NCBI GenBank assembly: GCA_963678065.2
Contig: CAXXVZ010000005.1
Coordinates: 448,001-512,000 of the forward strand
DNA from: Treponemataceae bacterium
GTDB lineage: Bacteria > Spirochaetota > Spirochaetia > Treponematales > Rectinemataceae
DNA length: 64,000 nucleotides
Reading direction: 5' to 3'
The position numbers were made by a program, and so were the translations under genes. Below the pieces are notes generated by a model. It ran no database searches and had not been told where the DNA came from. It saw only the letters and a list, made by a program, of their open reading frames with translations. Within the stretch, counting starts at the first letter, position 1. The number at the start of each line of letters is the position of its first letter. Positions 1 through 64,000 of the stretch are shown here, in pieces.

Positions 1-1066
1 AGCCCTCGGCCTCGAGAGTCTTTTTGGCCTTGGCGACGTCGAACTTGATGTCATATTTGGCCATGCCGGACTTGGCGACATCGGAGAAGGACTTCTTGAC
101 GGCGCTCATATTGGCCGGAACGGGGCGGGGACTCATCTTGCGGGTGATGTCGCGCTGGGAGATCGCCATCGCGAAGGCCTTGCGCACATTCTCGTTGTTG
201 AAGGGCTCGCGCAGGTTGTTCATGTAGAGGAAGACGAGATTGCCTTCGGGGAACCAGTACTTGTTGTTCTCGGGATCTGCCTTGACGTATTCGTCGGCGT
301 TCGGGAGGGAATAGGCCGCCCAGTCGTACTCACCATTCATGAGTTTGAAGGCGATCTGCTCGTTCGTCGTCGACACGTACTGGATGCCGTCGATGTAGGG
401 AAGCGGCTTGCCGTCCGTGCCCATCTGCCAGTAGTTCGGGTTGCGAACGATCCTGTAGGACTGCTCGTTGAAGGAGGCGAGGTCGAGCATGAAGGCTCCG
501 GTGCCGACCGGGTTGACGTTGCCCGTCCAGGTGACAGGATCGGCCACCTTGGACCAGATGGCCTTCGGAAGCACGTACATCGCGCCAAACTTCTCGAGCG
601 TCGTGACGTTGATGTCGTCGAACTTGAAAGTCACCGTGTTGCCCGATGCGGTGACGGCCTGGAGACCGTCAGACCAGAGGCCGGACATGTCGAGGGCCTT
701 GTTGGTCTTGCCGAGCATCGCGCCATAGACGACATCATCGGCCGTCATGGGGCTGCCGTCGTTGAACTTCACGCCCTGGCGCAGGGTGAAGGTGATCTCG
801 CGGAGGTCTTTGGACCACTGCCACTTTTCGGCGAGCCAGGGATTGGCCGAGCCGTTGGCCTGGTTGAAATAGAGGAGGGATTCGTAGATACAGCCCAGCG
901 TCGGATCGAGGCTGGCGGGGCTGAAGGGGTTGAAGTTCTTGATGAGGACGCCCTGCTTGGACGGTGTCATCTTGAGCATGCCGCCGCGTTTGGGGGATAC
1001 TTGAGCCGGCATCGCAGCCAGAACCACAGCGGCGAGGGCGAAAGCCACGAGAATGCGTTTCTTCAT
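1..1066 (-). CDS. ABC transporter substrate-binding protein, family 5 (peptide/oligosaccharide); 3' end runs off the window
   Basis: ATG at 1066 with AGGAGG RBS. Reads MKKRILVAFALAAVVLAAMPAQVSPKRGGMLKM...NFNPFSP...YEPLLYFN-like, PWLAEKWQWS, FTLRQGVKFNDGSPMTADDV. It is missing from the ORF track because it has no stop inside the window. Confidence 0.9.
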   Translation of the reverse strand, partial: MKKRILVAFALAAVVLAAMPAQVSPKRGGMLKMTPSKQGVLIKNFNPFSPASLDPTLGCIYESLLYFNQANGSANPWLAEKWQWSKDLREITFTLRQGVKFNDGSPMTADDVVYGAMLGKTNKALDMSGLWSDGLQAVTASGNTVTFKFDDINVTTLEKFGAMYVLPKAIWSKVADPVTWTGNVNPVGTGAFMLDLASFNEQSYRIVRNPNYWQMGTDGKPLPYIDGIQYVSTTNEQIAFKLMNGEYDWAAYSLPNADEYVKADPENNKYWFPEGNLVFLYMNNLREPFNNENVRKAFAMAISQRDITRKMSPRPVPANMSAVKKSFSDVAKSGMAKYDIKFDVAKAKKTLEAEG

Positions 1067-1084
1067 GGAAACCTCCTGAAGCTT

Positions 1085-1120
1085 AACCGGCGATAGCCGG
1101 TTTACCAGCTATCGCCGGTT
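1085..1120. repeat. 13-bp perfect inverted repeat in the 5' leader of the family-5 SBP
   Basis: AACCGGCGATAGC (1085-1097) and GCTATCGCCGGTT (1108-1120). Confidence 0.8.
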
Positions 1121-1264
1121 TGGCCGGCCTTCGCCGGTCTTGCCGGATCGTGCCGGCGTGAACATCTTCAAGGCATTATTGAGCCTTTTTCAGAGATCCG
1201 CAATATATTGTTTCAGTTTTTCTTCTTTTTTCATCATTCATAACACGATATTTCAATAACAACG

Positions 1265-1306
1265 AAAAAAAGCCCGTCCGCAGGCGATCGCGCGCCTGCG
1301 GACGGG
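1265..1306 (-). terminator. Rho-independent terminator of the sugar ABC operon
   Basis: 14-bp stem CCCGTCCGCAGGCG/CGCCTGCGGACGGG followed by 7 U on the minus strand. Confidence 0.9.
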
Positions 1307-1350
1307 TCAGTCTCAGGTCAGAAAGGCGTCAGTCCTTGCGGTCGGAATTC

Positions 1351-2283
1351 TCAGTCGTAGAGAAGGGGAAGCATCTCGGGGCTGTCCATATTGGTCTTGT
1401 CGTACCAGTGGAAACCGGTGTCGATGATCTTATCAAGCTTCTCGCCCTTGAGGGCCTTGACGGCGGCCTCGACGGTCTTGTAGCCGATGCCGACCGGGTC
1501 CTGGGTGATGGAGCCGGCCATCTCGCCCGAGCGGACCGCGTCTTTCTGCTGTTTTCCGGCATCGTATCCGATGACGACGAGCTTGCGCTTCATTTCCTTG
1601 ACTGCGTTGAGTACGCCGATGATGGAACCTTCGTTGGCGCCGAAGTAGCCCTTGAGGTTGGGGTTGGCCTGGAGAACGGCCTTGGCCAGGTCGGTGGACT
1701 TGAGCTGGTCGCCGCCGCCGTACTGGACAGACACGATTTTGATCTTGGGATACTTGGCTTTCATCTGGTTGACGAAGCCGTCGCGGCGGTCGATGCCGGT
1801 GCGGCTGGTCTGGTCGTGCACGAGGACGGCTACGTCGCCGGTCCCGCCGATGAGGGCGGCCATCTTGTCCGCAGCGAGAGCCGCGGCGGCGACGTTGTTC
1901 GTGGTGGCGGTGGCGAGGGGGATGTCGCTGTCGACGCCGGAGTCGAAGGCGATGACGGGGATGCCGGCGGCCTGGGCTTTCTTGAGAAGGGGAATGGCTG
2001 CCTTCGAGTCGAGGGCGGCAAAACCGATAGCCTGGGGCTTCTTGGCCAGGGCGGCCGTCAGCATGTCGATCTGCTTGTCGACCATGGCTTCGGTCTCGGG
2101 ACCTTCGAAGGTTACCCTGACGTTGAAATCCTTGGCCGCTTTCTCGGCGCCCAGCTTCACTGCCTGCCAGAACTGATGCTGGAAGCCCTTGGAGATGAGG
2201 GGAATGTAGATGGTCTGCGCGCCGGCAAAGGCGACGGCCATCACGAGCAGGACCACAGCCGCGAACAATTTCCTGTTCTTCAT
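1351..2283 (-). CDS. Monosaccharide ABC substrate-binding protein (RbsB-like; possibly L-fucose)
   Basis: Signal peptide MKNRKLF..AFAGA with AGGAGG RBS; periplasmic binding protein motifs IPVIAFDS and VIGYD. The SKGFQHQFWQAVK motif resembles, from memory, a fucose-type SBP. Confidence 0.9.
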   Translation of the reverse strand: MKNRKLFAAVVLLVMAVAFAGAQTIYIPLISKGFQHQFWQAVKLGAEKAAKDFNVRVTFEGPETEAMVDKQIDMLTAALAKKPQAIGFAALDSKAAIPLLKKAQAAGIPVIAFDSGVDSDIPLATATTNNVAAAALAADKMAALIGGTGDVAVLVHDQTSRTGIDRRDGFVNQMKAKYPKIKIVSVQYGGGDQLKSTDLAKAVLQANPNLKGYFGANEGSIIGVLNAVKEMKRKLVVIGYDAGKQQKDAVRSGEMAGSITQDPVGIGYKTVEAAVKALKGEKLDKIIDTGFHWYDKTNMDSPEMLPLLYD

Positions 2284-2403
2284 GAAAACCTCCTGGAAAA
2301 TCCTATCCACTTCCGGGGGTGGGCAGTCATATCTCTGGATGACCGCTTCCCCCGGAAGCAAACTCCCCTACGGGGAGATCGCACCGATACGAGTGCGCCT
2401 GCC

Positions 2404-3420
2404 TTACTTCTTGCGGCGCAGATTGTCCGTGTAGACGGCGAAGATGACGATGAGCCCCGTGACGACGGTCTGCCACTCCTGCGGAACGTTCATGATGCGC
2501 AGGCCATTGATGAGGACGCTCATGATGAAGGCGCCGATGACGGTGCCGAGGATGGTTCCCTCGCCGCCCGAAAGGGATACGCCGCCTATGACCGCCGCCG
2601 CGATCGCGTCGAGCTCGTAGCCCTGGCCGAGGGCCGGCTGGGCCGAGTTGAGCCGGGAGGCGATGAGGACGCCGGCCACGCCGACGATAGTTCCGGACAG
2701 GGTGTAGATGCCGATCTTCCACGCGTCGACGTCGACGCCCGAGAGCCGGACCGCTTCCTCGTTGCTGCCGATCGCGAAGTTGTAGCGTCCGAGCACCGTC
2801 TTGTTCAGGATGAAGCCCGCGATGGCCGCGACGCCGAAGAAGATGAGGACGGCGTTCGGAATCGCGAAGCCTGGAATGATCGCGGAGAGATCGAGCAAAG
2901 TGCCCATGGCGATGAGGTTGAAGGCCTCGGTGTCGACGAAGTAGATCGGCTTCGTACCCGATATGACGAGGGAGAGTCCTTTCACGATGAGCATCATGCC
3001 GAGAGTGACGATGAAGGGCGGCAGCTTGAGCTTGGAGACGAAGGTGCCCGAGATGCATCCGACGAGGGCGCCGGTGAGAAGGCCCGCGAGGACGCCGACA
3101 AGAATGGGCATGTGCCAGTAGGTTATGAAGACGCCCGTGATGACGGCGCAGAAGGTCATCAGGGTTCCGATGGACAGATCGATTCCGCCCGTGATGATGA
3201 CGAAGGTGACGCCGATGCCGAGAACGCCCGCGACGGCCGTCGACAGCATGATGGAGACCATGTTGTCGATCCTGAAGAAGTTGGGCGATGCGATGGTGAA
3301 GATGATCAGCATCACGACGAGGCTGGCGAAGGCCAGGAGTTTCTGTGTCGCACTCGAACCGAATTTCTGGGTGGGCGCCTTTACTGCCGTTTTTTCCGCA
3401 ACTGTTGACATTGTCTTCAC
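2404..3420 (-). CDS. Monosaccharide ABC permease (RbsC-like)
   Basis: TGGIDLSIG, LPPFIVTLG, AIGSNEEAVRLSG and YELDAIAAAVIGG motifs. Confidence 0.93.
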   Translation of the reverse strand: MKTMSTVAEKTAVKAPTQKFGSSATQKLLAFASLVVMLIIFTIASPNFFRIDNMVSIMLSTAVAGVLGIGVTFVIITGGIDLSIGTLMTFCAVITGVFITYWHMPILVGVLAGLLTGALVGCISGTFVSKLKLPPFIVTLGMMLIVKGLSLVISGTKPIYFVDTEAFNLIAMGTLLDLSAIIPGFAIPNAVLIFFGVAAIAGFILNKTVLGRYNFAIGSNEEAVRLSGVDVDAWKIGIYTLSGTIVGVAGVLIASRLNSAQPALGQGYELDAIAAAVIGGVSLSGGEGTILGTVIGAFIMSVLINGLRIMNVPQEWQTVVTGLIVIFAVYTDNLRRKK

Positions 3421-3433
3421 GTCTCCTTTGTTC

Positions 3434-4939
3434 TCAGTTCGCCTCGCGAAGGGTCGCGAGCCTCATGATATTTTCCTGGGTGATATCGCCGCCTGAGAGT
3501 TCGCCCGTGATGCGTCCCTCGCACATGACGAGGACGCGCGTGCAGAGCCTGATGACCTCCGGCATTTCCGAAGAGATCATGATGATGGTCTTGCCTTCCG
3601 CCGCGAGTCTGTTGAGCAGCTTGTAGATTTCGAACTTCGCGCCCACGTCGATGCCTCGCGTCGGCTCATCGAAAATGAGGATGTTGGAGTTCCTGACTAT
3701 CCACTTGGCGATGATGACCTTCTGCTGGTTGCCGCCCGAGAGGAATTTCACTTTCTGCGAGAGCGAAGGCGTCTTGATGGCGAGGGATTCGACGAATTCG
3801 CCGCCGGTTTTGCGTGTCAGCTTCGTATGGACGACGCCGATGAAGTTGAGGAATTTCTCCATCGAGGCCAGGACGACGTTGGTCTCCACGTCCATACCGA
3901 GGGCGAGGCCGTAGCGTTTGCGATCCTCGGAGAGATAGCCGATGCCGTGCTTCACGGCGTCCCGCGGCTGACGGATACGGACGGATTTGCCGGAAACCTG
4001 GATCTCTCCGGACTCCACGGGATCGGCGCCGAAGACGGCGCGCGCCACCTCGGTCCTGCCCGCCCCCATGAGGCCGGCAAAGCCCAGAATCTCGCCCTTG
4101 CGGACCTCGAAACAGGCATTCTTGATGGCGCGCCCGCGGTTCAGGTTCTTCACGGAAAGCACTACCTCGGAGGAACCGGCGATTCCGGGCGCCCTCGACA
4201 TCTCGTCGAGCTTGCGGCCGACCATCATGTTGATGATCTGGTCCATCTCGACGTCTGCGGCGTTCACGGTGTTGATCCAGGTGCCGTCGCGCATGACCGT
4301 GATGCGGTCGGCGATCTTCTTGATCTCGTCCATGCGGTGCGAGATGTAGATGATCCCGACCCCGCGATCCTTGAGGTGGCGGATGATCTGAAAAAGCTCC
4401 TCTATTTCCTTGTCGTTGAGGGCCGCGGTGGGCTCGTCCATGATGAGAAGCCCGGAGTTGAAGGACAGCGCCTTCGCGATTTCGATCATCTGCTGCTTGG
4501 CCACGACGAGATCCTTGACGCGGGTGCGCGGATCCAGGTCGAGGTGGAGCATTTCGAAAAGCTTCCGTGACTCGTCGTTCATCTTTTTTTCATCCACGAC
4601 GATGCCGAGGAAACTGCGGGGCTCCCTGCCTATGAAAATGTTCTGCGCGGCCGTCAGATGCTGGGCAAGGTTGAGCTCCTGGTGAATGATGCCGATGCCG
4701 AGGTGCCGGGCCGCCTTCGGATTGGGGATCTCGACCTCCGCGCCTTTGTAGACGATGGTGCCGGCATCCTTGGAATAGACTCCTGCAATGATTTTCATGA
4801 GGGTGGATTTGCCGGCTCCGTTCTCTCCGAGCAGAGCGTGGACCTCTCCCGCGCGGATATCGAACTTGACGTCCTTGAGGGCATTCACGCCGGGGAAGGA
4901 TTTGTTGATTCCCTCCAGCCGAAGAAGCTGTTCGCTCAC
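3434..4939 (-). CDS. Monosaccharide ABC ATP-binding protein (RbsA/MglA-like, two ABC domains)
   Basis: [22 protein letters not shown] and [12 protein letters not shown] motifs. Confidence 0.95.
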
Positions 4940-4957
4940 CTTATAACCTCCGATTAT

Positions 4958-4971
4958 TGCAATCGATTACA
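4958..4971. promoter_or_regulatory. LacI-family operator, copy 1
   Basis: TGCAATCGATTACA is a near-palindrome with a central CG, just upstream of the ATPase RBS. It matches the copy at 5536. Confidence 0.75.
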
Positions 4972-4995
4972 GTTTTCATGCCAAAAACCTGCAAA

Positions 4996-5436
4996 TCAAT
5001 CCTTTGCGACAGGAATCACGCCTTTCTTTACGATAATATTTCCGTACGGCGTGGTTTCTCCCGTGATGACGACGGCAAAAGCCTTTTTCGTCCTCTCGTA
5101 GAAGGCGAAGCGCTCCATGCGCCCGATGGCCGGAGTCCCCGGCCAATGGCGATCCACGGCCGCCCGGTACGAGAGCTCGAGCTCCCTGTCGACAGCGTCT
5201 CCGGAAGAAGGCTGCATCATGACAAGGGGAGTGTCAACATAACTATCTACGTTGATTAGACTTAATATTCCATCAAGCAGTGGGGCTATCCTTATCCCGT
5301 CGGCGCGCAGCACCCGGGCGTTGAGGCTCTCGCCGGTAAAGAAGGCGTCTGCCAGAACAAGTTCGTCGCCGTGGCCCATCCTGTGAAGGAGGGCGAGCAG
5401 ATCCGGGCCGATCAGGGGCGATACTCCGATAAGCAT
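4996..5436 (-). CDS. RbsD/FucU family sugar mutarotase (L-fucose mutarotase-like)
   Basis: MLIGVSPLIGPDLL..MGHGDELVLADAFF, RFAFYERTKKAFAVVITGE and YGNIIVKKGV motifs. Confidence 0.9.
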   Translation of the reverse strand: MLIGVSPLIGPDLLALLHRMGHGDELVLADAFFTGESLNARVLRADGIRIAPLLDGILSLINVDSYVDTPLVMMQPSSGDAVDRELELSYRAAVDRHWPGTPAIGRMERFAFYERTKKAFAVVITGETTPYGNIIVKKGVIPVAKD

Positions 5437-5535
5437 GATGTCCCTCCGCGGTCGTTGCGGCGATAGCCTGGGGGTCACGGCGCAACTCTCTGAAAAACAT
5501 CATCAGACCGTTTTGCTAAACTGTCAAGTAAAAAA

Positions 5536-5549
5536 TGTAATCGATTAAA
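5536..5549. promoter_or_regulatory. LacI-family operator, copy 2, in the divergent promoter region
   Basis: TGTAATCGATTAAA in an AT-rich spacer between the fucU-like and pfkB-like genes. Confidence 0.75.
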
Positions 5550-5677
5550 ATTTTTCTTGCGGAATCCGGAAAGCGGCTCTATACTGGACGAAACCGGCGG
5601 GAAGGAATTCACGCGCGCCGCGCATCTGGATCAGACAGTTGCGCGAGGGCTCCAGGGCCGCCCGGAGGAGATGACGC

Positions 5678-6667
5678 ATGATAGTGTGTTGCGGCGAAGC
5701 TCTCGTCGACATGGTTCCGGCACAGACAGCGACCGGCGAAGTATCCTTCCAGCCCTGCCCCGGGGGAAGTCCCTACAACAGCGCGATAGCCCTCGGAAGA
5801 CTCGGGCGCGAAACCGGTTTCCTCGGCAATCTCTCGACGGATTTTTTCGGCGAGATGCTGGCAGGAAGGCTCAGACAGAATGGCGTCTCGACGGCCATGG
5901 CCAGGCGCGTCCCGAAGCCGAGCACTCTGGCCTTCGTGAATCTTCAGCCGGGAAAAGATCCCGAGTACGCTTTTTATATGGAAGGAACCGCGGACCGTTC
6001 GCTGCTCGCCTCCGATCTGCCGGAGAAACTGGACGGTATCGACTGCCTTCTCGCAGGCTCCATCTCCCTCGTCCTCGAGCCCTGCGGTGCGACCCTCGAG
6101 GACTTTCTCATCGGAGAATCCCGCCACCGGATTCTGTCCTTCGACCCCAATATCCGCCCTTCGATGATTCTCGACCGGGCCGCCTACCTCGGTCGCTTCT
6201 TCAGGCTCGTCAGCCACGCGGCCATCGTCAAGATTTCCGAAGTCGACCTCGCCTGGCTCTACCCCGGAATCGGCGGCGACGAAGCCTTCTTTCGGCTTTT
6301 CGGCTCCGCGACGGAGAAACGGCCCGACAACGAGCCACTCCTCGCCGTCCTCACGCGGGGAGGAGCGGGCGCCCAGGCCATATTCTTCAACGGGGGGCAG
6401 AGGGAAGAGGCGGCAGTCCCGGGATTGCCCGTGAAAGTCGTCGATACCATCGGCGCCGGCGACACCTTCCACGCCGGTCTTCTCGCCTGGCTCGACGGAA
6501 ACGGTTTCCTCTCGAAAAAAACCCTTCCGGCGATGGACTCCCGGAGGCTCGTCGAGGCATTATGGTACGCCAATGCCTCCGCGGCCCTCGCCTGCGGCAA
6601 GCGGGGAGCCGAACCGCCCTTTGCGTCGGAAGTCAGAAGTCTTCTGGAGAGGCGGAACCTCACATGA
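5678..6667 (+). CDS. PfkB family carbohydrate kinase (fructokinase-like)
   Basis: GEALVD, GGSPYNSA, FDPNIRP and DTIGAGDTF motifs. Confidence 0.92.
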   Translation: MIVCCGEALVDMVPAQTATGEVSFQPCPGGSPYNSAIALGRLGRETGFLGNLSTDFFGEMLAGRLRQNGVSTAMARRVPKPSTLAFVNLQPGKDPEYAFYMEGTADRSLLASDLPEKLDGIDCLLAGSISLVLEPCGATLEDFLIGESRHRILSFDPNIRPSMILDRAAYLGRFFRLVSHAAIVKISEVDLAWLYPGIGGDEAFFRLFGSATEKRPDNEPLLAVLTRGGAGAQAIFFNGGQREEAAVPGLPVKVVDTIGAGDTFHAGLLAWLDGNGFLSKKTLPAMDSRRLVEALWYANASAALACGKRGAEPPFASEVRSLLERRNLT

Positions 6668-6680
6668 AGGGGCGAGCTGC

Positions 6681-7691
6681 ATGACCAGCATCAAAGATGT
6701 CGCGGAGGCGGCGGGAGTCTCCACGGCGACCGTCTCCCGCGTCCTCGCGGACAAGCCGCACATCCGAAAGGAAATCCGCGAGCGTGTGCTGGCAGCTGTC
6801 GAAAAGCTCAACTACAGGCCCAACAGGGTCGCGCGGAGCCTGCGCAACCGCCAGTCGAACACGATCGGCCTCGTGGTCGCGGACATCCGGAATCCCTTCT
6901 TCACCTCGCTGAGCCGCGCCGTGGAGGACGTGGCCTACGCGCGGGACATGAGCGTATTCCTGTGCAATTCCGACGAAAACACGCGCAAGGAGACCCTCTA
7001 CCTCGACCTTTTGCGGGACGAACATGTCGCCGGCATCATAATCGCCCCGACAGCCCACACGGCCGACACCTTCTCGCGCGAGGTCAAACTCGACCTCCCC
7101 GTCGTCGTGATAGACAGGCGTGTCAGCTCCGGCGACGTCGACTCTGTCGTGATGGACAATGTCGACGGAGCGTTCAGGCTCACGAGCCACCTCCTCGATG
7201 ACGGCTACCGCCGCATCGGGGCGGTCTTCAGCATCGACATCAGCACGGGGCGGGAACGCCACGAGGGCTTCCTCAAGGCACACGCCGCCCGCGGCCTGGA
7301 AGCCGATCCCAGCCTCGTCTGTTTCACCGAAAACAGGGAAATCAATGGCTACGAGGCCGCCGCGACCCTGCTCGGAATGGACAGGCCGCCCGATATCATC
7401 TTCGCGACGAACGGCGTGATGTCGACAGGTGTCTTCCGGCTCCTGCACGAGCGCGGCATACGGATTCCCGAGGACATAGGTCTCGCGGGATTCGACGAGA
7501 CTCCCTGGTTCGACCTCGTAAGCCCGGCCATGACCATCTTCAAGCAGCCGACCTACGAGATCGGCAAGACCGCCACCGAACTTCTCCTGAACCGCATCGC
7601 CGAGCCGGATCGCCCGGCCCGGGACATCGTGCTCAAGGGCAAACTCGTCGTGCGCGACTCGTGCAGGCGGCCGGGCTCGGCGACGCACTGA
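6681..7691 (+). CDS. LacI family transcriptional regulator
   Basis: TSIKDVAEAAGVSTATVSRVL HTH, YRPNRVARSL hinge and a sugar-binding domain. Confidence 0.95.
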   Translation: MTSIKDVAEAAGVSTATVSRVLADKPHIRKEIRERVLAAVEKLNYRPNRVARSLRNRQSNTIGLVVADIRNPFFTSLSRAVEDVAYARDMSVFLCNSDENTRKETLYLDLLRDEHVAGIIIAPTAHTADTFSREVKLDLPVVVIDRRVSSGDVDSVVMDNVDGAFRLTSHLLDDGYRRIGAVFSIDISTGRERHEGFLKAHAARGLEADPSLVCFTENREINGYEAAATLLGMDRPPDIIFATNGVMSTGVFRLLHERGIRIPEDIGLAGFDETPWFDLVSPAMTIFKQPTYEIGKTATELLLNRIAEPDRPARDIVLKGKLVVRDSCRRPGSATH

Positions 7692-7793
7692 ACCGGATTC
7701 ATCAGTCCTGCGGGGTATGAAACCCAGCTCCGAACCAAAGCGTGGATTTTTCGCTGGAATATGGGTCGGAGACTTGTTTTTTTGACTTTCTTG

Positions 7794-7812
7794 ATATATC
7801 TATAAGATATAT
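7794..7812. promoter_or_regulatory. Putative PadR autoregulatory operator overlapping the promoter and start codon
   Basis: Perfect 8-3-8 inverted repeat ATATATCT-ATA-AGATATAT; TTGACT at 7782. Confidence 0.7.
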
Positions 7813-8356
7813 GACAGATGGAAGGACAGGCTTCCTTATTCTCGGCCTTCTGGCCGAGGAGCCGCACTCAGGATACGAGATCCGGAAAATCACGGAAATC
7901 CGTTTCAGGTTTTTCTGGAGCGAAAGTTTTGGTCAGATATACCCGGCCCTGAAAAAGCTCGAGGCGGAGCGACTGGTGACATCGACGCTGGCAGGCGGAC
8001 GCCGCAAGAGGATGTATGCGATCACGGCGACCGGCAGGCAGGAACTTTCGCGCTGGCTCGACAAGCCGGCGGCGGCGGAAACCGCACGGTTTGAGGCGAT
8101 CCTCAAGTTTTCATTCGCGTGGGCGATGAGTCCGGAGAAAACCAGGGAACATATAGAAGACTTCAGGGCGCGTCAGACGGAGAACCTCGGAGAGCTCGAG
8201 GCGTTCAGACAAGAACTGGAATCCATACCCGATCCTTACGGCAACCACGACATCGCGCTCATGACGATAGAACTCGGCCTCGCGACATACAAGGCCTGGA
8301 GGGACTGGAGCGACAGGGTGCTCGCGACCAGGAAAGCAGGGGGAGGAAAGACATGA
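7811..8356 (+). CDS. PadR family transcriptional regulator (AphA-like C-terminus)
   Basis: ILGLLAEEPHSGYEI, FFWSESFGQIYPALKKL and KRMYAITATGR motifs. Confidence 0.92.
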   Translation: MTDGRTGFLILGLLAEEPHSGYEIRKITEIRFRFFWSESFGQIYPALKKLEAERLVTSTLAGGRRKRMYAITATGRQELSRWLDKPAAAETARFEAILKFSFAWAMSPEKTREHIEDFRARQTENLGELEAFRQELESIPDPYGNHDIALMTIELGLATYKAWRDWSDRVLATRKAGGGKT

Positions 8357-9213
8357 ACGAGAGGATGAAGGAAAACACGACGACTGCGACAACCGCGATG
8401 ACCGCGGCCAGGGGAAGCCGGAGAGGCCGGATGCGCTATCTGGTCCAGACGGTTTCGCTGCTGGTCTTTCCCGTGACGCTGAACTACATGTCGCCCTATG
8501 TCATACTCGACGGGGCTTTCCAGGGGATCGTGACGGGGTCGGCGCTGCTCTTCGTGGCGCTGTTCCTGACCGCGCCCTTCCTCGGAAGATCCTGGTGCGC
8601 CTGGGTCTGTCCGGCCGGAGGGATCCAGGATCTGCTCGCAAAGACAAATCCTTCGCGCTTCGGCGGCGCGAAGGGCAAAGGCGCGGACCTCGTCAAATAC
8701 CTCATCTGGGCAGTCTGGATGGGGACGATCACGTTCGCATTCTCCAGGGCGGGGATCAGGGCCGTGCATCCCCTGCATCTGACGGAAACGGGGATATCGG
8801 TCGACGCTCCGCTGCGGTACATCATCTACTACGGCGTCATCGCGATATTCTTTGTCGCGGCGCTGCTTCTGGGCAAGCGCGCCGCCTGCCACTCGCTCTG
8901 CTGGATGGCGCCTTTCATGATTCTGGGTCGAAAGCTCGGCGATCTCGCCCGTCTGCCGGGAATCCGGCTTGTGGCTTCTCCGGAGCGCTGTGTGTCATGC
9001 GGAAACTGCGCGCGGGTCTGCCCGATGAGCCTCGATGTGGGAACAATGGCGAAGACAGGGAGGGCCGGACATGCAGAATGCATTCAGTGTGGGCTCTGCG
9101 CGGAAGGCTGTCCGGCCGGAGCCCTCAGGCTCGGATTCGGGAAAGCCGGAAGAAACGGGGCAGGCGCGGGAATGGGCAGGGCACAGGCCGGAGAAAAGCG
9201 GAGGATAGACTGA
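8353..9213 (+). CDS. Membrane 4Fe-4S binding protein (NapH/MauN-like polyferredoxin)
   Basis: ATGA overlap with padR; several TM helices; WCAWVCP, CHSLCW, CVSCGNCARVCP and CIQCGLCAEGCP motifs. Confidence 0.88.
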   Translation: MNERMKENTTTATTAMTAARGSRRGRMRYLVQTVSLLVFPVTLNYMSPYVILDGAFQGIVTGSALLFVALFLTAPFLGRSWCAWVCPAGGIQDLLAKTNPSRFGGAKGKGADLVKYLIWAVWMGTITFAFSRAGIRAVHPLHLTETGISVDAPLRYIIYYGVIAIFFVAALLLGKRAACHSLCWMAPFMILGRKLGDLARLPGIRLVASPERCVSCGNCARVCPMSLDVGTMAKTGRAGHAECIQCGLCAEGCPAGALRLGFGKAGRNGAGAGMGRAQAGEKRRID

Positions 9214-9235
9214 CCCCGGGGCGCTTCCCGGAAAG

Positions 9236-9976
9236 TCAGGCCGGGCGCCGCAGCTCGGCGAGCTTCGCGAGGGCACTCTCCAGGTGGGAGCGGATCGCGG
9301 CGCTCGCGGCTTCGGGATCGCGCGCCCCGATCGCGTCGACGAGGGCGCGATGTTCGTCGAGCACCTTGCCGGACCAGTTCTCCAGGGCGAGCAGCCGCGT
9401 CCGGGAGATGACGATGTAGCGCTCCATCGTCGCCGAGAGCCCCTCGTAGACCCTCTCCAGCACGGGATTGTGGCAGGCGTTCACGATGAGGCTGTGGAGG
9501 AGGCTGTCCCAGGCCGCACCCGACGAGGAGCCCCTGTCAGGGTCGTTCTGCACGGCTTCGAGATGGCTCACGCACTCCTTCATGCGGGCGAGCTCCTCCT
9601 CCGTCCTGCGCGCCGCGGCGAGAGAAGCGGCCGGGACTTCGATGACGAGACGCATCTCCATGAGGTGGGAGAGTATGTCCTCAGGCCACATCGCGAGGAA
9701 CTTGAGGCTGGCGGCATAGTCGCCGGCTCCCTGGGCGACGATGAAGGTCCCCTGACGCTCGCGTATTTCGACGATTCCCATGACTTCCAGGGTGATGATG
9801 GCCTCGCGCAGGAGGTTGCGGCTGACCCCGAGGCTGGCGGCGAGCTCACGCTCGGGAGGAAACTGTCCGGCCGGAAAGCGCCCCGGCTGGCGGATGAGGT
9901 CGGTCAGGGTCCTGAGAAGCTCGGCGCGTTTTTTTTCCAAAATCACCCTCCGGCGGAACGATTCACGCTTTGACAT
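9236..9976 (-). CDS. GntR family, FadR subfamily transcriptional regulator
   Basis: FPPERELAASLGVSRNLLREA wHTH plus an FCD domain (MEMRLVIE, EHRALVDAI). Confidence 0.93.
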   Translation of the reverse strand: MSKRESFRRRVILEKKRAELLRTLTDLIRQPGRFPAGQFPPERELAASLGVSRNLLREAIITLEVMGIVEIRERQGTFIVAQGAGDYAASLKFLAMWPEDILSHLMEMRLVIEVPAASLAAARRTEEELARMKECVSHLEAVQNDPDRGSSSGAAWDSLLHSLIVNACHNPVLERVYEGLSATMERYIVISRTRLLALENWSGKVLDEHRALVDAIGARDPEAASAAIRSHLESALAKLAELRRPA

Positions 9977-10066
9977 CCCGCCTTCGTGCCGGCGACAGGT
10001 GGCTTGTCGATTCCTTGACGACAGTATACGCGAGTGCTAGAATAAAGACAAGGTCGTGGTACTGCC

Positions 10067-10079
10067 TTGGTAGTACCAA
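10067..10079. promoter_or_regulatory. FadR-subfamily operator
   Basis: TTGGTAGTACCAA fits the TGGT-N3-ACCA consensus of PdhR/LldR-type regulators. A weaker site, GTGGTACTGCC, lies just upstream. Confidence 0.75.
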
Positions 10080-10162
10080 CAATATGACAAGGTGTGGATG
10101 AACAGGCAGCGGTTCCCGGCATGAGACCCGCCTGCGAATGAACCACACAATGGAAGGCAAAC

Positions 10163-11824
10163 ATGAGAAGCGACAGAGCGAAAAAAGGCATCGACAGGGC
10201 GCCGCACCGCTCCCTGATGAAGGCATCCGGCTACACGGACTGGGAGATCGAGCGCCCCTGGATCGGCGTCGTGAATGCTTACAACGCGATAATCCCCGGC
10301 CATGTCCACCTGAAACGCCTCGCCGAGGCCGTAAAGGCGGGTGTCTACGCGGCGGGAGGGCTCCCGATCGAGTTCCCCGTCATCGGCGTCTGCGACGGCA
10401 TCGCGATGAACCACGCGGGCATGAAGTATTCTCTGCCCAGCCGCGAGATCATCATGGACTCCATCGAGATCATGGCACAGGGCCACGCGATGGACGGTCT
10501 CGTCATGGTGACGAACTGCGACAAGATCATCCCCGGCATGGCGATGGCTGCGGCGAGGCTGAACATCCCGAGCATCGTGGTCTCGGGCGGCCCCATGCTC
10601 GCCGGTATCCACGAGGGAAAGGAGATCGATCTCTCCAGCGTCTTCGAGATGGTCGGCAAGTGCATGGCCGGAAAAGCGACGGAGGAGGAGCTTCACGCGG
10701 TGGAGAACGCCGCCTGCCCCGGCTGCGGCTCCTGTGCCGGCATGTTCACCGCGAACACGATGAACTGCATGATGGAGGTTCTCGGCCTCGCCCTGCCGGG
10801 CAACGGCACGATTCCGGCTGTCTACGCTGAGCGCGACAGGCTCGCGAAGGATGCGGGGCGCACGATAATGAGCCTCGTCGAAAAAGACATAAAGCCGCGC
10901 GACATCCTGACCATGGAGGCCTTCAAAAACGCGGTGGCAGTCGACCTCGCCCTCGGCGGATCGACGAACACGGCCCTCCATCTGCCCGCGATCGCCCACG
11001 CGGCCGGCCTCGAGCTTCCTCTCGAACTCTTCAACAGCATCGGAACCAAGGTCCCCCACCTCTGCAGCATGAGCCCCGGAGGCTCCCATCACATCCAGGA
11101 CCTCTACCGCGCGGGCGGCGTGCAGGCCGTCATGGCGAGGCTGGCGGCGGGCGGGCTCCTCTACACAGACTGTGTCACGGCGACGACGAAGACCGTGGGC
11201 GAAAACGTCGCAGGCGCGAAGGTGCTCGACGAGAATGTCATCCGTCCCCTCTCGGCGCCCTACCACGCGCAGGGCGGACTCGCCTTCCTGAAAGGGAGCC
11301 TCGCGCCGGAGGGTGGCATCGTGAAACAGTCTGCCGTCGCGCCCGAGATGCTCGTGCACTCGGGTCCCGCGCGCGTCTACAACAGCGAGGAAGAAGCCTA
11401 CGAGGCGATCCGCAGACGCGAGATAAAGGACGGCGATGTCGTCGTAATCCGCTACGAGGGACCGAAAGGCGGCCCCGGCATGCGCGAGATGCTCAGCCCC
11501 ACATCGGCCCTCGCGGGCATGGGCATGGACAAGACCGTCGCCCTCATCACGGACGGCAGGTTCTCGGGCGCGACGCGCGGCTCGGCCATCGGCCACGTCT
11601 CGCCCGAGGCGGCAGCGGGCGGCCCCATCGCCCTCGTCAGGGAAGGCGACATCATCGCCATCGATATCCCGAACAAGACGCTCGATCTTCTCGTCGACGA
11701 GGCCGAGCTGGGCAGGCGGCGCGCAGTCCTCGTTCCCTACGTACAGCCCGTGGACAGTCCCTTCCTGAACCGCTACCGGAAGGTCGTCACCTCGGGCGTG
11801 AACGGCGCCGTTTTGCTCGAATAA
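10163..11824 (+). CDS. ilvD: Dihydroxy-acid dehydratase
   Basis: [48 protein letters not shown] and TDGRFSG motifs. Confidence 0.95.
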
Positions 11825-11877
11825 GACGAGTCCTACTCGATCAAAACGAGTGATCCTGGAATAGACACGGGCAGGAC

Positions 11878-11906
11878 TTGACGCTGGTATTACTATGTAT
11901 TACTTT
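11878..11906 (+). promoter_or_regulatory. Sigma70-like promoter of znuACB containing a GTATTACT direct repeat
   Basis: TTGACG-17bp-TACTTT, with GTATTACT at 11887 and 11897. Confidence 0.55.
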
Positions 11907-11988
11907 ACGGAAGATCGAAACCCCGCAGCGAGCTGTGGGTAAACGATCCACTTCCGAACCAAAGCATACATTCCGGAGGAGCCAGCCC

Positions 11989-12948
11989 ATGAGACCTGCC
12001 CGCATCTTCCTCGGAGCCGCTATCGCGATCGCGGCGATAATGAATGTCCCCGCCTTGGGCGGCGCCCAGGGCGGTGCGAGTCAGTCCGGCACGGCGAAAC
12101 CCTTCGTCGCGGTCAGCATCCTTCCCCTCCAGTATTTCGCGCAAAGGGTGGGCGGAGACCGGATACAGGTCCTCGTGCTCGTCGGCCCGGGACAGAGCCC
12201 CCACTCCTACGAGCCGACGCCCCGGCAGATGGCCTCTTTGGGGCAGGCTGTCGCGTGGTTCACGACCGAGGTCGAGTTCGAGAACAGCCTCATCCCCAAA
12301 ATCCGGGGCCTCTATCCCAAGCTGCGGATCGTGGATACCGCGGACGGCGTTCCGACCCGCGCTCTCGAGTCCCACAACGATGGGGAGAGCGGGGATGGTC
12401 ACAAGGATGAGTCCGGACGGGACCCACACATCTGGCTCGGCAAGACGGGGGCACTCCGCCAGGCGGCTGCGATGCGCGATGCTCTTTCGCAGATCGATCC
12501 TCAGGGCGCCACGATCTACCATAAAAACTACGAGGCCTTCGCTCAGGACGTCGAGACTGCTTTCGCCGCTTTGTCAAAGGATTTGGCTCCTCTCAAGGGC
12601 AGACCCGTGTTCGTGTACCACCCCGCATTCGGCTATTTCCTCGACGAGTTCGGAATCAGGCAGGTCGCGGTGGAAACAGGCGGGAAGGAGCCGACGCAGA
12701 AGACCCTGGCCTCTCTCATCGCACAGGCCAGGAAGGAGCGGGCCCGGGTCATCTTCGTGCAGCCGCAATTCTCCAAGACGGCGGCGAAATCCGTCGCGCA
12801 GGCGATCGGCGGCACAGTCGCGGAGTTCGACGACCTCGCGGCCGACTGGCTCGACAATCTGAGGCGCATGGGCGCGGCCCTCGGGGCGGCCGCCGGGCCA
12901 TCTATGCCCGCCGGTCCCACTGGGGCGGCGGGGCCGGCCGCACGGTGA
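11989..12948 (+). CDS. znuA: Zn/Mn ABC transporter substrate-binding protein
   Basis: SPHSYEPTP, a His/acidic loop, DPHIWL and VYHPAFGYF motifs; GGAGG RBS. Confidence 0.88.
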   Translation: MRPARIFLGAAIAIAAIMNVPALGGAQGGASQSGTAKPFVAVSILPLQYFAQRVGGDRIQVLVLVGPGQSPHSYEPTPRQMASLGQAVAWFTTEVEFENSLIPKIRGLYPKLRIVDTADGVPTRALESHNDGESGDGHKDESGRDPHIWLGKTGALRQAAAMRDALSQIDPQGATIYHKNYEAFAQDVETAFAALSKDLAPLKGRPVFVYHPAFGYFLDEFGIRQVAVETGGKEPTQKTLASLIAQARKERARVIFVQPQFSKTAAKSVAQAIGGTVAEFDDLAADWLDNLRRMGAALGAAAGPSMPAGPTGAAGPAAR

Positions 12949-13005
12949 GCGCAGGCTACACGCCGCCTTGCCTTTCGGCGGCCCCGGACGTAGTATAAAA
13001 ATTAC

Positions 13006-13863
13006 ATGGTACCGAACGCAGCACAGAAAAACTCAGGCCCTTTCTCCACTCCCCACGAGACATCGCGGACGGAGACAGTCGCGGTACGATTTGACGGTGT
13101 CGCCTTCTCCTACGGCGACACCCCCGTACTCGAAAACGTTTCTTTCCACATACACACGGGCGAATTCACCGCCCTCGTCGGCCCCAACGGCTCGGGCAAG
13201 ACGACCTTGCTCCGACTCCTCCTCGGTCTCGCGAGGCCTTCGTCCGGGACCATCACGGTCATGGGCCGCTCTCCCGAGGGCGCACGCAATTCCATCGGCT
13301 ACGTTCCCCAGCACGCCTCCTACGATCCGGCCTTTCCTATCTCGGTCTCCGAGGTTGTCCGCATGGGCAGACTCTCCGGCTCGACCAGGCGCTACAAGCC
13401 TGAAGACAAAGCCGCAGTCGAGCGCGCCCTCGTTCTCGCCGATGTCGCCGACCTCGCAGGCAGGCCCTATCCCGCCCTCTCCGGAGGACAGAGGCGCCGC
13501 GTCCTCGTCGCCAGGGCCCTCGCGGGGATGCCGACCCTCCTTGTCCTCGACGAGCCGACGGCGAACATGGACACGGAGAGCGAAGAGAGGCTCTACAAGA
13601 CCCTGGGCGGACTCAAAGGCGGCACCACCATCCTCGTCGTAACCCACGATACGGGCTTCGTCTCGGCGCTCACGGACGCCGTGCTCTGCGTCGGCGACCG
13701 CGGAGAGCGGGGCACGAGAAGCAGGAATGTCGTGCGGCACGCCTCCGTGCCCGCAGAGGGAGGCCTCCTGCCCGGCATCCTCGGCGGCAGTGTCAGGCGG
13801 GTCCTCCACGACACGGAAATCGCTCCCGACGACTGCTGTTGCTGCGGAAGGAAGGACGAATGA
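13006..13863 (+). CDS. znuC: Zn/Mn ABC transporter ATP-binding protein
   Basis: GPNGSGKT, GYVPQ, LSGGQRRR, LDEPT and VTHD motifs; C-terminal DDCCCC. Confidence 0.88.
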   Translation: MVPNAAQKNSGPFSTPHETSRTETVAVRFDGVAFSYGDTPVLENVSFHIHTGEFTALVGPNGSGKTTLLRLLLGLARPSSGTITVMGRSPEGARNSIGYVPQHASYDPAFPISVSEVVRMGRLSGSTRRYKPEDKAAVERALVLADVADLAGRPYPALSGGQRRRVLVARALAGMPTLLVLDEPTANMDTESEERLYKTLGGLKGGTTILVVTHDTGFVSALTDAVLCVGDRGERGTRSRNVVRHASVPAEGGLLPGILGGSVRRVLHDTEIAPDDCCCCGRKDE

Positions 13864-14717
13864 ATTTTTTCAGCGCCCTCGTCGACCCTACCCTTCCCTT
13901 CATCCGAAACGCGCTCCTGGCGGGCCTCCTCTCCTCTGTACTCTTCGGCGTCCTCGGCTCTGTCGTCACCGTCAAGCGCATCGCAGGGCTGGCGGGCGCC
14001 ATCTCCCACGCGGTCCTCGGCGGCATCGGCCTCGCCCTCTTCCTCTCGGTGAAGAAAATCATTCCCGGATTGCCGCCCATAGCCGGGGCCCTCGTCTTCG
14101 CGGTCCTTTCGGCTGTCCTCATCGGCGTCGTTTCGCTCAAGGCCAAACAGCGCGAGGACACCGTCATCAACGCGATCTGGGCCATCGGCATGAGCATCGG
14201 TGTCCTCTTCATCGCCAAGACCCCCGGCTACGCGGACCCGATGAGCTACCTCTTCGGCAACATACTCCTCGTCACGACGACGGACCTCATCCTCCTCGCC
14301 ATCCTCGACATTCTCGTCCTGTTCTGCGCCTGGAAGTTCTATCCTCAGATCGAAGCCTCCGCCTTCGACGAGGAATTCGCCCGCACGCGCGGCGTGAACA
14401 CCGATGTGGCTTTCCTCTCCATCCTCACGGTGGTGGCGCTCGCCGTAGTCCTCCTGCAGACATTCGTCGGCATCGTCATGGTCATCGCCATGCTCACCCT
14501 GCCTGCGGGAACCGCCGGATACCGCTCGCGCAATCTCGGGGGGATGATGATCTCGGCATCGATACTCAGCGCCCTGTTCTGTACGGCAGGACTCGCGCTG
14601 AGCTGGACCCTGGACCTGCCCGCGGGCGCCGTCGTCGTCGTCCTCTCCGGCCTCGCCTTCCTCGCGATGGCAGGTTCGCGGATGATATTCGCCGCCTTCG
14701 GAAGAGGAAGTCGCTGA
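13860..14717 (+). CDS. znuB: Zn/Mn ABC transporter permease
   Basis: AISHAVLGG, SYLFGNIL, FDEEFA and VGIVMVIAML motifs; ATGA overlap with znuC. Confidence 0.9.
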   Translation: MNFFSALVDPTLPFIRNALLAGLLSSVLFGVLGSVVTVKRIAGLAGAISHAVLGGIGLALFLSVKKIIPGLPPIAGALVFAVLSAVLIGVVSLKAKQREDTVINAIWAIGMSIGVLFIAKTPGYADPMSYLFGNILLVTTTDLILLAILDILVLFCAWKFYPQIEASAFDEEFARTRGVNTDVAFLSILTVVALAVVLLQTFVGIVMVIAMLTLPAGTAGYRSRNLGGMMISASILSALFCTAGLALSWTLDLPAGAVVVVLSGLAFLAMAGSRMIFAAFGRGSR

Positions 14718-14961
14718 TGGATGGGGACGGGCAACAGGCTCCGGGAGGATCGATCAAGGTGTGCATGGAAACCTCCGAGAATGAGATTAGGATTTCCACG
14801 GACGATACAGGAATCGGCATCGCTCCCGAGAACCAGAGCCGCATTTTCGACCCCTTCTACCAGGTCCGCGGCGGGCGGATCTGGTCCGAGAGCGAGGCGA
14901 GGGAAAGGGCACCATCTTCCACTTCGCCATTCCGCGGGGAAAAACACCGGCGGCCTGCTAA
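14717..14961 (+). pseudogene. Remnant of a histidine kinase ATPase (HATPase_c) C-terminus
   Basis: Reads GGSIKV..IRISTDDTGIGIAPENQSRIFDPFYQV then jumps to RGGRIWSES, so the G2 box is missing. GEGKGTIFHFAIP continues in a shifted frame to TAA at 14959. No H-box or sensor domain. Confidence 0.8.
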
Positions 14962-14993
14962 TTCGCCGTACTTCGGAACCTTTTGGAGTGACG

Positions 14994-16058
14994 ATGCGCG
15001 ATAAACCGCTCATTCTCGTGGTCGACGACAATGTCCAGAACCTTCAGGCCATGGAAGCCATGCTCGTGACCCAGGGCTACCGTGTGGAGCTCGCGGAAAA
15101 CGGCGTAGTGGCCCTCGATGTGGTCGATTCGAACCCGCCCGACCTCGTCCTCCTCGATGCGATGATGCCAGGCCTGGATGGCTTCGAGGTGACGCGGCGG
15201 ATCAAGTCCCGGCCTGAGGGGGCCCGCATTCCCGTCGTCATGGTGACGGCACTCTCCCAGATGGAAGACCGGGTCCGCGCGCTCGAGGTGGGCGCCGACG
15301 ATTTCATCAACAAGCCCGTGGACAAGACCGAGATACGCGCCCGAGTCAAATCGTTGCTCAAGGTCAAAAGCTATAACGACCACATGGCCAACCACCAGAG
15401 GGAACTCGAGGAGGAAGTCTCGGCGAGGACGAGAGAGCTCGAACAGGCCTTCCGGCGCCTGAAATCGGCCAACAAGGAAACCATCGTGCGCCTGTCGCGC
15501 GCGGCGGAATACAAGGACTCCAACACGGGCTCGCACATCCTCAGGATGAGCAACTACGCCCACATCGTCGCCATCAAGCTGGGCTACGGCGAAAAGGACG
15601 CGGAGGATCTCCTCGTCGCGGCGCCCATGCACGACATCGGCAAGATTGGCATCCCGGACCGGGTCCTTCTGAAGGCGGGTTCCCTCGACGACGACGAGTG
15701 GGCGATCATGAAGCGCCACTGCGAGATCGGCTTCAGCATCCTCTCGGGCTCGGATTCGGATTTCATCAGCCTCGGCGCGACGATAGCCTACACCCACCAC
15801 GAGAAGTGGGACGGAACGGGCTACCCCAACCGCCGGAAGGGCGAGGACATCCCCCTCGCCGGCCGCATCGTCACGATAGCCGATGTCTTCGACGCCCTGA
15901 CTTCGAGGCGGCCCTACAAGGCGCCTTTCTCGCTGGAGACATCCTTCGGCATCATCCGCGAGGGCCGCGGCAAGCATTTCGATCCGAAGGTGGTGGACGC
16001 GTTCTTCAGTGTCCAGGAAAAAATTCTCGCGATCATGGAGCAATTCCAGGATCCCTGA
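14994..16058 (+). CDS. Response regulator with HD-GYP domain (RpfG-like c-di-GMP phosphodiesterase)
   Basis: REC domain ILVVDD...LLDAMMP...KP, then HDIGKIG and HHEKWDGTGYP. Confidence 0.94.
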   Translation: MRDKPLILVVDDNVQNLQAMEAMLVTQGYRVELAENGVVALDVVDSNPPDLVLLDAMMPGLDGFEVTRRIKSRPEGARIPVVMVTALSQMEDRVRALEVGADDFINKPVDKTEIRARVKSLLKVKSYNDHMANHQRELEEEVSARTRELEQAFRRLKSANKETIVRLSRAAEYKDSNTGSHILRMSNYAHIVAIKLGYGEKDAEDLLVAAPMHDIGKIGIPDRVLLKAGSLDDDEWAIMKRHCEIGFSILSGSDSDFISLGATIAYTHHEKWDGTGYPNRRKGEDIPLAGRIVTIADVFDALTSRRPYKAPFSLETSFGIIREGRGKHFDPKVVDAFFSVQEKILAIMEQFQDP

Positions 16059-16125
16059 GGCATCGCCATTCCGGCTCAAGGCGGTCCGGCCGCGGCTGTC
16101 ACGGTCGGACCGGGCCGGCGCGGAC

Positions 16126-16530
16126 TCAGGCCCTCTCGTACTCCTCGACCAACTCGACATTGTCCCCGAGAGTGAGACGCACGGGGCAGGCTTTCCCCGC
16201 GGCGACGAGTTTCCGGAAATCGCTGTCGGAGAACGCACCCCGGAGCGAATAGGTCACGGTGAGCTTTCCGATCCTGCGGGGCGGGCCGGCCATGTCCTTG
16301 GCGATCGAGAACTCGATTCCCTCAAGGGCGATGCCGTGATTCGCCGCGAACATGCCCATGATGGTCGTGGCGCAGGCTCCGAGGGAGACCGCGCAGAGGT
16401 CAGTGGGAGAGAAACTGGAACCATCGCCGCCATTGTCCACGGGGGCCGTAGTCCTGATGACGGCGCCGGAGGGGTGGCTCAGTTCGACTGTCGTCGGGCC
16501 GGTGCTCCGGCCACGCATGGTTACGCTCAT
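16126..16530 (-). CDS. OsmC family protein (YhfA-like)
   Basis: DNGGDGSSFSPTDLCAVSLGAC...ACPV; AAGGAG RBS. Confidence 0.88.
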   Translation of the reverse strand: MSVTMRGRSTGPTTVELSHPSGAVIRTTAPVDNGGDGSSFSPTDLCAVSLGACATTIMGMFAANHGIALEGIEFSIAKDMAGPPRRIGKLTVTYSLRGAFSDSDFRKLVAAGKACPVRLTLGDNVELVEEYERA

Positions 16531-16549
16531 ATGCCGCTCCTTGTCTGGG

Positions 16550-17077
16550 TCAGGCGAGCTCGGACTGACCGGCCGCGAGACTGTCGTGCTCGTCGATATC
16601 GTTCGCGTCCCAGGGGTAGACGATCCAGATGTCGGGGATGTCCCGCCCCGCGATGTAGTGTCTGACTTCCTGCGGAATGACGCCGCGCTTTTCCTTGAGC
16701 TTGTTGTGGAGGACCGCGACGGCAATCCCCGCCGGCTTGTGCCGCATGAGTTCGCGGATGCAGTACTCGAGAGTCGTGCGGGAATCGTCCACTTCGTCGA
16801 CGAGGAGAATGCGGCGGCCAGCCAGCTGGCGCTCCGCTTCTTCTATCCACTGGACCTTGCGCGGCGTGTCGGTGGGCTTGTCGTTGGCGTCGTAGTAGGC
16901 GACACCGACGGCCAGGATGGGCATTCCGAGGTAGGTCCTCATGATGCGGGCCGGTATGAAGCCGCCCGTCCCGATGGCCACGATGACGTCGGGATCGAAG
17001 CCGCTCGCGCGGACTTTCTCGGACATCTCGCGCGCCGTCTTGTGGATTTCCTGATACGTGAAGCGATGCTTTTCCAT
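16550..17077 (-). CDS. Purine (xanthine/hypoxanthine/guanine) phosphoribosyltransferase
   Basis: VAIGTGGFIPAR, PRPP loop ILLVDEVDDSRTT and WIVYPWD motifs. Confidence 0.88.
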   Translation of the reverse strand: MEKHRFTYQEIHKTAREMSEKVRASGFDPDVIVAIGTGGFIPARIMRTYLGMPILAVGVAYYDANDKPTDTPRKVQWIEEAERQLAGRRILLVDEVDDSRTTLEYCIRELMRHKPAGIAVAVLHNKLKEKRGVIPQEVRHYIAGRDIPDIWIVYPWDANDIDEHDSLAAGQSELA

Positions 17078-17137
17078 GTCGGGATTGTAAGAAGGTCGCT
17101 CCCGAAGGGCAAGTGGGGCGGGCTGCGGGGACGGTCC

Positions 17138-17878
17138 TCAGTCGGCCAGCCTTGAGGCGGAGCTTCCGCCCGAGCTGCGGATATCCGTGATGGAAGGCGA
17201 CCCGCGGTATTCGAGGCGCGACGCTCCGGAGAGTCCGCAGGAAAGGCTCGAAATCACGTTTATGACGGCAAAGCTGGCTCCCGAGGCGCCGAGTCGAACA
17301 TCGCGGGCAGAGAAAGATCCGGCGGCCAGGCGGGAAGCGCCGGAGAGATCGGCGCTGAGACTGTCGGCGGCACCCCCCCGCAGGCTGATTCTCGAAGCGC
17401 CGGAAGCGTCGGCATCGACCTTGTCGTATTCGAAGACGCCCGCCACACTGCTCGCGCCGGAAAGACTCAGCTTCAACCCCGATCCGGAGAATGTCTCGAT
17501 TTCAAAGCTTGTCGCCCCCGAGCCCGCTATCCCCGCGAGTTCCGGCATGGAAATTTCGATGAAAAGCTCATTCATGTGATGCACGCTGATGCCCGGCTTC
17601 CAGTGGATATGAAGCGCTCCGGAGCGCACTGTGGTTTCCAGCTCGGGAATGAGATTCGAGTCCGTGCGGATGAGGATACCGGGCGCTCCGCGAGATATGT
17701 GTACGCGCGCGGCCCCCGCGACATCGACGGAGCTGAAGCTTCCGACCGAGCGCGACTCGGTCGCCATGATGCCGTTGCCCTGGATACTGGCGAAGGGGAC
17801 GGCGAGGCCCAACAAACAGGAAGAAAGAAGCGCGACAAGCGCGGCGCCCCCGACGAAATGATGCAGATGATTGCGCAT
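17138..17878 (-). CDS. Head GIN domain (DUF2807-like) putative lipoprotein/adhesin
   Basis: LLSSC lipobox-like signal, IQGNG..TESRSV, repeated SGAS beta-helix units and YRGSP. Confidence 0.85.
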   Translation of the reverse strand: MRNHLHHFVGGAALVALLSSCLLGLAVPFASIQGNGIMATESRSVGSFSSVDVAGAARVHISRGAPGILIRTDSNLIPELETTVRSGALHIHWKPGISVHHMNELFIEISMPELAGIAGSGATSFEIETFSGSGLKLSLSGASSVAGVFEYDKVDADASGASRISLRGGAADSLSADLSGASRLAAGSFSARDVRLGASGASFAVINVISSLSCGLSGASRLEYRGSPSITDIRSSGGSSASRLAD

Positions 17879-18005
17879 GGTTTTATCCTTGCTGACGGAA
17901 TTGGCTTTCAGAGGTAAAACTATCCCGGCGGAAACGGAATCTCAGGGCTGTGGATAAAAAACGCGCATTTGGCTCGCACAGGTTGACGACAGGAATCCTC
18001 GCAAT

Positions 18006-18048
18006 TATGTTATGAACAGCGTTCATAACATATGAACATTGTTCATAT
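18006..18048. promoter_or_regulatory. Two tandem palindromic operators (TATGAAC-N3-GTTCATA) over the MFS promoter
   Basis: TATGTTATGAAC-AGC-GTTCATAACATA and ATATGAAC-ATT-GTTCATAT, 20 bp apart; TTGACG at 17983. Confidence 0.85.
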
Positions 18049-18066
18049 ATCCATTATACCTTCAGG

Positions 18067-20193
18067 ATGGACAAGCCGATGACTGCAAATTCGAAAACAG
18101 GCAGAAAGCCAGGCCCGGGCGGCGGCCCGGCCATTCAGGCAGGCTCAGGCGGTATGCCAAGTCTCGACGCGCCCATCCGCGTCCCCCAAAACCTTCCACT
18201 CATCCTCGTTCTCTACCTTCTTGGAATCTTCATGGGAGCCATCGACACCGGCATCGTCACGCCGGCGAGGACCCTCATACAGTCCGCTCTCGGCGTGGAC
18301 GGCAAGACAGGCATCTGGATTATCACCATATACACCCTCGCCTACGCCGCCATCATCCCGATATCGGGCAAACTGGCGGACCGGTTCGGGCGCAAGGTTA
18401 TCTACATAGCCAGCATCGCCCTCTTCGGAGCGGGCTCGGCCATCTGCGCACTGTCGGCATCCACGGGATCATTCGCCGTCATGCTCGCGGGACGCGTCGT
18501 TCAGGCGATCGGCGGCGGCGGCATCATGCCGATCGCCACGGCCGAGTTCGGCACCACCTTCCCCGCAAGCAAGCGCGGCATGGCCCTGGGCCTCGTCGGA
18601 GGAGTCTACGGCATCGCGAACATCCTCGGCTCCACGATGGGCAGCGCCATCCTCGACATCTTCGGAAAATCGCGCTGGGACTTCCTCTTCATGGTCAATG
18701 TCCCCATCGCCGCCCTCATCGTCGTCGCCGGCCTCTTCATCCTCCCGAACACCAAGGGCGCCGCGGTCAGGAAAATCGACTGGGCGGGCATTCCCGTTCT
18801 CTCGGCCATGGTCCTCGCCCTCCTCTATGGCCTGCGCAACATCGACTTTTTCAACTTCGCGACCTCGATCCGGAGCGTCGAAGTCTATCCTTTCCTCGCG
18901 GCCTTCGCGCTCCTTTTACCCGTCCTCCTCTACGTAGAGAGGAGGGCGGAAGATCCCATCCTCGCCCTGGAATACTTCACAGGGCGGCAAACCCTCGTCA
19001 CCCTCATACTCTCCTTCATTGTCGGCGTCATGATGATGGGCATGGTCTTCGTTCCGCAGTTCGCGGAAAACGCTCTGGGGATCGCCTCGGGGTCGGGCGG
19101 GTATTTCGTGGCGGTGCTCGGAATTTTCGCCGGACTGTCGGGGCCGGCGAGCGGATCACTCATCGACCGCTTCGGTCCCAAGAAAATCCTGTACGCCGGA
19201 TTCACCATAACTCTGGCCGGAGCCCTCTTTCTCATCCTCTACACCGTGCCGCATCCGGACACGGCCGCCGTGATCGCGAGCCTCGCCATCATGGGACTCG
19301 GGCTCGGATTCACGATGGGAACGCCGCTCAACTACATGATGCTGCAGAACAGCCGCGCGGAAAACTTGAACTCGGCCCTCGCGACGCTTTCCCTCGTCCG
19401 CTCCATCGGAACGGCGATCGCGCCCGCCATCATGATCGGCTTTCTCGCCCACGCAGGAGTCACGGCCCAGGACAAACTCATGAGTCTCATGCCGCCCATC
19501 GAGGCTCCGCGCCTGGAGCAGGCCGAGAAACTCTCTCGCCTCGTCGACCGGATGAAAGCCGATCCGCGCCAGGCCGCCATGCTTACCTCAGTGCAGATTC
19601 CCTCATTCGACGTTCCGGCGGCGGCCATAAACATTGGCGGCGCCTCTGGCATGGGCGCCGCTCCCGGCGCGGGCTTGCCTGCCGACCTCGTCGCGAAACT
19701 CCAGGGAGCCGACGTCACGAGCATCGTCGACGTCATGAAAGAGCTCGCAAGGCGGATGTACGACGAAAAGACGCCTGCGGTCATGGAAAAAATCCAGGGA
19801 GGAATCCGCGCCGGGCTCGCGAAGATGGAAGAGTCGGTGGCATCCATGGATGCATCCCTCGCCAGGATCAGGGCAGGCAGCGCGGGCATGCCGGGCGCGG
19901 CGGCCGGAATCGAGGCAGGGAAGACAGGTCTCGGAGAGGTCGTCGCGACCATGAAGGCCCTCGACGACGAAATCCCCTCGGCATTCCGGAAGTCCAGGGA
20001 CTCGTACATGGTCAGCATCGAGGAGAGACGGCCCGAAATCGAAAGCGCCTTCCAATCCGCGCTCAATGTCGGCTTCAGCCAGATGTACATCACCGTGGCG
20101 CTTGCAAGCCTGGTGGGCGCTCTTGTACTCTCCTTCTACCGGCAGCGCGGAAAAACAGCCTTCGCCACCGCACAATCCGTCAACGAAGGCTGA
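18067..20193 (+). CDS. MFS drug:H+ antiporter (DHA2-like, about 14 TM) with a large extracytoplasmic insertion
   Basis: GAIDTGIV, GKLADRFGRK and GRVVQAIGGGG motifs; about 200-aa soluble segment before the last TM. Confidence 0.9.
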   Translation: MDKPMTANSKTGRKPGPGGGPAIQAGSGGMPSLDAPIRVPQNLPLILVLYLLGIFMGAIDTGIVTPARTLIQSALGVDGKTGIWIITIYTLAYAAIIPISGKLADRFGRKVIYIASIALFGAGSAICALSASTGSFAVMLAGRVVQAIGGGGIMPIATAEFGTTFPASKRGMALGLVGGVYGIANILGSTMGSAILDIFGKSRWDFLFMVNVPIAALIVVAGLFILPNTKGAAVRKIDWAGIPVLSAMVLALLYGLRNIDFFNFATSIRSVEVYPFLAAFALLLPVLLYVERRAEDPILALEYFTGRQTLVTLILSFIVGVMMMGMVFVPQFAENALGIASGSGGYFVAVLGIFAGLSGPASGSLIDRFGPKKILYAGFTITLAGALFLILYTVPHPDTAAVIASLAIMGLGLGFTMGTPLNYMMLQNSRAENLNSALATLSLVRSIGTAIAPAIMIGFLAHAGVTAQDKLMSLMPPIEAPRLEQAEKLSRLVDRMKADPRQAAMLTSVQIPSFDVPAAAINIGGASGMGAAPGAGLPADLVAKLQGADVTSIVDVMKELARRMYDEKTPAVMEKIQGGIRAGLAKMEESVASMDASLARIRAGSAGMPGAAAGIEAGKTGLGEVVATMKALDDEIPSAFRKSRDSYMVSIEERRPEIESAFQSALNVGFSQMYITVALASLVGALVLSFYRQRGKTAFATAQSVNEG

Positions 20194-20200
20194 ACGAACA

Positions 20201-20791
20201 ATGCCCAAAGCGATCGAACACGCACATGATGCCATCCTGGCCACGACTCGCGGTCTCCTCTTGACCGAGGGTTATGACAGTCTCACCATGCGCTCGATCG
20301 CCGCTGCCTCGGGCATAGCGACCGGCACGATCTACAACTATTACTCGGCGAAAGACGAAATCGTGTACGCCGTCATGCTCGAAGACTGGCGCGCCGCCCT
20401 CGAGGGCATGGACAGGGATCTGGAAGATGTTTCAGACGACGCGGAGAAGGTCGAAGGCCTGCGCCCGATTTTCATGAGGCTTCGGAATTTCACCGCGACT
20501 TACAGCGATGTCTGGCGCAGAATGGCCCTGCCTCCGAAAGAGGGAACAGCTTCCCGGGTACAATGCTACGACCGGACGCTGTTCATGCAGGAACTCTCGC
20601 AACGGATCCAGGGCGTCTTCGGGCGGGAAGACGGAGGAGCAGAGGGGGAGCGCGGGCAAGAACAGGCCGGCATCTCCTTCGAGGCCGGCTTCGTCGCGCG
20701 CATATTCTCTCTGTACGCCATGGAGAAGGATTTCGAGTATTCCAGGCTGGAGAATGTCCTCAGGAAAATGTTCCCGAGGAACCCCGTCTGA
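20201..20791 (+). CDS. TetR/AcrR family transcriptional regulator
   Basis: GYDSLTMRSIAAASGIATGTIYNYYSAKDEI HTH. Confidence 0.92.
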   Translation: MPKAIEHAHDAILATTRGLLLTEGYDSLTMRSIAAASGIATGTIYNYYSAKDEIVYAVMLEDWRAALEGMDRDLEDVSDDAEKVEGLRPIFMRLRNFTATYSDVWRRMALPPKEGTASRVQCYDRTLFMQELSQRIQGVFGREDGGAEGERGQEQAGISFEAGFVARIFSLYAMEKDFEYSRLENVLRKMFPRNPV

Positions 20792-20871
20792 CCGAGGCCT
20801 GTTGCCGGGACGGCGGGACTCAAGTAGATTTATGTCTCGCGGCCCGCACAAGGCGTGGCGCGGAGGATACA

Positions 20872-21573
20872 ATGATCATACCGACCGTCGAAGAAATCAT
20901 AGCCCAGGACATCGAGCTCCTGAGAAAATGCCCCAAGAATTCAAACTGCGCGAGCTGTTCTGAGGAGACATGCGTCATGGTAGCGTCCGTGGCCGACTTT
21001 CCAACGGAATACGGACAGTTCACGATCATAGGATTCGTCAACAACAAAGACCGCAAAGACCACATCGTCATCCTGAAGGGCGAAATCGGCGACGGCGAAG
21101 ACCTGCTCGTCCGCGTCCACTCTGCCTGCCTCACGGGGGACGCCCTCGGGAGCATGCGCTGCGACTGCGGCCCCCAGCTCCACCACGCTCTCAGGCGCAT
21201 CGAGGCGGAAGGCCGCGGGATCGTCCTCTACCATCAGGAAGAAGGCCGGGGGATCGGGCTCGTGAACAAACTTCGCGCATATGCCCTGCAGGATAAAGGC
21301 TATGACACTCTCGACGCGAACGTGGCTCTGGGATTCAGGGCGGACGAGCGTGACTACCGCATCCCCGCCGAGATGCTCAAGAAGCTGGGAGTGAGGAGCG
21401 TGCGCCTGCTCACGAACAATCCGGAGAAGGTCGAGGCGATGGAGAAGTACGGCGTCAGGGTGACCGAGCGCGTGCAGCACGAGCTTCCGCCCCACGAGCA
21501 CAACCACGACTACCTCGAGACCAAGAAAGAGCGCTTCGGCCACTTCCTCGAGCTCGACCACGCGAAAGGGTAA
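20872..21573 (+). CDS. ribA: GTP cyclohydrolase II
   Basis: RVHSACLTGDALGSMRCDCG, QEEGRGIGL and LLTNNPEK motifs; GGAGG RBS. Confidence 0.93.
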   Translation: MIIPTVEEIIAQDIELLRKCPKNSNCASCSEETCVMVASVADFPTEYGQFTIIGFVNNKDRKDHIVILKGEIGDGEDLLVRVHSACLTGDALGSMRCDCGPQLHHALRRIEAEGRGIVLYHQEEGRGIGLVNKLRAYALQDKGYDTLDANVALGFRADERDYRIPAEMLKKLGVRSVRLLTNNPEKVEAMEKYGVRVTERVQHELPPHEHNHDYLETKKERFGHFLELDHAKG

Positions 21574-21690
21574 AAGCCCTCCCGACGGGGCCCGAAGCCG
21601 CAGTCCCGGCCGGCGCGGAAGGTCGCCAGGCCGATCTGATTCCGCGCCCGACCGACGCGGCGGCTGTGGCCGGAACCGCGTGTCCCGGCG

Positions 21691-22653
21691 TCATTCCGGC
21701 CGGAGCGCGCCGTCCTTCGACCCGCCGCCCTGCAGCGGGATGAGGAAAACGGGTTTCCGGGTCCGGCGCAAAACCTCGCAGGCCACCGATCTCGACCAGA
21801 AAGCCTTCATGCCCGCCTTGCCGTGCGAGGCGAGGACGATCGCGTCCGCATCGTGGCGCCTCACCGAGGCGGCGATGACGGCTGCGGGCGCCCCGCGGGC
21901 GAGCTCGGCGCGAACCTTCAGGCTCGTCGCCCCGAGTTCGTCCAGATGCTCCTGGAGGTGCACGGCTGCCTGTCTTCCCTTCATCTCCAGCAGGGCCGAT
22001 GTGGCGAGCGGCGAAAGCGTCCTCACCGCCGAGGAATCGCCGTTCAGGCTCGAGGCCGTGTGCACCACCGTCAGAAGCCGGATCTCGGCGCCGAAGGCGC
22101 GCGCGATAGCGGCCGCCCAGGGCAGGGATTCGTCGTGGTCGGACTCGCTGTCGATCGGGACGAGGAGGCGGTCGATGGTGAACGGCGATTCCGGCACCGT
22201 CTGAAACTCCGGCCTCTCCTGTTTCCCGTCGGGATGGACGAGGAGGAGGGGCGTGCGTCCCGACGCGATGACCCTCTGGGCGAGGGAGCCGAACACGAAA
22301 TTCCTGAGACTGGCGTCCCCGTGCGTGCACATGACGATGAGGTCGGGATCGAATTCCCGGGAAGCGTGGCTGAGGATTGCCCGGGCGACATCGTCGATGG
22401 CCTCGGCGTGGACGTGTGTCTCGACCCTGATTCCGGAGGATGCGAGCCGGGCCGCGACATCATCCAGATAGGCCGTGGCCTCCCTCGCGTCCGTGAGGTG
22501 CCTGTCCCCGTGGATTTCCGCGCGCGCGCGGCGCTCCACGACATGGAGAAGGGTGAGCACGGCGCCGAAACTCCGGGCAAAGGCCGCCGCGGGGGCGATT
22601 CCGGCCTCCGCGAGGGTCGAGCCGTCGAGGGGGAGCAGAATGTTTCCGATCAT
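21691..22653 (-). CDS. Universal stress protein (tandem USP domains)
   Basis: ILLPLDGS, DLIVMCTHG, FGSLAQRV, IVLASHG and SVACEV motifs; ATGA coupling to mntH. Confidence 0.9.
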   Translation of the reverse strand: MIGNILLPLDGSTLAEAGIAPAAAFARSFGAVLTLLHVVERRARAEIHGDRHLTDAREATAYLDDVAARLASSGIRVETHVHAEAIDDVARAILSHASREFDPDLIVMCTHGDASLRNFVFGSLAQRVIASGRTPLLLVHPDGKQERPEFQTVPESPFTIDRLLVPIDSESDHDESLPWAAAIARAFGAEIRLLTVVHTASSLNGDSSAVRTLSPLATSALLEMKGRQAAVHLQEHLDELGATSLKVRAELARGAPAAVIAASVRRHDADAIVLASHGKAGMKAFWSRSVACEVLRRTRKPVFLIPLQGGGSKDGALRPE

Positions 22654-24002
22654 GATCGACCTCCCGAGAGGAGCCGGAAAACGAGGAAGAAATTGAGGGC
22701 CAGGATCAGCGCTACGGCTATTCCGGCCGCGATGTTGGTCGCCAGGCGGTTCGCGAGGCTGCCCATGATGTCCCGCCTCCGCGTGAACTGTAAAAGCGGT
22801 ATGACGGCGAATGGCAGGCCGAAGCTGAGGACAACTTGGCTCAGGACGAGGGTGCGCGTCGGGTCGAGCCCGATGGCCAGAACGAAGAGAGAAGGGACGA
22901 TGGTGACGAGGCGGCGTATCCAGGGCGCTATCTTGTGCCTGAGAAATCCCTGCATGATGACCTGACCGGCCATGGTTCCCACCGACGAAGAGGAGAGTCC
23001 GCTCGCGAGCAGGGAAATGCCGAAAAACCACTGGGCGGCCTTCCCGAGAAGGGGTTCAAGGGTCTTGTGGGCCTGCTGGATCGTCCCGATATCCGTGAGA
23101 CCCTTCGAATTGAAGGTGGTCGCCGCCATGATGAGCATGGCCATGTTGATGAGGCCCGCCCCGCCCATGGCCACGACGACATCGATGACCTCGTAGCGGA
23201 ACAGCTTTTTCATCATCCCCGGATCCTTGATGACGATGCGGTCCTGGGTGAGGGCCGAGTGCAGGTAAATGGCGTGCGGCATGACCGTGGCGCCGAGGAT
23301 TCCGGCGGCGACGACCACGCTTTCGGTGCCCGAGAACATGGGCACGACGGCGTGGTAAAGCACTGTCCCCCAGTTCGGCCTGACGAGGGCGATCTCGACG
23401 AGGTAGCTCACTGCGACGACGGCGACCATGCCCGTGATGACAGCCTCGATGGGGCGGAAGCCGAAGCGTTCGAGGCCGAGGATGAGGAAGGTCACGACCG
23501 CCGTGAGGAGGCCCGCCCACATGAGCGGCATCCCGAAGAGCAGGTTGAACCCGAGGGCCGCGCCGATGAACTCGGCCAGGTCGGTGGCGATGGCCGCGAG
23601 CTCGGCGACCACCCACATGATCCGCACGAGCCAGCGCGGGTACTGGTTGCGGCAGTGCTCCGCGAGGTTGAGCCCGGTCGCGATGCCGAGCTTGGCGGAG
23701 AGAGTCTGGAGAATCATGGCCATCAGGTTCGAGGCCAGGATGACCCACAGGAGCATATAGCCGAATTTGGCGCCGCCCTCGATGTTGGTCGCGAAATTGC
23801 CCGGGTCCATGTAGGCGACACTGGCGATGAAGGCCGGCCCCATGAAGGGGAGGAGCCTCGCGAGAAAGCCTTTTTTGCTCGTGCCGGCGAGGATCTCGTT
23901 GGCGAGTTCCACCGTGCCTTTTCTGCCGCCCGCAGGGTCGTTCCCGGGCTTCCCTTCGGTTTCCATTCCAGGGTCCCCTGCCGGGGCGGTGATTTTTCCC
24001 AT
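22650..24002 (-). CDS. mntH: Nramp divalent metal (Mn2+) transporter
   Basis: AYMDPGNFAT, GATVMPHAIYLHS and GTMAGQVIMQGF motifs. Confidence 0.95.
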   Translation of the reverse strand: MGKITAPAGDPGMETEGKPGNDPAGGRKGTVELANEILAGTSKKGFLARLLPFMGPAFIASVAYMDPGNFATNIEGGAKFGYMLLWVILASNLMAMILQTLSAKLGIATGLNLAEHCRNQYPRWLVRIMWVVAELAAIATDLAEFIGAALGFNLLFGMPLMWAGLLTAVVTFLILGLERFGFRPIEAVITGMVAVVAVSYLVEIALVRPNWGTVLYHAVVPMFSGTESVVVAAGILGATVMPHAIYLHSALTQDRIVIKDPGMMKKLFRYEVIDVVVAMGGAGLINMAMLIMAATTFNSKGLTDIGTIQQAHKTLEPLLGKAAQWFFGISLLASGLSSSSVGTMAGQVIMQGFLRHKIAPWIRRLVTIVPSLFVLAIGLDPTRTLVLSQVVLSFGLPFAVIPLLQFTRRRDIMGSLANRLATNIAAGIAVALILALNFFLVFRLLSGGRS

Positions 24003-24015
24003 GCTTCAAGTATAC

Positions 24016-24057
24016 TGTCTAACCTGCCCCGGAGGCATCCCCGGGACAGGTTAGACA
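24016..24057 (-). terminator. Long stem-loop between the Fe-S gene and mntH (terminator or regulatory)
   Basis: TGTCTAACCTG..CAGGTTAGACA. The two plus-strand mismatches become G-U pairs on the minus strand. No strong U tract. Confidence 0.5.
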
Positions 24058-24096
24058 ATGAAAGGCGGGCTTGTCCGGAAAGAACGGCCCTCCCCG

Positions 24097-25344
24097 TCAG
24101 GGCTTTATCAGAGCATCGGCCACGAGCTTCGAGATGAACTCGATCCGGAGCCCGAGGCCGTAGTGCGCGTTGAGGTCAGTGAGCTGGGAGTGGCAGTTCT
24201 CGCAGGCGGTCGTGACCATGGAGGCGCCCGAGGCCGCCATCTGATCGGCCTTCACCTTCGAGGACTTCATGCGGAACTCGTCCTCGCCGATGGCGACGAG
24301 GCCGCCCCCGCCGCCGCAGCACCAGTTCTCCTCGCGCGTCGGCGTCATCTCGCGGAAGTTGGGCGTGAGCGCGGAGAGCACGCGGCGCGGCTCCTCGAAG
24401 ACACCCGAGTTGCGCGCGATCTGGCAGGGATCGTGGTAGGTCACCCAGCCCGGGATCGTGCCGCGGTTGAGCTTGATTCTGCCCCCGCGGATGTACCGGT
24501 CGATCAGTTCGACGAAGGTGACGACCTTGAACCTGTCCTGCGGCATGAAGTGCCTGAGCACGCGGAATGCCGTGCCGCACTCGACGACGGCTATCTCTTT
24601 CACGCCGAGCTTTTCGGCCTCGGAGAATATGCGCCCGGCTATGAGTTTCATCTTCGCGCCGTCCCCGAGGAAGGCCCCGAAGTTGACCGCCTCGAAGTAC
24701 GAGAGCGACCAACTCTCCCCGGCCGCATTCATGATCGCCGCGGCGGGGACGATGGAGTGTTTGCCCGCGAGCGCGACGTAGAGAACATCCGCCCCTTGCA
24801 CTTCGACGGGAATGGATGGCGTCGGGGACGCGGGCCAGAGCGCGCGCACCTCGGCGTCCAGGTTGCCCACGGCTTCCTTGAAAGAATCCTTCGTGTCCTC
24901 GATCCCCTCGCCCTTGGCGATGGACATGTCGGCGAGCATGGAGAGGATCTCCTGGGAGCGGTCCGCGCCGATGAGGAGGGCCTTCGCGATGCCCATGATC
25001 TGCTGAGTGTCGATGCCGAAGGGACAGTGGACCATGCAGCGGCGGCAGCCCGTGCAGGACCACGCGGCCTCTTTCACCATGTCGAGGGTCGTCTCGTCGA
25101 ACTCGAGGACCTCGCCGAGCCAGGGCGCGAACTTCCCCTGCATCCTGAAATAGCGCTTGAAAATCTTGCGTATGACTTCCGCGCGGCCGACGGCGGTGTA
25201 CTTCGCTTCGGGCATCGACGCGTAGACATGGCAGGACTCGACGCACAGGCCGCATCTCGCGCATGTGTCGAGATACATGCGCATGGTCCCGTTGAGCCTG
25301 GTTTCGAATAACTTCCTGAGCTGGGAACTCACGCCCGAGTCCAT
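24097..25344 (-). CDS. Fe-S/CCG-domain oxidoreductase (DsrK/TmcB/HdrD family)
   Basis: CARCGLCVESC and CTGCRRCMVHCP ferredoxin motifs; CCG domain YHDPCQ..WCCGGGGG..TACENC. Confidence 0.9.
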   Translation of the reverse strand: MDSGVSSQLRKLFETRLNGTMRMYLDTCARCGLCVESCHVYASMPEAKYTAVGRAEVIRKIFKRYFRMQGKFAPWLGEVLEFDETTLDMVKEAAWSCTGCRRCMVHCPFGIDTQQIMGIAKALLIGADRSQEILSMLADMSIAKGEGIEDTKDSFKEAVGNLDAEVRALWPASPTPSIPVEVQGADVLYVALAGKHSIVPAAAIMNAAGESWSLSYFEAVNFGAFLGDGAKMKLIAGRIFSEAEKLGVKEIAVVECGTAFRVLRHFMPQDRFKVVTFVELIDRYIRGGRIKLNRGTIPGWVTYHDPCQIARNSGVFEEPRRVLSALTPNFREMTPTREENWCCGGGGGLVAIGEDEFRMKSSKVKADQMAASGASMVTTACENCHSQLTDLNAHYGLGLRIEFISKLVADALIKP

Positions 25345-26237
25345 ACGGTCCTCCTCACGAGGTTGAGCGGGAATGCGAAGCAGGTGTGCATGAACTTGGT
25401 GAAGGGCAGCGCGATGAAGAGCAGGTTGGCGAGAAGCACGTGCAGCACCGCGAAGTGGTAGTGCGATCCGTGGAGGACGAGCCGGGGATCGGCGAAAGTG
25501 AACCGGAAGAGTCCGTCGAAATACTTCGCGAAGTCGGCCTTCGTCATGACGAAGCCATTTTTCGTCCAGGAATTCCCCCAGCTCATGAGGTCGCCCAAGA
25601 GGAAAAGGAAAAGGAGGAGAAGGAGCACGAGGTAGTCGCCCGGCGTCGATATGGCGCGGTTGACGCCCGAGAAACGTCGTCCGAGGAAATAGAAGGTCGG
25701 GACGGTCACCATGAGCCCGACGAACCCTGCGCCGATCATGTGCCGGGAGGCTTCGGGAACGATGGAGACGTGCGGAAGGATGTCGATGTGGCCGAGGAAG
25801 AGAAGGAGGAATCCGATGTGGTAGGTCATGAGGAAGATCCAGAACACCGGCGCCCGCCTGCGGATCTGCGGCATGCCGAAGGTGTCGCGCAGGGCGGCGA
25901 GGAAGGGGAAGCGCGGCGCGGGGTAGAGGGCGAGCTGGTAGGGAGGCGGCCCCGCGCGGAATGTCTTCGCAATCTTCGCGATAGCTACGACGAGGAAAAA
26001 AGCGATGGACAGGTAGACCATGGGAACCATGATGAAATAGTAAAGCTTGTCGAAGAGGAGGGCGAAACCGCTGTGGACGACGGCCGCGGAAGCGCCTGAC
26101 ACCGCCTGGGCACCTTCGGTCGCGCTCTGCGAGGCGCCCGAAACCACCTCGGCCGCCTTCCCCGCCAGAGTCGTGGCAGTCGTCATGACACCCTGAATTG
26201 CTGTCGCGGCGACTGTCGTGACGGTTGTACCGTTCAT
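25329..26237 (-). CDS. Membrane di-heme cytochrome b (NarI/DsrM/TmcC/HdrE family)
   Basis: About 5 TM helices; His pairs YHIGFLLLFLGH and LHVLLANLLFIALPFTKFMH as in the NarI family; overlaps the downstream Fe-S gene. Confidence 0.8.
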   Translation of the reverse strand: MNGTTVTTVAATAIQGVMTTATTLAGKAAEVVSGASQSATEGAQAVSGASAAVVHSGFALLFDKLYYFIMVPMVYLSIAFFLVVAIAKIAKTFRAGPPPYQLALYPAPRFPFLAALRDTFGMPQIRRRAPVFWIFLMTYHIGFLLLFLGHIDILPHVSIVPEASRHMIGAGFVGLMVTVPTFYFLGRRFSGVNRAISTPGDYLVLLLLLFLFLLGDLMSWGNSWTKNGFVMTKADFAKYFDGLFRFTFADPRLVLHGSHYHFAVLHVLLANLLFIALPFTKFMHTCFAFPLNLVRRTVWTRA

Positions 26238-26246
26238 GTCCTGCGC

Positions 26247-26486
26247 CTACTTCGTCCGCTTCACGAAAATCCTGATCACGCCTGCTTCCTGCTTCGTCTC
26301 GACGACCTGCTGACCAGTCGTCTTCGCCCAGGCGGGAAAGTCGGAGAGGGAGCCCGGATCTGTCGTAAGAACCTCGACCGTGTCGCCGACATTGACCGTC
26401 TTGATCTCCTTCGAGATCTTCACGACCGGCATCGGACACGCGAGACCCTTGTAGTTCAGTGTTTTGACGAACGTTACATCAGCCAT
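26247..26486 (-). CDS. tusA: Sulfur carrier protein, TusA/SirA family
   Basis: LNYKGLACPMPVV (CPxP motif) and TTDPGSLSDFPAW; 79 aa. Confidence 0.92.
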   Translation of the reverse strand: MADVTFVKTLNYKGLACPMPVVKISKEIKTVNVGDTVEVLTTDPGSLSDFPAWAKTTGQQVVETKQEAGVIRIFVKRTK

Positions 26487-26580
26487 GATTCGCTCCTTGT
26501 CGCTGCGGACATGCGGGCGGACAGCCGATCGCCCCGCCCGGTATGAATTATACGTGAATCCGGAAAATCCGGCACGATTC

Positions 26581-27123
26581 TCAGATAAAAAGCTGTACGG
26601 CGGAATCCCTGGCTTCGGCGATGAAGGTCGCGACTCCCCCGTAGGTCAGCTGGGGATACTCGATCATCTCCTCGCGCTTGAAGCCCATGAGGTCCATGGA
26701 CATCTCGCAGATGACGATGCGCACGCCGAGTTCGCCCGCGACTTCGTAGAGCTGGTCGAGGCTGGCCACGTTTTTCTTCTTCATGAGCCCCTTGAGCATG
26801 GCCGTTCCGGCCCCCGCCATGTGCATCTGCGAGAGCTTCAGCTTGTTGCGACCCTTCGGCAGCATGAAACCGAACATCTTCTCGATGAGGTTCTTGCCGG
26901 CGACCTTTTTGCCCGGCGACCTGAGGGCGGCGGTGCCCCAGAAGGTGTAGAACATGACGACTTCCATGCCCATCGCTCCGGCGCCGGTCGCGATGATCAT
27001 GGAGGCTATCTGCCTGTCGAGATCGCCCGAAAACACGATCATCGACAACTTGTTCTTCGCGCCCGGCCTCTCGTCGAGCTGCGCGCGGATTTCCGCCAGT
27101 TCCTTCGCATAATCGAGTTCCAT
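26581..27123 (-). CDS. DsrE2-like (DsrE/DsrF/DrsH) sulfur transfer protein
   Basis: IVFSGDLD, MFYTFWG, LSQMHMAGAG, ICEMSMDLMG (conserved Cys) and GGVATF motifs. Confidence 0.9.
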   Translation of the reverse strand: MELDYAKELAEIRAQLDERPGAKNKLSMIVFSGDLDRQIASMIIATGAGAMGMEVVMFYTFWGTAALRSPGKKVAGKNLIEKMFGFMLPKGRNKLKLSQMHMAGAGTAMLKGLMKKKNVASLDQLYEVAGELGVRIVICEMSMDLMGFKREEMIEYPQLTYGGVATFIAEARDSAVQLFI

Positions 27124-27150
27124 TGTCTATCTCCTTCGGGAAAGTGTGGA

Positions 27151-27537
27151 CTACAGAGCGGGAATGGAAAGATCTCTCTCCGCGGAAGACGGAATGTCCT
27201 CCGGGGGCGAGGCGTCGTCGGCCTGATATCGGGCCGGGACTCTGTGGAGAGTGCATCCTTCGAGACACTGGATGAGGTTCGCCAGCTTGGGTTCGGCCAG
27301 CCTGTAGACCGCAAAGCCCTCGGCCCGGGAAGTGTCGACGAGGCGGGACAGCCGGAGGATGCGCAGTTGCTGGGATACGATGGCCGGCGGAGCCGAAAGC
27401 GTCCGCGCGATGTCGGAGACAGTGGCTTCGCCCCGGCACAGGAGGGCGATGATCCGCAGACGCACGGGATGTCCGAGGGCCTTCACAATATCGGCCATGC
27501 TCCCGGCGAAGGCGCGGTCTTCCATGAATGATGGCAT
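27151..27537 (-). CDS. ArsR/SmtB family repressor with Cys after helix 2 and a C-terminal CxxxC
   Basis: KALGHPVRLRIIALLC, VSQQLRILR and YRLA..IQCLEGC motifs. Confidence 0.9.
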   Translation of the reverse strand: MPSFMEDRAFAGSMADIVKALGHPVRLRIIALLCRGEATVSDIARTLSAPPAIVSQQLRILRLSRLVDTSRAEGFAVYRLAEPKLANLIQCLEGCTLHRVPARYQADDASPPEDIPSSAERDLSIPAL

Positions 27538-27557
27538 TGGGCAAACCTCAGAATGTC

Positions 27558-27579
27558 GATCTAGTGATATCGCTAGATC
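27558..27579. promoter_or_regulatory. Putative ArsR operator
   Basis: 22-bp near-perfect palindrome GATCTAGTGATATCGCTAGATC adjacent to a minus-strand TAGTAT/TATGAT -10. Confidence 0.75.
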
Positions 27580-27755
27580 ATACTATTCTCATACACAACG
27601 CGCAAGAGGCGGGCGAGCCGGATTCTGCAACGAGGCGCCGCGGCGGCGGCCCGCTTTGGTCCTTTACGAATCGAGCAAAAAGGTATTAAACTGGTTTTTC
27701 CCAGAAAGTTTGATGGCGACCTCGCCAGAGATAGGCGAGCCGTGGAGGATTCGAT

Positions 27756-28862
27756 ATGGACAACAACATCACCTGGTGGGCCTTCGACGAGGTCGAGGCC
27801 TTCATGAGAGCCGGATTCGAGGCGATCGGCGTCCCGCCCGAAGAGGCGGCAGTATGCGCCGACGTGCTCGTATCCGCCGACAAGCGCGGCGTCGACTCCC
27901 ACGGCGTCGGCCGCTACAAGCCGATCTACCTCGACCGCATCTGGGCCGGCACCCAGAATCCCAAGACCAACTTCGAGATCGTGAAGGAGAGCCCGACCAC
28001 TGCCGTCATCGACGGGCACAACGGTATGGGCCACTACATCGCCAAGCGGGCCATGCAGATGGCCATCGACAAGGCCGACAAGTACGGCCTCGGCATGACG
28101 GTCGTGCGCAACTCGACCCACTACGGCGCGGCGTTCTACTATCCCAACATGGCCATCCAGCGCGGCATGATCGGCATGACGACGACGAGCGCCCGGCCCT
28201 CCATCGCGCCGACCTGGGGCGTCGAGCCCATGCTCGGGACCAACCCCATGACCTGGGGCATGCCCTCCGACGAGCCCTTCCCCTTCATGCCCGACTACGC
28301 CACCTCGGTCACCCAGCGCGGCAAGCTCGAGCTCTACGACCGCCTCGGCAAGGACCTCCCCGACGGCTGGGTCATCGGCGAGGACGGCAAATACCGCCAC
28401 GACACCAAGCAGGTTCTCGTCGATCTGACCAAGGACAAGGCGGCCCTCACTCCCTTGGGCGGCCTCGGCGAAGACCTCGGCGGATACAAGGGCTACGGCA
28501 ACTCCATGGTCGTCGAACTCCTCTCCTCAGCCCTCTCTCAGGCCAACTTCATGAAGGCCCTCATGGGAGTCGGGAAAGACGGCAAGCCGACTTCCATCGA
28601 GCTCGGCCACAGCTTCCTCGCCATCAAGATCGACGCGTTCTGCGACCTGGAAGCCTTCAAGCGTCAGGTCGGCGAGATATCCCGCCAGCTCCGCGCCTCC
28701 AAGAAGGCCCCCGGCGCCGAGCGCATCTGGACCCCCGGCGAGAAAGAGTACGAGATATCCCTCTTCCGCAAGGACAAGGGCGTGCCCTTCAACGATCCGC
28801 TCAGGAACGCCTTCCGCGCGGTCAAAGAGAAACTGGGATTGCCGCACGAACTTCCGTTCTGA
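27756..28862 (+). CDS. Ldh_2 family (type 2 malate/L-lactate) dehydrogenase
   Basis: ADKRGVDSHG, RNSTHYG, GTNP, GYKGYG and PGEKE motifs. Confidence 0.9.
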   Translation: MDNNITWWAFDEVEAFMRAGFEAIGVPPEEAAVCADVLVSADKRGVDSHGVGRYKPIYLDRIWAGTQNPKTNFEIVKESPTTAVIDGHNGMGHYIAKRAMQMAIDKADKYGLGMTVVRNSTHYGAAFYYPNMAIQRGMIGMTTTSARPSIAPTWGVEPMLGTNPMTWGMPSDEPFPFMPDYATSVTQRGKLELYDRLGKDLPDGWVIGEDGKYRHDTKQVLVDLTKDKAALTPLGGLGEDLGGYKGYGNSMVVELLSSALSQANFMKALMGVGKDGKPTSIELGHSFLAIKIDAFCDLEAFKRQVGEISRQLRASKKAPGAERIWTPGEKEYEISLFRKDKGVPFNDPLRNAFRAVKEKLGLPHELPF

Positions 28863-28895
28863 TGAGCGATGGTCTCACATGAGCGATGGCCTCAT
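28862..28895. repeat. Imperfect 17-bp tandem duplication after the Ldh_2 stop
   Basis: ATGAGCGATGGTCTCAC followed by ATGAGCGATGGCCTCAT. Confidence 0.7.
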
Positions 28896-28929
28896 CGCGA
28901 CAGTACCGCAATCGATGAAGCGTCAATAA

Positions 28930-29901
28930 TCAGATCTCGCCGGCCCTGACGCAGGCGACGAAGCGCCGCGGCTCCAGCTCGCGCAGCTCGGGGTCGGCGA
29001 GAGAACAGGCGTCCACTGCGTAGGGGCAGCGGGGGGCGAAGCGGCAGCCCGGCTTCGGTTCGAGGGGGGAGCCTATTTCTCCCTTCAGGATGATCTGCCC
29101 GTCGACGGCCTCCGGATCGATCCGGGGAATGGCCGAGATCAGGGCCTTCGTGTAGGGATGGAGCTGCCGCCTGAAAAGCTCCCTCGACGGCGCCATCTCC
29201 ACGATCTGCCCGAGGTACATGACCGCGATGTCGTCGGAGATGTGTTTGACGACGGACATGTCGTGGGTGACGAACATGTAGGTGAGGCCGAGTTTGTCCT
29301 GCAGATCCTGCATGAGGTTGAGTATCTGCGCCTGCACGGACACGTCGAGGGCCGAAACCGGCTCGTCGCAGACGACGAATTTCGGCTCGAGGGCGAGGGC
29401 GCGGGCGACTCCGATCCTCTGCCGGCGCCCGCCGTCCAGTTCGTGCGGATAGGCGTCGTAGAGCCTGTCGGTCAGCTCGACGGTCTCCATGAGCCTGCGC
29501 ACCCTGGATTCCAGCTCTTTCCGCCCGTGCACCCTGCGGTGGATGACGAGGGGCTCGCCGATGATCCTGGAGACCGTCATGCGGGGATCCAGCGAGGCGT
29601 AGGGATCCTGGAAGATGATCTGCATCTGCTCGCGCAAGGCCCGCAATCGCGCGGGGCCCGCCTTCGTGACGTCGACGCCCTGGAAGCTCACCGTGCCGGA
29701 TGTGGGCTCGGTCAGGCGGAGGATGGCCCTGCCCGTCGTGGTCTTGCCGCAGCCGGATTCGCCCACGACGCCGATGGTCCGCCCCTCTTCGATGTCGAAG
29801 GAGAGGTTGTCGACGGCGTGGAGCTGGCCTTTCGGAGTGTGGAAGTATTTTTTCAGATTCCGCACCCGGAGGATGGGCACGGTGCCGGATGTCTCACTCA
29901 T
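28930..29901 (-). CDS. Oligo/dipeptide ABC ATP-binding protein (OppF/DppF-like)
   Basis: GESGCGKT, FQDPYASL, ELDGGRRQR, CDEPVSALD and GCRFAPRC motifs. Confidence 0.93.
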   Translation of the reverse strand: MSETSGTVPILRVRNLKKYFHTPKGQLHAVDNLSFDIEEGRTIGVVGESGCGKTTTGRAILRLTEPTSGTVSFQGVDVTKAGPARLRALREQMQIIFQDPYASLDPRMTVSRIIGEPLVIHRRVHGRKELESRVRRLMETVELTDRLYDAYPHELDGGRRQRIGVARALALEPKFVVCDEPVSALDVSVQAQILNLMQDLQDKLGLTYMFVTHDMSVVKHISDDIAVMYLGQIVEMAPSRELFRRQLHPYTKALISAIPRIDPEAVDGQIILKGEIGSPLEPKPGCRFAPRCPYAVDACSLADPELRELEPRRFVACVRAGEI

Positions 29902-29911
29902 GGTTTTGTCC

Positions 29912-30904
29912 TCATGATTTCTTCCCCATGCTGTTTTCGATTATTCCCTCATACATGAGGCACTCCACCCTTCTGCCCTCCCTTTCGACCGGCGCCGGGG
30001 CCCGCGTCGCGCACTCTTCCCGCGCGTAGGGACAGCGGGGTCTGAAGACGCAGCCTTCGGGAAGGCAGGAGGGATCGGGCATGAGCCCCTTTATGGGCGT
30101 CAGCCTTTCGCTGTCGACTTCCATCCGCGGAATGGAATTGAACAGTCCCTCGGTGTAGGGGTGGAAGGGCTTGCGGAATATGTCCGCGAGTTTCCCGTAC
30201 TCCACGATGCGGCCGGCGTACATGATCGCCACCTTGTCGCAGACCTGGGCCACGACGCCGAGATCGTGGCTGATGAGGATGAGCGTGGTGCCGAGCCTTG
30301 AGCGCAGGTCCTTGATCATGCGGAGCACCTGGGCCTGGATGGTCACGTCGAGGGCGGTCGTGGGTTCGTCCGCGAGAAGGAGCCTGGGGTTGCAGGCGAG
30401 CGCGGCTGCGATGACGACGCGCTGCTTCATGCCGCCGGAGAACTGGTGGGGGTAGTCGCCCGCCCTCTGGGCCGGAATGCCGACGAGTTCGAGCATCGCG
30501 CCGGCCTTCTCCAAGGCCTCATTGTGGGGAAGCTTGTCGTGGATCTCGTAGACCTCGGCGATCTGCTCGCCGACCGTGAAGATCGGGTTCAGCGAGGTCA
30601 TCGGGTCCTGGAAAATCATCGAAATCCGGTTGCCCCGGATTTTCCGCATCTCCTCCTCGGAGGCGGCCGTGAGGTCCCGGCCCTCGAAAGAGATGGTTCC
30701 GCCCGCGATCTGCCCCGTGATCTTGGGCAAGAGACGCAGTATGGAGAAGGCGGTAGTCGTCTTTCCGGCGCCGGTCTCGCCGACGAGGCCGAGGCTCTCT
30801 CCCTGGGCGAGGTCGAGGCTGACGCCGTTTACCGCGCGGACAACCTCGTCCTCGGTGACGTAGTGAACGTGCAGATCGCGAATGGACAGCTGCGCTTCGG
30901 ACAT
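29912..30904 (-). CDS. Oligo/dipeptide ABC ATP-binding protein (OppD/DppD-like)
   Basis: [26 protein letters not shown] and DEPTTALD motifs. Confidence 0.93.
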
Positions 30905-30915
30905 GGCCTTCTCCT

Positions 30916-31890
30916 CTATCTCTTGAGCTTCGGATCGAGGGCATCCCTGAGGCCGTCCCCGATGAGGTTGTAGGCGAGAATGACCGTCATGATGGCCAGT
31001 CCGGGAAAGATCAGAGTGTGGGGAGCGCTGATGAGGTAGGCCCGCGCCTCGGAGAGCATGTTTCCCCACTCGGGCGAGGGGGGCTGGATGCCGAGTCCGA
31101 GGAAGGAGAGGGAAGTCGCCGACAGGATGGACTGGGCGATGCCGAGCGTCGCCTGGACGATGACGGGGGCCATGCAGTTGGGCAGGATGTGAAGGCCGAT
31201 TATCCGGAGGTCCCGGGCCCCGAGGGCGCGCGCAGCTTCCACGAACTCCTGGTCCTTCACGGTGAGCACCGAGGCCCGCACCAGCCGGATGTAGACGGGG
31301 ATCGAAGTCACGCCGATGGCCAGGAGAAGGTTGCGGAAGCTGGGGCCTAGGGCGGCCACGATGGCCAGGGCGAAGAGGATGTTGGGTATGGCGAGGAGGA
31401 TGTCGGCCCCGCGCATGATGACTGTCTCGATTTTCCCGCCGTAGTAGCCTGCGATGGCGCCCAGCGCGCCTCCGAAGAAGACGGCGAAGGCCACGGTGGT
31501 GAAACCGATGATCATGGAGACCCTCGCGCCGTGCACGATGCGGCCAAGGATGTCCCGCCCGAAGTTGTCGGCCCCGAAAATGTAGAGATGGGCTGTCTCC
31601 GTCCCGTTCCAGTCGACCGGCCTCGTCTCTCCGACCTTGGCGAAGGTGTTGGATATCTGGTTGCCGGTGATGAAGTCGTAGGGGTACAGGAGATCGGCGA
31701 AAAGCGCCATAAGGATGTAGAGAATGACGACGACCGCTCCCGCGACCGCCAGCTTGTTCTTTCTGAAGCGGAACCAGAACTCCTCGAAGGGGCCCCTCCT
31801 CCTGCGCGCAACTACGGAGAAGTCGTGCGCGGAAGCAGAAGAGCCGAGCGGCGAGCCGGACCTAGCTGTTGACTGCGGCATTCTTGCCAC
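30916..31890 (-). CDS. Oligo/dipeptide ABC permease (OppC/DppC-like)
   Basis: FGADNFGRD, EFVEAARALGA, SFLGLG and GDGLRDALDP motifs. Confidence 0.93.
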   Translation of the reverse strand: MARMPQSTARSGSPLGSSASAHDFSVVARRRRGPFEEFWFRFRKNKLAVAGAVVVILYILMALFADLLYPYDFITGNQISNTFAKVGETRPVDWNGTETAHLYIFGADNFGRDILGRIVHGARVSMIIGFTTVAFAVFFGGALGAIAGYYGGKIETVIMRGADILLAIPNILFALAIVAALGPSFRNLLLAIGVTSIPVYIRLVRASVLTVKDQEFVEAARALGARDLRIIGLHILPNCMAPVIVQATLGIAQSILSATSLSFLGLGIQPPSPEWGNMLSEARAYLISAPHTLIFPGLAIMTVILAYNLIGDGLRDALDPKLKR

Positions 31891-32881
31891 CTCTCCGGAA
31901 TACTGTGCGTTTCGTCAGGTACTGCGCCTTGATGCGGGGATCGATCAGAGCGTACAGGATGTCGACGACGAGGTTCATGAGGGCGAATACGATCGCCACG
32001 AAAACGACTGAGGCGAGGATCTGGGGCGTGTCCTTCCTCTGGATGGCGTCGACCATGATGGTTCCGATGCCCGGGTAGGAAAAGACGGTCTCCGTGAGCA
32101 CCGCGCCGACGAGGAGCTGCCCCACCTGGAGGCCGATCACCGTCACCACCGGGATGAGGGCGTTCCGGAGGGCATGCTTCCTGATCACCGTCTTCTCGTC
32201 CAGACCCTTGGCCCTGGCTGTCCTGATGTAGTCCTGCCTGATCACCTCCAGCATCGAGGAGCGTGTCATGCGGGTCTGCACCGCGGTGTTCATGGCGGCG
32301 AGGGTTATGGAGGGCAGGACGATGGACAACAGATTTGCCGGCGTGGCGAGGGAAGGAAAGATGCGCAGCTGCACGGAAAACACCCAGATCAGCATCATGC
32401 CCAGCCAGAAGGCGGGCACAGAGAGACCCACGAGGGCCAGGATGGTCACCGCCATGTCGGTCTTCGAGTACTGGCGCGTCGCCGAAATGATGCCCATGGG
32501 TATCGAGACGGCGATGGAGAGGCTCAGGGCGACGAGGGCCAGGAGGGCGGTGTTGGGAAAGCGGTCGAGTATCGTCCCGAAAACCGGCCGGTTGGAGACG
32601 TACGAACGGCCGAGATCGAGGGCCACCAGTCCCTTGTAGTCGAATGAGCCGTCGCCCGGGCTCTTGAAGCCGAAAAGGAAATGAAAATACTGGGCGAGGA
32701 AAGGCTGGTCGATGCCCATGAGGTTCCTCATGTGGGCGACATCGAGCTCCGTGGCGTCCTGCGGCAGAAGCATCCGCGCGGGGTCTCCCGGCGAGATGTA
32801 GGTGAGGGTGAATACGATGAAGGTCACTCCCAGAATGACGGGTATCAGTTGCAGGAGCCTTCGCGCTATGTACCGGGTCAT
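31862..32881 (-). CDS. Oligo/dipeptide ABC permease (OppB/DppB-like)
   Basis: YIARRLL, PGDPA, DYIRTARAKGL and LYALIDPRI motifs. Confidence 0.93.
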   Translation of the reverse strand: MTRYIARRLLQLIPVILGVTFIVFTLTYISPGDPARMLLPQDATELDVAHMRNLMGIDQPFLAQYFHFLFGFKSPGDGSFDYKGLVALDLGRSYVSNRPVFGTILDRFPNTALLALVALSLSIAVSIPMGIISATRQYSKTDMAVTILALVGLSVPAFWLGMMLIWVFSVQLRIFPSLATPANLLSIVLPSITLAAMNTAVQTRMTRSSMLEVIRQDYIRTARAKGLDEKTVIRKHALRNALIPVVTVIGLQVGQLLVGAVLTETVFSYPGIGTIMVDAIQRKDTPQILASVVFVAIVFALMNLVVDILYALIDPRIKAQYLTKRTVFRRGGKNAAVNS

Positions 32882-33050
32882 GCGGCTTGCCTCGGGTTGG
32901 ACGTCCATTGACGTCCGGCGTCTACTGACGCCATGCGTCGGGTGACGTCAGGCGCCTGGTGATTTCATGCGTCCGGGGACGCAAAGCGTCATACGTACGA
33001 CGCCGGGAATCTCTTCCGGAAGACGGAGTGCGCCTTCCGGAAGAGCCTTG

Positions 33051-33079
33051 TTCATGCGGCGGGAAACCCGCCGCATGAA
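33051..33079 (-). terminator. Intercistronic stem-loop right after oppA (stabiliser or partial terminator)
   Basis: TTCATGCGGCGGG-AAA-CCCGCCGCATGAA; a second hairpin CTCTTCCGGAAG/CTTCCGGAAGAG lies at 33011-33045. Confidence 0.75.
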
Positions 33080-33082
33080 ACA

Positions 33083-34816
33083 TTACTTCTTGAGCCCCTT
33101 GGTCGCGTCGACCAGTCTGAAGGAGCCGGAGGGGAAGATCTCGACGCCGTCGATGTTCTTCTGGCAGGCGGAGATGCCCAACATGGCGACGAGGGGGACG
33201 CGGGGCATGGCCTTGAGGATTTCCCTGGAGGCATTCTGGTAGGCGGTGTTGCGCTCGGGGCCGTTGGGGAGGGCGTTGCCCTTCTCGATCCACTCCTGGG
33301 CACCCTTCGTGTAGTACTTGGTGTCGTGCAGAAGGGAGGTGTTGTCGCCGTCGAAGGCCACGAAGATATAGTAGGAATCGTCGGTCTGGGTCCAGTTGAC
33401 GAGGACGTCCCACACGGCGGGATCGGCCTTGCCGCGGCGGGTGGCCAGTTCGGAGAGGGCGACCTGCTCGATGTTGATGAGGTCGACACCGAGTGTGCGC
33501 TTGACCTGATCCTTCACGACGAGGGCTTCCTTGACATACATGCTGCCCGAGAGGGCCGTGCATTTGACGGAAGCGGCCTGCTTCATCGAGGCGGGAAGGG
33601 AGGCGAAGAGCTCCTTGGCCTTCTGGGGATTGTAGTAGCCGGTCTTGGAGTTGCCTTCCGCGATGCGGGTGCCGGCGGCATCCTCGATGTGGCCGAAGGG
33701 GAGACTCTCGACGTACTGGAGGCTGACGATGCCCTTCTTGTCCATGATGTCGGGCGAGTTGACGATGTCCGAGGGATTGATGGAGTAGACGATGGCCATC
33801 CTGAGCTTGGTCTGGTTGGAGGAGAGGTCGTACTCGCCGTCGAGGTCGGGCGTTCCATCGGCTTTTACCTGGCCGACGAGGGGAGACTTCATGTTGAAGC
33901 CCAGATAGTGGTAGCCGAAGTGGCCATTGGTTGTGAGGATGGTGCCGCCCTGCATCTCGATTTCCCGCGCGTCGAGAGGAACGACACCCATGATGAGGTC
34001 GACTTCCTTGTTGAGGAAGGCGGTCTTGAGGGCCGAGGGGTCCTTGATCGTCTTGAACTGAATCTTGTCAGCGTTGCTCTTCACGCCCGAGTCGAAGTAG
34101 TCCTTGTTTTTCACGAGGGTGACGTTGTCGCCCTGGCTCCAGGACTCGAACTTGAAGGGGCCCGTCCCTACCGCCCAGGTGATGCCGTAGTCCTTGAGGC
34201 TGCCGTCGGCGGCGGCTTTCTCGAGCGTCGACTTGCTGACGATCGAGGCGCCGAGCCAGGTGAGCTGGTTGAGCTGGGAGCCGAAGGCGGCGGGTTTGAA
34301 GTAGGGGGTTCTGGCTTCGAAGGACTTGAAGCTGTTCTCGGTCGTGCCCGCGGGCGCCTTCGAGGGATCGAAGCGGCCTGTCCGGAACTGGAGGGTGTAC
34401 TCGTCGATCTTCTTCATGTCGTACATCATGGCGAAGATGGACTTCATCTGGGATTTGTCGTGGAATGCCCCGCGCTGGAAGGAGTACAGGACATCGTCGA
34501 TGGTGAACTTCGCGCCGTTGTGGAAGCGCACGCCCTCGCGCACCTTGATGGTGTACTTGGTGCCGTTCTCTTCGATCTTCGGAAGGTCGACGGCGAGATT
34601 GGGAGTGATCCTTCCCTCCTTGGTGAGATCGTACAGGCGATCGTAGATCAGCAGATTGATGTTGTGCGTCGGAGTGTCGGAGTACATCGGTGGATCGAGG
34701 ATGACCGGATCGGTCCCCTGTCCCACGATGATCTTTACCTCAGCCGCGGTAGCGGAAAGGGTCGCGATCAGGCAGAGCGCGAGCGCGAGGGCGATGGACT
34801 TCGGAATTCTCTTCAT
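33083..34816 (-). CDS. Peptide ABC substrate-binding protein (family 5)
   Basis: Signal peptide MKRIPK..ATA; LDP, IYDRL, VREGVRFHNG and GTGPFKF motifs; AGGAGG RBS. Confidence 0.92.
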   Translation of the reverse strand: MKRIPKSIALALALCLIATLSATAAEVKIIVGQGTDPVILDPPMYSDTPTHNINLLIYDRLYDLTKEGRITPNLAVDLPKIEENGTKYTIKVREGVRFHNGAKFTIDDVLYSFQRGAFHDKSQMKSIFAMMYDMKKIDEYTLQFRTGRFDPSKAPAGTTENSFKSFEARTPYFKPAAFGSQLNQLTWLGASIVSKSTLEKAAADGSLKDYGITWAVGTGPFKFESWSQGDNVTLVKNKDYFDSGVKSNADKIQFKTIKDPSALKTAFLNKEVDLIMGVVPLDAREIEMQGGTILTTNGHFGYHYLGFNMKSPLVGQVKADGTPDLDGEYDLSSNQTKLRMAIVYSINPSDIVNSPDIMDKKGIVSLQYVESLPFGHIEDAAGTRIAEGNSKTGYYNPQKAKELFASLPASMKQAASVKCTALSGSMYVKEALVVKDQVKRTLGVDLINIEQVALSELATRRGKADPAVWDVLVNWTQTDDSYYIFVAFDGDNTSLLHDTKYYTKGAQEWIEKGNALPNGPERNTAYQNASREILKAMPRVPLVAMLGISACQKNIDGVEIFPSGSFRLVDATKGLKK

Positions 34817-34888
34817 CGTCATTCCTCCTTGATTCATTGAGTCGCCGCCATTCTACGCCCACCTTGGGCGTTCTTATTTGAAGAAACG

Positions 34889-34916
34889 ATTATGCGAGGC
34901 TTAATATTCGATTAAG
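34889..34916. promoter_or_regulatory. Candidate OmpR/PhoB-type binding site (three hexamers at 11-bp period)
   Basis: ATTATG (34889), CTTAAT (34900) and ATTAAG (34911), upstream of the oppA -10 TAGAAT (34850-34855, minus). Confidence 0.45.
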
Positions 34917-34987
34917 ACGCCCGTATTCGCTTCCGGAACGGCGGCGGCAGGAGTATACACGAGACTGACCGCGAAGCCGGAGGTTGT

Positions 34988-36409
34988 ATGGACAAAGAGG
35001 GAATTCATGGCGCCATAGAGGCGCGCAAAGAGCTTTTCGCGAAGCACGCTCTCTCTCTCTGGGAAGAGCCGGAGCTGTCGTTCGAGGAAAAAAAATCGTC
35101 TGCCCTGCAGAAGACCCTCTGCCGGGAACTGGGATTCCGGGTCACCGAACTCGACGCGGTCCAGAACTACGCCTTCGTGGCGGAATACGGCGAGGGGAAA
35201 CCTGTCATCGGCTTTCTCGGTGAATTCGACGCTCTGCCCGGCCTCTCCCAAAAGATCGGCATCGAGCGCGAACCCGCCGTGTCGGGCGGACCAGGCCACG
35301 GCTGTGGCCACAACCTCCTCGGGACCGCCTGCCTCGCGGCGGCAGACGGCGTCAGGGCGGCGCTGGAGGCGGGTTCCCTGAAAGGGACCGTCCGGTATTT
35401 CGGATGCCCCGCCGAAGAGCAGCTGGGCAAACCCGTGCTCGCCCGTGCCGGCGTTTTCGACGGCCTCGACGCCGTCCTCTCATGGCACCCGGCCGATCTC
35501 AACACGGTGGCGGCCTACGGGACGAATGCCTCGATACAGCTCGAGTTCCGCTTCAAGGGCAAGCCTGCCCACGCGGCCCAGGTGCCGCATATGGGGCGAT
35601 CGGCCCTGGATGCCCTCACACTGATGAACGTGGGCCTCGAGTTCCTGCGGGAACACATGCCCTCCTCGGCCCGCGTCCACTATGTCGTGACCTCGGGAGG
35701 AGACAGGCCCAACATCGTGCCGGAGCACGCGGCGGGCATCTATCAGGCCCGTTCGCCGCGCATGCGCGAGGCGGTGGATCTCGTCACCAGGATCGTCGAC
35801 GTGGCCAGAGGCGCCGCCCTGATGACGGGCACTACGATGGAATACCGCTTCCTGCACGGCTGCCACGACGTCGTCCCCAACGGGGTCATTTCCGACCTCC
35901 TTTCCGACAACCTGAAGTCGGCGCCCTTCCCGCGCTACGACGAGGCCGACCGGCGGCTCGCGGCGGGACTGTGCGCGACGACGACGGAAGACCAGCGCCG
36001 GGCCACCCTGGAGATGTTGGGAGTGGACTCGGCCTCGGCGGCGGGGCTCGCCCGGCTCTCCCTCCACGATGGTATCGGCTACTGGGGCAAGGGATGGACG
36101 ATCCCGGCTTCCACCGATGTGGGCGACGTCTCGCACATCGCGCCGACGGCCCAGATCAACACGGCGACCTGGCCGATGGGCGTCGGCTCCCACACCTGGC
36201 AGGCGACGGCGGCTTCGGGTTCGGGCATCGGCATGAAAGGGATGCTCTACGCCTCGCAGGTCCTCGCGGGGGCGGCCTTCGACCTGATGACGAATCCGGA
36301 GCTTCTCGCCTCGGCGCAGAGGGAATTCTCCGAAGTCCTCAAAGGAGAGCCGTATTCGGCCGCGGAAGACCTCATTGCGGGGAGGGCGGATCCCGGAAGC
36401 GGAGCGTGA
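34988..36409 (+). CDS. M20 family amidohydrolase (AbgB-like)
   Basis: PELSFEE, GEFDALPGLSQ, GHGCGHNLLG, GCPAEE, SWHP, STDVGDVS and HTWQ motifs. Confidence 0.92.
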   Translation: MDKEGIHGAIEARKELFAKHALSLWEEPELSFEEKKSSALQKTLCRELGFRVTELDAVQNYAFVAEYGEGKPVIGFLGEFDALPGLSQKIGIEREPAVSGGPGHGCGHNLLGTACLAAADGVRAALEAGSLKGTVRYFGCPAEEQLGKPVLARAGVFDGLDAVLSWHPADLNTVAAYGTNASIQLEFRFKGKPAHAAQVPHMGRSALDALTLMNVGLEFLREHMPSSARVHYVVTSGGDRPNIVPEHAAGIYQARSPRMREAVDLVTRIVDVARGAALMTGTTMEYRFLHGCHDVVPNGVISDLLSDNLKSAPFPRYDEADRRLAAGLCATTTEDQRRATLEMLGVDSASAAGLARLSLHDGIGYWGKGWTIPASTDVGDVSHIAPTAQINTATWPMGVGSHTWQATAASGSGIGMKGMLYASQVLAGAAFDLMTNPELLASAQREFSEVLKGEPYSAAEDLIAGRADPGSGA

Positions 36410-37628
36410 AGGTGCTGCCCTCGCCAGGCTTGCTCTCCAGGGATATCCCGAAGCCGTATTCTTCGGAGAAGCGCTTCAGGATCGCGAGGCCGATCCCCGA
36501 TCCTGAGCCCCTGTGCGCGGCGGCGGGGGCCCGGTGATAGCGTTCGAAGATCGCCTCGGTTTCGGCTTCGGGTATGCCCATGCCGAAATCCCGGACGCTG
36601 AACTCTCCCGGCCGGAGGTCTATCTCGATCCGGCCTCCCTCGCGCCCGTACTTCACCGCGTTGTCGACGAGAATGTGCTCGATCCTCTCGAGGTCTTCCG
36701 GCGCGACCGGCAGGCTGATGTCGCGGCCGATATCGGCGATGAAGGCGATTTCAGGATGCAGCTCGCGGTAATAGACGGTGTTGCGCCGCGTGATGGTGGA
36801 CGCGTCCGCCCACTCGACCCGCCTGAGGCGTTCCGCGGCCAGAGCGTTCTTGAAGGAGACGGTCATGTCGCGCAGTCGCGCGAGCTGCACCTTGGAAGCT
36901 TCCAGGTATTCGTCGACGAGGCCGGGACTGGCTCCGTGGCGCTCGATGAGCTGACGGTAGCCCTCGAGAATCTGCACGGGCGTGGCGATGTCGTGGGTCA
37001 TGTCCTCGACGAACTGCACCTGCCTCTCGTAGGTCCCCGCGATGTCGTCCATCATGGTGTTGAAGGTGCCGATGAGCTGGCGGATCTCGTCCTTCCGCCC
37101 GGGCAGGGGTATGCGCACCCGAAGGTTGCGCGAGGTTATTTTCACCATGGCCTGGGCCAGGCGCGCTATGGGATCGGCGACGATGCCCACGAATATCCAG
37201 CCGAATATGGCGAAAAGAATGGCGTAGACAGCGGCTATGATCCTGATGGTCATGCGTATCGGTTCCATGTACTTGTCGAACTCGGCCCTGAAATTGATGA
37301 AGAGGGAAAAATCGTAGGAGCCGGAGCGCCGGTCTATCCGCCTGATTCCCGGGCCGGTCGGATCGAGGGTGGCCGTGCCGTACTGAAAAACGGGAAAGCC
37401 GCTCTTGCTTATGGAGAGGACCTCGTAGTCGAACTCGACGTAGGAATACAGGTCGACATCGGCGGAAGTGGCGCTGAAACCCCAGACGACAATGGAGAGT
37501 CGGTTGGCCGCCCTCTCCATGATCAGCTTTTCCAGGCTCCGCCCTGTCGCGTAGTTCGACACCAGGACGGTCGCCAGAGAAACGATGGCGAGAAGGATGA
37601 CCAGCAGCATGAGAAAATGCCGTTTCAT
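36372..37628 (-). CDS. HAMP-domain sensor histidine kinase
   Basis: Two TM helices, HAMP, H-box EDMTHDIATP, N-box DNAVKY, G1 DFGMGI and G2 GSGIGLAI. Confidence 0.93.
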   Translation of the reverse strand: MKRHFLMLLVILLAIVSLATVLVSNYATGRSLEKLIMERAANRLSIVVWGFSATSADVDLYSYVEFDYEVLSISKSGFPVFQYGTATLDPTGPGIRRIDRRSGSYDFSLFINFRAEFDKYMEPIRMTIRIIAAVYAILFAIFGWIFVGIVADPIARLAQAMVKITSRNLRVRIPLPGRKDEIRQLIGTFNTMMDDIAGTYERQVQFVEDMTHDIATPVQILEGYRQLIERHGASPGLVDEYLEASKVQLARLRDMTVSFKNALAAERLRRVEWADASTITRRNTVYYRELHPEIAFIADIGRDISLPVAPEDLERIEHILVDNAVKYGREGGRIEIDLRPGEFSVRDFGMGIPEAETEAIFERYHRAPAAAHRGSGSGIGLAILKRFSEEYGFGISLESKPGEGSTFTLRFRDPPSPQ

Positions 37629-37637
37629 GCTCCGGAC

Positions 37638-38315
37638 TCAGAGTGCTCGTTCTTCCCGGGGAATCATGTAGCCGACACCCCGCAGGTTCTCTATGGCGAC
37701 GCTGCCCAGCTTGTCCCGTATTCCCTTTATGTGGACGGCGATGGCCCCTTCCTCGAGATGGAAATCGCTCCCCCACACCGCGGAGAGGATGTTCTCCTTC
37801 GAGACCACCTTGCCCCGGTTCTGGACCAGAAGAAGAAAGATCTCATACTCCTTGTTGGTCAGCCGCACGCGGACTCCGTCCTCGTACACGGCCCTCTCGT
37901 CGGGATACAGGACCACGGGACCGAGAGAAATCCTGGGAAGCGCCTCTCCGGATATTTTGGATCGACGGGTCACCGCCTTGATTCTGGCCACGAGTTGTTC
38001 CATGTCGAAGGGCTTGGCGATGTAGTCGTCGGCCCCCTCGTCGAGGCATCGCACCTCGGCGGCGACACCCTGGCGCGCCGTGAGGAAGATGATCGGCATC
38101 GTGGAACCCGCGTTGCGCAGGGCCCGGCACACGGTGATTCCCTCGACGTCGGGGAGCATCCAGTCGAGGAGGATAATGTCGTAACCGCCCTCGAGGGCTG
38201 CGGCGAGGCCGGAGCGACCATCCGGGCGGATGTCGATCGACATGCCCTGGAGAAGGAGTTCGACCTCGATGATGCGGGCGAGATACCTGTCGTCTTCTAT
38301 AAGGAGCACCTTCAT
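37638..38315 (-). CDS. OmpR family response regulator
   Basis: MKVLLIEDD, LDWMLP, GADDYIAKPF and wHTH LTNKEY..RGVGY motifs. Confidence 0.94.
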   Translation of the reverse strand: MKVLLIEDDRYLARIIEVELLLQGMSIDIRPDGRSGLAAALEGGYDIILLDWMLPDVEGITVCRALRNAGSTMPIIFLTARQGVAAEVRCLDEGADDYIAKPFDMEQLVARIKAVTRRSKISGEALPRISLGPVVLYPDERAVYEDGVRVRLTNKEYEIFLLLVQNRGKVVSKENILSAVWGSDFHLEEGAIAVHIKGIRDKLGSVAIENLRGVGYMIPREERAL

Positions 38316-38401
38316 GGAATTCTCCCCCGCACGCGATCGGATCGACGCGCGGAGAGCCGGAAGCGGCGCCGCGCCGGACACAGTATAACAGGAGGCAGGC
38401 A

Positions 38402-39337
38402 ATGTTGAAACAAGTCATCGAAGTGTACGAAATCATCGACGATGCCCGGGTCGACGGAGAGGCCGTCCGCGCGTATCTGGAGGGCAAGGGGTTGTCCGGA
38501 ATCGAAGTGCGCCGGATCGAAGGCGCCAAGGGTTCCACGGATTTCATCAGAGTGCTGGTCCCGGGCAGATCGGGCGCGTCCTCGGGCGGCGCGGCCCCCA
38601 CCCTCGGAATCATCGGCAGGTTGGGCGGCATCGGAGCGAGGCCCGAGCGTATCGGCCTCGTCTCGGACGCCGACGGGGCCGTGGCCGCCATCGCATGCGC
38701 CGCGAAGCTCGCCGACATGGCCGCCCGGGGCGACCGGCTCGAAGGCGATGTCATCGTCGCCACCCACATCTGCCCCGACGCCCCCACGAGCCCCCACGAG
38801 CCCGTGCCCTTCATGGGCTCGCCCGTCGACATGAAGGCCATGAACGTGCACGAAGTGGACCCGGCCATGGACGCCATCCTCTCGGTCGATACGACGAAGG
38901 GAAACAGGATCATCAACCACAGAGGCTTCGCAGTCAGTCCGACCGTGAAGGGGGGCTACATCCTGAAGCCCTCCGACGACCTTCTGGACATCATGGAGTG
39001 GAGCACAGGGGAGCAACCCTGGATCCTTCCCCTCTCGACCCAGGACATCACCCCTTACGGCAACGGGCTCTTCCACGTCAACTCGATTCTCCAGCCCTGC
39101 ACGGCCACGGTGGCGCCCGTGGTCGGGGTCGCGATCACTGCGGTGCGGCCGGTGCCGGGCTGCGGCACGGGAGCGAGCCGCGAGACGGACATCGAGGAAG
39201 CTGCCCGTTTCTGTCTCGAGGTGGCCAAATCCTTCACGGGCGGGAGCTGCCATTTCTACGATGCCGAAGAGTTCGAGCTCCTGAAAAAGCTGTACGGTTC
39301 CATGGAGCACCTCATGGGCCCGGGGGCCGGGCAATGA
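38402..39337 (+). CDS. DUF1177-like protein of unknown function
   Basis: GSTDFI, TLGIIGRLGGIGARP, VSDADGA, THICPDAPT.PH.PVPFM, DTTKGNR and VPGCGTGAS, recognised as DUF1177 from memory. Confidence 0.85.
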   Translation: MLKQVIEVYEIIDDARVDGEAVRAYLEGKGLSGIEVRRIEGAKGSTDFIRVLVPGRSGASSGGAAPTLGIIGRLGGIGARPERIGLVSDADGAVAAIACAAKLADMAARGDRLEGDVIVATHICPDAPTSPHEPVPFMGSPVDMKAMNVHEVDPAMDAILSVDTTKGNRIINHRGFAVSPTVKGGYILKPSDDLLDIMEWSTGEQPWILPLSTQDITPYGNGLFHVNSILQPCTATVAPVVGVAITAVRPVPGCGTGASRETDIEEAARFCLEVAKSFTGGSCHFYDAEEFELLKKLYGSMEHLMGPGAGQ

Positions 39338-40077
39338 AGATCGGGGCTATAACGATAGGTCAGTCGCCCAGGACGGACGTTACGCCGGAGTTTCTCGCCG
39401 CTTTCGGCGCGGCCGCGGGGGTGGGCGTCGAGCTGGTGCAGCGCGGCGTCCTCGACGGACTCTGCGCACAGGAAATAGCCGATATGGCGCCGCGCCAGGG
39501 CGAGGGGGTCCTCGTCTCGAGACTGCGCGATGGCAGCGAAGTCCTCCTCTCCGAGGAGCGCGTCCACGAGCGCGTGAGAGAGTGCGTCCGCGATCTGGAG
39601 CGCGGCGGCGTCGAGCTCATCGCCATCTTCTGCACGGGCGAATTCCCCGACCAGGAATCCCGGCTGCCCCTCCTGCGCCCCGACCGCCTCCTGGCGCACT
39701 TCGTCTCGGCCATCGCGCCGGCCGACAGAGCGGCAGACAGAGCGGCAGACAGAGCGGTCGGCGGGTCAGCCGGAAAGGCAGCATACAGAATATGCGCCGT
39801 CGTTCCTTCCGCCCTTCAGGGCGACGCGATGCGGGAAAAATGGTCGCGACACGGCTTCGACGCGGAGATCGTCGCGCTTTCGCCCTACTCCTCGAGGCGG
39901 GAAGACTGGGAAAGGACGGCGCAAAAGGCTCAGGCGGCGGACTGCAATCTCGTGATTCTGGACTGCATCGGCTACTCGGGGGCCATCAGGGCGGTTTTCC
40001 GCAGGGTCTGCGGGAAGCCCGTCATCCTGCCCCGGACCCTGCTCGGAAGGGCAGCCGCGGAGCTCGCCGGCCAGTGA
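39334..40077 (+). CDS. AroM family protein
   Basis: ITIGQSPRTDV, LVSRLRDG, FCTGEFP, SPY and LDCIGY motifs; ATGA overlap with the DUF1177 gene. Confidence 0.88.
   Translation: MKIGAITIGQSPRTDVTPEFLAAFGAAAGVGVELVQRGVLDGLCAQEIADMAPRQGEGVLVSRLRDGSEVLLSEERVHERVRECVRDLERGGVELIAIFCTGEFPDQESRLPLLRPDRLLAHFVSAIAPADRAADRAADRAVGGSAGKAAYRICAVVPSALQGDAMREKWSRHGFDAEIVALSPYSSRREDWERTAQKAQAADCNLVILDCIGYSGAIRAVFRRVCGKPVILPRTLLGRAAAELAGQ
39721..39756 (+). repeat. In-frame 12-bp tandem repeat x3 (ADRA) inside the AroM gene
   Basis: GCCGACAGAGCG GCAGACAGAGCG GCAGACAGAGCG. Confidence 0.9.
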
Positions 40078-40151
40078 GGGCAGCAGTGCCTGAAGTGCGG
40101 GATACCGACCGGCGACTGCTTCCGGACTTCTCGTAGCCCGACGGCTCGGGG

Positions 40152-40195
40152 AAAAAGGCGGAACGCGGGGGAACGCCTGTGTTCCGCCTTTTTTT
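40152..40195 (+). terminator. Rho-independent terminator (potentially bidirectional)
   Basis: AAAAAGGCGGAAC...GTTCCGCCTTTTTTT. Confidence 0.88.
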
Positions 40196-40239
40196 GTGCT
40201 ATTGTTTTTTGGCATTCAGACTCATCACGGGGAAACGAC

Positions 40240-40833
40240 ATGAAAATCGCTGTCATCTACGCATCGAAAACCGGGTTCGCGAAAAAATACGCCGAGTGGA
40301 TAGCCGAAGAACTCAGATCCGGGAGCGATGGCGCCAAAACGTCGGGCACCGGGTTTTCCGGTCCTGGCAGCGTCGTCGACCTCATGGAGGCGAAATCGGT
40401 CCGCCCCGAAATGCTCGAAGCCTACGACACGATTGTCTTCGGAGGCGGCCTCTACGCCGTCGGCATCAACGGCATAAAGCTCATCAAAGACAACTTCAAA
40501 AGGCTCTCGGGCAAGAAACTCGCCGTCTTCGCGACCGGAGCCTCGCCGAAGCGCCCGGAAACCACGGATTTCGTCCGGGACAGCAATTTTACCGTCGAAG
40601 AGCAGGAACGCATCCGCTTCTTCTACCTTCGCGGCGGTTTCGACTACGCGAAACTGAAGCCGGTGGACAAGATCCTCATGACCCTTCTCAAGCTGAAGAT
40701 CAAAATGAAAAAAGAGAGAGAGCGCATCGGCGACGAGCGGGGCATGCTCGCCGCCTACGCGAAGCCCGCCGACTTCATGAGGCGCGAGAACATCGACGAG
40801 CTGGTCGCTTTTGTCGGGGAAGTGCGAAAATGA
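40240..40833 (+). CDS. Flavodoxin-domain protein (Flavodoxin_5/HemG-like)
   Basis: IYASKTGFAKKYAEWIA, YDTIVFGGGLYA and FYLRGGFDY motifs. Confidence 0.88.
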   Translation: MKIAVIYASKTGFAKKYAEWIAEELRSGSDGAKTSGTGFSGPGSVVDLMEAKSVRPEMLEAYDTIVFGGGLYAVGINGIKLIKDNFKRLSGKKLAVFATGASPKRPETTDFVRDSNFTVEEQERIRFFYLRGGFDYAKLKPVDKILMTLLKLKIKMKKERERIGDERGMLAAYAKPADFMRRENIDELVAFVGEVRK

Positions 40834-41051
40834 GAATCGACAGTCTCGCGCCGCCCTGCCAGGCATAACCCCTCCTTGCGGATCATCGATCCCCAAAAGT
40901 CCGCGAGTGAGGGACCCCGTGAAGACGCTCCGTTCCGATTGCGCCGCCGCTTGATTTTCCCTCCGCTTTTTCTATACTGAAACCCGGCCGGTGCGGAGGG
41001 TCCGCCACAGACCGGCGCGACAAAGCCGCAATCGGTTCCGGGGAGGTTCGA

Positions 41052-41624
41052 ATGAAAAGCATCAGCAAAGCGACTGTAGCATTCATCGTTCTCGCGTGCA
41101 TCGCGGGGGCCTCGCAGATCGGCGCCCAGGTTCCGGCCCGAGACGCGCAGCTGGCGAGGCTGAAAACGCTTCTGCAGGACAAGGGTTTCGCCCTCGAAAT
41201 GGCCACCTGGCTCGACGCGGCCTACTATAAGGGACAAGGCCAGACTCCGCCTCCTTTCGTCAAACCGGAAGAAGAGACGGCGACAGCGCCAAAATCGGTC
41301 AAAGAAGAAAAAATCGCCATAAATCTCGCGGGATTCTATGCCGTCGAGGCCGGTATCGGGTTCATCTCCGAGCGTTCCGGGAAAACTCCCGTGGAAATAC
41401 TCCAGTCGATCGTGGATGGCAGCCTTCCCGAAGAAGACATGCTGCTCCTCGCGCGCTTCGCGAACGCGACCTGGAAGGCCAGCCAGCCATTCCGCTCGCT
41501 GTCTCGCATCACGCGCGACACATTCCGCCCCGCCACCCTTCTTACCAGGGAGGAACTCATGAAGGACTACGTGCAGGTCCGGGCCGCCTCTGAAAAACTT
41601 CTCGAGGCTATGAGCCGGCCCTAG
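41052..41624 (+). CDS. Hypothetical exported protein
   Basis: GGAGG RBS, upstream TATACT, signal peptide ending ..IGA and host-like codon usage; no family recognised. Confidence 0.8.
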   Translation: MKSISKATVAFIVLACIAGASQIGAQVPARDAQLARLKTLLQDKGFALEMATWLDAAYYKGQGQTPPPFVKPEEETATAPKSVKEEKIAINLAGFYAVEAGIGFISERSGKTPVEILQSIVDGSLPEEDMLLLARFANATWKASQPFRSLSRITRDTFRPATLLTREELMKDYVQVRAASEKLLEAMSRP

Positions 41625-41742
41625 GCCGGGGATACGGCGGGGCAGCCCGCCGCTTCGCATCGATTCTCTGATCGGACCGGCCCGTGAATGGCGGGATGTC
41701 GGACACGATCATTTGTAACGGGTATGTGTACAGGAGGAGAGG

Positions 41743-43596
41743 ATGGGCGGATCGACAGGGCGAGAGGGTCGCGACACAATCGACAGGGACATACGCGCCT
41801 GGATCGGATCGAGGCTGATAATCGCCGACGGCTCCACGGGGACGGCCCTCGAAGCCCTCTCCCCCGGCATCGGGGCGAAGGGCGCCCTCCTCCCTCTGAC
41901 CAGACCGGAACTCGTCGAGGAACTGCACCGCTCCTACTTCCGCGCGGGGTCCACGCTCGTCGAGACGGCCACCTTCACGGCGAGCGCCCGGTCGCTCGAA
42001 CGCTTCGCGGAATCGAAAGAGGCAGGAATCGGCGATCCCGGAGAACTCGCCTACGCGGTGAACCGGGCTGGGGCGGAGGCCGCCGTCCGCGCGGCGCGCG
42101 AAGCCGAGGCCACGGCGGGAGAGCCACGCTGGGTCGCGGGCTCCATCGGCCCCGGCGACGCGCCCCCGAGCTTCGGCATGGCCACATGGGCCCAGCTGCG
42201 TGAGTCCTACCTTCCCCAGGCGCGGGGACTAGCCGACGGGGGGGTCGACCTCGCCATCGTCGAAACCTGCCAGGATCCCCTCCAGATCAAGGCCGCGCTC
42301 GCCGCCCTCATGAGCCCGGAAGGAGGAAGGGGCCTGCCCTTCATCGTGTCGGCCACCGTGGACGCCTCGCGCCGCATGCTCGCTGGGACGAGCCTCGCCG
42401 CCTTCGTCGCCATCGTCGCGCCCTTCAGGCCGCTCGCCCTCGGGCTCAACTGCTCAGGCGGTCCCGACGAGCTCGCGGAGAGCCTCGCCGAGCTCGCCTC
42501 GCTCTCGCCTCTCCCACTCTGCTTCATGCCCAACGCGGGTCTCCCCGTCTCGGTCGACGGCAAGACGAGTTTCCCATTCGGACCCGACATCTTCGCGGCC
42601 AAGGTCGGGGCGATGGTCAGGAAGCACGGCATCGCGATCGTCGGCGGCTGCTGCGGGACGGGCCCCGCGCACATCGCCGCGCTTGCGCGAGCCCTGACTG
42701 CCGAAGCCCCGGACAGTCTCAAGCGCGGCGCGCCTGTCGCCACGCCTGCCGGGCGCTCCCCGGCCCGTCTGCCCGCCCTCGCGTCCCTGTACGAGGCGCG
42801 GCCGGTCGGACCTGAACTGTTCATGATCGGCGAGAAGGCGAACGTCTCCGGCTCGGCCGCCTTCGGCGATCTTCTCGAGGCCCGGGATTTCGACGGCATG
42901 GGCGAAATGGCGCTGGAGCAGGAAGGGACGGGAGCGCAGGCCATCGATCTCCGGGTCGCCCGCCGCGGCCGCGACGAGGCCGAGGACATGAAGGAACTCG
43001 TCGGGCTCATCGCGCTCCGCGCGCGCGCTGCGCTCTCGATCGACAGCACCGATCCCGGCGTCGCCGCCGCCGCCCTTCCGCTTATAGGCGGACGCGCCCT
43101 CATCAATTCGGCGAGCCTGAAAGATCCCGGCAGAGCGCGCGGGATCTTCGCTGCCGCGAGGGAACACGGCGCCGCCGTCGTCTGCCTCGCCCTGGACGCA
43201 GGCGGACCTGCCCGGAGTGTCGCCGGAAAGGTGAGCATCTGCCGGAAGCTCTACGATCTCGCCACAGGCGAGTACGGGCTCCCGCCCGAGTCACTCTTCT
43301 TCGACCCTGTCGTCCTCCCACTCGCGACTGCTCCTGAGGCTGCCGCAAAGACTCTCGACGCAATTCCCGCCATCAAGGAGGCCTGCCCGGGTTCCCTCAC
43401 CATACTGGGACTCGGCAATTTCTCCTTCGGGATGCCCGAGGGCGTCAGGAAGCAGGCGGAGGCCGTCTTCCTCGACATGGCGCGCGCGCGCGGACTGGAC
43501 GCCGCCATCCTCGACACGGCCGGAGTCCCTCCCGTCGCGGCGGTGGACGCGGCGCTCAGAGAGTCCATCGGGCGCCGCGTCGCGGAAGGGAAATAG
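41743..43596 (+). CDS. Split methionine synthase: homocysteine S-methyltransferase plus pterin-binding domains only
   Basis: ADGSTGT, ETCQDPLQIKAA, Zn ligands LNCS and GGCCGT, then MIGEKAN..SIDST..INS..FDP..NFSFG. No DxHxxG cobalamin motif. Confidence 0.85.
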   Translation: MGGSTGREGRDTIDRDIRAWIGSRLIIADGSTGTALEALSPGIGAKGALLPLTRPELVEELHRSYFRAGSTLVETATFTASARSLERFAESKEAGIGDPGELAYAVNRAGAEAAVRAAREAEATAGEPRWVAGSIGPGDAPPSFGMATWAQLRESYLPQARGLADGGVDLAIVETCQDPLQIKAALAALMSPEGGRGLPFIVSATVDASRRMLAGTSLAAFVAIVAPFRPLALGLNCSGGPDELAESLAELASLSPLPLCFMPNAGLPVSVDGKTSFPFGPDIFAAKVGAMVRKHGIAIVGGCCGTGPAHIAALARALTAEAPDSLKRGAPVATPAGRSPARLPALASLYEARPVGPELFMIGEKANVSGSAAFGDLLEARDFDGMGEMALEQEGTGAQAIDLRVARRGRDEAEDMKELVGLIALRARAALSIDSTDPGVAAAALPLIGGRALINSASLKDPGRARGIFAAAREHGAAVVCLALDAGGPARSVAGKVSICRKLYDLATGEYGLPPESLFFDPVVLPLATAPEAAAKTLDAIPAIKEACPGSLTILGLGNFSFGMPEGVRKQAEAVFLDMARARGLDAAILDTAGVPPVAAVDAALRESIGRRVAEGK

Positions 43597-43757
43597 CCCA
43601 CATCCCACACCCCTGATTCGAGGCGGGTCAATTCGATCGGATCGGTAAATGGTGGGATTTCTTTCGATGCCGGCCCCGGAGCGGCGGAATCGATTGCGGG
43701 ATACGCGGCGCGGCACTACAATCTCAACGTGAAGACTGTCGGATCGGTGGACCTGCA

Positions 43758-44735
43758 ATGACGAGAATCCGTGTGCCCGGAAGCCCCGGCCTGTGCCTTA
43801 CCTGCCTCGCGCTCCTCCTCCTCTTTCCTCCCTCCGGCTTCGCGGCGCCGGGGGCGGTGGTCGTAGCGGGCACGAGCGGAACGCGTTCCACCTTCGCCAT
43901 CGTGTATCCCATCGTCCACCCCTTCTTCCAGCCGGTGACGGAGATGGCCCTCGAGTACGGGAACCGCAGAGGCGTCGATCTCATTTTCAAGGCCCCGGAG
44001 GGCAGCGACGCGAGCCAGCAGATCCGCATCGTGCGCGATCTCATCAGGATGAAAGTCGACGGCCTCGCCCTCTGCCCCACCGATCCCCGCGCCCTCGAGC
44101 CCCTCGTGGCCGAAGCGCGGGCCGCGGGGATTCCCGTCATCACCTTCGAGTCCGACATGCCGAAGAGCGGGCGCATCTGTTTCCTGGGCACCGACAATTA
44201 CCGGGCGGGCCGGCACCTGGCGGAGGTTCTGGCCAGGGAACTCAAAGACGAGGGCGATGCCATCGTCTGCACGGGCCTGCCGACCCAGCCGAGCCTGAAC
44301 CAGCGCATCCAGGGCATCAGGGACGTGCTGAGGGAAAAGTACCCACGGATCAGGATCGTCTCGCTGCAGAGCGGCGAAGGGAACCCCGACTCGACGACGA
44401 AAGTCATCGAACGCCAGATCCGCGAGCATCCCGACTTCGACTCGTTCACCAGCATCGACGCCACGGGCGGCCCTGCGGCCGTCTCGATATGGAAGGCGAT
44501 GGGCTGGAAAGGCTCGAAGCACAAGATCGTCACCTTCGACGACATGCCCGAGAATCTTTCGGGCATCCGCTCGGGCATCATCGCCGCCGTCATCTCCCAG
44601 CGCGAATGGACCTGGGGGACCCTCATCATCGACCGCCTCCTCGACATCGTCGAGGGAAAGGGCGTGCCCGAGTACACGGACACGGGCACCGTCGAAATAA
44701 CCTTCGCCAACATCGATTCCTACCGGAGTCAGTAA
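43758..44735 (+). CDS. Sugar ABC substrate-binding protein, paralog 1
   Basis: TFAIVYPIVHPFF, GTDNY and TFDDMPENL motifs; upstream TTGCGG-17bp-TACAAT promoter. Confidence 0.88.
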   Translation: MTRIRVPGSPGLCLTCLALLLLFPPSGFAAPGAVVVAGTSGTRSTFAIVYPIVHPFFQPVTEMALEYGNRRGVDLIFKAPEGSDASQQIRIVRDLIRMKVDGLALCPTDPRALEPLVAEARAAGIPVITFESDMPKSGRICFLGTDNYRAGRHLAEVLARELKDEGDAIVCTGLPTQPSLNQRIQGIRDVLREKYPRIRIVSLQSGEGNPDSTTKVIERQIREHPDFDSFTSIDATGGPAAVSIWKAMGWKGSKHKIVTFDDMPENLSGIRSGIIAAVISQREWTWGTLIIDRLLDIVEGKGVPEYTDTGTVEITFANIDSYRSQ

Positions 44736-44943
44736 AACCGCCGGTCCACCTCCGCCGGAAACAAGTCCCCGGATACTCCGGACCGGCGGCCTCTGCCGGC
44801 CGGCCCCGCGCCATAGTCCACTTTCTTCCCCGAAAAAAACCATTGTCGGTTCCGTCCGGCGGGTCTAGCCTTGATGATGTCGGCGCCGACCAACCCGGGA
44901 AGGTCGACGCCGAACACCCGCACTAGAGGAAGGACGGTCGAAA

Positions 44944-45909
44944 ATGAAACAGAGACTAATAGCCGTGTGTATCGTCGCCGCCATCGTCGCCGCGATTCCG
45001 TTCACCGGCGCTTTCGCCCAGGACACGAAGCAGAAGACATTCGCCATCGTGTATCCCATCGTGCACCCATTCTTCGAGCCAGTCACGAAAATGGCCACCG
45101 AGTACGCCGCGAAGCAAGGAATAAAGATCATCACGAAGGCGCCCGAAGGGACGGATGTCCGCGGTCAGATCGAAATCATGGAAAACCTCATCTCCATGAA
45201 GGTATCGGGAATCGCGCTCTGCGCCACCGATCCCGTCGCCCTCATTCCCTACGTCAACAAGGCAGTGGAAGCCGGCATTCCCGTCATCGCCTTCGAATCC
45301 GACATGCCGGGCAGCAAGCGCTACGCCTTCATGGGGACGGACAACTACAACGCCGGTGTGCACCTCGGCCATGTCGTGGGACGCGAACTCGGCGGCAAGG
45401 GCAAGATGATCATCTGCACCGGACTTCCCACGCAGAAAAGCCTCAACGACCGCATCCGCGGAATCAGGGAATGTCTCGACGCGAACTATCCCGGCGTCAA
45501 GATCGTCGACCTCCAGACGGGCCAGGGCGACCCCGCTCTGACGCTCAGCGTGATCGAGGCCCAGATCCAGGCCAATCCCGACTTCGATGTGTTCACGAGC
45601 ATCGACGCCACGGGCGGCCCCGTTGCCGTGTCCATCTGGCGTGCCAAGGGATGGAAATCCGACAAGCACAAGATCATCACCTTCGACGACATGCCCGAAA
45701 ATCTCCAGGGCCTCCGGGAAGGTCTCGCGACGGCGGTCATCACCCAGCGGCAGTGGACCTGGGGACCGAAGATCGTCGACAGGCTCAACGACATCATCGC
45801 CCACAAGGGCGTGATCAACTACGACGACACGGGCACCATCGAGATCACATCGAAGAATGTGGGAAGCTACTACAGCTCCGAACCCTGGAAATTCGTCTTC
45901 AAAAAATAA
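44944..45909 (+). CDS. Sugar ABC substrate-binding protein, paralog 2
   Basis: Canonical signal peptide ending AFA; the same motifs as paralog 1. Confidence 0.92.
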   Translation: MKQRLIAVCIVAAIVAAIPFTGAFAQDTKQKTFAIVYPIVHPFFEPVTKMATEYAAKQGIKIITKAPEGTDVRGQIEIMENLISMKVSGIALCATDPVALIPYVNKAVEAGIPVIAFESDMPGSKRYAFMGTDNYNAGVHLGHVVGRELGGKGKMIICTGLPTQKSLNDRIRGIRECLDANYPGVKIVDLQTGQGDPALTLSVIEAQIQANPDFDVFTSIDATGGPVAVSIWRAKGWKSDKHKIITFDDMPENLQGLREGLATAVITQRQWTWGPKIVDRLNDIIAHKGVINYDDTGTIEITSKNVGSYYSSEPWKFVFKK

Positions 45910-45992
45910 CAGCCACAGCGGCGACTCTCCCCGGCCGGAATCCCGGTCAGGGGACTCGCCGTCAGGCGGCGCGAAGGAAAAGGAACGGGACA

Positions 45993-46997
45993 ATGGGAAA
46001 AGCCATCGGGGCACTACAGACGGATGCGCGGCCCTCCGGCGCGGCCAGGTTCGCCGGACGCATCCTGCGACAGAGGGAGACCGGCCTCTCCGTCATCATT
46101 CTGATCATCGTCGCCCTTCTCGCCCTCGCGAGACCGACAACGTTCTTCACATCGGAAAATCTGTTCAACATCCTCAAGCAGGTGAGTCTCGTGACGATCA
46201 CGGCCATCGGGCAGACGATCGTCATGGTGTCCGGAGGCATCGACCTCTCCATCGGTTTCAGCCTCGGTCTTTCGGGCGTCCTCCTCGCCTTCTTCATCCA
46301 GCAGGGGATGGACCCGGCTCTCGCAATCGCGCTGGGCGTGGCGGCGAGCACCGCGGCGGGAGCGCTCAACGGCACTCTCGTCACGAGACTCAGGCTGCCC
46401 GCCTTCATCGTGACCCTGGGCATCGCGAAAATCACGCGGGGCGTCATGTATGTCGTAACGCGCGGATACCCGATCCCGGTGCGGACTCCTTTCATTCTCT
46501 GGCTGGGCAACGGCTACGTCGGCCCCATACCGGTGCCCACCATCCTGATGGCGGCTTTCGTGGCCGCGGGCGCCTTCCTTCTCTCCAGGACCGTCTTCGG
46601 CAACCACGTGAAGGCGATCGGCGGCAACGAGATGGCGGCAAAACTCGCCGGCATCCGCATCGCGAAGAACAAGATCGTGATATTCGGTCTGGCGGGCCTT
46701 TTGGCCGGCATCGCGGGTGTCGTGATGGTCGGCCGGGTCAGCGCCGGCAACCCGAACTCGGGGCTCAATTTCGACATGGACTCGATAGCGGCGGCCATTA
46801 TCGGCGGCACCAGCCTCTCGGGCGGCGAGGGAACGATTGTCGGAACGATGCTCGGCGCCCTGCTTCTCGGCGTGATAGGCAACGGGCTGGTGCTCATGAA
46901 TGTGAGCATGTACTGGCAGACCATCGTCGCGGGAGTGATCATCATCGCCGTCTGCGGGCTGGACGCGGCGACGCGCTCAGGCAAAAGCCGGGGCTAG
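45993..46997 (+). CDS. Monosaccharide ABC permease (RbsC-like)
   Basis: GGIDLSIG, LPAFIVTLG, AIGGNE and DSIAAAIIGG motifs. Confidence 0.92.
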   Translation: MGKAIGALQTDARPSGAARFAGRILRQRETGLSVIILIIVALLALARPTTFFTSENLFNILKQVSLVTITAIGQTIVMVSGGIDLSIGFSLGLSGVLLAFFIQQGMDPALAIALGVAASTAAGALNGTLVTRLRLPAFIVTLGIAKITRGVMYVVTRGYPIPVRTPFILWLGNGYVGPIPVPTILMAAFVAAGAFLLSRTVFGNHVKAIGGNEMAAKLAGIRIAKNKIVIFGLAGLLAGIAGVVMVGRVSAGNPNSGLNFDMDSIAAAIIGGTSLSGGEGTIVGTMLGALLLGVIGNGLVLMNVSMYWQTIVAGVIIIAVCGLDAATRSGKSRG

Positions 46998-47006
46998 GGG
47001 GCGACA

Positions 47007-48509
47007 ATGAGCGGCGAAACCGTCCTCTGCATGAAGAAGATCGGCAAGATATTTCCCGGCGTCCGGGCTCTGCGCTCCGTGGATTTCGACCTCCGCAGGG
47101 GTGAGGTCCACGGCCTCGTCGGCGAGAACGGCGCGGGGAAAAGCACCCTCATGAAGGTCCTCGGGGGCGTGTACCAGCCCGAGGAGGGAAGCATCGAGAT
47201 TGACGGCCGTCCCGCGCAGATCCGCGGACCGGGAGACTCGATCCGCGCCGGCGTGAGCGTCATCTACCAGGAGTTCAACCTCGTCCCGACACTGAGCGTC
47301 GCGGAGAACATCTTCCTCGGAAAGGAAATCGCCTCGCGCCGGGGCAGGGTGCTCGACAGAAAAAAGATGGAAGCCAAGGCGCAAGAATGTGTGGCCAGGC
47401 TCGGCCTCGCGGCGGACTGCTCGGAGCCCGTCTCCTCGCTCAGCATCGCGAGGCAGCAGGTTGTCGAAATAGCCAAGGCGCTGTTCAACGATTCGAGGAT
47501 ACTGGTCATGGACGAACCCACCGCAGTGCTGAGCCAGAAGGAATCCGCCGCCCTCTTCGACCTCATCGGTTCCCTCAGGAAAGACGGGATCTCCATCATC
47601 TTCATCTCGCACCGCCTCGAAGAGGTGATCGCGCTCTGCGACAGGATCACGGTGCTCCGCGACGGCGAGGTCGTGGATACGATCGACCAAAGCGGAGGGC
47701 GGGCGTCGAAAGACGAGCTCATCCGCTCGATGGTCGGCCGCGTTCTGAACGATTATTTCCCGGAGCCGGCGCACGCGGTCGGAAGGCAGAAGCTGCTCGA
47801 GGTGCAGGGACTGGCGAAGGAGGGGCTCTTCGACGACGTGAGCTTCGATCTCCACCCGGGCGAAATCCTGGGATTCTACGGGTTGATCGGGGCGGGACGG
47901 ACGGAGATCATGAAGACGCTGTCGGGAGCCTACCGTGCGGACCGGGGGAAGGTTTTCGTCCGCGGCCGAGGCCTGTCCACCGGCACAATCCAGGGCTCGC
48001 GGGAGGCGGGAATCGTCCTCGTGCCCGAAGACCGCAAGGCCGAAGGTCTCGTGATCGGAATGACTCTGGCCCAGAATATCGGCCTGCCCAATCTTTGCTC
48101 GCTGAGTCGGGCGGGAATCGTCAGCCGGAGAAAGGTCCGGACCCTCGTCGAGGACTGCGCGCGGTCGCTCTCGATAAGGCCGCCCGCCCCGGACAAGCGC
48201 ATGATCGATTTCTCCGGCGGCAACCAGCAGAAAGCCGTCATCGCGAAGTGGCTCGCAGGATCGCCCGAGATCATCATCTTCGACGAACCGACGCGGGGCA
48301 TAGACGTCGGCTCGAAGACGGAAATCTACCATCTCATCGAGAAGCTCGCGTCGAAGGGCGTCGGTGTCATCATCGTTTCCTCGGAACTTCTCGAGATACT
48401 CGGCATGTGCGACAGGATCATCGTGATCCACGAGGGCCGGGTCACGGGTCGCTTCGACCGGAGCGAGGCGAGCCAGGAGCTTGTGGTGCGGGCGGCCGTG
48501 GGCGCCTGA
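47007..48509 (+). CDS. Monosaccharide ABC ATP-binding protein (RbsA-like)
   Basis: [17 protein letters not shown] and [10 protein letters not shown] motifs. Confidence 0.95.
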   Translation: MSGETVLCMKKIGKIFPGVRALRSVDFDLRRGEVHGLVGENGAGKSTLMKVLGGVYQPEEGSIEIDGRPAQIRGPGDSIRAGVSVIYQEFNLVPTLSVAENIFLGKEIASRRGRVLDRKKMEAKAQECVARLGLAADCSEPVSSLSIARQQVVEIAKALFNDSRILVMDEPTAVLSQKESAALFDLIGSLRKDGISIIFISHRLEEVIALCDRITVLRDGEVVDTIDQSGGRASKDELIRSMVGRVLNDYFPEPAHAVGRQKLLEVQGLAKEGLFDDVSFDLHPGEILGFYGLIGAGRTEIMKTLSGAYRADRGKVFVRGRGLSTGTIQGSREAGIVLVPEDRKAEGLVIGMTLAQNIGLPNLCSLSRAGIVSRRKVRTLVEDCARSLSIRPPAPDKRMIDFSGGNQQKAVIAKWLAGSPEIIIFDEPTRGIDVGSKTEIYHLIEKLASKGVGVIIVSSELLEILGMCDRIIVIHEGRVTGRFDRSEASQELVVRAAVGA

Positions 48510-48580
48510 AGACGGGCCCGCGGTTCGCGCGGCATGAGGGCGCGATTGACGGAGAGGGAGGTGGTGCTATACTGCTCTGC

Positions 48581-50455
48581 GTGGAAGACGAAGGTCGCGC
48601 GGGAAAGCCCCCTGTCCCCGAAGCGGAGCCCCGCGGCGGCCGGCAAAGTCGCGCGGGCGCGGCGAATCTTTTCGCGCGGCTGCGCACGAGTCTCCGCGCG
48701 AGGATCCTCATAATTTCCGCGATTCTCGCCACCATCCCGCTCGGAGTGGTGGGCATCGTGTCCTACTCTCTCGCCCGCTCCGCGATACGCGACAACGCCC
48801 TCAACAACGCCGTCCAGCTCGCCGGCCAGATCAACCGGAGCGTCAGCCTCGTGTTCAAGGACACGGAAAAACTCCTCAGAATCGGGAAGAGCGAGAGCGC
48901 CATAGGTTTCGTCAATCCCTATCTCCGCTCGGAAGAGACGCTGTACAACTCGGCCATGGACCTCATCGGCCTCTTCAAACTGTTCCGCGGCGTGTACGAG
49001 TCGGATCGCTACATCGAGGGAATCTACGTTCTCGGGCTGGACGGTGCCTGCCTGAGCGAGCGGGACGGCCGCTATGTCCCGGGCGCGGACCTGCGGAAGA
49101 TACCGACGGTCGCCTCCATCCTCTCGACCCCCGGGAAAATCCATTACATACCGAACAGAGTCATAGACTATGCGCCCGATCCGGGCTACCGGAACGTCAT
49201 CTCGGTCGGCACCGCCATCGTGAGGCCTTCCACGAAGGAAGTTTTCGGCGTGATCATCGTCGACCTCGACGGCGCCGCGGTCGAGGAAATAAGCGGCAAC
49301 GCCTCGATCGGGGAGACCGGAAGCTTCGCGATCATCGACGCCGGCGGCCAGCCCGTGTTTCCCTGGAACGCCGCGCCGGAACCGGCCGCTTCCTTCCGTG
49401 CCGTTCCCGGACTCGCCGACTCCGGCCACCTCTTCCTCGGCACAGGCGTAAACGAAGAACTCATCGTCTACAACACGCTCGAGAATTCCGGATGGAAAAT
49501 CGCCGGGCGCGCGCGGGTGAGCGAGCTCATGCGCGGGGCCTACTACATCAGGGCTGTCACCTTCGCCCTCGTCGGCGCCTGCGTGCTCTGCGTGATCATC
49601 CTGTACTTCTTCATCTCGGGGGCGCTCACCCACCCGCTCCGGGACCTGAAGGAAAAAATGAAACAGGCTGAATCCGGCGATCTCGAGGTGCGGGCCTTCA
49701 GCCCGAACCGGGATGAAGTCGCGGAACTCTGCCACAGTTTCAACGTCATGATCGCGAAGCTCAAGGAGCTCATGGAGAAGACCGCCCGGGAGCAGGACGA
49801 GCTGAAGAAAGCCGAGCTGAAGGCGCTGCAGGCCCAGATCAACCCGCACTTCCTGTACAACACGCTGGACGCGATCATCTGGATGACCGAATCCAACAAC
49901 CGGGCCGATGTAGTCCGCATAACCAAGACACTCTCGACGTTCTTCAGACTGGTCCTGAGCAAGGGCGAGGAGTGGATCAGGGTCGCGGACGAAATGGAGC
50001 ATGTGCGGAGCTACCTCGACATCCAGCAGTTCCGCTACCGCGACATTCTCGAGTATTCCATCGAGCTGGACGGGGATCTCGCGTCGAAGCGCATCCTGAA
50101 ACTCACCCTCCAGCCCATCGTCGAGAACGCCATCTACCACGGAATAAAAAACAGGCGCGGAGGAGGATGTGTCCGCGTCACGGGACAGAACAGGCACGAC
50201 GGATCGATGGTCTTCGAGGTGTCGGACGACGGCCCCGGCATGGACCCCGAAAAACTCGGGCGGATCCGCGAGGCGATGGAATCGGAGTTCGCGGCGGAAG
50301 GTCTGCCGCCGGACCACCCCGGCGGGTACGGCCTCAGGAACGTGAATCAGCGCGTCAAACTATACTACGGCAGACAGTGGGGAGTCGGGATCGAGAGCGT
50401 TTCGGGATCGGGAACGCGCGTGACCCTGCGTCTTCCGGTGATGGAGCAGCAATGA
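48581..50455 (+). CDS. YesM/LytS-type sensor histidine kinase (Cache + HAMP); start uncertain
   Basis: Two TM helices, LQAQINPHFLYNTL, LQPIVENAIYHG and GYGLRNV. The GTG at 48581 follows TTGACG..TATACT. Confidence 0.9.
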   Translation: MEDEGRAGKPPVPEAEPRGGRQSRAGAANLFARLRTSLRARILIISAILATIPLGVVGIVSYSLARSAIRDNALNNAVQLAGQINRSVSLVFKDTEKLLRIGKSESAIGFVNPYLRSEETLYNSAMDLIGLFKLFRGVYESDRYIEGIYVLGLDGACLSERDGRYVPGADLRKIPTVASILSTPGKIHYIPNRVIDYAPDPGYRNVISVGTAIVRPSTKEVFGVIIVDLDGAAVEEISGNASIGETGSFAIIDAGGQPVFPWNAAPEPAASFRAVPGLADSGHLFLGTGVNEELIVYNTLENSGWKIAGRARVSELMRGAYYIRAVTFALVGACVLCVIILYFFISGALTHPLRDLKEKMKQAESGDLEVRAFSPNRDEVAELCHSFNVMIAKLKELMEKTAREQDELKKAELKALQAQINPHFLYNTLDAIIWMTESNNRADVVRITKTLSTFFRLVLSKGEEWIRVADEMEHVRSYLDIQQFRYRDILEYSIELDGDLASKRILKLTLQPIVENAIYHGIKNRRGGGCVRVTGQNRHDGSMVFEVSDDGPGMDPEKLGRIREAMESEFAAEGLPPDHPGGYGLRNVNQRVKLYYGRQWGVGIESVSGSGTRVTLRLPVMEQQ

Positions 50456-52149
50456 TCAAGGTTTTTCTCGTCGAGGACGAGATCGTCGCGAGAGAGGGCA
50501 TCCGCGAGAGCCCCCTGTGGTCGCTCGGGGAGTTCGAACTGGCGGGCGAAGCCTGGGACGGGGAGATGGCCCTGCCCCTCATAGAAGAAACACGGCCCGA
50601 CATCCTCGTCACCGACATCAAAATGCCGTTTATGGACGGCCTCGAGCTGAGCAGGATCGTCCGGGCGACTTATCCCTGGATCAAGATCATCGTGATAAGC
50701 GGCTACGAGGAATTCTCCCTGGCCCGCCGGGCAATCAGCTCCTCGGTGATCGACTACCTGCTCAAGCCGATCTGCAGCGAGGATCTTCTGGTCGTCCTGC
50801 GCAAGGCCGCCGATATCATCGAGACGGAAGCGCGCGAGCGCGAGCGGGTCGACGATCTGGGACGGCGGGCGCGCTCAGGCGCGCAGTTCATGGCGGAGCG
50901 GCTCTACGCCGACCTTCTGACCGGACTCGTGCCCTCGGCCGAGGCCATAGAAAGGGCGAAATCGCTCTCTATCGACATTCTGGCGCGCCACTACATGGTC
51001 GCGGTCATCACCCCCCTGCCGGGCGAAACGCGCGATCCCGCGAGGCGCTACACCGAGTACCTGAAGGCCGATCACATCATAGAGGACGCGCTGGAAGGCA
51101 ACCCTTCGGTAGTCAGGATCGGATCGGATCTCTCGAAGACGATCCTCGTCTTCAGGGACGACGATCCCGAACGCCTCGGCTCTTTCGGTTATTCGATCTG
51201 CCACTCCATCAAGTACGAGGTCGAACGCAAGACTTCCTGCACGCTCGCCATAAGCATCGGCGGGGTCCGGGAACGAGTCCAGGGCATCGCGGAATCCTAC
51301 GCCCAGGCGCAGTCGGCCGGCCGATTCGACTACATCTTCGGCCCTGAGCAGATAATCGGCATCGCCGACACACAGCGGATCAAACTGGGCGATCCCGTCG
51401 GCTCTCCTTCCCCGGCGACGCCGGAGACGATGCAAAGCGGAACGACGCCGGCCGGGGCGCTGCCCGGCACAGCGCTGTCGTTCCCGGCAGGGTCGGGGAC
51501 AGAGATAATCGAAACGCTCCGGAGAGGACAGAGGCAGGACGCGGGCAGCCTCGTCGATGGATTTCTTTCGGGGATCGATGCCGGGACCGCGAGTCCGCTC
51601 CTGCGCTGCCACGCCATCGTGGATCTCTACGTTTCGATCGCAAAGTTTTTCGGGGAGATCGGCGGCGCGGCGGAGGCGACTCCGAAAGACCTCGTCGCGC
51701 TCGAGGAAATCCTCGCGCGTACGGACAGGGCGGCGCTGCGGGGCTTCCTCGTCTCGGCCGTAGACCGGGCTTTCTGTCAGCGGGATCTCAGGAGGGAAGA
51801 TCGCTACGGCGACCTGATCGACCGCGCAAAACGCTGCATCGCCGAGCGGTACGCTGACCCCGATTTCTCCCTCAACGCCGTCGCCGAGGCGGTGAACGTG
51901 AGCCCGAGCCACTTTTCGACGATCTTCAGCGGCGAGACGAGAGTGACCTTCATCGAGTACCTCATCCGCACCAGAATCGACAAGGCAAAAGAACGGCTGA
52001 AGACGACCTCGATGCGCTCTTCCGAGATAGCCTACGAGGTCGGCTACAAAGATCCTCACTATTTCAGCTACATCTTCAAGGCCAAGACGGGAATGTCTCC
52101 AACGGAATTCCGCGAGGGGAAACCGGCGCCTGCCTCAGGCCATGCCTGA
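50452..52149 (+). CDS. YesN-type response regulator (REC + AraC HTH)
   Basis: MIKVFLVEDE, TDIKMP and EVGYKDPHYFSYIFK motifs. Confidence 0.94.
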   Translation: MIKVFLVEDEIVAREGIRESPLWSLGEFELAGEAWDGEMALPLIEETRPDILVTDIKMPFMDGLELSRIVRATYPWIKIIVISGYEEFSLARRAISSSVIDYLLKPICSEDLLVVLRKAADIIETEARERERVDDLGRRARSGAQFMAERLYADLLTGLVPSAEAIERAKSLSIDILARHYMVAVITPLPGETRDPARRYTEYLKADHIIEDALEGNPSVVRIGSDLSKTILVFRDDDPERLGSFGYSICHSIKYEVERKTSCTLAISIGGVRERVQGIAESYAQAQSAGRFDYIFGPEQIIGIADTQRIKLGDPVGSPSPATPETMQSGTTPAGALPGTALSFPAGSGTEIIETLRRGQRQDAGSLVDGFLSGIDAGTASPLLRCHAIVDLYVSIAKFFGEIGGAAEATPKDLVALEEILARTDRAALRGFLVSAVDRAFCQRDLRREDRYGDLIDRAKRCIAERYADPDFSLNAVAEAVNVSPSHFSTIFSGETRVTFIEYLIRTRIDKAKERLKTTSMRSSEIAYEVGYKDPHYFSYIFKAKTGMSPTEFREGKPAPASGHA

Positions 52150-52157
52150 TCGCGCGA

Positions 52158-53480
52158 TCAGCAGGCCGCGAGAGCCCGGTCCAGGTCCGCGATGATGTCC
52201 GCGATGTCCTCGAGGCCGACCGAGAGGCGGATGAGGTCGGCTGTGACGCCGCACTCGTCGAGCTGCGCTTCCGTGAGCTGGGAGTGGGTCGTCGTAGCGG
52301 GGTGGATGGCGAGGGACTTGGCATCTCCCACGTTGGCCACGTGGGAGAAGAGGCGCAGGTTTTCGATGAAGCGCCCGCCCGCGGCGCGGCTTTCCGCCTG
52401 AGTCACGCCCCTCACGCCGAAGACGACCATGCCGCCCGAGCCCTTCGGCAGAATCCGCGAGGCGAGGCCGAAGGAGGGATCGCCCTCGAGGCCGGGGTGG
52501 CGGACCCAGGCGACCTTGGGGTGGCTCTTCAGGTGCTTCGCGACCGCGAGGGCGTTCTCCGAGTGCAGGGGCATGCGCACGTGGAGCGTCTCGAGACCCT
52601 GGAGGAAGATCCAGGCGTTGTCGGGCGAGAGGCAGGCGCCCAGGTTGCGCAGGGGCACGGTCCTGAAGCGCAGCGCGAAGGCGATTTTCGCCGATTCGGG
52701 CGGGAGGTCCAGGGCCCAGCGCATCCCGTGGTAGTTCTTGTCGGGCCTGGTGTAGAGATCGAATTTCGGGTCCGACCAGTCGAATGTACCTGCGTCGGTC
52801 GCGATGCCGCCGATGGCTGTCCCGTGCCCGCCCATCCACTTCGTGAGCGAGTTGACTACGACATCCGCGCCCAGCCCGATCGCCCGGAGGAGGTAGGGTG
52901 TCGTGAAGGTCGCGTCGACGACGAGGGGGAGGTGGTGCCGCTTCGCGACCGCCGAGATGGCCTCGATGTCGGCGAGGTCGAGACTCGGGTTGCCGATGGT
53001 CTCGAGGTAGAAAAGGCGGGTTTTCGGCGTGACGGCGCGCGAAAAGGATTCCGGGTCGCGTATGTCCGCGAAGCGGGTCGTGATGCCGAGGTCGGGAAGG
53101 ATGGCGTCGAACATCGTGTAGGTCCCTCCGTAGAGGTTGGCGGCCGAGACGATCTCGTCTCCGGCGCGCGCGATGTTGATGACCGCGTAGAAGATGGCGC
53201 TCGTGCCCGAAGCGACGGCGACGGACGCCGCCCCGCCCTCAAGCTCGGTGACGCGCTTTTCGAGCATCTCGACGGTGGGATTGCCGAGGCGCGAGTAGAT
53301 GTTGCCGGACTCCCTGAGGGCGAAGAGATTCGCCGCGTGCTCAGCGTTCCGGAAGGTGAAGGCGCTCGTCCGGTAGAGGGGAGCCGCCCGGGAGAAGGTC
53401 ACCGGGTCGGGCTCGTGGCCCGAATGGATCGCGCTCGTGCCGAAACCGCGCGCCTCACCTGTCTCTTTCTGTCCGCCCAT
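52158..53480 (-). CDS. metY: O-acetylhomoserine sulfhydrylase
   Basis: NIYSRLGNPT, SLTKWMGGHG (PLP Lys) and ANVGDAKSLAIHPATTTHSQL motifs. Confidence 0.93.
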   Translation of the reverse strand: MGGQKETGEARGFGTSAIHSGHEPDPVTFSRAAPLYRTSAFTFRNAEHAANLFALRESGNIYSRLGNPTVEMLEKRVTELEGGAASVAVASGTSAIFYAVINIARAGDEIVSAANLYGGTYTMFDAILPDLGITTRFADIRDPESFSRAVTPKTRLFYLETIGNPSLDLADIEAISAVAKRHHLPLVVDATFTTPYLLRAIGLGADVVVNSLTKWMGGHGTAIGGIATDAGTFDWSDPKFDLYTRPDKNYHGMRWALDLPPESAKIAFALRFRTVPLRNLGACLSPDNAWIFLQGLETLHVRMPLHSENALAVAKHLKSHPKVAWVRHPGLEGDPSFGLASRILPKGSGGMVVFGVRGVTQAESRAAGGRFIENLRLFSHVANVGDAKSLAIHPATTTHSQLTEAQLDECGVTADLIRLSVGLEDIADIIADLDRALAAC

Positions 53481-53512
53481 GTTCTCCTCCCCTTGCCGTT
53501 TTTTCAAACATA

Positions 53513-53527
53513 TACCACACTGTGGTA
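53513..53527. promoter_or_regulatory. Perfect palindrome in the 50-bp divergent metY/HTH promoter
   Basis: TACCACA-C-TGTGGTA. Confidence 0.75.
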
Positions 53528-53530
53528 GTC

Positions 53531-54088
53531 ATGCAAGACAGCCCTAAAACGGAAACCAGGATGACCGGAGAAGAATTTTCCCGCCTGCGCAAGCTCCTCG
53601 GAAAGAGCCAGAAGGAGCTGGCGGACATTCTCGGCATTTCCCGGAAGGCCGTGGAGAGCTACGGACAGGGCTGGCGCAAGGTTCCGGCCAACACGGAGCG
53701 CATGCTCTATTTTCTCCTCTTCAAGCTGAGAGGATCCCTCCTCGTCGGGACGGGCGCCTGCTGGGAGATTCGCTCCTGTCCGGATGCCGCGCGACAATCC
53801 TGCATGACCTGGCTCGCGCAGGAAGGCCACTTCTGTTGGTTCTTCACGGGGCGCCTGTGCGCCGCGCGCAGAACCGGCCTGCCGGAAAATCTGTCTGCCC
53901 GCAGCCGGGATCACCAGCAGACAGGGACAGCCTCCGGCGACGAGCTCTCGCCCTGCCGCGACTGTTCCGTCTTCAGGGGAATGATCGATCTCATCCGCGA
54001 AGCCGACGTCGGCGCAGAAGCCGTCGCTGTGGCCGCTGCGGCCACTCCCGCCGCCAGTATCCATATCCACACCGAACCCGGACGCTGA
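53531..54088 (+). CDS. XRE-type HTH regulator fused to a Cys-rich 'two-CW'-like domain
   Basis: [30 protein letters not shown], then [27 protein letters not shown] (7 Cys). Confidence 0.82.
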
Positions 54089-54117
54089 AGTCGTCGTCAT
54101 ACAGAAGGAGCCACAGA

Positions 54118-55059
54118 ATGCCCGTAAAAATCCCGAACGATCTGCCCGCCGCGACCACCCTGGCACAGGAAGGCATCTTCGTCATGACGGCCGAAAGGGC
54201 CATCCACCAGGACATCCGCCCCCTGCGCATCGCCGTCCTCAATCTCATGCCGACCAAAATCGTCACCGAGACGCAGCTCCTTCGCCTCCTGTCCAATTCG
54301 CCCATCCAGCTCGACATCACCTTCATCCGCATGGGGAGCCACGAATCGAGGAACACGCCCACTGAGCATCTGGAAGCCTTCTACGAGCCCCTCGACCGGA
54401 TCCTGCACGAGAGGTTCGACGGCCTCATCGTCACCGGCGCCCCTGTCGAAACCCTCGAATTCGAGGAAGTGGACTACTGGGAGGAACTCGTCAGGCTCAT
54501 GGAGTGGTCCAAGACCAATGTCTGGTCCACGCTCCACGTCTGCTGGGGCGCCCAGGCCGGCCTCTACCACCACTACGGCATCAAAAAGCACCCCGTTCCG
54601 GCAAAGGTTTTCGGCGTGTTCCGCCACGAGGTGCTGGAAGCCCGCGAGCCCCTTCTCCGGGGATTCGACGAGGTCTTCCTCGCGCCCCATTCGCGCCACA
54701 CTGAAGTCCTGCAAAAGGACATCGCGGCGACGCCCGGGCTCCGCCTCCTCGCGGTCTCCGACGAGGCCGGCGTCTACATGGCGGTATCCGGGGACGGGCG
54801 GCGCGTATTCGTGACCGGCCACCCCGAATACGACAGGCTGACCTTGAAGGCCGAATACGACCGCGACGTCGCGAAGGGACTCCCCATCGCCGTGCCCGTC
54901 AACTATTACCCGGACGACGATCCCGGGCGCAACCCACTCATGACCTGGCGCGCCCACGCCCACCTCCTGTACTCGAACTGGCTCAACTACTACGTCTACC
55001 AGGCGACACCCTTCGACCTCGATGAGCTGCCCGCCACGGAGACGCCCTTCGCGAGGTAA
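54118..55059 (+). CDS. metA: MetA-family homoserine O-acyltransferase, predicted acetyl-CoA specific
   Basis: LNLMPTK, TGAPVE (Glu at the specificity position), VCWGAQA and TGHPEY motifs. Confidence 0.94.
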
Positions 55060-55358
55060 ATCCGGTATGATACTGGCGCCGCGGCCGGGCGATGACTCCT
55101 TCCTTCGGTTAGATTTCTGGATGAGGCAACACGCTCCGGAGCGGGCGGGCGGCCTTCCGGTTGGGGAGGCTTGCCGGGTCCATCATTGACTTCTCCTCCT
55201 CCCCGATGAAATATAATCAGCACGTCTTCCGGGACGGAGACCACGGCGGGAGGAGAAGCAGATGTTCCTCGTTTCTTTGGTGGCAGCCTTCGGGAAAGAC
55301 TACCTGCCCGCGCTCCAGTCAGACTTCGGGCTCTCCGGCGGGAACGGGACACCGGATC

Positions 55359-57200
55359 ATGCGCTTCCAGCATAAACTTCTCCTCAACTATTCGCTTCTC
55401 ATCGTCCTCCTCGTGCTCATTCTTTCGATCCTGTTTTACCGCTACAGCTCAGCCGTGTTCGAAAACAATGCGCGCGGCACCTACGAGCTCCTCTGCTTCA
55501 AGTTGAGCCAGCAGCTCGACAACGTCATCCGGCCGATGGACTTCATCTCCACGAACCTGATTTCCGACGCGTCGTTCAAATCCGCGCTCGCCTCCCTGGG
55601 AACGCTCGACAGGGGCGATACGGACAATTCCTTCTATACGACAGAGGCGATGCAGACCATCAGAAGACAGCTGAGCAGCTACTCCATCTACAAAAATTTC
55701 TACGCCGTCGTGGTTTTCAACGAAAAAGGAGATTTCTTTTCGAGCAATTTCCTCGACCACAAGGCTGCATCGGTTTCGCGGGACACGATCCGGAGTCTGC
55801 CCTGGCTGTCCCGCGCACGGGAGGCCGCAGGACATTCCGTGGTCGTCTCGCCCTACGATGATTCCTGGCGCTCCGAAGGCCGGGCCCGCGTCTTCGGCCG
55901 CGCCCGTGTGATCCCCGGCCTGAACGACGAGCTCGGCTATATCGAGGTCCAGAACCGTTTCGAAAATCTCGAACCAGTGCTCGCCGTCCCGGATATGGAG
56001 TTCGTGCGGATTCTCATCCTGTATCCTGACGGCGAGCCCTTCTACGCGAGCGGGAGCCTGACGCCCGGCCTCATCGACTATTATCGCTCCGAATCGAGGC
56101 GGAAAAACCGCCAGGCGGCCTTCCTGCCCAATCCGCTCACGAAAGATTCCGAGTTCATAGCCGCCGCCGCTTCCGACTATTCGGGCCTCTCGGTCATCCT
56201 CGTGCTCAACAGGCGGGTGCTTCTTTCGCCGATCCGCTTCGTGCGGGCCATCGGCTTCGGGATCGGCCTCCTCATTATCCTCTTCTCGGTGATGTACACA
56301 TGGTTTTCCTCGCGGCAGCTCACCAAGCCTCTCAAGCTGATACAGGCGCGCATGGATGAGACGCAGCTCTTCAACCTTCCCCTCGGGGCCCCCATCGATC
56401 ACCCGAACGACGAGATCGTCGCCCTGGACCGCACCTTCCGGAATCTGACCGCGCGTCTCGACGAATCGATCCGGCACGAACTCGATTCTCGCACCCTGTG
56501 GATGCAGGCGCGCCTCGATTCCCTGCAGGCCCAGGTAAATCCCCACTTCATCAACAATATCCTGACCGTCATCGCCAACCGCGGGCTGGAATCCGGCGAC
56601 CTGCGCATCGGAGACATCTGCCAAGGCGTCGCCTCGATGCTGCGCTACTCGACTTCCACCCAGGATCGGTCCGCGACCCTCGAGCAGGAACTCGAACACG
56701 TCAAAACCTACCTCTTCCTGATGAAAGAGCGCCTCGAGGACCGTCTCCTGTACCGTATCGAGGCAGAAGCCTCCGTCCTGGCCGCGAGGATGCCCAAGAT
56801 AATTCTGCAGCAGATCGTCGAGAATTCGATCAATCACGGATACAGGAAGAGCCACAAACCGATTTCGATCGACATTTCTGCCCGCGCCTCGGAGGGCCGC
56901 TGGCTCGTCGAGATGAAGGACGACGGCGAGGGCTTCGATCCCGATACCTTGGAGACTCTCGACGAAAGGATACGGAACGTCGGGCAGAGCCTGAGGGCCG
57001 GGACCGAAACACGAGGCCTCGGTATCGGCGGATTGGGACTGATCAACACCTATTCGCGCCTCTTTCTCTATTACAAAGGCGATATCACCTGGAGGATCGG
57101 AAACAATGAGGAGGGAGGGGCGCGGGTCCTCATCGGCGCTCCCATCGTGCATCTCGAAGAGGAGGTCGGCGATGCCGCGGATACTGCTCGTCGAGGATGA
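55359..57200 (+). CDS. YesM/LytS-type sensor histidine kinase
   Basis: Two TM helices, LQAQVNPHFINNIL, QQIVENSINHG and GLGLIN motifs. Confidence 0.92.
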   Translation: MRFQHKLLLNYSLLIVLLVLILSILFYRYSSAVFENNARGTYELLCFKLSQQLDNVIRPMDFISTNLISDASFKSALASLGTLDRGDTDNSFYTTEAMQTIRRQLSSYSIYKNFYAVVVFNEKGDFFSSNFLDHKAASVSRDTIRSLPWLSRAREAAGHSVVVSPYDDSWRSEGRARVFGRARVIPGLNDELGYIEVQNRFENLEPVLAVPDMEFVRILILYPDGEPFYASGSLTPGLIDYYRSESRRKNRQAAFLPNPLTKDSEFIAAAASDYSGLSVILVLNRRVLLSPIRFVRAIGFGIGLLIILFSVMYTWFSSRQLTKPLKLIQARMDETQLFNLPLGAPIDHPNDEIVALDRTFRNLTARLDESIRHELDSRTLWMQARLDSLQAQVNPHFINNILTVIANRGLESGDLRIGDICQGVASMLRYSTSTQDRSATLEQELEHVKTYLFLMKERLEDRLLYRIEAEASVLAARMPKIILQQIVENSINHGYRKSHKPISIDISARASEGRWLVEMKDDGEGFDPDTLETLDERIRNVGQSLRAGTETRGLGIGGLGLINTYSRLFLYYKGDITWRIGNNEEGGARVLIGAPIVHLEEEVGDAADTARRG

Positions 57201-58875
57201 ACCGGCGGCCGGACGATACCTCCGCTCCGTCATCGAGCTTCACCATCCCGACTTCTCCGTGGTCGGGATCGCCGAGGATGGGCGGGACGCCCTCGAACAG
57301 GTGAGGCGCCTCGATCCCGACCTCGTCATCACCGACGTAAAAATGCCCGTCATGGATGGGATAGAATTCGTCGCCGAGCTGAAAAAGAAATTCTCCGACC
57401 TGCCCGCCCTCATCGTGAGCGGATACCAGGAGTTCGAGTACGCGCGCCGCGCCCTCGATACCGGCGTGGTGGATTACCTGCTGAAGCCTGTCAGCCCGAG
57501 CCGACTCAGGGAAGTCCTCGACCGACTCATGCCCGTACTCGCCGCCCGCGAGGATTCGAGGCGCCTCGAATTTCTCGTGCGCTGTATCGACGGAGACTGC
57601 CGGGATGCGATCGCGTCCCTGGCTGCGGACGATCGCTTCTGGCTCGCCGTCGCCCGCTCGGGCGGCCTGCCCTCGAGGTTCCGCTGGAATCAGGCGAGGG
57701 ATGACAATCCGGGCTGCGTCGGCGGCTTCCACACCATTCCAGGCCGTGATTCCCGGGAAAAAATTTATCTGGGCCGCGCGGCGCAGCTCCCCTACGAGCG
57801 ATTCACCGCCGCGGTCCGCGCCGCGACCGGCGCCTTCCCGGAGGAGCCGGCTCAAAGCTACAGGACCGTCCTTGTAGCCTCGGCCGCCTCGGGCCCGGAG
57901 AGGCTCCACGACGCTGTGCGCGATCTCTGCCTCGACCTCGACAAAATCCTCGTCGTGGGGCTCTCCCAGGTTCATTACGGCGAGGTCGGGAAAACACCGG
58001 AAAACGACTGGGACAAACCGCTGGCCGACAGGATGGATTTCGCGCTGAAGGAATCCCGGATGGATCTCCTCAAACAGGCTGTCCTCGACATGTCGAAAAC
58101 CTGGAGGAAGGCCCGGACGCCTCTGATCGCGGTCGAATCGCAGCTCCGGAGAATTCTCCTCTTCGTGCTCCGCAAGGCGCCGCAGGCCGACCTTGGCATG
58201 GAAGCCGATCTGGAATTCTTTCTCGATGAGGAGCTCTCCGCGGCGCGCAGCTTCGACGATCTCGCCGCCTCCGCCTGGACTCTCGTCGCGAGGGCGGCCG
58301 GCGCGGGAGCGGCCGAATTCAGGGAAGTCGATGTGCCCGCCTTCTTCTGCGCCATCAAACGCTATGTCGAAACCCGCTACGCCGAACCCCTCACTCTGGG
58401 CTCGCTCTCGGCGAACTTCCGCATCTCCTCCTCCTATCTCAGCAAGCTCTTCCGACAGCACGCCGACCGGTCCTTCGGCGAATTCCTTTCGACGATACGG
58501 ATCGACGCGGCCAAACGTCTCATCGTCGAGAGCCCGGACATGCCCCTCAAGAATGTGGCGGAGCGGGTCGGCTTCTGCGACCCCTTCTACTTCAGCCGGG
58601 TATTCAAGTCCGTCACGGGCTATCCCCCCTCGGATTACGCCCGCAGGAGTGACGGAAAATCCATCACCCAGTGCGAAACGCTCCATGTCTCGATTCCGGA
58701 AACAGGTGTTAGGATTTCCCCGGGATCCGCAGGACAGGATCCCGATCTGACAGGAGGCTTCTATGCACAGAAAGATGATCGCGGTATTCGTGACCATGGC
58801 GCTTGCGTTTGTCGCCGTGACGGGGACCTACGCCGCCGCGAGGGAAAAACTCGTCTGGCTCCATTGGGCCAATGA
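57172..58875 (+). CDS. YesN-type response regulator (REC + AraC) with anomalous C-terminal read-through
   Basis: ILLVEDE, TDVKMP and VGFCDPFYFSRVFK motifs. The AraC domain ends near 58650, but the frame stays open into the next gene. Confidence 0.88.
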   Translation: MPRILLVEDEPAAGRYLRSVIELHHPDFSVVGIAEDGRDALEQVRRLDPDLVITDVKMPVMDGIEFVAELKKKFSDLPALIVSGYQEFEYARRALDTGVVDYLLKPVSPSRLREVLDRLMPVLAAREDSRRLEFLVRCIDGDCRDAIASLAADDRFWLAVARSGGLPSRFRWNQARDDNPGCVGGFHTIPGRDSREKIYLGRAAQLPYERFTAAVRAATGAFPEEPAQSYRTVLVASAASGPERLHDAVRDLCLDLDKILVVGLSQVHYGEVGKTPENDWDKPLADRMDFALKESRMDLLKQAVLDMSKTWRKARTPLIAVESQLRRILLFVLRKAPQADLGMEADLEFFLDEELSAARSFDDLAASAWTLVARAAGAGAAEFREVDVPAFFCAIKRYVETRYAEPLTLGSLSANFRISSSYLSKLFRQHADRSFGEFLSTIRIDAAKRLIVESPDMPLKNVAERVGFCDPFYFSRVFKSVTGYPPSDYARRSDGKSITQCETLHVSIPETGVRISPGSAGQDPDLTGGFYAQKDDRGIRDHGACVCRRDGDLRRREGKTRLAPLGQ

Positions 58876-60040
58876 ACCTCAGCAGAAGGCCATCGATGCC
58901 GTCGTCGATGCCTTCCAGAAAAAGTACCCTATCGACATCGAGTTCGACTTCAAGCCCGGAAGCGCCGAGGGCGAGAATCTCGTCAAGACGAGGATCGCCG
59001 CCAACGACATGCCCGATCTTCTGACCTACAATTCCGGCTCCCTCTTCCAGGTTCTCAACCTCGAAAAGAATTTCGTCGATCTTTCCAAGGAACAGTTCGC
59101 GGACAGGCTCCTCGACTCCTTCAAGTCCGTCGTCTCCGCGGGCAAGGGCTTCTATGGAATCCCCTACCAGCCGATCCCCGTCGGCGGCATCCTCTACAAC
59201 AAGAAGGTGTACGCGGAACTCGGCCTCAAGGTTCCCAGGACCTGGAAGGAATTCCTGGCCAACTGCGAGAAGGCCAAGGCCGCCGGCAAGGTCGCCGTAA
59301 TCGCCTCCTACAAGGACGACTGGACCGCCCAGCTCCTCCTCCTCGCCGATTTCTACAACCTCCAGGCGGTCGCGCCGAAATTCGCCCAGGACTACACGGC
59401 GAACAAGGCCAAGTTCGCCACCACGCCCGCCGCCCTGCGCGGTTTCGAAAAGATCCAGGAAGTCTTCACCAAGGGCTACATCAACAAAGAGCCCATGGCG
59501 ACGACCTACGACATGGCCCAGGCCATGCTGGCCAAGGGCGAGGGCGTCCACTATCCGATGGCCACTTGGGTGCTCGCGGCGATCAACGCCAATTATCCCG
59601 ACAAGATCGCCGACATCGGCTTCTTCGCCCAGCCCGGAGACTCCGCCGACAAGAACGGCGTCACCCTCTGGATGCCGACCAACATCTCCATCCCCAAGAC
59701 ATCCAAGAAGATCGAGACCGCCAAGAAATTCCTCGACTTCTTCGTCTCCGACGAAGGACTCGCCGCCTACATGTCAGTCGGCGCCCCCGACGGCGCCTTC
59801 GCCATCAAGAACGTAAAGCTTCCCGACTCCATCTTCCCCGCCGTCAAGGAAGCCCTCTCCTACATCAACGCGAACAAGACCGCTCCGGCCCTCGAGTTCC
59901 TCTCTCCCGTCAAGGGCCCGAACCTCCCGCAGATCTGCGTGCAGGCCGGACTCGCCCTCAAGACCCCCGTCGAGTGCGCCGCGGAATACGACCGCGATGT
60001 CGAGAAGCAGGCCAAACAGCTCAAGCTTCCCGGCTGGTGA
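58763..60040 (+). CDS. Carbohydrate ABC substrate-binding protein (family 1)
   Basis: AGGAGG RBS, signal peptide, MPDL and ILYNKKVY..PRTWKEF motifs. Confidence 0.93.
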   Translation: MHRKMIAVFVTMALAFVAVTGTYAAAREKLVWLHWANEPQQKAIDAVVDAFQKKYPIDIEFDFKPGSAEGENLVKTRIAANDMPDLLTYNSGSLFQVLNLEKNFVDLSKEQFADRLLDSFKSVVSAGKGFYGIPYQPIPVGGILYNKKVYAELGLKVPRTWKEFLANCEKAKAAGKVAVIASYKDDWTAQLLLLADFYNLQAVAPKFAQDYTANKAKFATTPAALRGFEKIQEVFTKGYINKEPMATTYDMAQAMLAKGEGVHYPMATWVLAAINANYPDKIADIGFFAQPGDSADKNGVTLWMPTNISIPKTSKKIETAKKFLDFFVSDEGLAAYMSVGAPDGAFAIKNVKLPDSIFPAVKEALSYINANKTAPALEFLSPVKGPNLPQICVQAGLALKTPVECAAEYDRDVEKQAKQLKLPGW

Positions 60041-60057
60041 TAGCCCGGACTGAATGG

Positions 60058-60094
60058 CTGCCGTCCGGAACGGAATCTCCGTTCCGGACGGCAG
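60058..60094 (+). repeat. 17-bp perfect stem-loop after the SBP gene
   Basis: CTGCCGTCCGGAACGGA-ATC-TCCGTTCCGGACGGCAG. Confidence 0.85.
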
Positions 60095-60125
60095 GCTACG
60101 GTATCATGATCCGCGGGAGATCTGC

Positions 60126-60992
60126 ATGACGAGTTCGACATCGAAATTGTATTCCTACACCTTCTTCATCCCGGCGGCGATCGTCTATCTTCTTTTTTTC
60201 ATCGCGCCGACTTTCCTCTCCTTCTTCTTCAGTCTGACGATCTGGACCCTCTCCGACTGGTCCTTCACCGGGCTGGACAATTTCCGCATTTTCCTGAGCG
60301 AACCCTCCCTCAACGTCGGACTCAGGAATTCCCTCGTGTACGCGATCTCCACCTGCGCCCTCAAGGTCGTACTCGGCTTTCTCCTCGCGGCCTTTCTCTG
60401 CACCGAGCTCAGGACCAGGGGTTTCCTCCGTTCCATCATCTACTTTCCCAACATTCTGAGCACGATCGCCGTGGGCATCATGTTCGGCAGCCTCATGAAT
60501 CCCTCGCGCGGACTGATCAATACCGCGCTCGCGGTCTTCGGCATACAGGGCCCGGACTGGCTCGGAAATCCGAAGATGGCCCTCTTTTCCGTCATCCTCG
60601 TCGACGTCTGGAAGGGGGTCGGCGTGGCGATGACCATTTTCATCGCCGGCATCCAGGCTATTCCCCGGCACTACTACGAAGCCCTCATGATCGACGGCGG
60701 CAGCTCCTTCGACAAGCTCCGCTTCATCACCCTGCCCCTGTCCCGCTCCTCGATGAACTCCGTCATCATGCTCGCCTTCATCGGCGGCATCCGCTCCTTC
60801 GATCTCATCTGGGTCATGACCAAGGGCGGTCCGGGCTTCACCAGCGACCTCATCGCGTCCATCATCTACAAACAGCTTCAGGGCGGATTCTACGGAATAT
60901 CCACGGCAGGAAACGTTGTTCTCTTTATCGTCGTGTCCATCCTGGCCGTGCCCATGTACAAGCTCCTGACGAAAGTCGAGGTGGATCTGTGA
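60126..60992 (+). CDS. Carbohydrate ABC permease (MalF/UgpA-like)
   Basis: FTGLDNF, YEALMIDGG and MTKGGPG motifs. Confidence 0.93.
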   Translation: MTSSTSKLYSYTFFIPAAIVYLLFFIAPTFLSFFFSLTIWTLSDWSFTGLDNFRIFLSEPSLNVGLRNSLVYAISTCALKVVLGFLLAAFLCTELRTRGFLRSIIYFPNILSTIAVGIMFGSLMNPSRGLINTALAVFGIQGPDWLGNPKMALFSVILVDVWKGVGVAMTIFIAGIQAIPRHYYEALMIDGGSSFDKLRFITLPLSRSSMNSVIMLAFIGGIRSFDLIWVMTKGGPGFTSDLIASIIYKQLQGGFYGISTAGNVVLFIVVSILAVPMYKLLTKVEVDL

Positions 60993-61819
60993 AACGTAGC
61001 CACACGCGCCTCGCCGCGGAAATCGTCGCGGTCATCGCTGCCCTCGCCGTCTTCGGCGTGCCCATCTCCTACGTCGTCACCAACGCCGGCAAGACGTCCG
61101 CCGCCGCCGCCGAAATGAACATCGCCCCGGCCGCGACGACCCAATACCTGAAAAACTTCGCGGACGTCATCGCCGCGTCGAACTACATGCTCGTGCGGGC
61201 CTTCTTCAACAGCACGCTCATCACGGCGCTCTCCATCGTGGTCCTCCTCGCCGTCTCATCGACCGCCGGATTCGTCCTCGAGCGGCGGAAGGGTCGGCCC
61301 ATCTCCTTCATCAACTTCCTCGTCCTGGCCGGTCTCATGATTCCGCCCGCCGTCGTTCCGACGATCTGGCTTCTCAAGTCGATCGGGCTTTACAAGCAGA
61401 TATCCGGCCTCGTCCTCGTGGAAGCCGCGCTCGCCTTTCCGTTTTCAGCCCTTCTGTACCGGGGATACATGGGCTCGATCCCGCGCGAGCTCGACGAAGC
61501 CTCCTTCATCGACGGCTGCACGGGCTGGGACCTCTTCGCGAGGATCATTTTCCCCCTTCTCAAGCCCGTATCGACGACCATAGCTATCATCACCTCGATC
61601 AATATCTTCAACGACTTCGTCAACCCGCTGTATTTCCTCCCCGGCGCGAAAAACGCCACCGTCCAGCTCACCCTCTACAACTTCATAAGCACCTACTTCA
61701 ACCGCTGGAACCTTCTCTTCGCGGACATCGTCCTTATTTCGATTCCGCCGCTCCTGTTTTTCATCTTCTTCAACGGAAAAATCGTCTCCGGCATGGTCGC
61801 CGGCGCCGTCAAGTCATAA
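60989..61819 (+). CDS. Carbohydrate ABC permease (MalG/UgpE-like)
   Basis: IPRELDEASFIDG, FNDF and GAVKS motifs. Confidence 0.93.
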   Translation: MKRSHTRLAAEIVAVIAALAVFGVPISYVVTNAGKTSAAAAEMNIAPAATTQYLKNFADVIAASNYMLVRAFFNSTLITALSIVVLLAVSSTAGFVLERRKGRPISFINFLVLAGLMIPPAVVPTIWLLKSIGLYKQISGLVLVEAALAFPFSALLYRGYMGSIPRELDEASFIDGCTGWDLFARIIFPLLKPVSTTIAIITSINIFNDFVNPLYFLPGAKNATVQLTLYNFISTYFNRWNLLFADIVLISIPPLLFFIFFNGKIVSGMVAGAVKS

Positions 61820-61865
61820 CAGATCGCGCCCCGACAGAATCAGTCGGCGCGAACCGGAGGAATTC

Positions 61866-64000
61866 ATGCTGAAAATCACGCGACTTCGCTGCGAGTATCT
61901 CGAAAACCCCATGGGCATCGCCGTCCCGAAACCCCGCTTTGGCTGGACCATCGAGTCCGATCTTCGCGATCTCGCGCAGCGCTCCTGCCGCCTGCAGGTC
62001 GCTCCCGCCCCTGAGTTCTCGGACCTACTCTGGGATTCAGGCGAGCTTTCGACCGGGGAATCCGTCGCCCTCGAATACGGTGGCCCCGCGCTCGAAGCCG
62101 GGAAACGGTATTTCTGGCGCGCCGCGGTCATCTGCGCTTCGGACGCAGGCGCGATTCCGGACGGATCGACGACAATGGGATCGACGACGTCGCGTTTGGC
62201 GCAAGCTGGCCCGACGGTAACCGCCGCGCCACCATCGGACACGACGCGTTCGCGCTCCGACTGGAGCGATCCCGCCTGGTTCGAGACCGCCCCCGCCACA
62301 GATTTCTGGACTGCGCGCTTCATCACGGCCGAGGGGCCGGGCGCCTGGGCCGACTCGAAGGGGACCTGTCTCCGCACCGAGTTCACGCTCGAGGGCGAGA
62401 TAGCCTCTGCGCGGATCTACGCGAGCGCCCTCGGTCTCTATGAACTCTCTCTCAACGGCATCCTCGTCGGCGACGAGGTTCTCGCCCCCGGCTGGACCTC
62501 CTACGACACGCGCCTCCTCTACCAGAGCTACGACGTCACCGACCTGCTCGCATCCGGAACGAACGCACTCGCTGCAAGCCTCGGGGCTGGCTGGTACAAG
62601 GGCGACCTCGCGGGCTGGCTCGGAAGGCGCAACGTCTACGGCACCCGAACCGCCCTCATCGCCGAACTCGTCGTGCGCTACGCGGACGGGCGCAGCGCTG
62701 TCATCGCGACCGACGGTGGCTGGCGCGTCTCGGAAGGCCCCATCCTGCGCTCCGAGATCTATCACGGCGAACTCTACGACGCGCGCCTCGAACACTCGGG
62801 CTGGGATCTTCCCGGTTTCGACGATTCGGCATGGGGCCGCGCCGCCGTCCTCGACGAAGACAGAAGCCGCCTCGTCCCCGCCGACGGCCTTCCCGTGCGC
62901 AGACGGGAGCGCTTCAAGGCCTCGTCCCTCATCCTGACCCCGAAGGGCGAGAAGGTGCTCGACTTCGGCCAGAACCTCGCCGGCCGCCTGCGCTTCCGCG
63001 TCTCCGGCAGGGCGGGCGAACGCGTCGCCCTCCGCCACGCCGAGACCCTCGACGCCCAGGGCAACTTCTACACGGCCAACCTCCGCAGCGCGAAAGCGCG
63101 CATCGACTACGTCCTCAAAGGCGACGGCGTCGAGGAGTACGAACCGCACTTCACGTACATGGGCTTCCGCTACGTCTCGGTCGATTCCTGGCCGGGAACG
63201 GTCGATCCCTCCGATTTCGAGGCGATCGCCATCTACTCCGACATGGAGGAGACGGGGCGTTTCGACTCCTCGAGCCCGCTATTGAACCGCCTCCACGAGA
63301 ACATCCTCTGGGGACTCAAGGGCAATTTCGTCGATATCCCCTCCGATTGCCCCCAGCGCGACGAGCGCCTCGGCTGGACGGGCGACGCCCAGGTATTCAT
63401 CGGCACCGCGGCCTTCCTCATGGGAACCGCCCCCTTCTTCCGCAAGTGGCTGCGCGACCTCGCCTGCGATCAGAAGGCTTCGGGCGGCGGTGTGCCCTTC
63501 GTCGTCCCCAACGTCCTCGAGAACATGGAGTCCCCTGAGGGCGGCGCCATTCCGAACCACTCCTCCTGCGGCTGGGGCGACGCCGCTACGATCTGTCCCT
63601 GGACCGTCTACGAGCGCTATGGCGACCGCCGCCTTCTCGAGGAGCAGTACGCGAGCATGCGGGCCTGGGTCGAGTTCATCCGCGAGCGGGCCCGCGGCGG
63701 CCTCCTCTGGGACTCGGGCTTCCACTTCGGCGACTGGGTCGCCCTGGACGCCAGGGAGGGCAGCTACTTCGGCGCGACTCCCAACGACTTCACCGCCACG
63801 GCCTTCTACGCCAAATCCACGGAACTCCTCGCGAAGGCCGCCGCCGCCCTCGGAAAGGCCGAGGACGCGCGCACCTACCGCGACCTGCACGGACGCATCG
63901 TCGAGGCCTTCCGCGCCGAGTATTTTACGGCCGCGGGCCGCATCGCGGTCCGTACCCAGACCGCCTGCGTCCTCGCCCTCGATTTCGCCCTCGCGCCGGA
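61866..64000 (+). CDS. GH78 alpha-L-rhamnosidase; 3' end beyond the window
   Basis: GGAGG RBS; MLKITRLRCEYLENPMGI..PRFGW, WDSG, LAPGWTSY and DFGQN. The catalytic DIPSDCPQRDERLGWTGD is in frame at about 63333-63386. Confidence 0.93.
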   Translation, partial: MLKITRLRCEYLENPMGIAVPKPRFGWTIESDLRDLAQRSCRLQVAPAPEFSDLLWDSGELSTGESVALEYGGPALEAGKRYFWRAAVICASDAGAIPDGSTTMGSTTSRLAQAGPTVTAAPPSDTTRSRSDWSDPAWFETAPATDFWTARFITAEGPGAWADSKGTCLRTEFTLEGEIASARIYASALGLYELSLNGILVGDEVLAPGWTSYDTRLLYQSYDVTDLLASGTNALAASLGAGWYKGDLAGWLGRRNVYGTRTALIAELVVRYADGRSAVIATDGGWRVSEGPILRSEIYHGELYDARLEHSGWDLPGFDDSAWGRAAVLDEDRSRLVPADGLPVRRRERFKASSLILTPKGEKVLDFGQNLAGRLRFRVSGRAGERVALRHAETLDAQGNFYTANLRSAKARIDYVLKGDGVEEYEPHFTYMGFRYVSVDSWPGTVDPSDFEAIAIYSDMEETGRFDSSSPLLNRLHENILWGLKGNFVDIPSDCPQRDERLGWTGDAQVFIGTAAFLMGTAPFFRKWLRDLACDQKASGGGVPFVVPNVLENMESPEGGAIPNHSSCGWGDAATICPWTVYERYGDRRLLEEQYASMRAWVEFIRERARGGLLWDSGFHFGDWVALDAREGSYFGATPNDFTATAFYAKSTELLAKAAAALGKAEDARTYRDLHGRIVEAFRAEYFTAAGRIAVRTQTACVLALDFALAP

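Follow-up and report, generated by a model that had tools for sequence, protein, structure and literature searches.

A candidate sulfur-responsive XRE/two-CW repressor family of anaerobes, with a predicted operator beside metY and metA in a spirochaete

The window, the whole 64,000-nucleotide stretch of Treponemataceae bacterium DNA that was analysed, contains the gene of a small XRE-type regulator that is divergent from metY and lies upstream of metA (Table 1). This arrangement had been proposed in a sequence-only reading of the locus and is borne out by profile scores above their cut-offs. The regulator stop codon is separated from metA by a 29-bp gap, and this gene order is common to many relatives; the two genes are likely co-transcribed. 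In-frame alternative starts of the regulator lie at 53531 (ATG) and 53522 (GTG). The 50-bp divergent spacer described earlier is obtained with the ATG at 53531, whereas the ATG at 53561 gives 80 bp. That spacer had also been judged too short for a SAM riboswitch or T-box; no SAM-I riboswitch was found in the host genome and no Rfam family matched the window locus (L012). Short contigs from three metatranscriptome sets cover parts of metY, the regulator gene and metA, which is not evidence of expression.

Table 1. Features of the metY-regulator-metA locus, in window coordinates
Feature	Position	Strand	Basis and remarks
metY, O-acetylhomoserine sulfhydrylase	52158..53480	-	TIGR01326, 562.5 bits (cut-off 495); purine-rich RBS at 53484-53492
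Predicted regulator-metA promoter	53493..53521	+	-35 TTGCCG (53493-53498), 17 nt, -10 CACACT (53516-53521) inside the operator
Predicted metY promoter	53507..53536	-	-35 TTGCAT (53536-53531), -10 TATATG (16-nt spacer) or TATGTT (18 nt); operator in the spacer
Predicted operator TACCACA-C-TGTGGTA	53513..53527	.	Conservation and co-occurrence with the regulator gene
Regulator gene	53561..54088	+	175 aa; 185 aa if ATG 53531 is the start
XRE-type helix-turn-helix domain, aa 1-57	53561..53731	+	Pfam HTH_3 PF01381, 23.3 bits (cut-off 23)
Seven-Cys two-CW domain, aa 67-135	53759..53965	+	Insertion near aa 110-123 of low confidence
metA, homoserine O-acetyltransferase	54118..55059	+	MetA_acetyl NF047918, 486 bits (cut-off 460.5)

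Residues 1-57 of the regulator align to XRE repressor structures (best Z 7.2, rmsd 1.1, 57 aligned), and an AlphaFold model has a mean pLDDT of 81.9, with values above 90 across the helix-turn-helix (HTH). No ArsR, ribbon-helix-helix, LysR, TetR or Rrf2 domain was found among Pfam and NCBIfam matches with E up to 0.1. MqsA-type antitoxins, which have a Zn finger, likewise join an XRE HTH to a Cys domain. This identity was rejected: the domain order is reversed, CxxCG motifs are lacking, TIGR03830 reaches 23.4 bits against a cut-off of 61.8 and on the HTH part only, and the neighbours are metY and metA, with no adjacent toxin gene.

The C-terminal pattern of seven Cys noted earlier (residues 67, 73, 81, 92, 100, 132 and 135, with two CW pairs, C67W68 and C92W93, and one CxxC) is present, and each Cys is kept in 64 of 64 aligned homologues. 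In distant members Cys100 varies (C in 91 of 111) while the other six are invariant. The domain is related to the uncharacterised two-CW domain (NF045718), which NCBIfam already catalogues without a function, and one homologue is labelled 'two-CW domain-containing protein' by NCBI. NF045718 is a domain label only: the C-terminal domains of Desulfobacterota homologues exceed its cut-off of 35 (40.8-52.6 bits in six of six tested), whereas the window protein falls below it (19.7 bits); L080 and L026 score 23.6 and 24.6 bits. Alignments A1 and A3 match with 100% probability over 126 columns (the L075 row of alignment A4 covered the wrong region and was ignored). The domain is predicted to be mainly helical. 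Modelled alone from homologue L104 (pLDDT 83.6), it gave no Foldseek match and a best VIA match of only Z 2.2, rmsd 3.5 over 53 aligned residues, and its sequence had no match in the PDB. These missing structure matches do not prove a new fold. Neither function nor structure of the domain was found in searches of databases and open-access literature.

The palindrome TACCACA-C-TGTGGTA reported for the spacer was confirmed, and it is the sole match with up to two mismatches in the window (0.01 expected). A scan of the 5.27-Mb genome for TACCACA-N-TGTGGTA, proposed in the sequence-only reading together with comparisons of the palindrome and met neighbourhoods among homologues, returned it as a single strong site, the sole match with up to one mismatch. 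The next-best scores (18.5, 18.2 and 16.1) belong to positions inside genes or to the asd/CBS divergon, and two matches with two mismatches (C3:606344, before an IclR-like gene, and C3:1794382, within a gene) were set aside as unrelated. No site was found at the host cysK, luxS, metH, cysE or second metY. Perfect 7-1-7 palindromes are not rare in this genome (661), so it is conservation rather than symmetry that makes the operator meaningful.

Conservation was evident on comparison, as was co-occurrence with the regulator. With up to two mismatches, 29 of 35 non-redundant homologues have the palindrome in their upstream region, and it is common for sites to stand in tandem, 16 bp apart. Among related genomes, which as kin are not independent in these counts, a site with up to one mismatch occurs in 14 of 15 that bear the regulator versus 3 of 46 without it, and those three sites are all inside coding regions. 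Controls consisted of regulator-less genomes and a reversed pattern, which was found in 4 of 61 related genomes. In Desulfobacterota, the exact site occurs in 11 of 44 regulator-positive versus 2 of 207 other genomes; with up to one mismatch the counts are 30 of 42 with and 7 of 38 without the regulator (reversed pattern, 6 of 42 and 9 of 38). The half-site TGTGGTAT is similar to an extended -10 element, so chance matches in promoters are more frequent. Upstream of metY, 10 of 13 regions from regulator-positive genomes score 19.7 or more, with a matrix trained partly on those same positives, and 0 of 16 informative regions from regulator-less genomes score above 9.3 (L178 has no usable upstream sequence). 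The predicted operator is not a general feature of metY promoters.

A -35 motif recurs 17-18, 26-27 or 41-43 nt from the site centre. In these three registers the site falls within the spacer, covers the -10 or lies immediately beyond the start, each time overlapping a predicted core promoter. For example, counting both strands of 54 spirochaete sites, TTG(A/C) at 26-27 nt appears 22 times, while the predicted metY promoter shares the -17/-18 geometry of non-spirochaete, mostly Desulfobacterota, sites. Since every recurrent position overlaps a predicted core promoter, repression is indicated. The overlapping promoters suggested earlier are predicted from this comparative geometry, because a sigma-70 consensus scan of the locus found none at threshold. 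Transcription would begin near 53528 on the plus strand and near 53500 on the minus strand.

The regulator has 113 matches, including itself, and the family comprises 3,745 clusters at 90% identity. A homologue is present in 14 of 36 genomes of the host's family versus 1 of 200 other Spirochaetota genomes in a phylum-wide sample. A tree built with a quick method places 28 of 29 spirochaete proteins together with L042 and L043 (support 92, not starred), whereas L166 lies among Desulfobacterota; no direction of transfer is claimed. By their record labels, the hosts found belong to groups known to be anaerobes. Atlas matches for the family are hypothetical or HTH_3 clusters only, and a search of viral contigs with the single protein found no relative.

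In spirochaetes, metY, metA or metX lies within 1.5 kb of the regulator at 22 of 29 loci, and any Met/Cys gene at 28 of 29; this count leaves out L016, a second copy in G028 without a site, owing to the Cys-pattern filter. Met linkage thus holds among spirochaete relatives. Distal sites precede cysK (L026, L029, L032, L033, L037, L070), metQ (L041), luxS (L071) and mtaB (L068), and in L067 a cystine-type ABC transporter and the metF/coaBC divergon. Others precede larE-nifS (L042), nifU-nifS (L112), moeB or tusA-moeB (L096, L106, L119, L121), thi4 (L155), metY (L102) and, in one case, aprBA (L144). Sites are also found before ttr-like genes in Desulfobacterota and in a cysK/hgcAB divergon. With cysteine, sulfur-relay, Fe-S and sulfur-respiration genes among the targets, the family regulon would therefore be sulfur supply rather than methionine alone. 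The earlier label of a methionine regulator controlling direct sulfhydrylation describes the host's reduced regulon and is too narrow for the family. Of 30 distal regions in regulator-positive genomes, only some 9 hold a recognisable sulfur gene; others lie before multiheme cytochrome/porin clusters, cytochrome b, NrfD-like, transporter, GGDEF-protein, purC-like or unknown genes. The link is looser in Desulfobacterota than in spirochaetes: of 30 loci chosen by protein score, 14 carry a site within 300 bp, a Met/Cys gene is found at 7, and 18 have at least one gene from a sulfur set that was put together after the neighbours were seen. The mnmA-linked members L082, L083, L090, L101 and L103 have no site.

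Taken together, these observations point to an undescribed regulator family of anaerobes, in which an XRE/two-CW repressor acts on TACCACA-N-TGTGGTA and senses sulfur through a metal or Fe-S centre; we consider this reading as a whole fairly probable. Its DNA-binding part (binding, dimerisation, promoter positions and repression together) is inferred with good confidence. A dimer would sit on the palindrome overlapping the back-to-back promoters of metY and the regulator-metA operon. It would respond to sulfide or cysteine-derived sulfur via a centre held by the Cys residues, the signal being the most speculative part. In our preferred but tentative model, put at slightly under an even chance, the seven Cys are divided between two sites, one of four Cys and one of three that keeps an open position. 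Under sulfur sufficiency the repressor would stay on the DNA, and shortage would release metY and metA; in relatives it would also free cysK, metQ and the genes of cystine uptake and sulfur relay. NreB, a three-Cys [2Fe-2S] sulfide sensor, offers a precedent (available part of PMC13478379). Because Cys100 is not constant among distant members, six Cys might instead form a binuclear Zn site. A bolder version is doubtful: the two-CW domain would be an Fe-S sensor with a new fold that binds sulfide or persulfide directly at the three-Cys site with its open position, and the family would supply the missing regulator of sulfur status for many Desulfobacterota and sediment spirochaetes. If true, Cys/Met synthesis, sulfur-carrier relays and Fe-S assembly would be linked, together with aprBA and tetrathionate/polysulfide-reductase-like respiration in some genomes.

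The same repressor and operator could instead carry the Cys domain as a structural Zn module and, as for SahR, MetR and CmbR, read O-acetylhomoserine, O-acetylserine, homocysteine, SAH, SAM or Met. Six invariant Cys and a less constant seventh would fit Zn sites, and in spirochaetes most of the regulon serves to make, take up and recycle Met/Cys. We consider this improbable, however, as the domain has only about 70 residues, with Cys, Trp, Gly and Ala at its conserved positions, and in Desulfobacterota nifUS, thi4, ttr-like genes and aprBA are among the targets. SAM-I riboswitches already lie between the regulator and metY in L106 and L121; SAM being read by RNA there, another signal is favoured for the protein.

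A little less probable still is a general redox or Fe-S-status sensor with an oxygen- or redox-labile cluster and incidental sulfur targets. The anaerobic hosts and the sites before multiheme cytochrome/porin, cytochrome b and NrfD-like genes would suit it, but no oxidative-stress genes were recognised among annotated targets, and spirochaete targets are almost all Cys/Met genes. Of similarly low probability is a functional family with a weakened or decaying host copy, its single remaining site accompanied by transfer of the cysteine genes to an Rrf2/CymR-like protein. The conserved Glu after the recognition helix (YEQG) is not present in the window protein, which has Gly35, although E35 occurs in all 63 other rows of alignment A1. 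An Arg10-Glu35 salt bridge stabilises XRE folds, as described for 434 repressor. The host also has a second cluster, metY-Rrf2-cysK-ttcA (G000:C3:1.551-1.555 Mb), in which the separate Rrf2 gene adjoins cysK and no strong site is found. Against decay, the open reading frame is intact, the seven Cys are kept, the operator is perfect, the HTH is modelled at pLDDT above 90 and the Glu35Gly substitution is common to all four members of the protein's cluster.

It is very unlikely that the site belongs to another factor, such as an Rrf2/CymR-like protein, or that the regulator activates from the spacer. An Rrf2 gene adjoins cysK at some loci (L019, L027), but six genomes with an Rrf2/CymR-like protein and no regulator have no site, while sites are present in ten with the regulator and no Rrf2/CymR-like match; the predicted site follows the XRE gene and not the Rrf2/CymR-like protein. 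An operator between -35 and -10 is MerR-like, yet the spacers are 16-18 nt rather than 19-20, and in its other registers the site covers the -10 or the start. Scarcely credible is a palindrome without a bound protein, whether as an RNA hairpin or as a pair of extended -10 elements (TGTGG-TA) set back to back in divergent promoters. The right arm of non-spirochaete sites does run into a -10 at 17-18 nt from a TTGAC, in many cases on each strand, and a scan flags the palindrome as terminator-like, but it is absent from metY promoters of regulator-less genomes, precedes single-direction promoters (L004, L032, L036, L102), is kept in two registers where an extended -10 is impossible, and has one-sided, not compensatory, variants.

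Several known regulators resemble this family in part. CymR and IscR, of the Rrf2 family, repress cysteine or Fe-S genes, and the IscR cluster is held by three Cys. Their target lists are similar, but the winged-helix Rrf2 fold is unlike the regulator and the motif does not track the host Rrf2. SutR (YdcN) of E. coli joins an XRE-type HTH to a C-terminal cupin. It is set apart from the seven-Cys regulator, in which Pfam found no cupin, by its description and not by sequence; it regulates sulfur metabolism (available part of PMC5210515). SahR/SamR (ArsR), MetJ, MetR/MtaR/CmbR (LysR) and McbR (TetR) likewise control met genes via promoter sites, but their families and effectors differ. According to the accessible portion of PMC4239095, SahR acts in Desulfovibrionales and Desulfuromonadales, and the SahR/SamR consensus is ATC-N10-GAT. 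The claim that known Met regulators lack the present architecture holds for those listed in that portion, and the words 'XRE' and 'Syntroph' do not occur in the paper; the tables of that paper could bear on novelty. CstR, SqrR, BigR and FisR are persulfide sensors that read sulfide or sulfane sulfur through Cys (PMC9774590, in part). These proteins and NreB have folds of the CsoR, ArsR, Fis or PAS type and use two or three Cys, in contrast to seven here, and persulfide-sensing repressors control detoxification, whereas most two-CW family targets assimilate or move sulfur.

The family is likely new, although of a known kind and with a domain label known already. No description of family or motif was found in the open-access literature. 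The available part of PMC4239095 does not cover how sulfur assimilation and trafficking are controlled in free-living spirochaetes or in Desulfobacterota beyond Desulfovibrionales and Desulfuromonadales. The regulator family, its strong predicted operator and the target list lend themselves to in vitro tests that need no more than a 130-aa protein and a 15-bp oligonucleotide. They also give the two-CW domain, for which no solved structure is a clear match, its first functional lead. The site at the aprBA promoter ties the family to sulfate reduction, and that in the cysK/hgcAB divergon possibly to mercury methylation.

The sequence-only reading placed a perfect operator between metY and the regulator gene (see table), and a scan of the 5.27-Mb host genome at up to one mismatch finds this palindrome nowhere else. 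Symmetry by itself says little, because the same genome holds 661 other perfect 7-1-7 palindromes. The operator is also conserved: at up to two mismatches it is present in 29 of 35 non-redundant regions upstream of homologues, frequently as tandem copies with a 16-bp period.

Features of the window locus and copies of the spirochaete leader element (L, locus from the host genome or its relatives; G000, host genome; C, contig)
Feature	Position	Strand	Remark
metY	52158-53480	minus	over curated cut-off
Palindrome TACCACA-C-TGTGGTA	53513-53527		perfect; predicted operator
Regulator gene, 175 aa	53561-54088	plus	alternative ATG 53531
metA, acetyl-type	54118-55059	plus	over curated cut-off
Predicted regulator-metA promoter		plus	TTGCCG-17-CACACT; operator covers -10; under promoter-scan threshold
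Predicted metY promoter		minus	TTGCAT-16/18-TATATG/TATGTT; operator fills spacer; under promoter-scan threshold
Leader element	L002:1210-1379	minus	
Leader element	L010:1243-1412	minus	
Leader element	L035:4734-4903	minus	
Leader element	L037:322-491, 3314-3483	plus	
Leader element	L067:15405-15574	plus	
Leader element	L067:11164-11333	minus	
Leader element	L069:556-725, 1768-1937	plus	
Leader element, host	G000:C3 near 1552466; L168:3333-3502	minus	

Site and regulator co-occur. In these counts, where related genomes are not independent, a site with at most one mismatch is found in 14/15 regulator-positive versus 3/46 regulator-less genomes of the same set of 61, the latter three all within genes. 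This is seen again in a second phylum, Desulfobacterota, where exact sites occur in 11/44 regulator-positive genomes versus 2/207 others (one promoter-like in a fragmented assembly, one within a gene). At one mismatch, with 80 of the 251 genomes covered, the figures are 30/42 and 7/38, and a reversed-pattern control gives 6/42 and 9/38. An Aminicenantes record (L043) adds two sites. At metY itself, 10 of 13 loci from regulator-positive genomes carry the site; among regulator-less relatives, 21 of which have metY, it precedes metY at 0/16 informative loci (17 fetched). The distribution of the Rrf2/CymR-like protein, a separate candidate regulator of cysteine genes, does not account for this pattern.

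Residues 1-57 of the regulator form an XRE HTH (Pfam, 23.3 bits), and structure comparison matches them to XRE repressors (best Z 7.2). The seven-cysteine domain described from the sequence holds up, with all seven residues kept in 64/64 close homologues; across phyla (44 aligned rows) six of them never vary and the seventh hardly does. Profile similarity relates this region to two-CW (NF045718), a domain that is itself uncharacterised; it scores 19.7 bits, under the cut-off, in the window protein and passes it in 6/6 Desulfobacterota homologues examined. A model of the domain by itself does not clearly resemble any solved structure. Position 35 is Gly in the window protein, as in all 4 members of its cluster, versus Glu in the 63 other aligned homologues.

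The family comprises 3,745 clusters at 90% identity (E up to 1e-20), or 338 representatives at 50% identity (E up to 1e-10), which may include HTH-only matches. Homologues occur in 14/36 genomes of the host family, 1/200 sampled genomes from other Spirochaetota, and 44/251 genomes (one of the 44 a partial match) in the phylum to which a Syntrophales record belongs.

The predicted regulator would resemble SahR, CymR and SutR (named in PMC5210515) in controlling sulfur genes from sites that overlap promoters, and could sense in the manner of CstR, SqrR and NreB; however, profile searches find the defining domains of all six missing from the window protein. Persulfide sensors are covered in PMC9774590. 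The methionine regulators listed in PMC4239095 (MetJ, MetR, SahR, SamR, MtaR, CmbR, McbR) include no XRE regulator, and searches of an open-access library found no description of the family, its domain or its motif. The family is judged real and apparently undescribed, with a well-supported operator.

Promoter geometry suggests how it acts. A TTG(A/C) motif recurs 17-18 nt from the operator centre at non-spirochaete sites (32 occurrences, both strands of 38 sites together), and at 26-27 nt (22) and 41-43 nt (29) at 54 spirochaete sites. With these registers the operator would fall between -35 and -10, over the -10 or immediately downstream of the start. At the window locus, a single dimer would shut both the metY and regulator-metA promoters, from which we infer repression.

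The best reading is of a putative repressor that would act as a dimer on its own gene and on genes for the assimilation or transfer of reduced sulfur, and would read sulfur status through its Cys domain. The seven cysteines could divide 4+3, leaving an open site by analogy with the sulfide sensor NreB (PMC13478379). Alternatively, six may form a Zn site with a metabolite as effector, or the protein may be a redox sensor. The signal is unlikely to be SAM, since in two loci (L106, L121) metY has a SAM-I riboswitch of its own.

Gene neighbours agree with the proposed methionine link. Among 29 distinct spirochaete loci, metY, metA or metX lies within 1.5 kb in 22 and any Met/Cys gene in 28, with a background of 0/500 random windows of the host genome; where metY is missing, the regulator follows metQ or sits beside cysK and ttcA. 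Protein score served to pick 30 Desulfobacterota loci; a Met/Cys gene (metY, metX, cysK, cysE) is present in 7 of them, and 18 have some member of a wider sulfur list (adding tusA/dsrE, moeB, thi4, mnmA) drawn up after the neighbours had been seen (background 5/500 in the host genome). Five homologues with a shorter Cys loop (L082, L083, L090, L101, L103) lie upstream of mnmA with no site upstream, a candidate case of operator loss or change.

Distal spirochaete sites precede cysK, metQ, luxS, metY, a cystine-type ABC transporter, a metF/coaB-coaC divergon and mtaB. Sites in Desulfobacterota precede metY, thrC-like/thiI-like genes, moeB, tusA, nifU-nifS, thi4, tauE, ttr/nrfD-like clusters and, in genome G127, aprBA. 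There (L144, G127:C14:25256) the operator lies between TTGACA and the -10 of the aprBA promoter; aprB is over its cut-off and aprA is cut by the locus end. A sulfur-gene link of this kind is seen in roughly 9 of the 30 distal regions retrieved; among the others are cytochrome/porin clusters, paralogues of the regulator, unrelated genes and matches due to chance.

The host's own regulon seems to have shrunk to metY plus regulator-metA: cysK, luxS, metH, cysE and the second metY have no site. That metY, divergent from an operon of an Rrf2/CymR-like gene, cysK and ttcA, belongs to a second sulfur cluster (G000:C3:1551000-1558900, L168) that also holds a second Rrf2 fragment, moeB-like and nifS-like genes and a Cys/Met lyase; its sole site, upstream of ttcA, is weak (10.4). 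The third-best matrix match (18.2), in an asd/CBS-domain divergon (G000:C3:88162), could be a weak site or merely a -10 element. A metH-like methionine synthase gene without an operator lies 8.5 kb from metY (about 41800-43593; tblastn match to residues 2-579 of a relative's 1141-aa MetH). A GC-rich element of ~35 bp 3' of metA (55097-55133), with 10 further genomic copies, is a candidate REP-like repeat or terminator.

The host also encodes HgcA (G000:C4:644063-645100, L169; 330.6 bits, over cut-off), with no operator upstream. In a relative (L070:4922-7853, G029:C5), a MarR/ArsR-like gene is followed by hgcA, which passes its cut-off at 381 bits, and by the gene of an hgcB-like ferredoxin; the group is divergent from cysK across a perfect operator at 6641. 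Selenium-linked families are resembled at several Desulfobacterota sites or neighbours (L087, L088, L149, L153, L140-L143; ExtKL over cut-off; ExtP, SaoE, YedF and GSU2204-like under), a hint of a selenium side to the regulon there.

A spirochaete leader element is conserved upstream of metY, metA and a cystine transporter, and is missing from the window's short metY leader. A small ORF whose codons spell M-x-(C/W)-(G/S)-M is followed by a GCCCCG...CGGGGC stem and, ahead of the RBS, a second hairpin. The element has no match in Rfam and may be a leader-peptide attenuator responding to Met/Cys or a riboswitch of a new type; two regulator-less genomes carry it as well.
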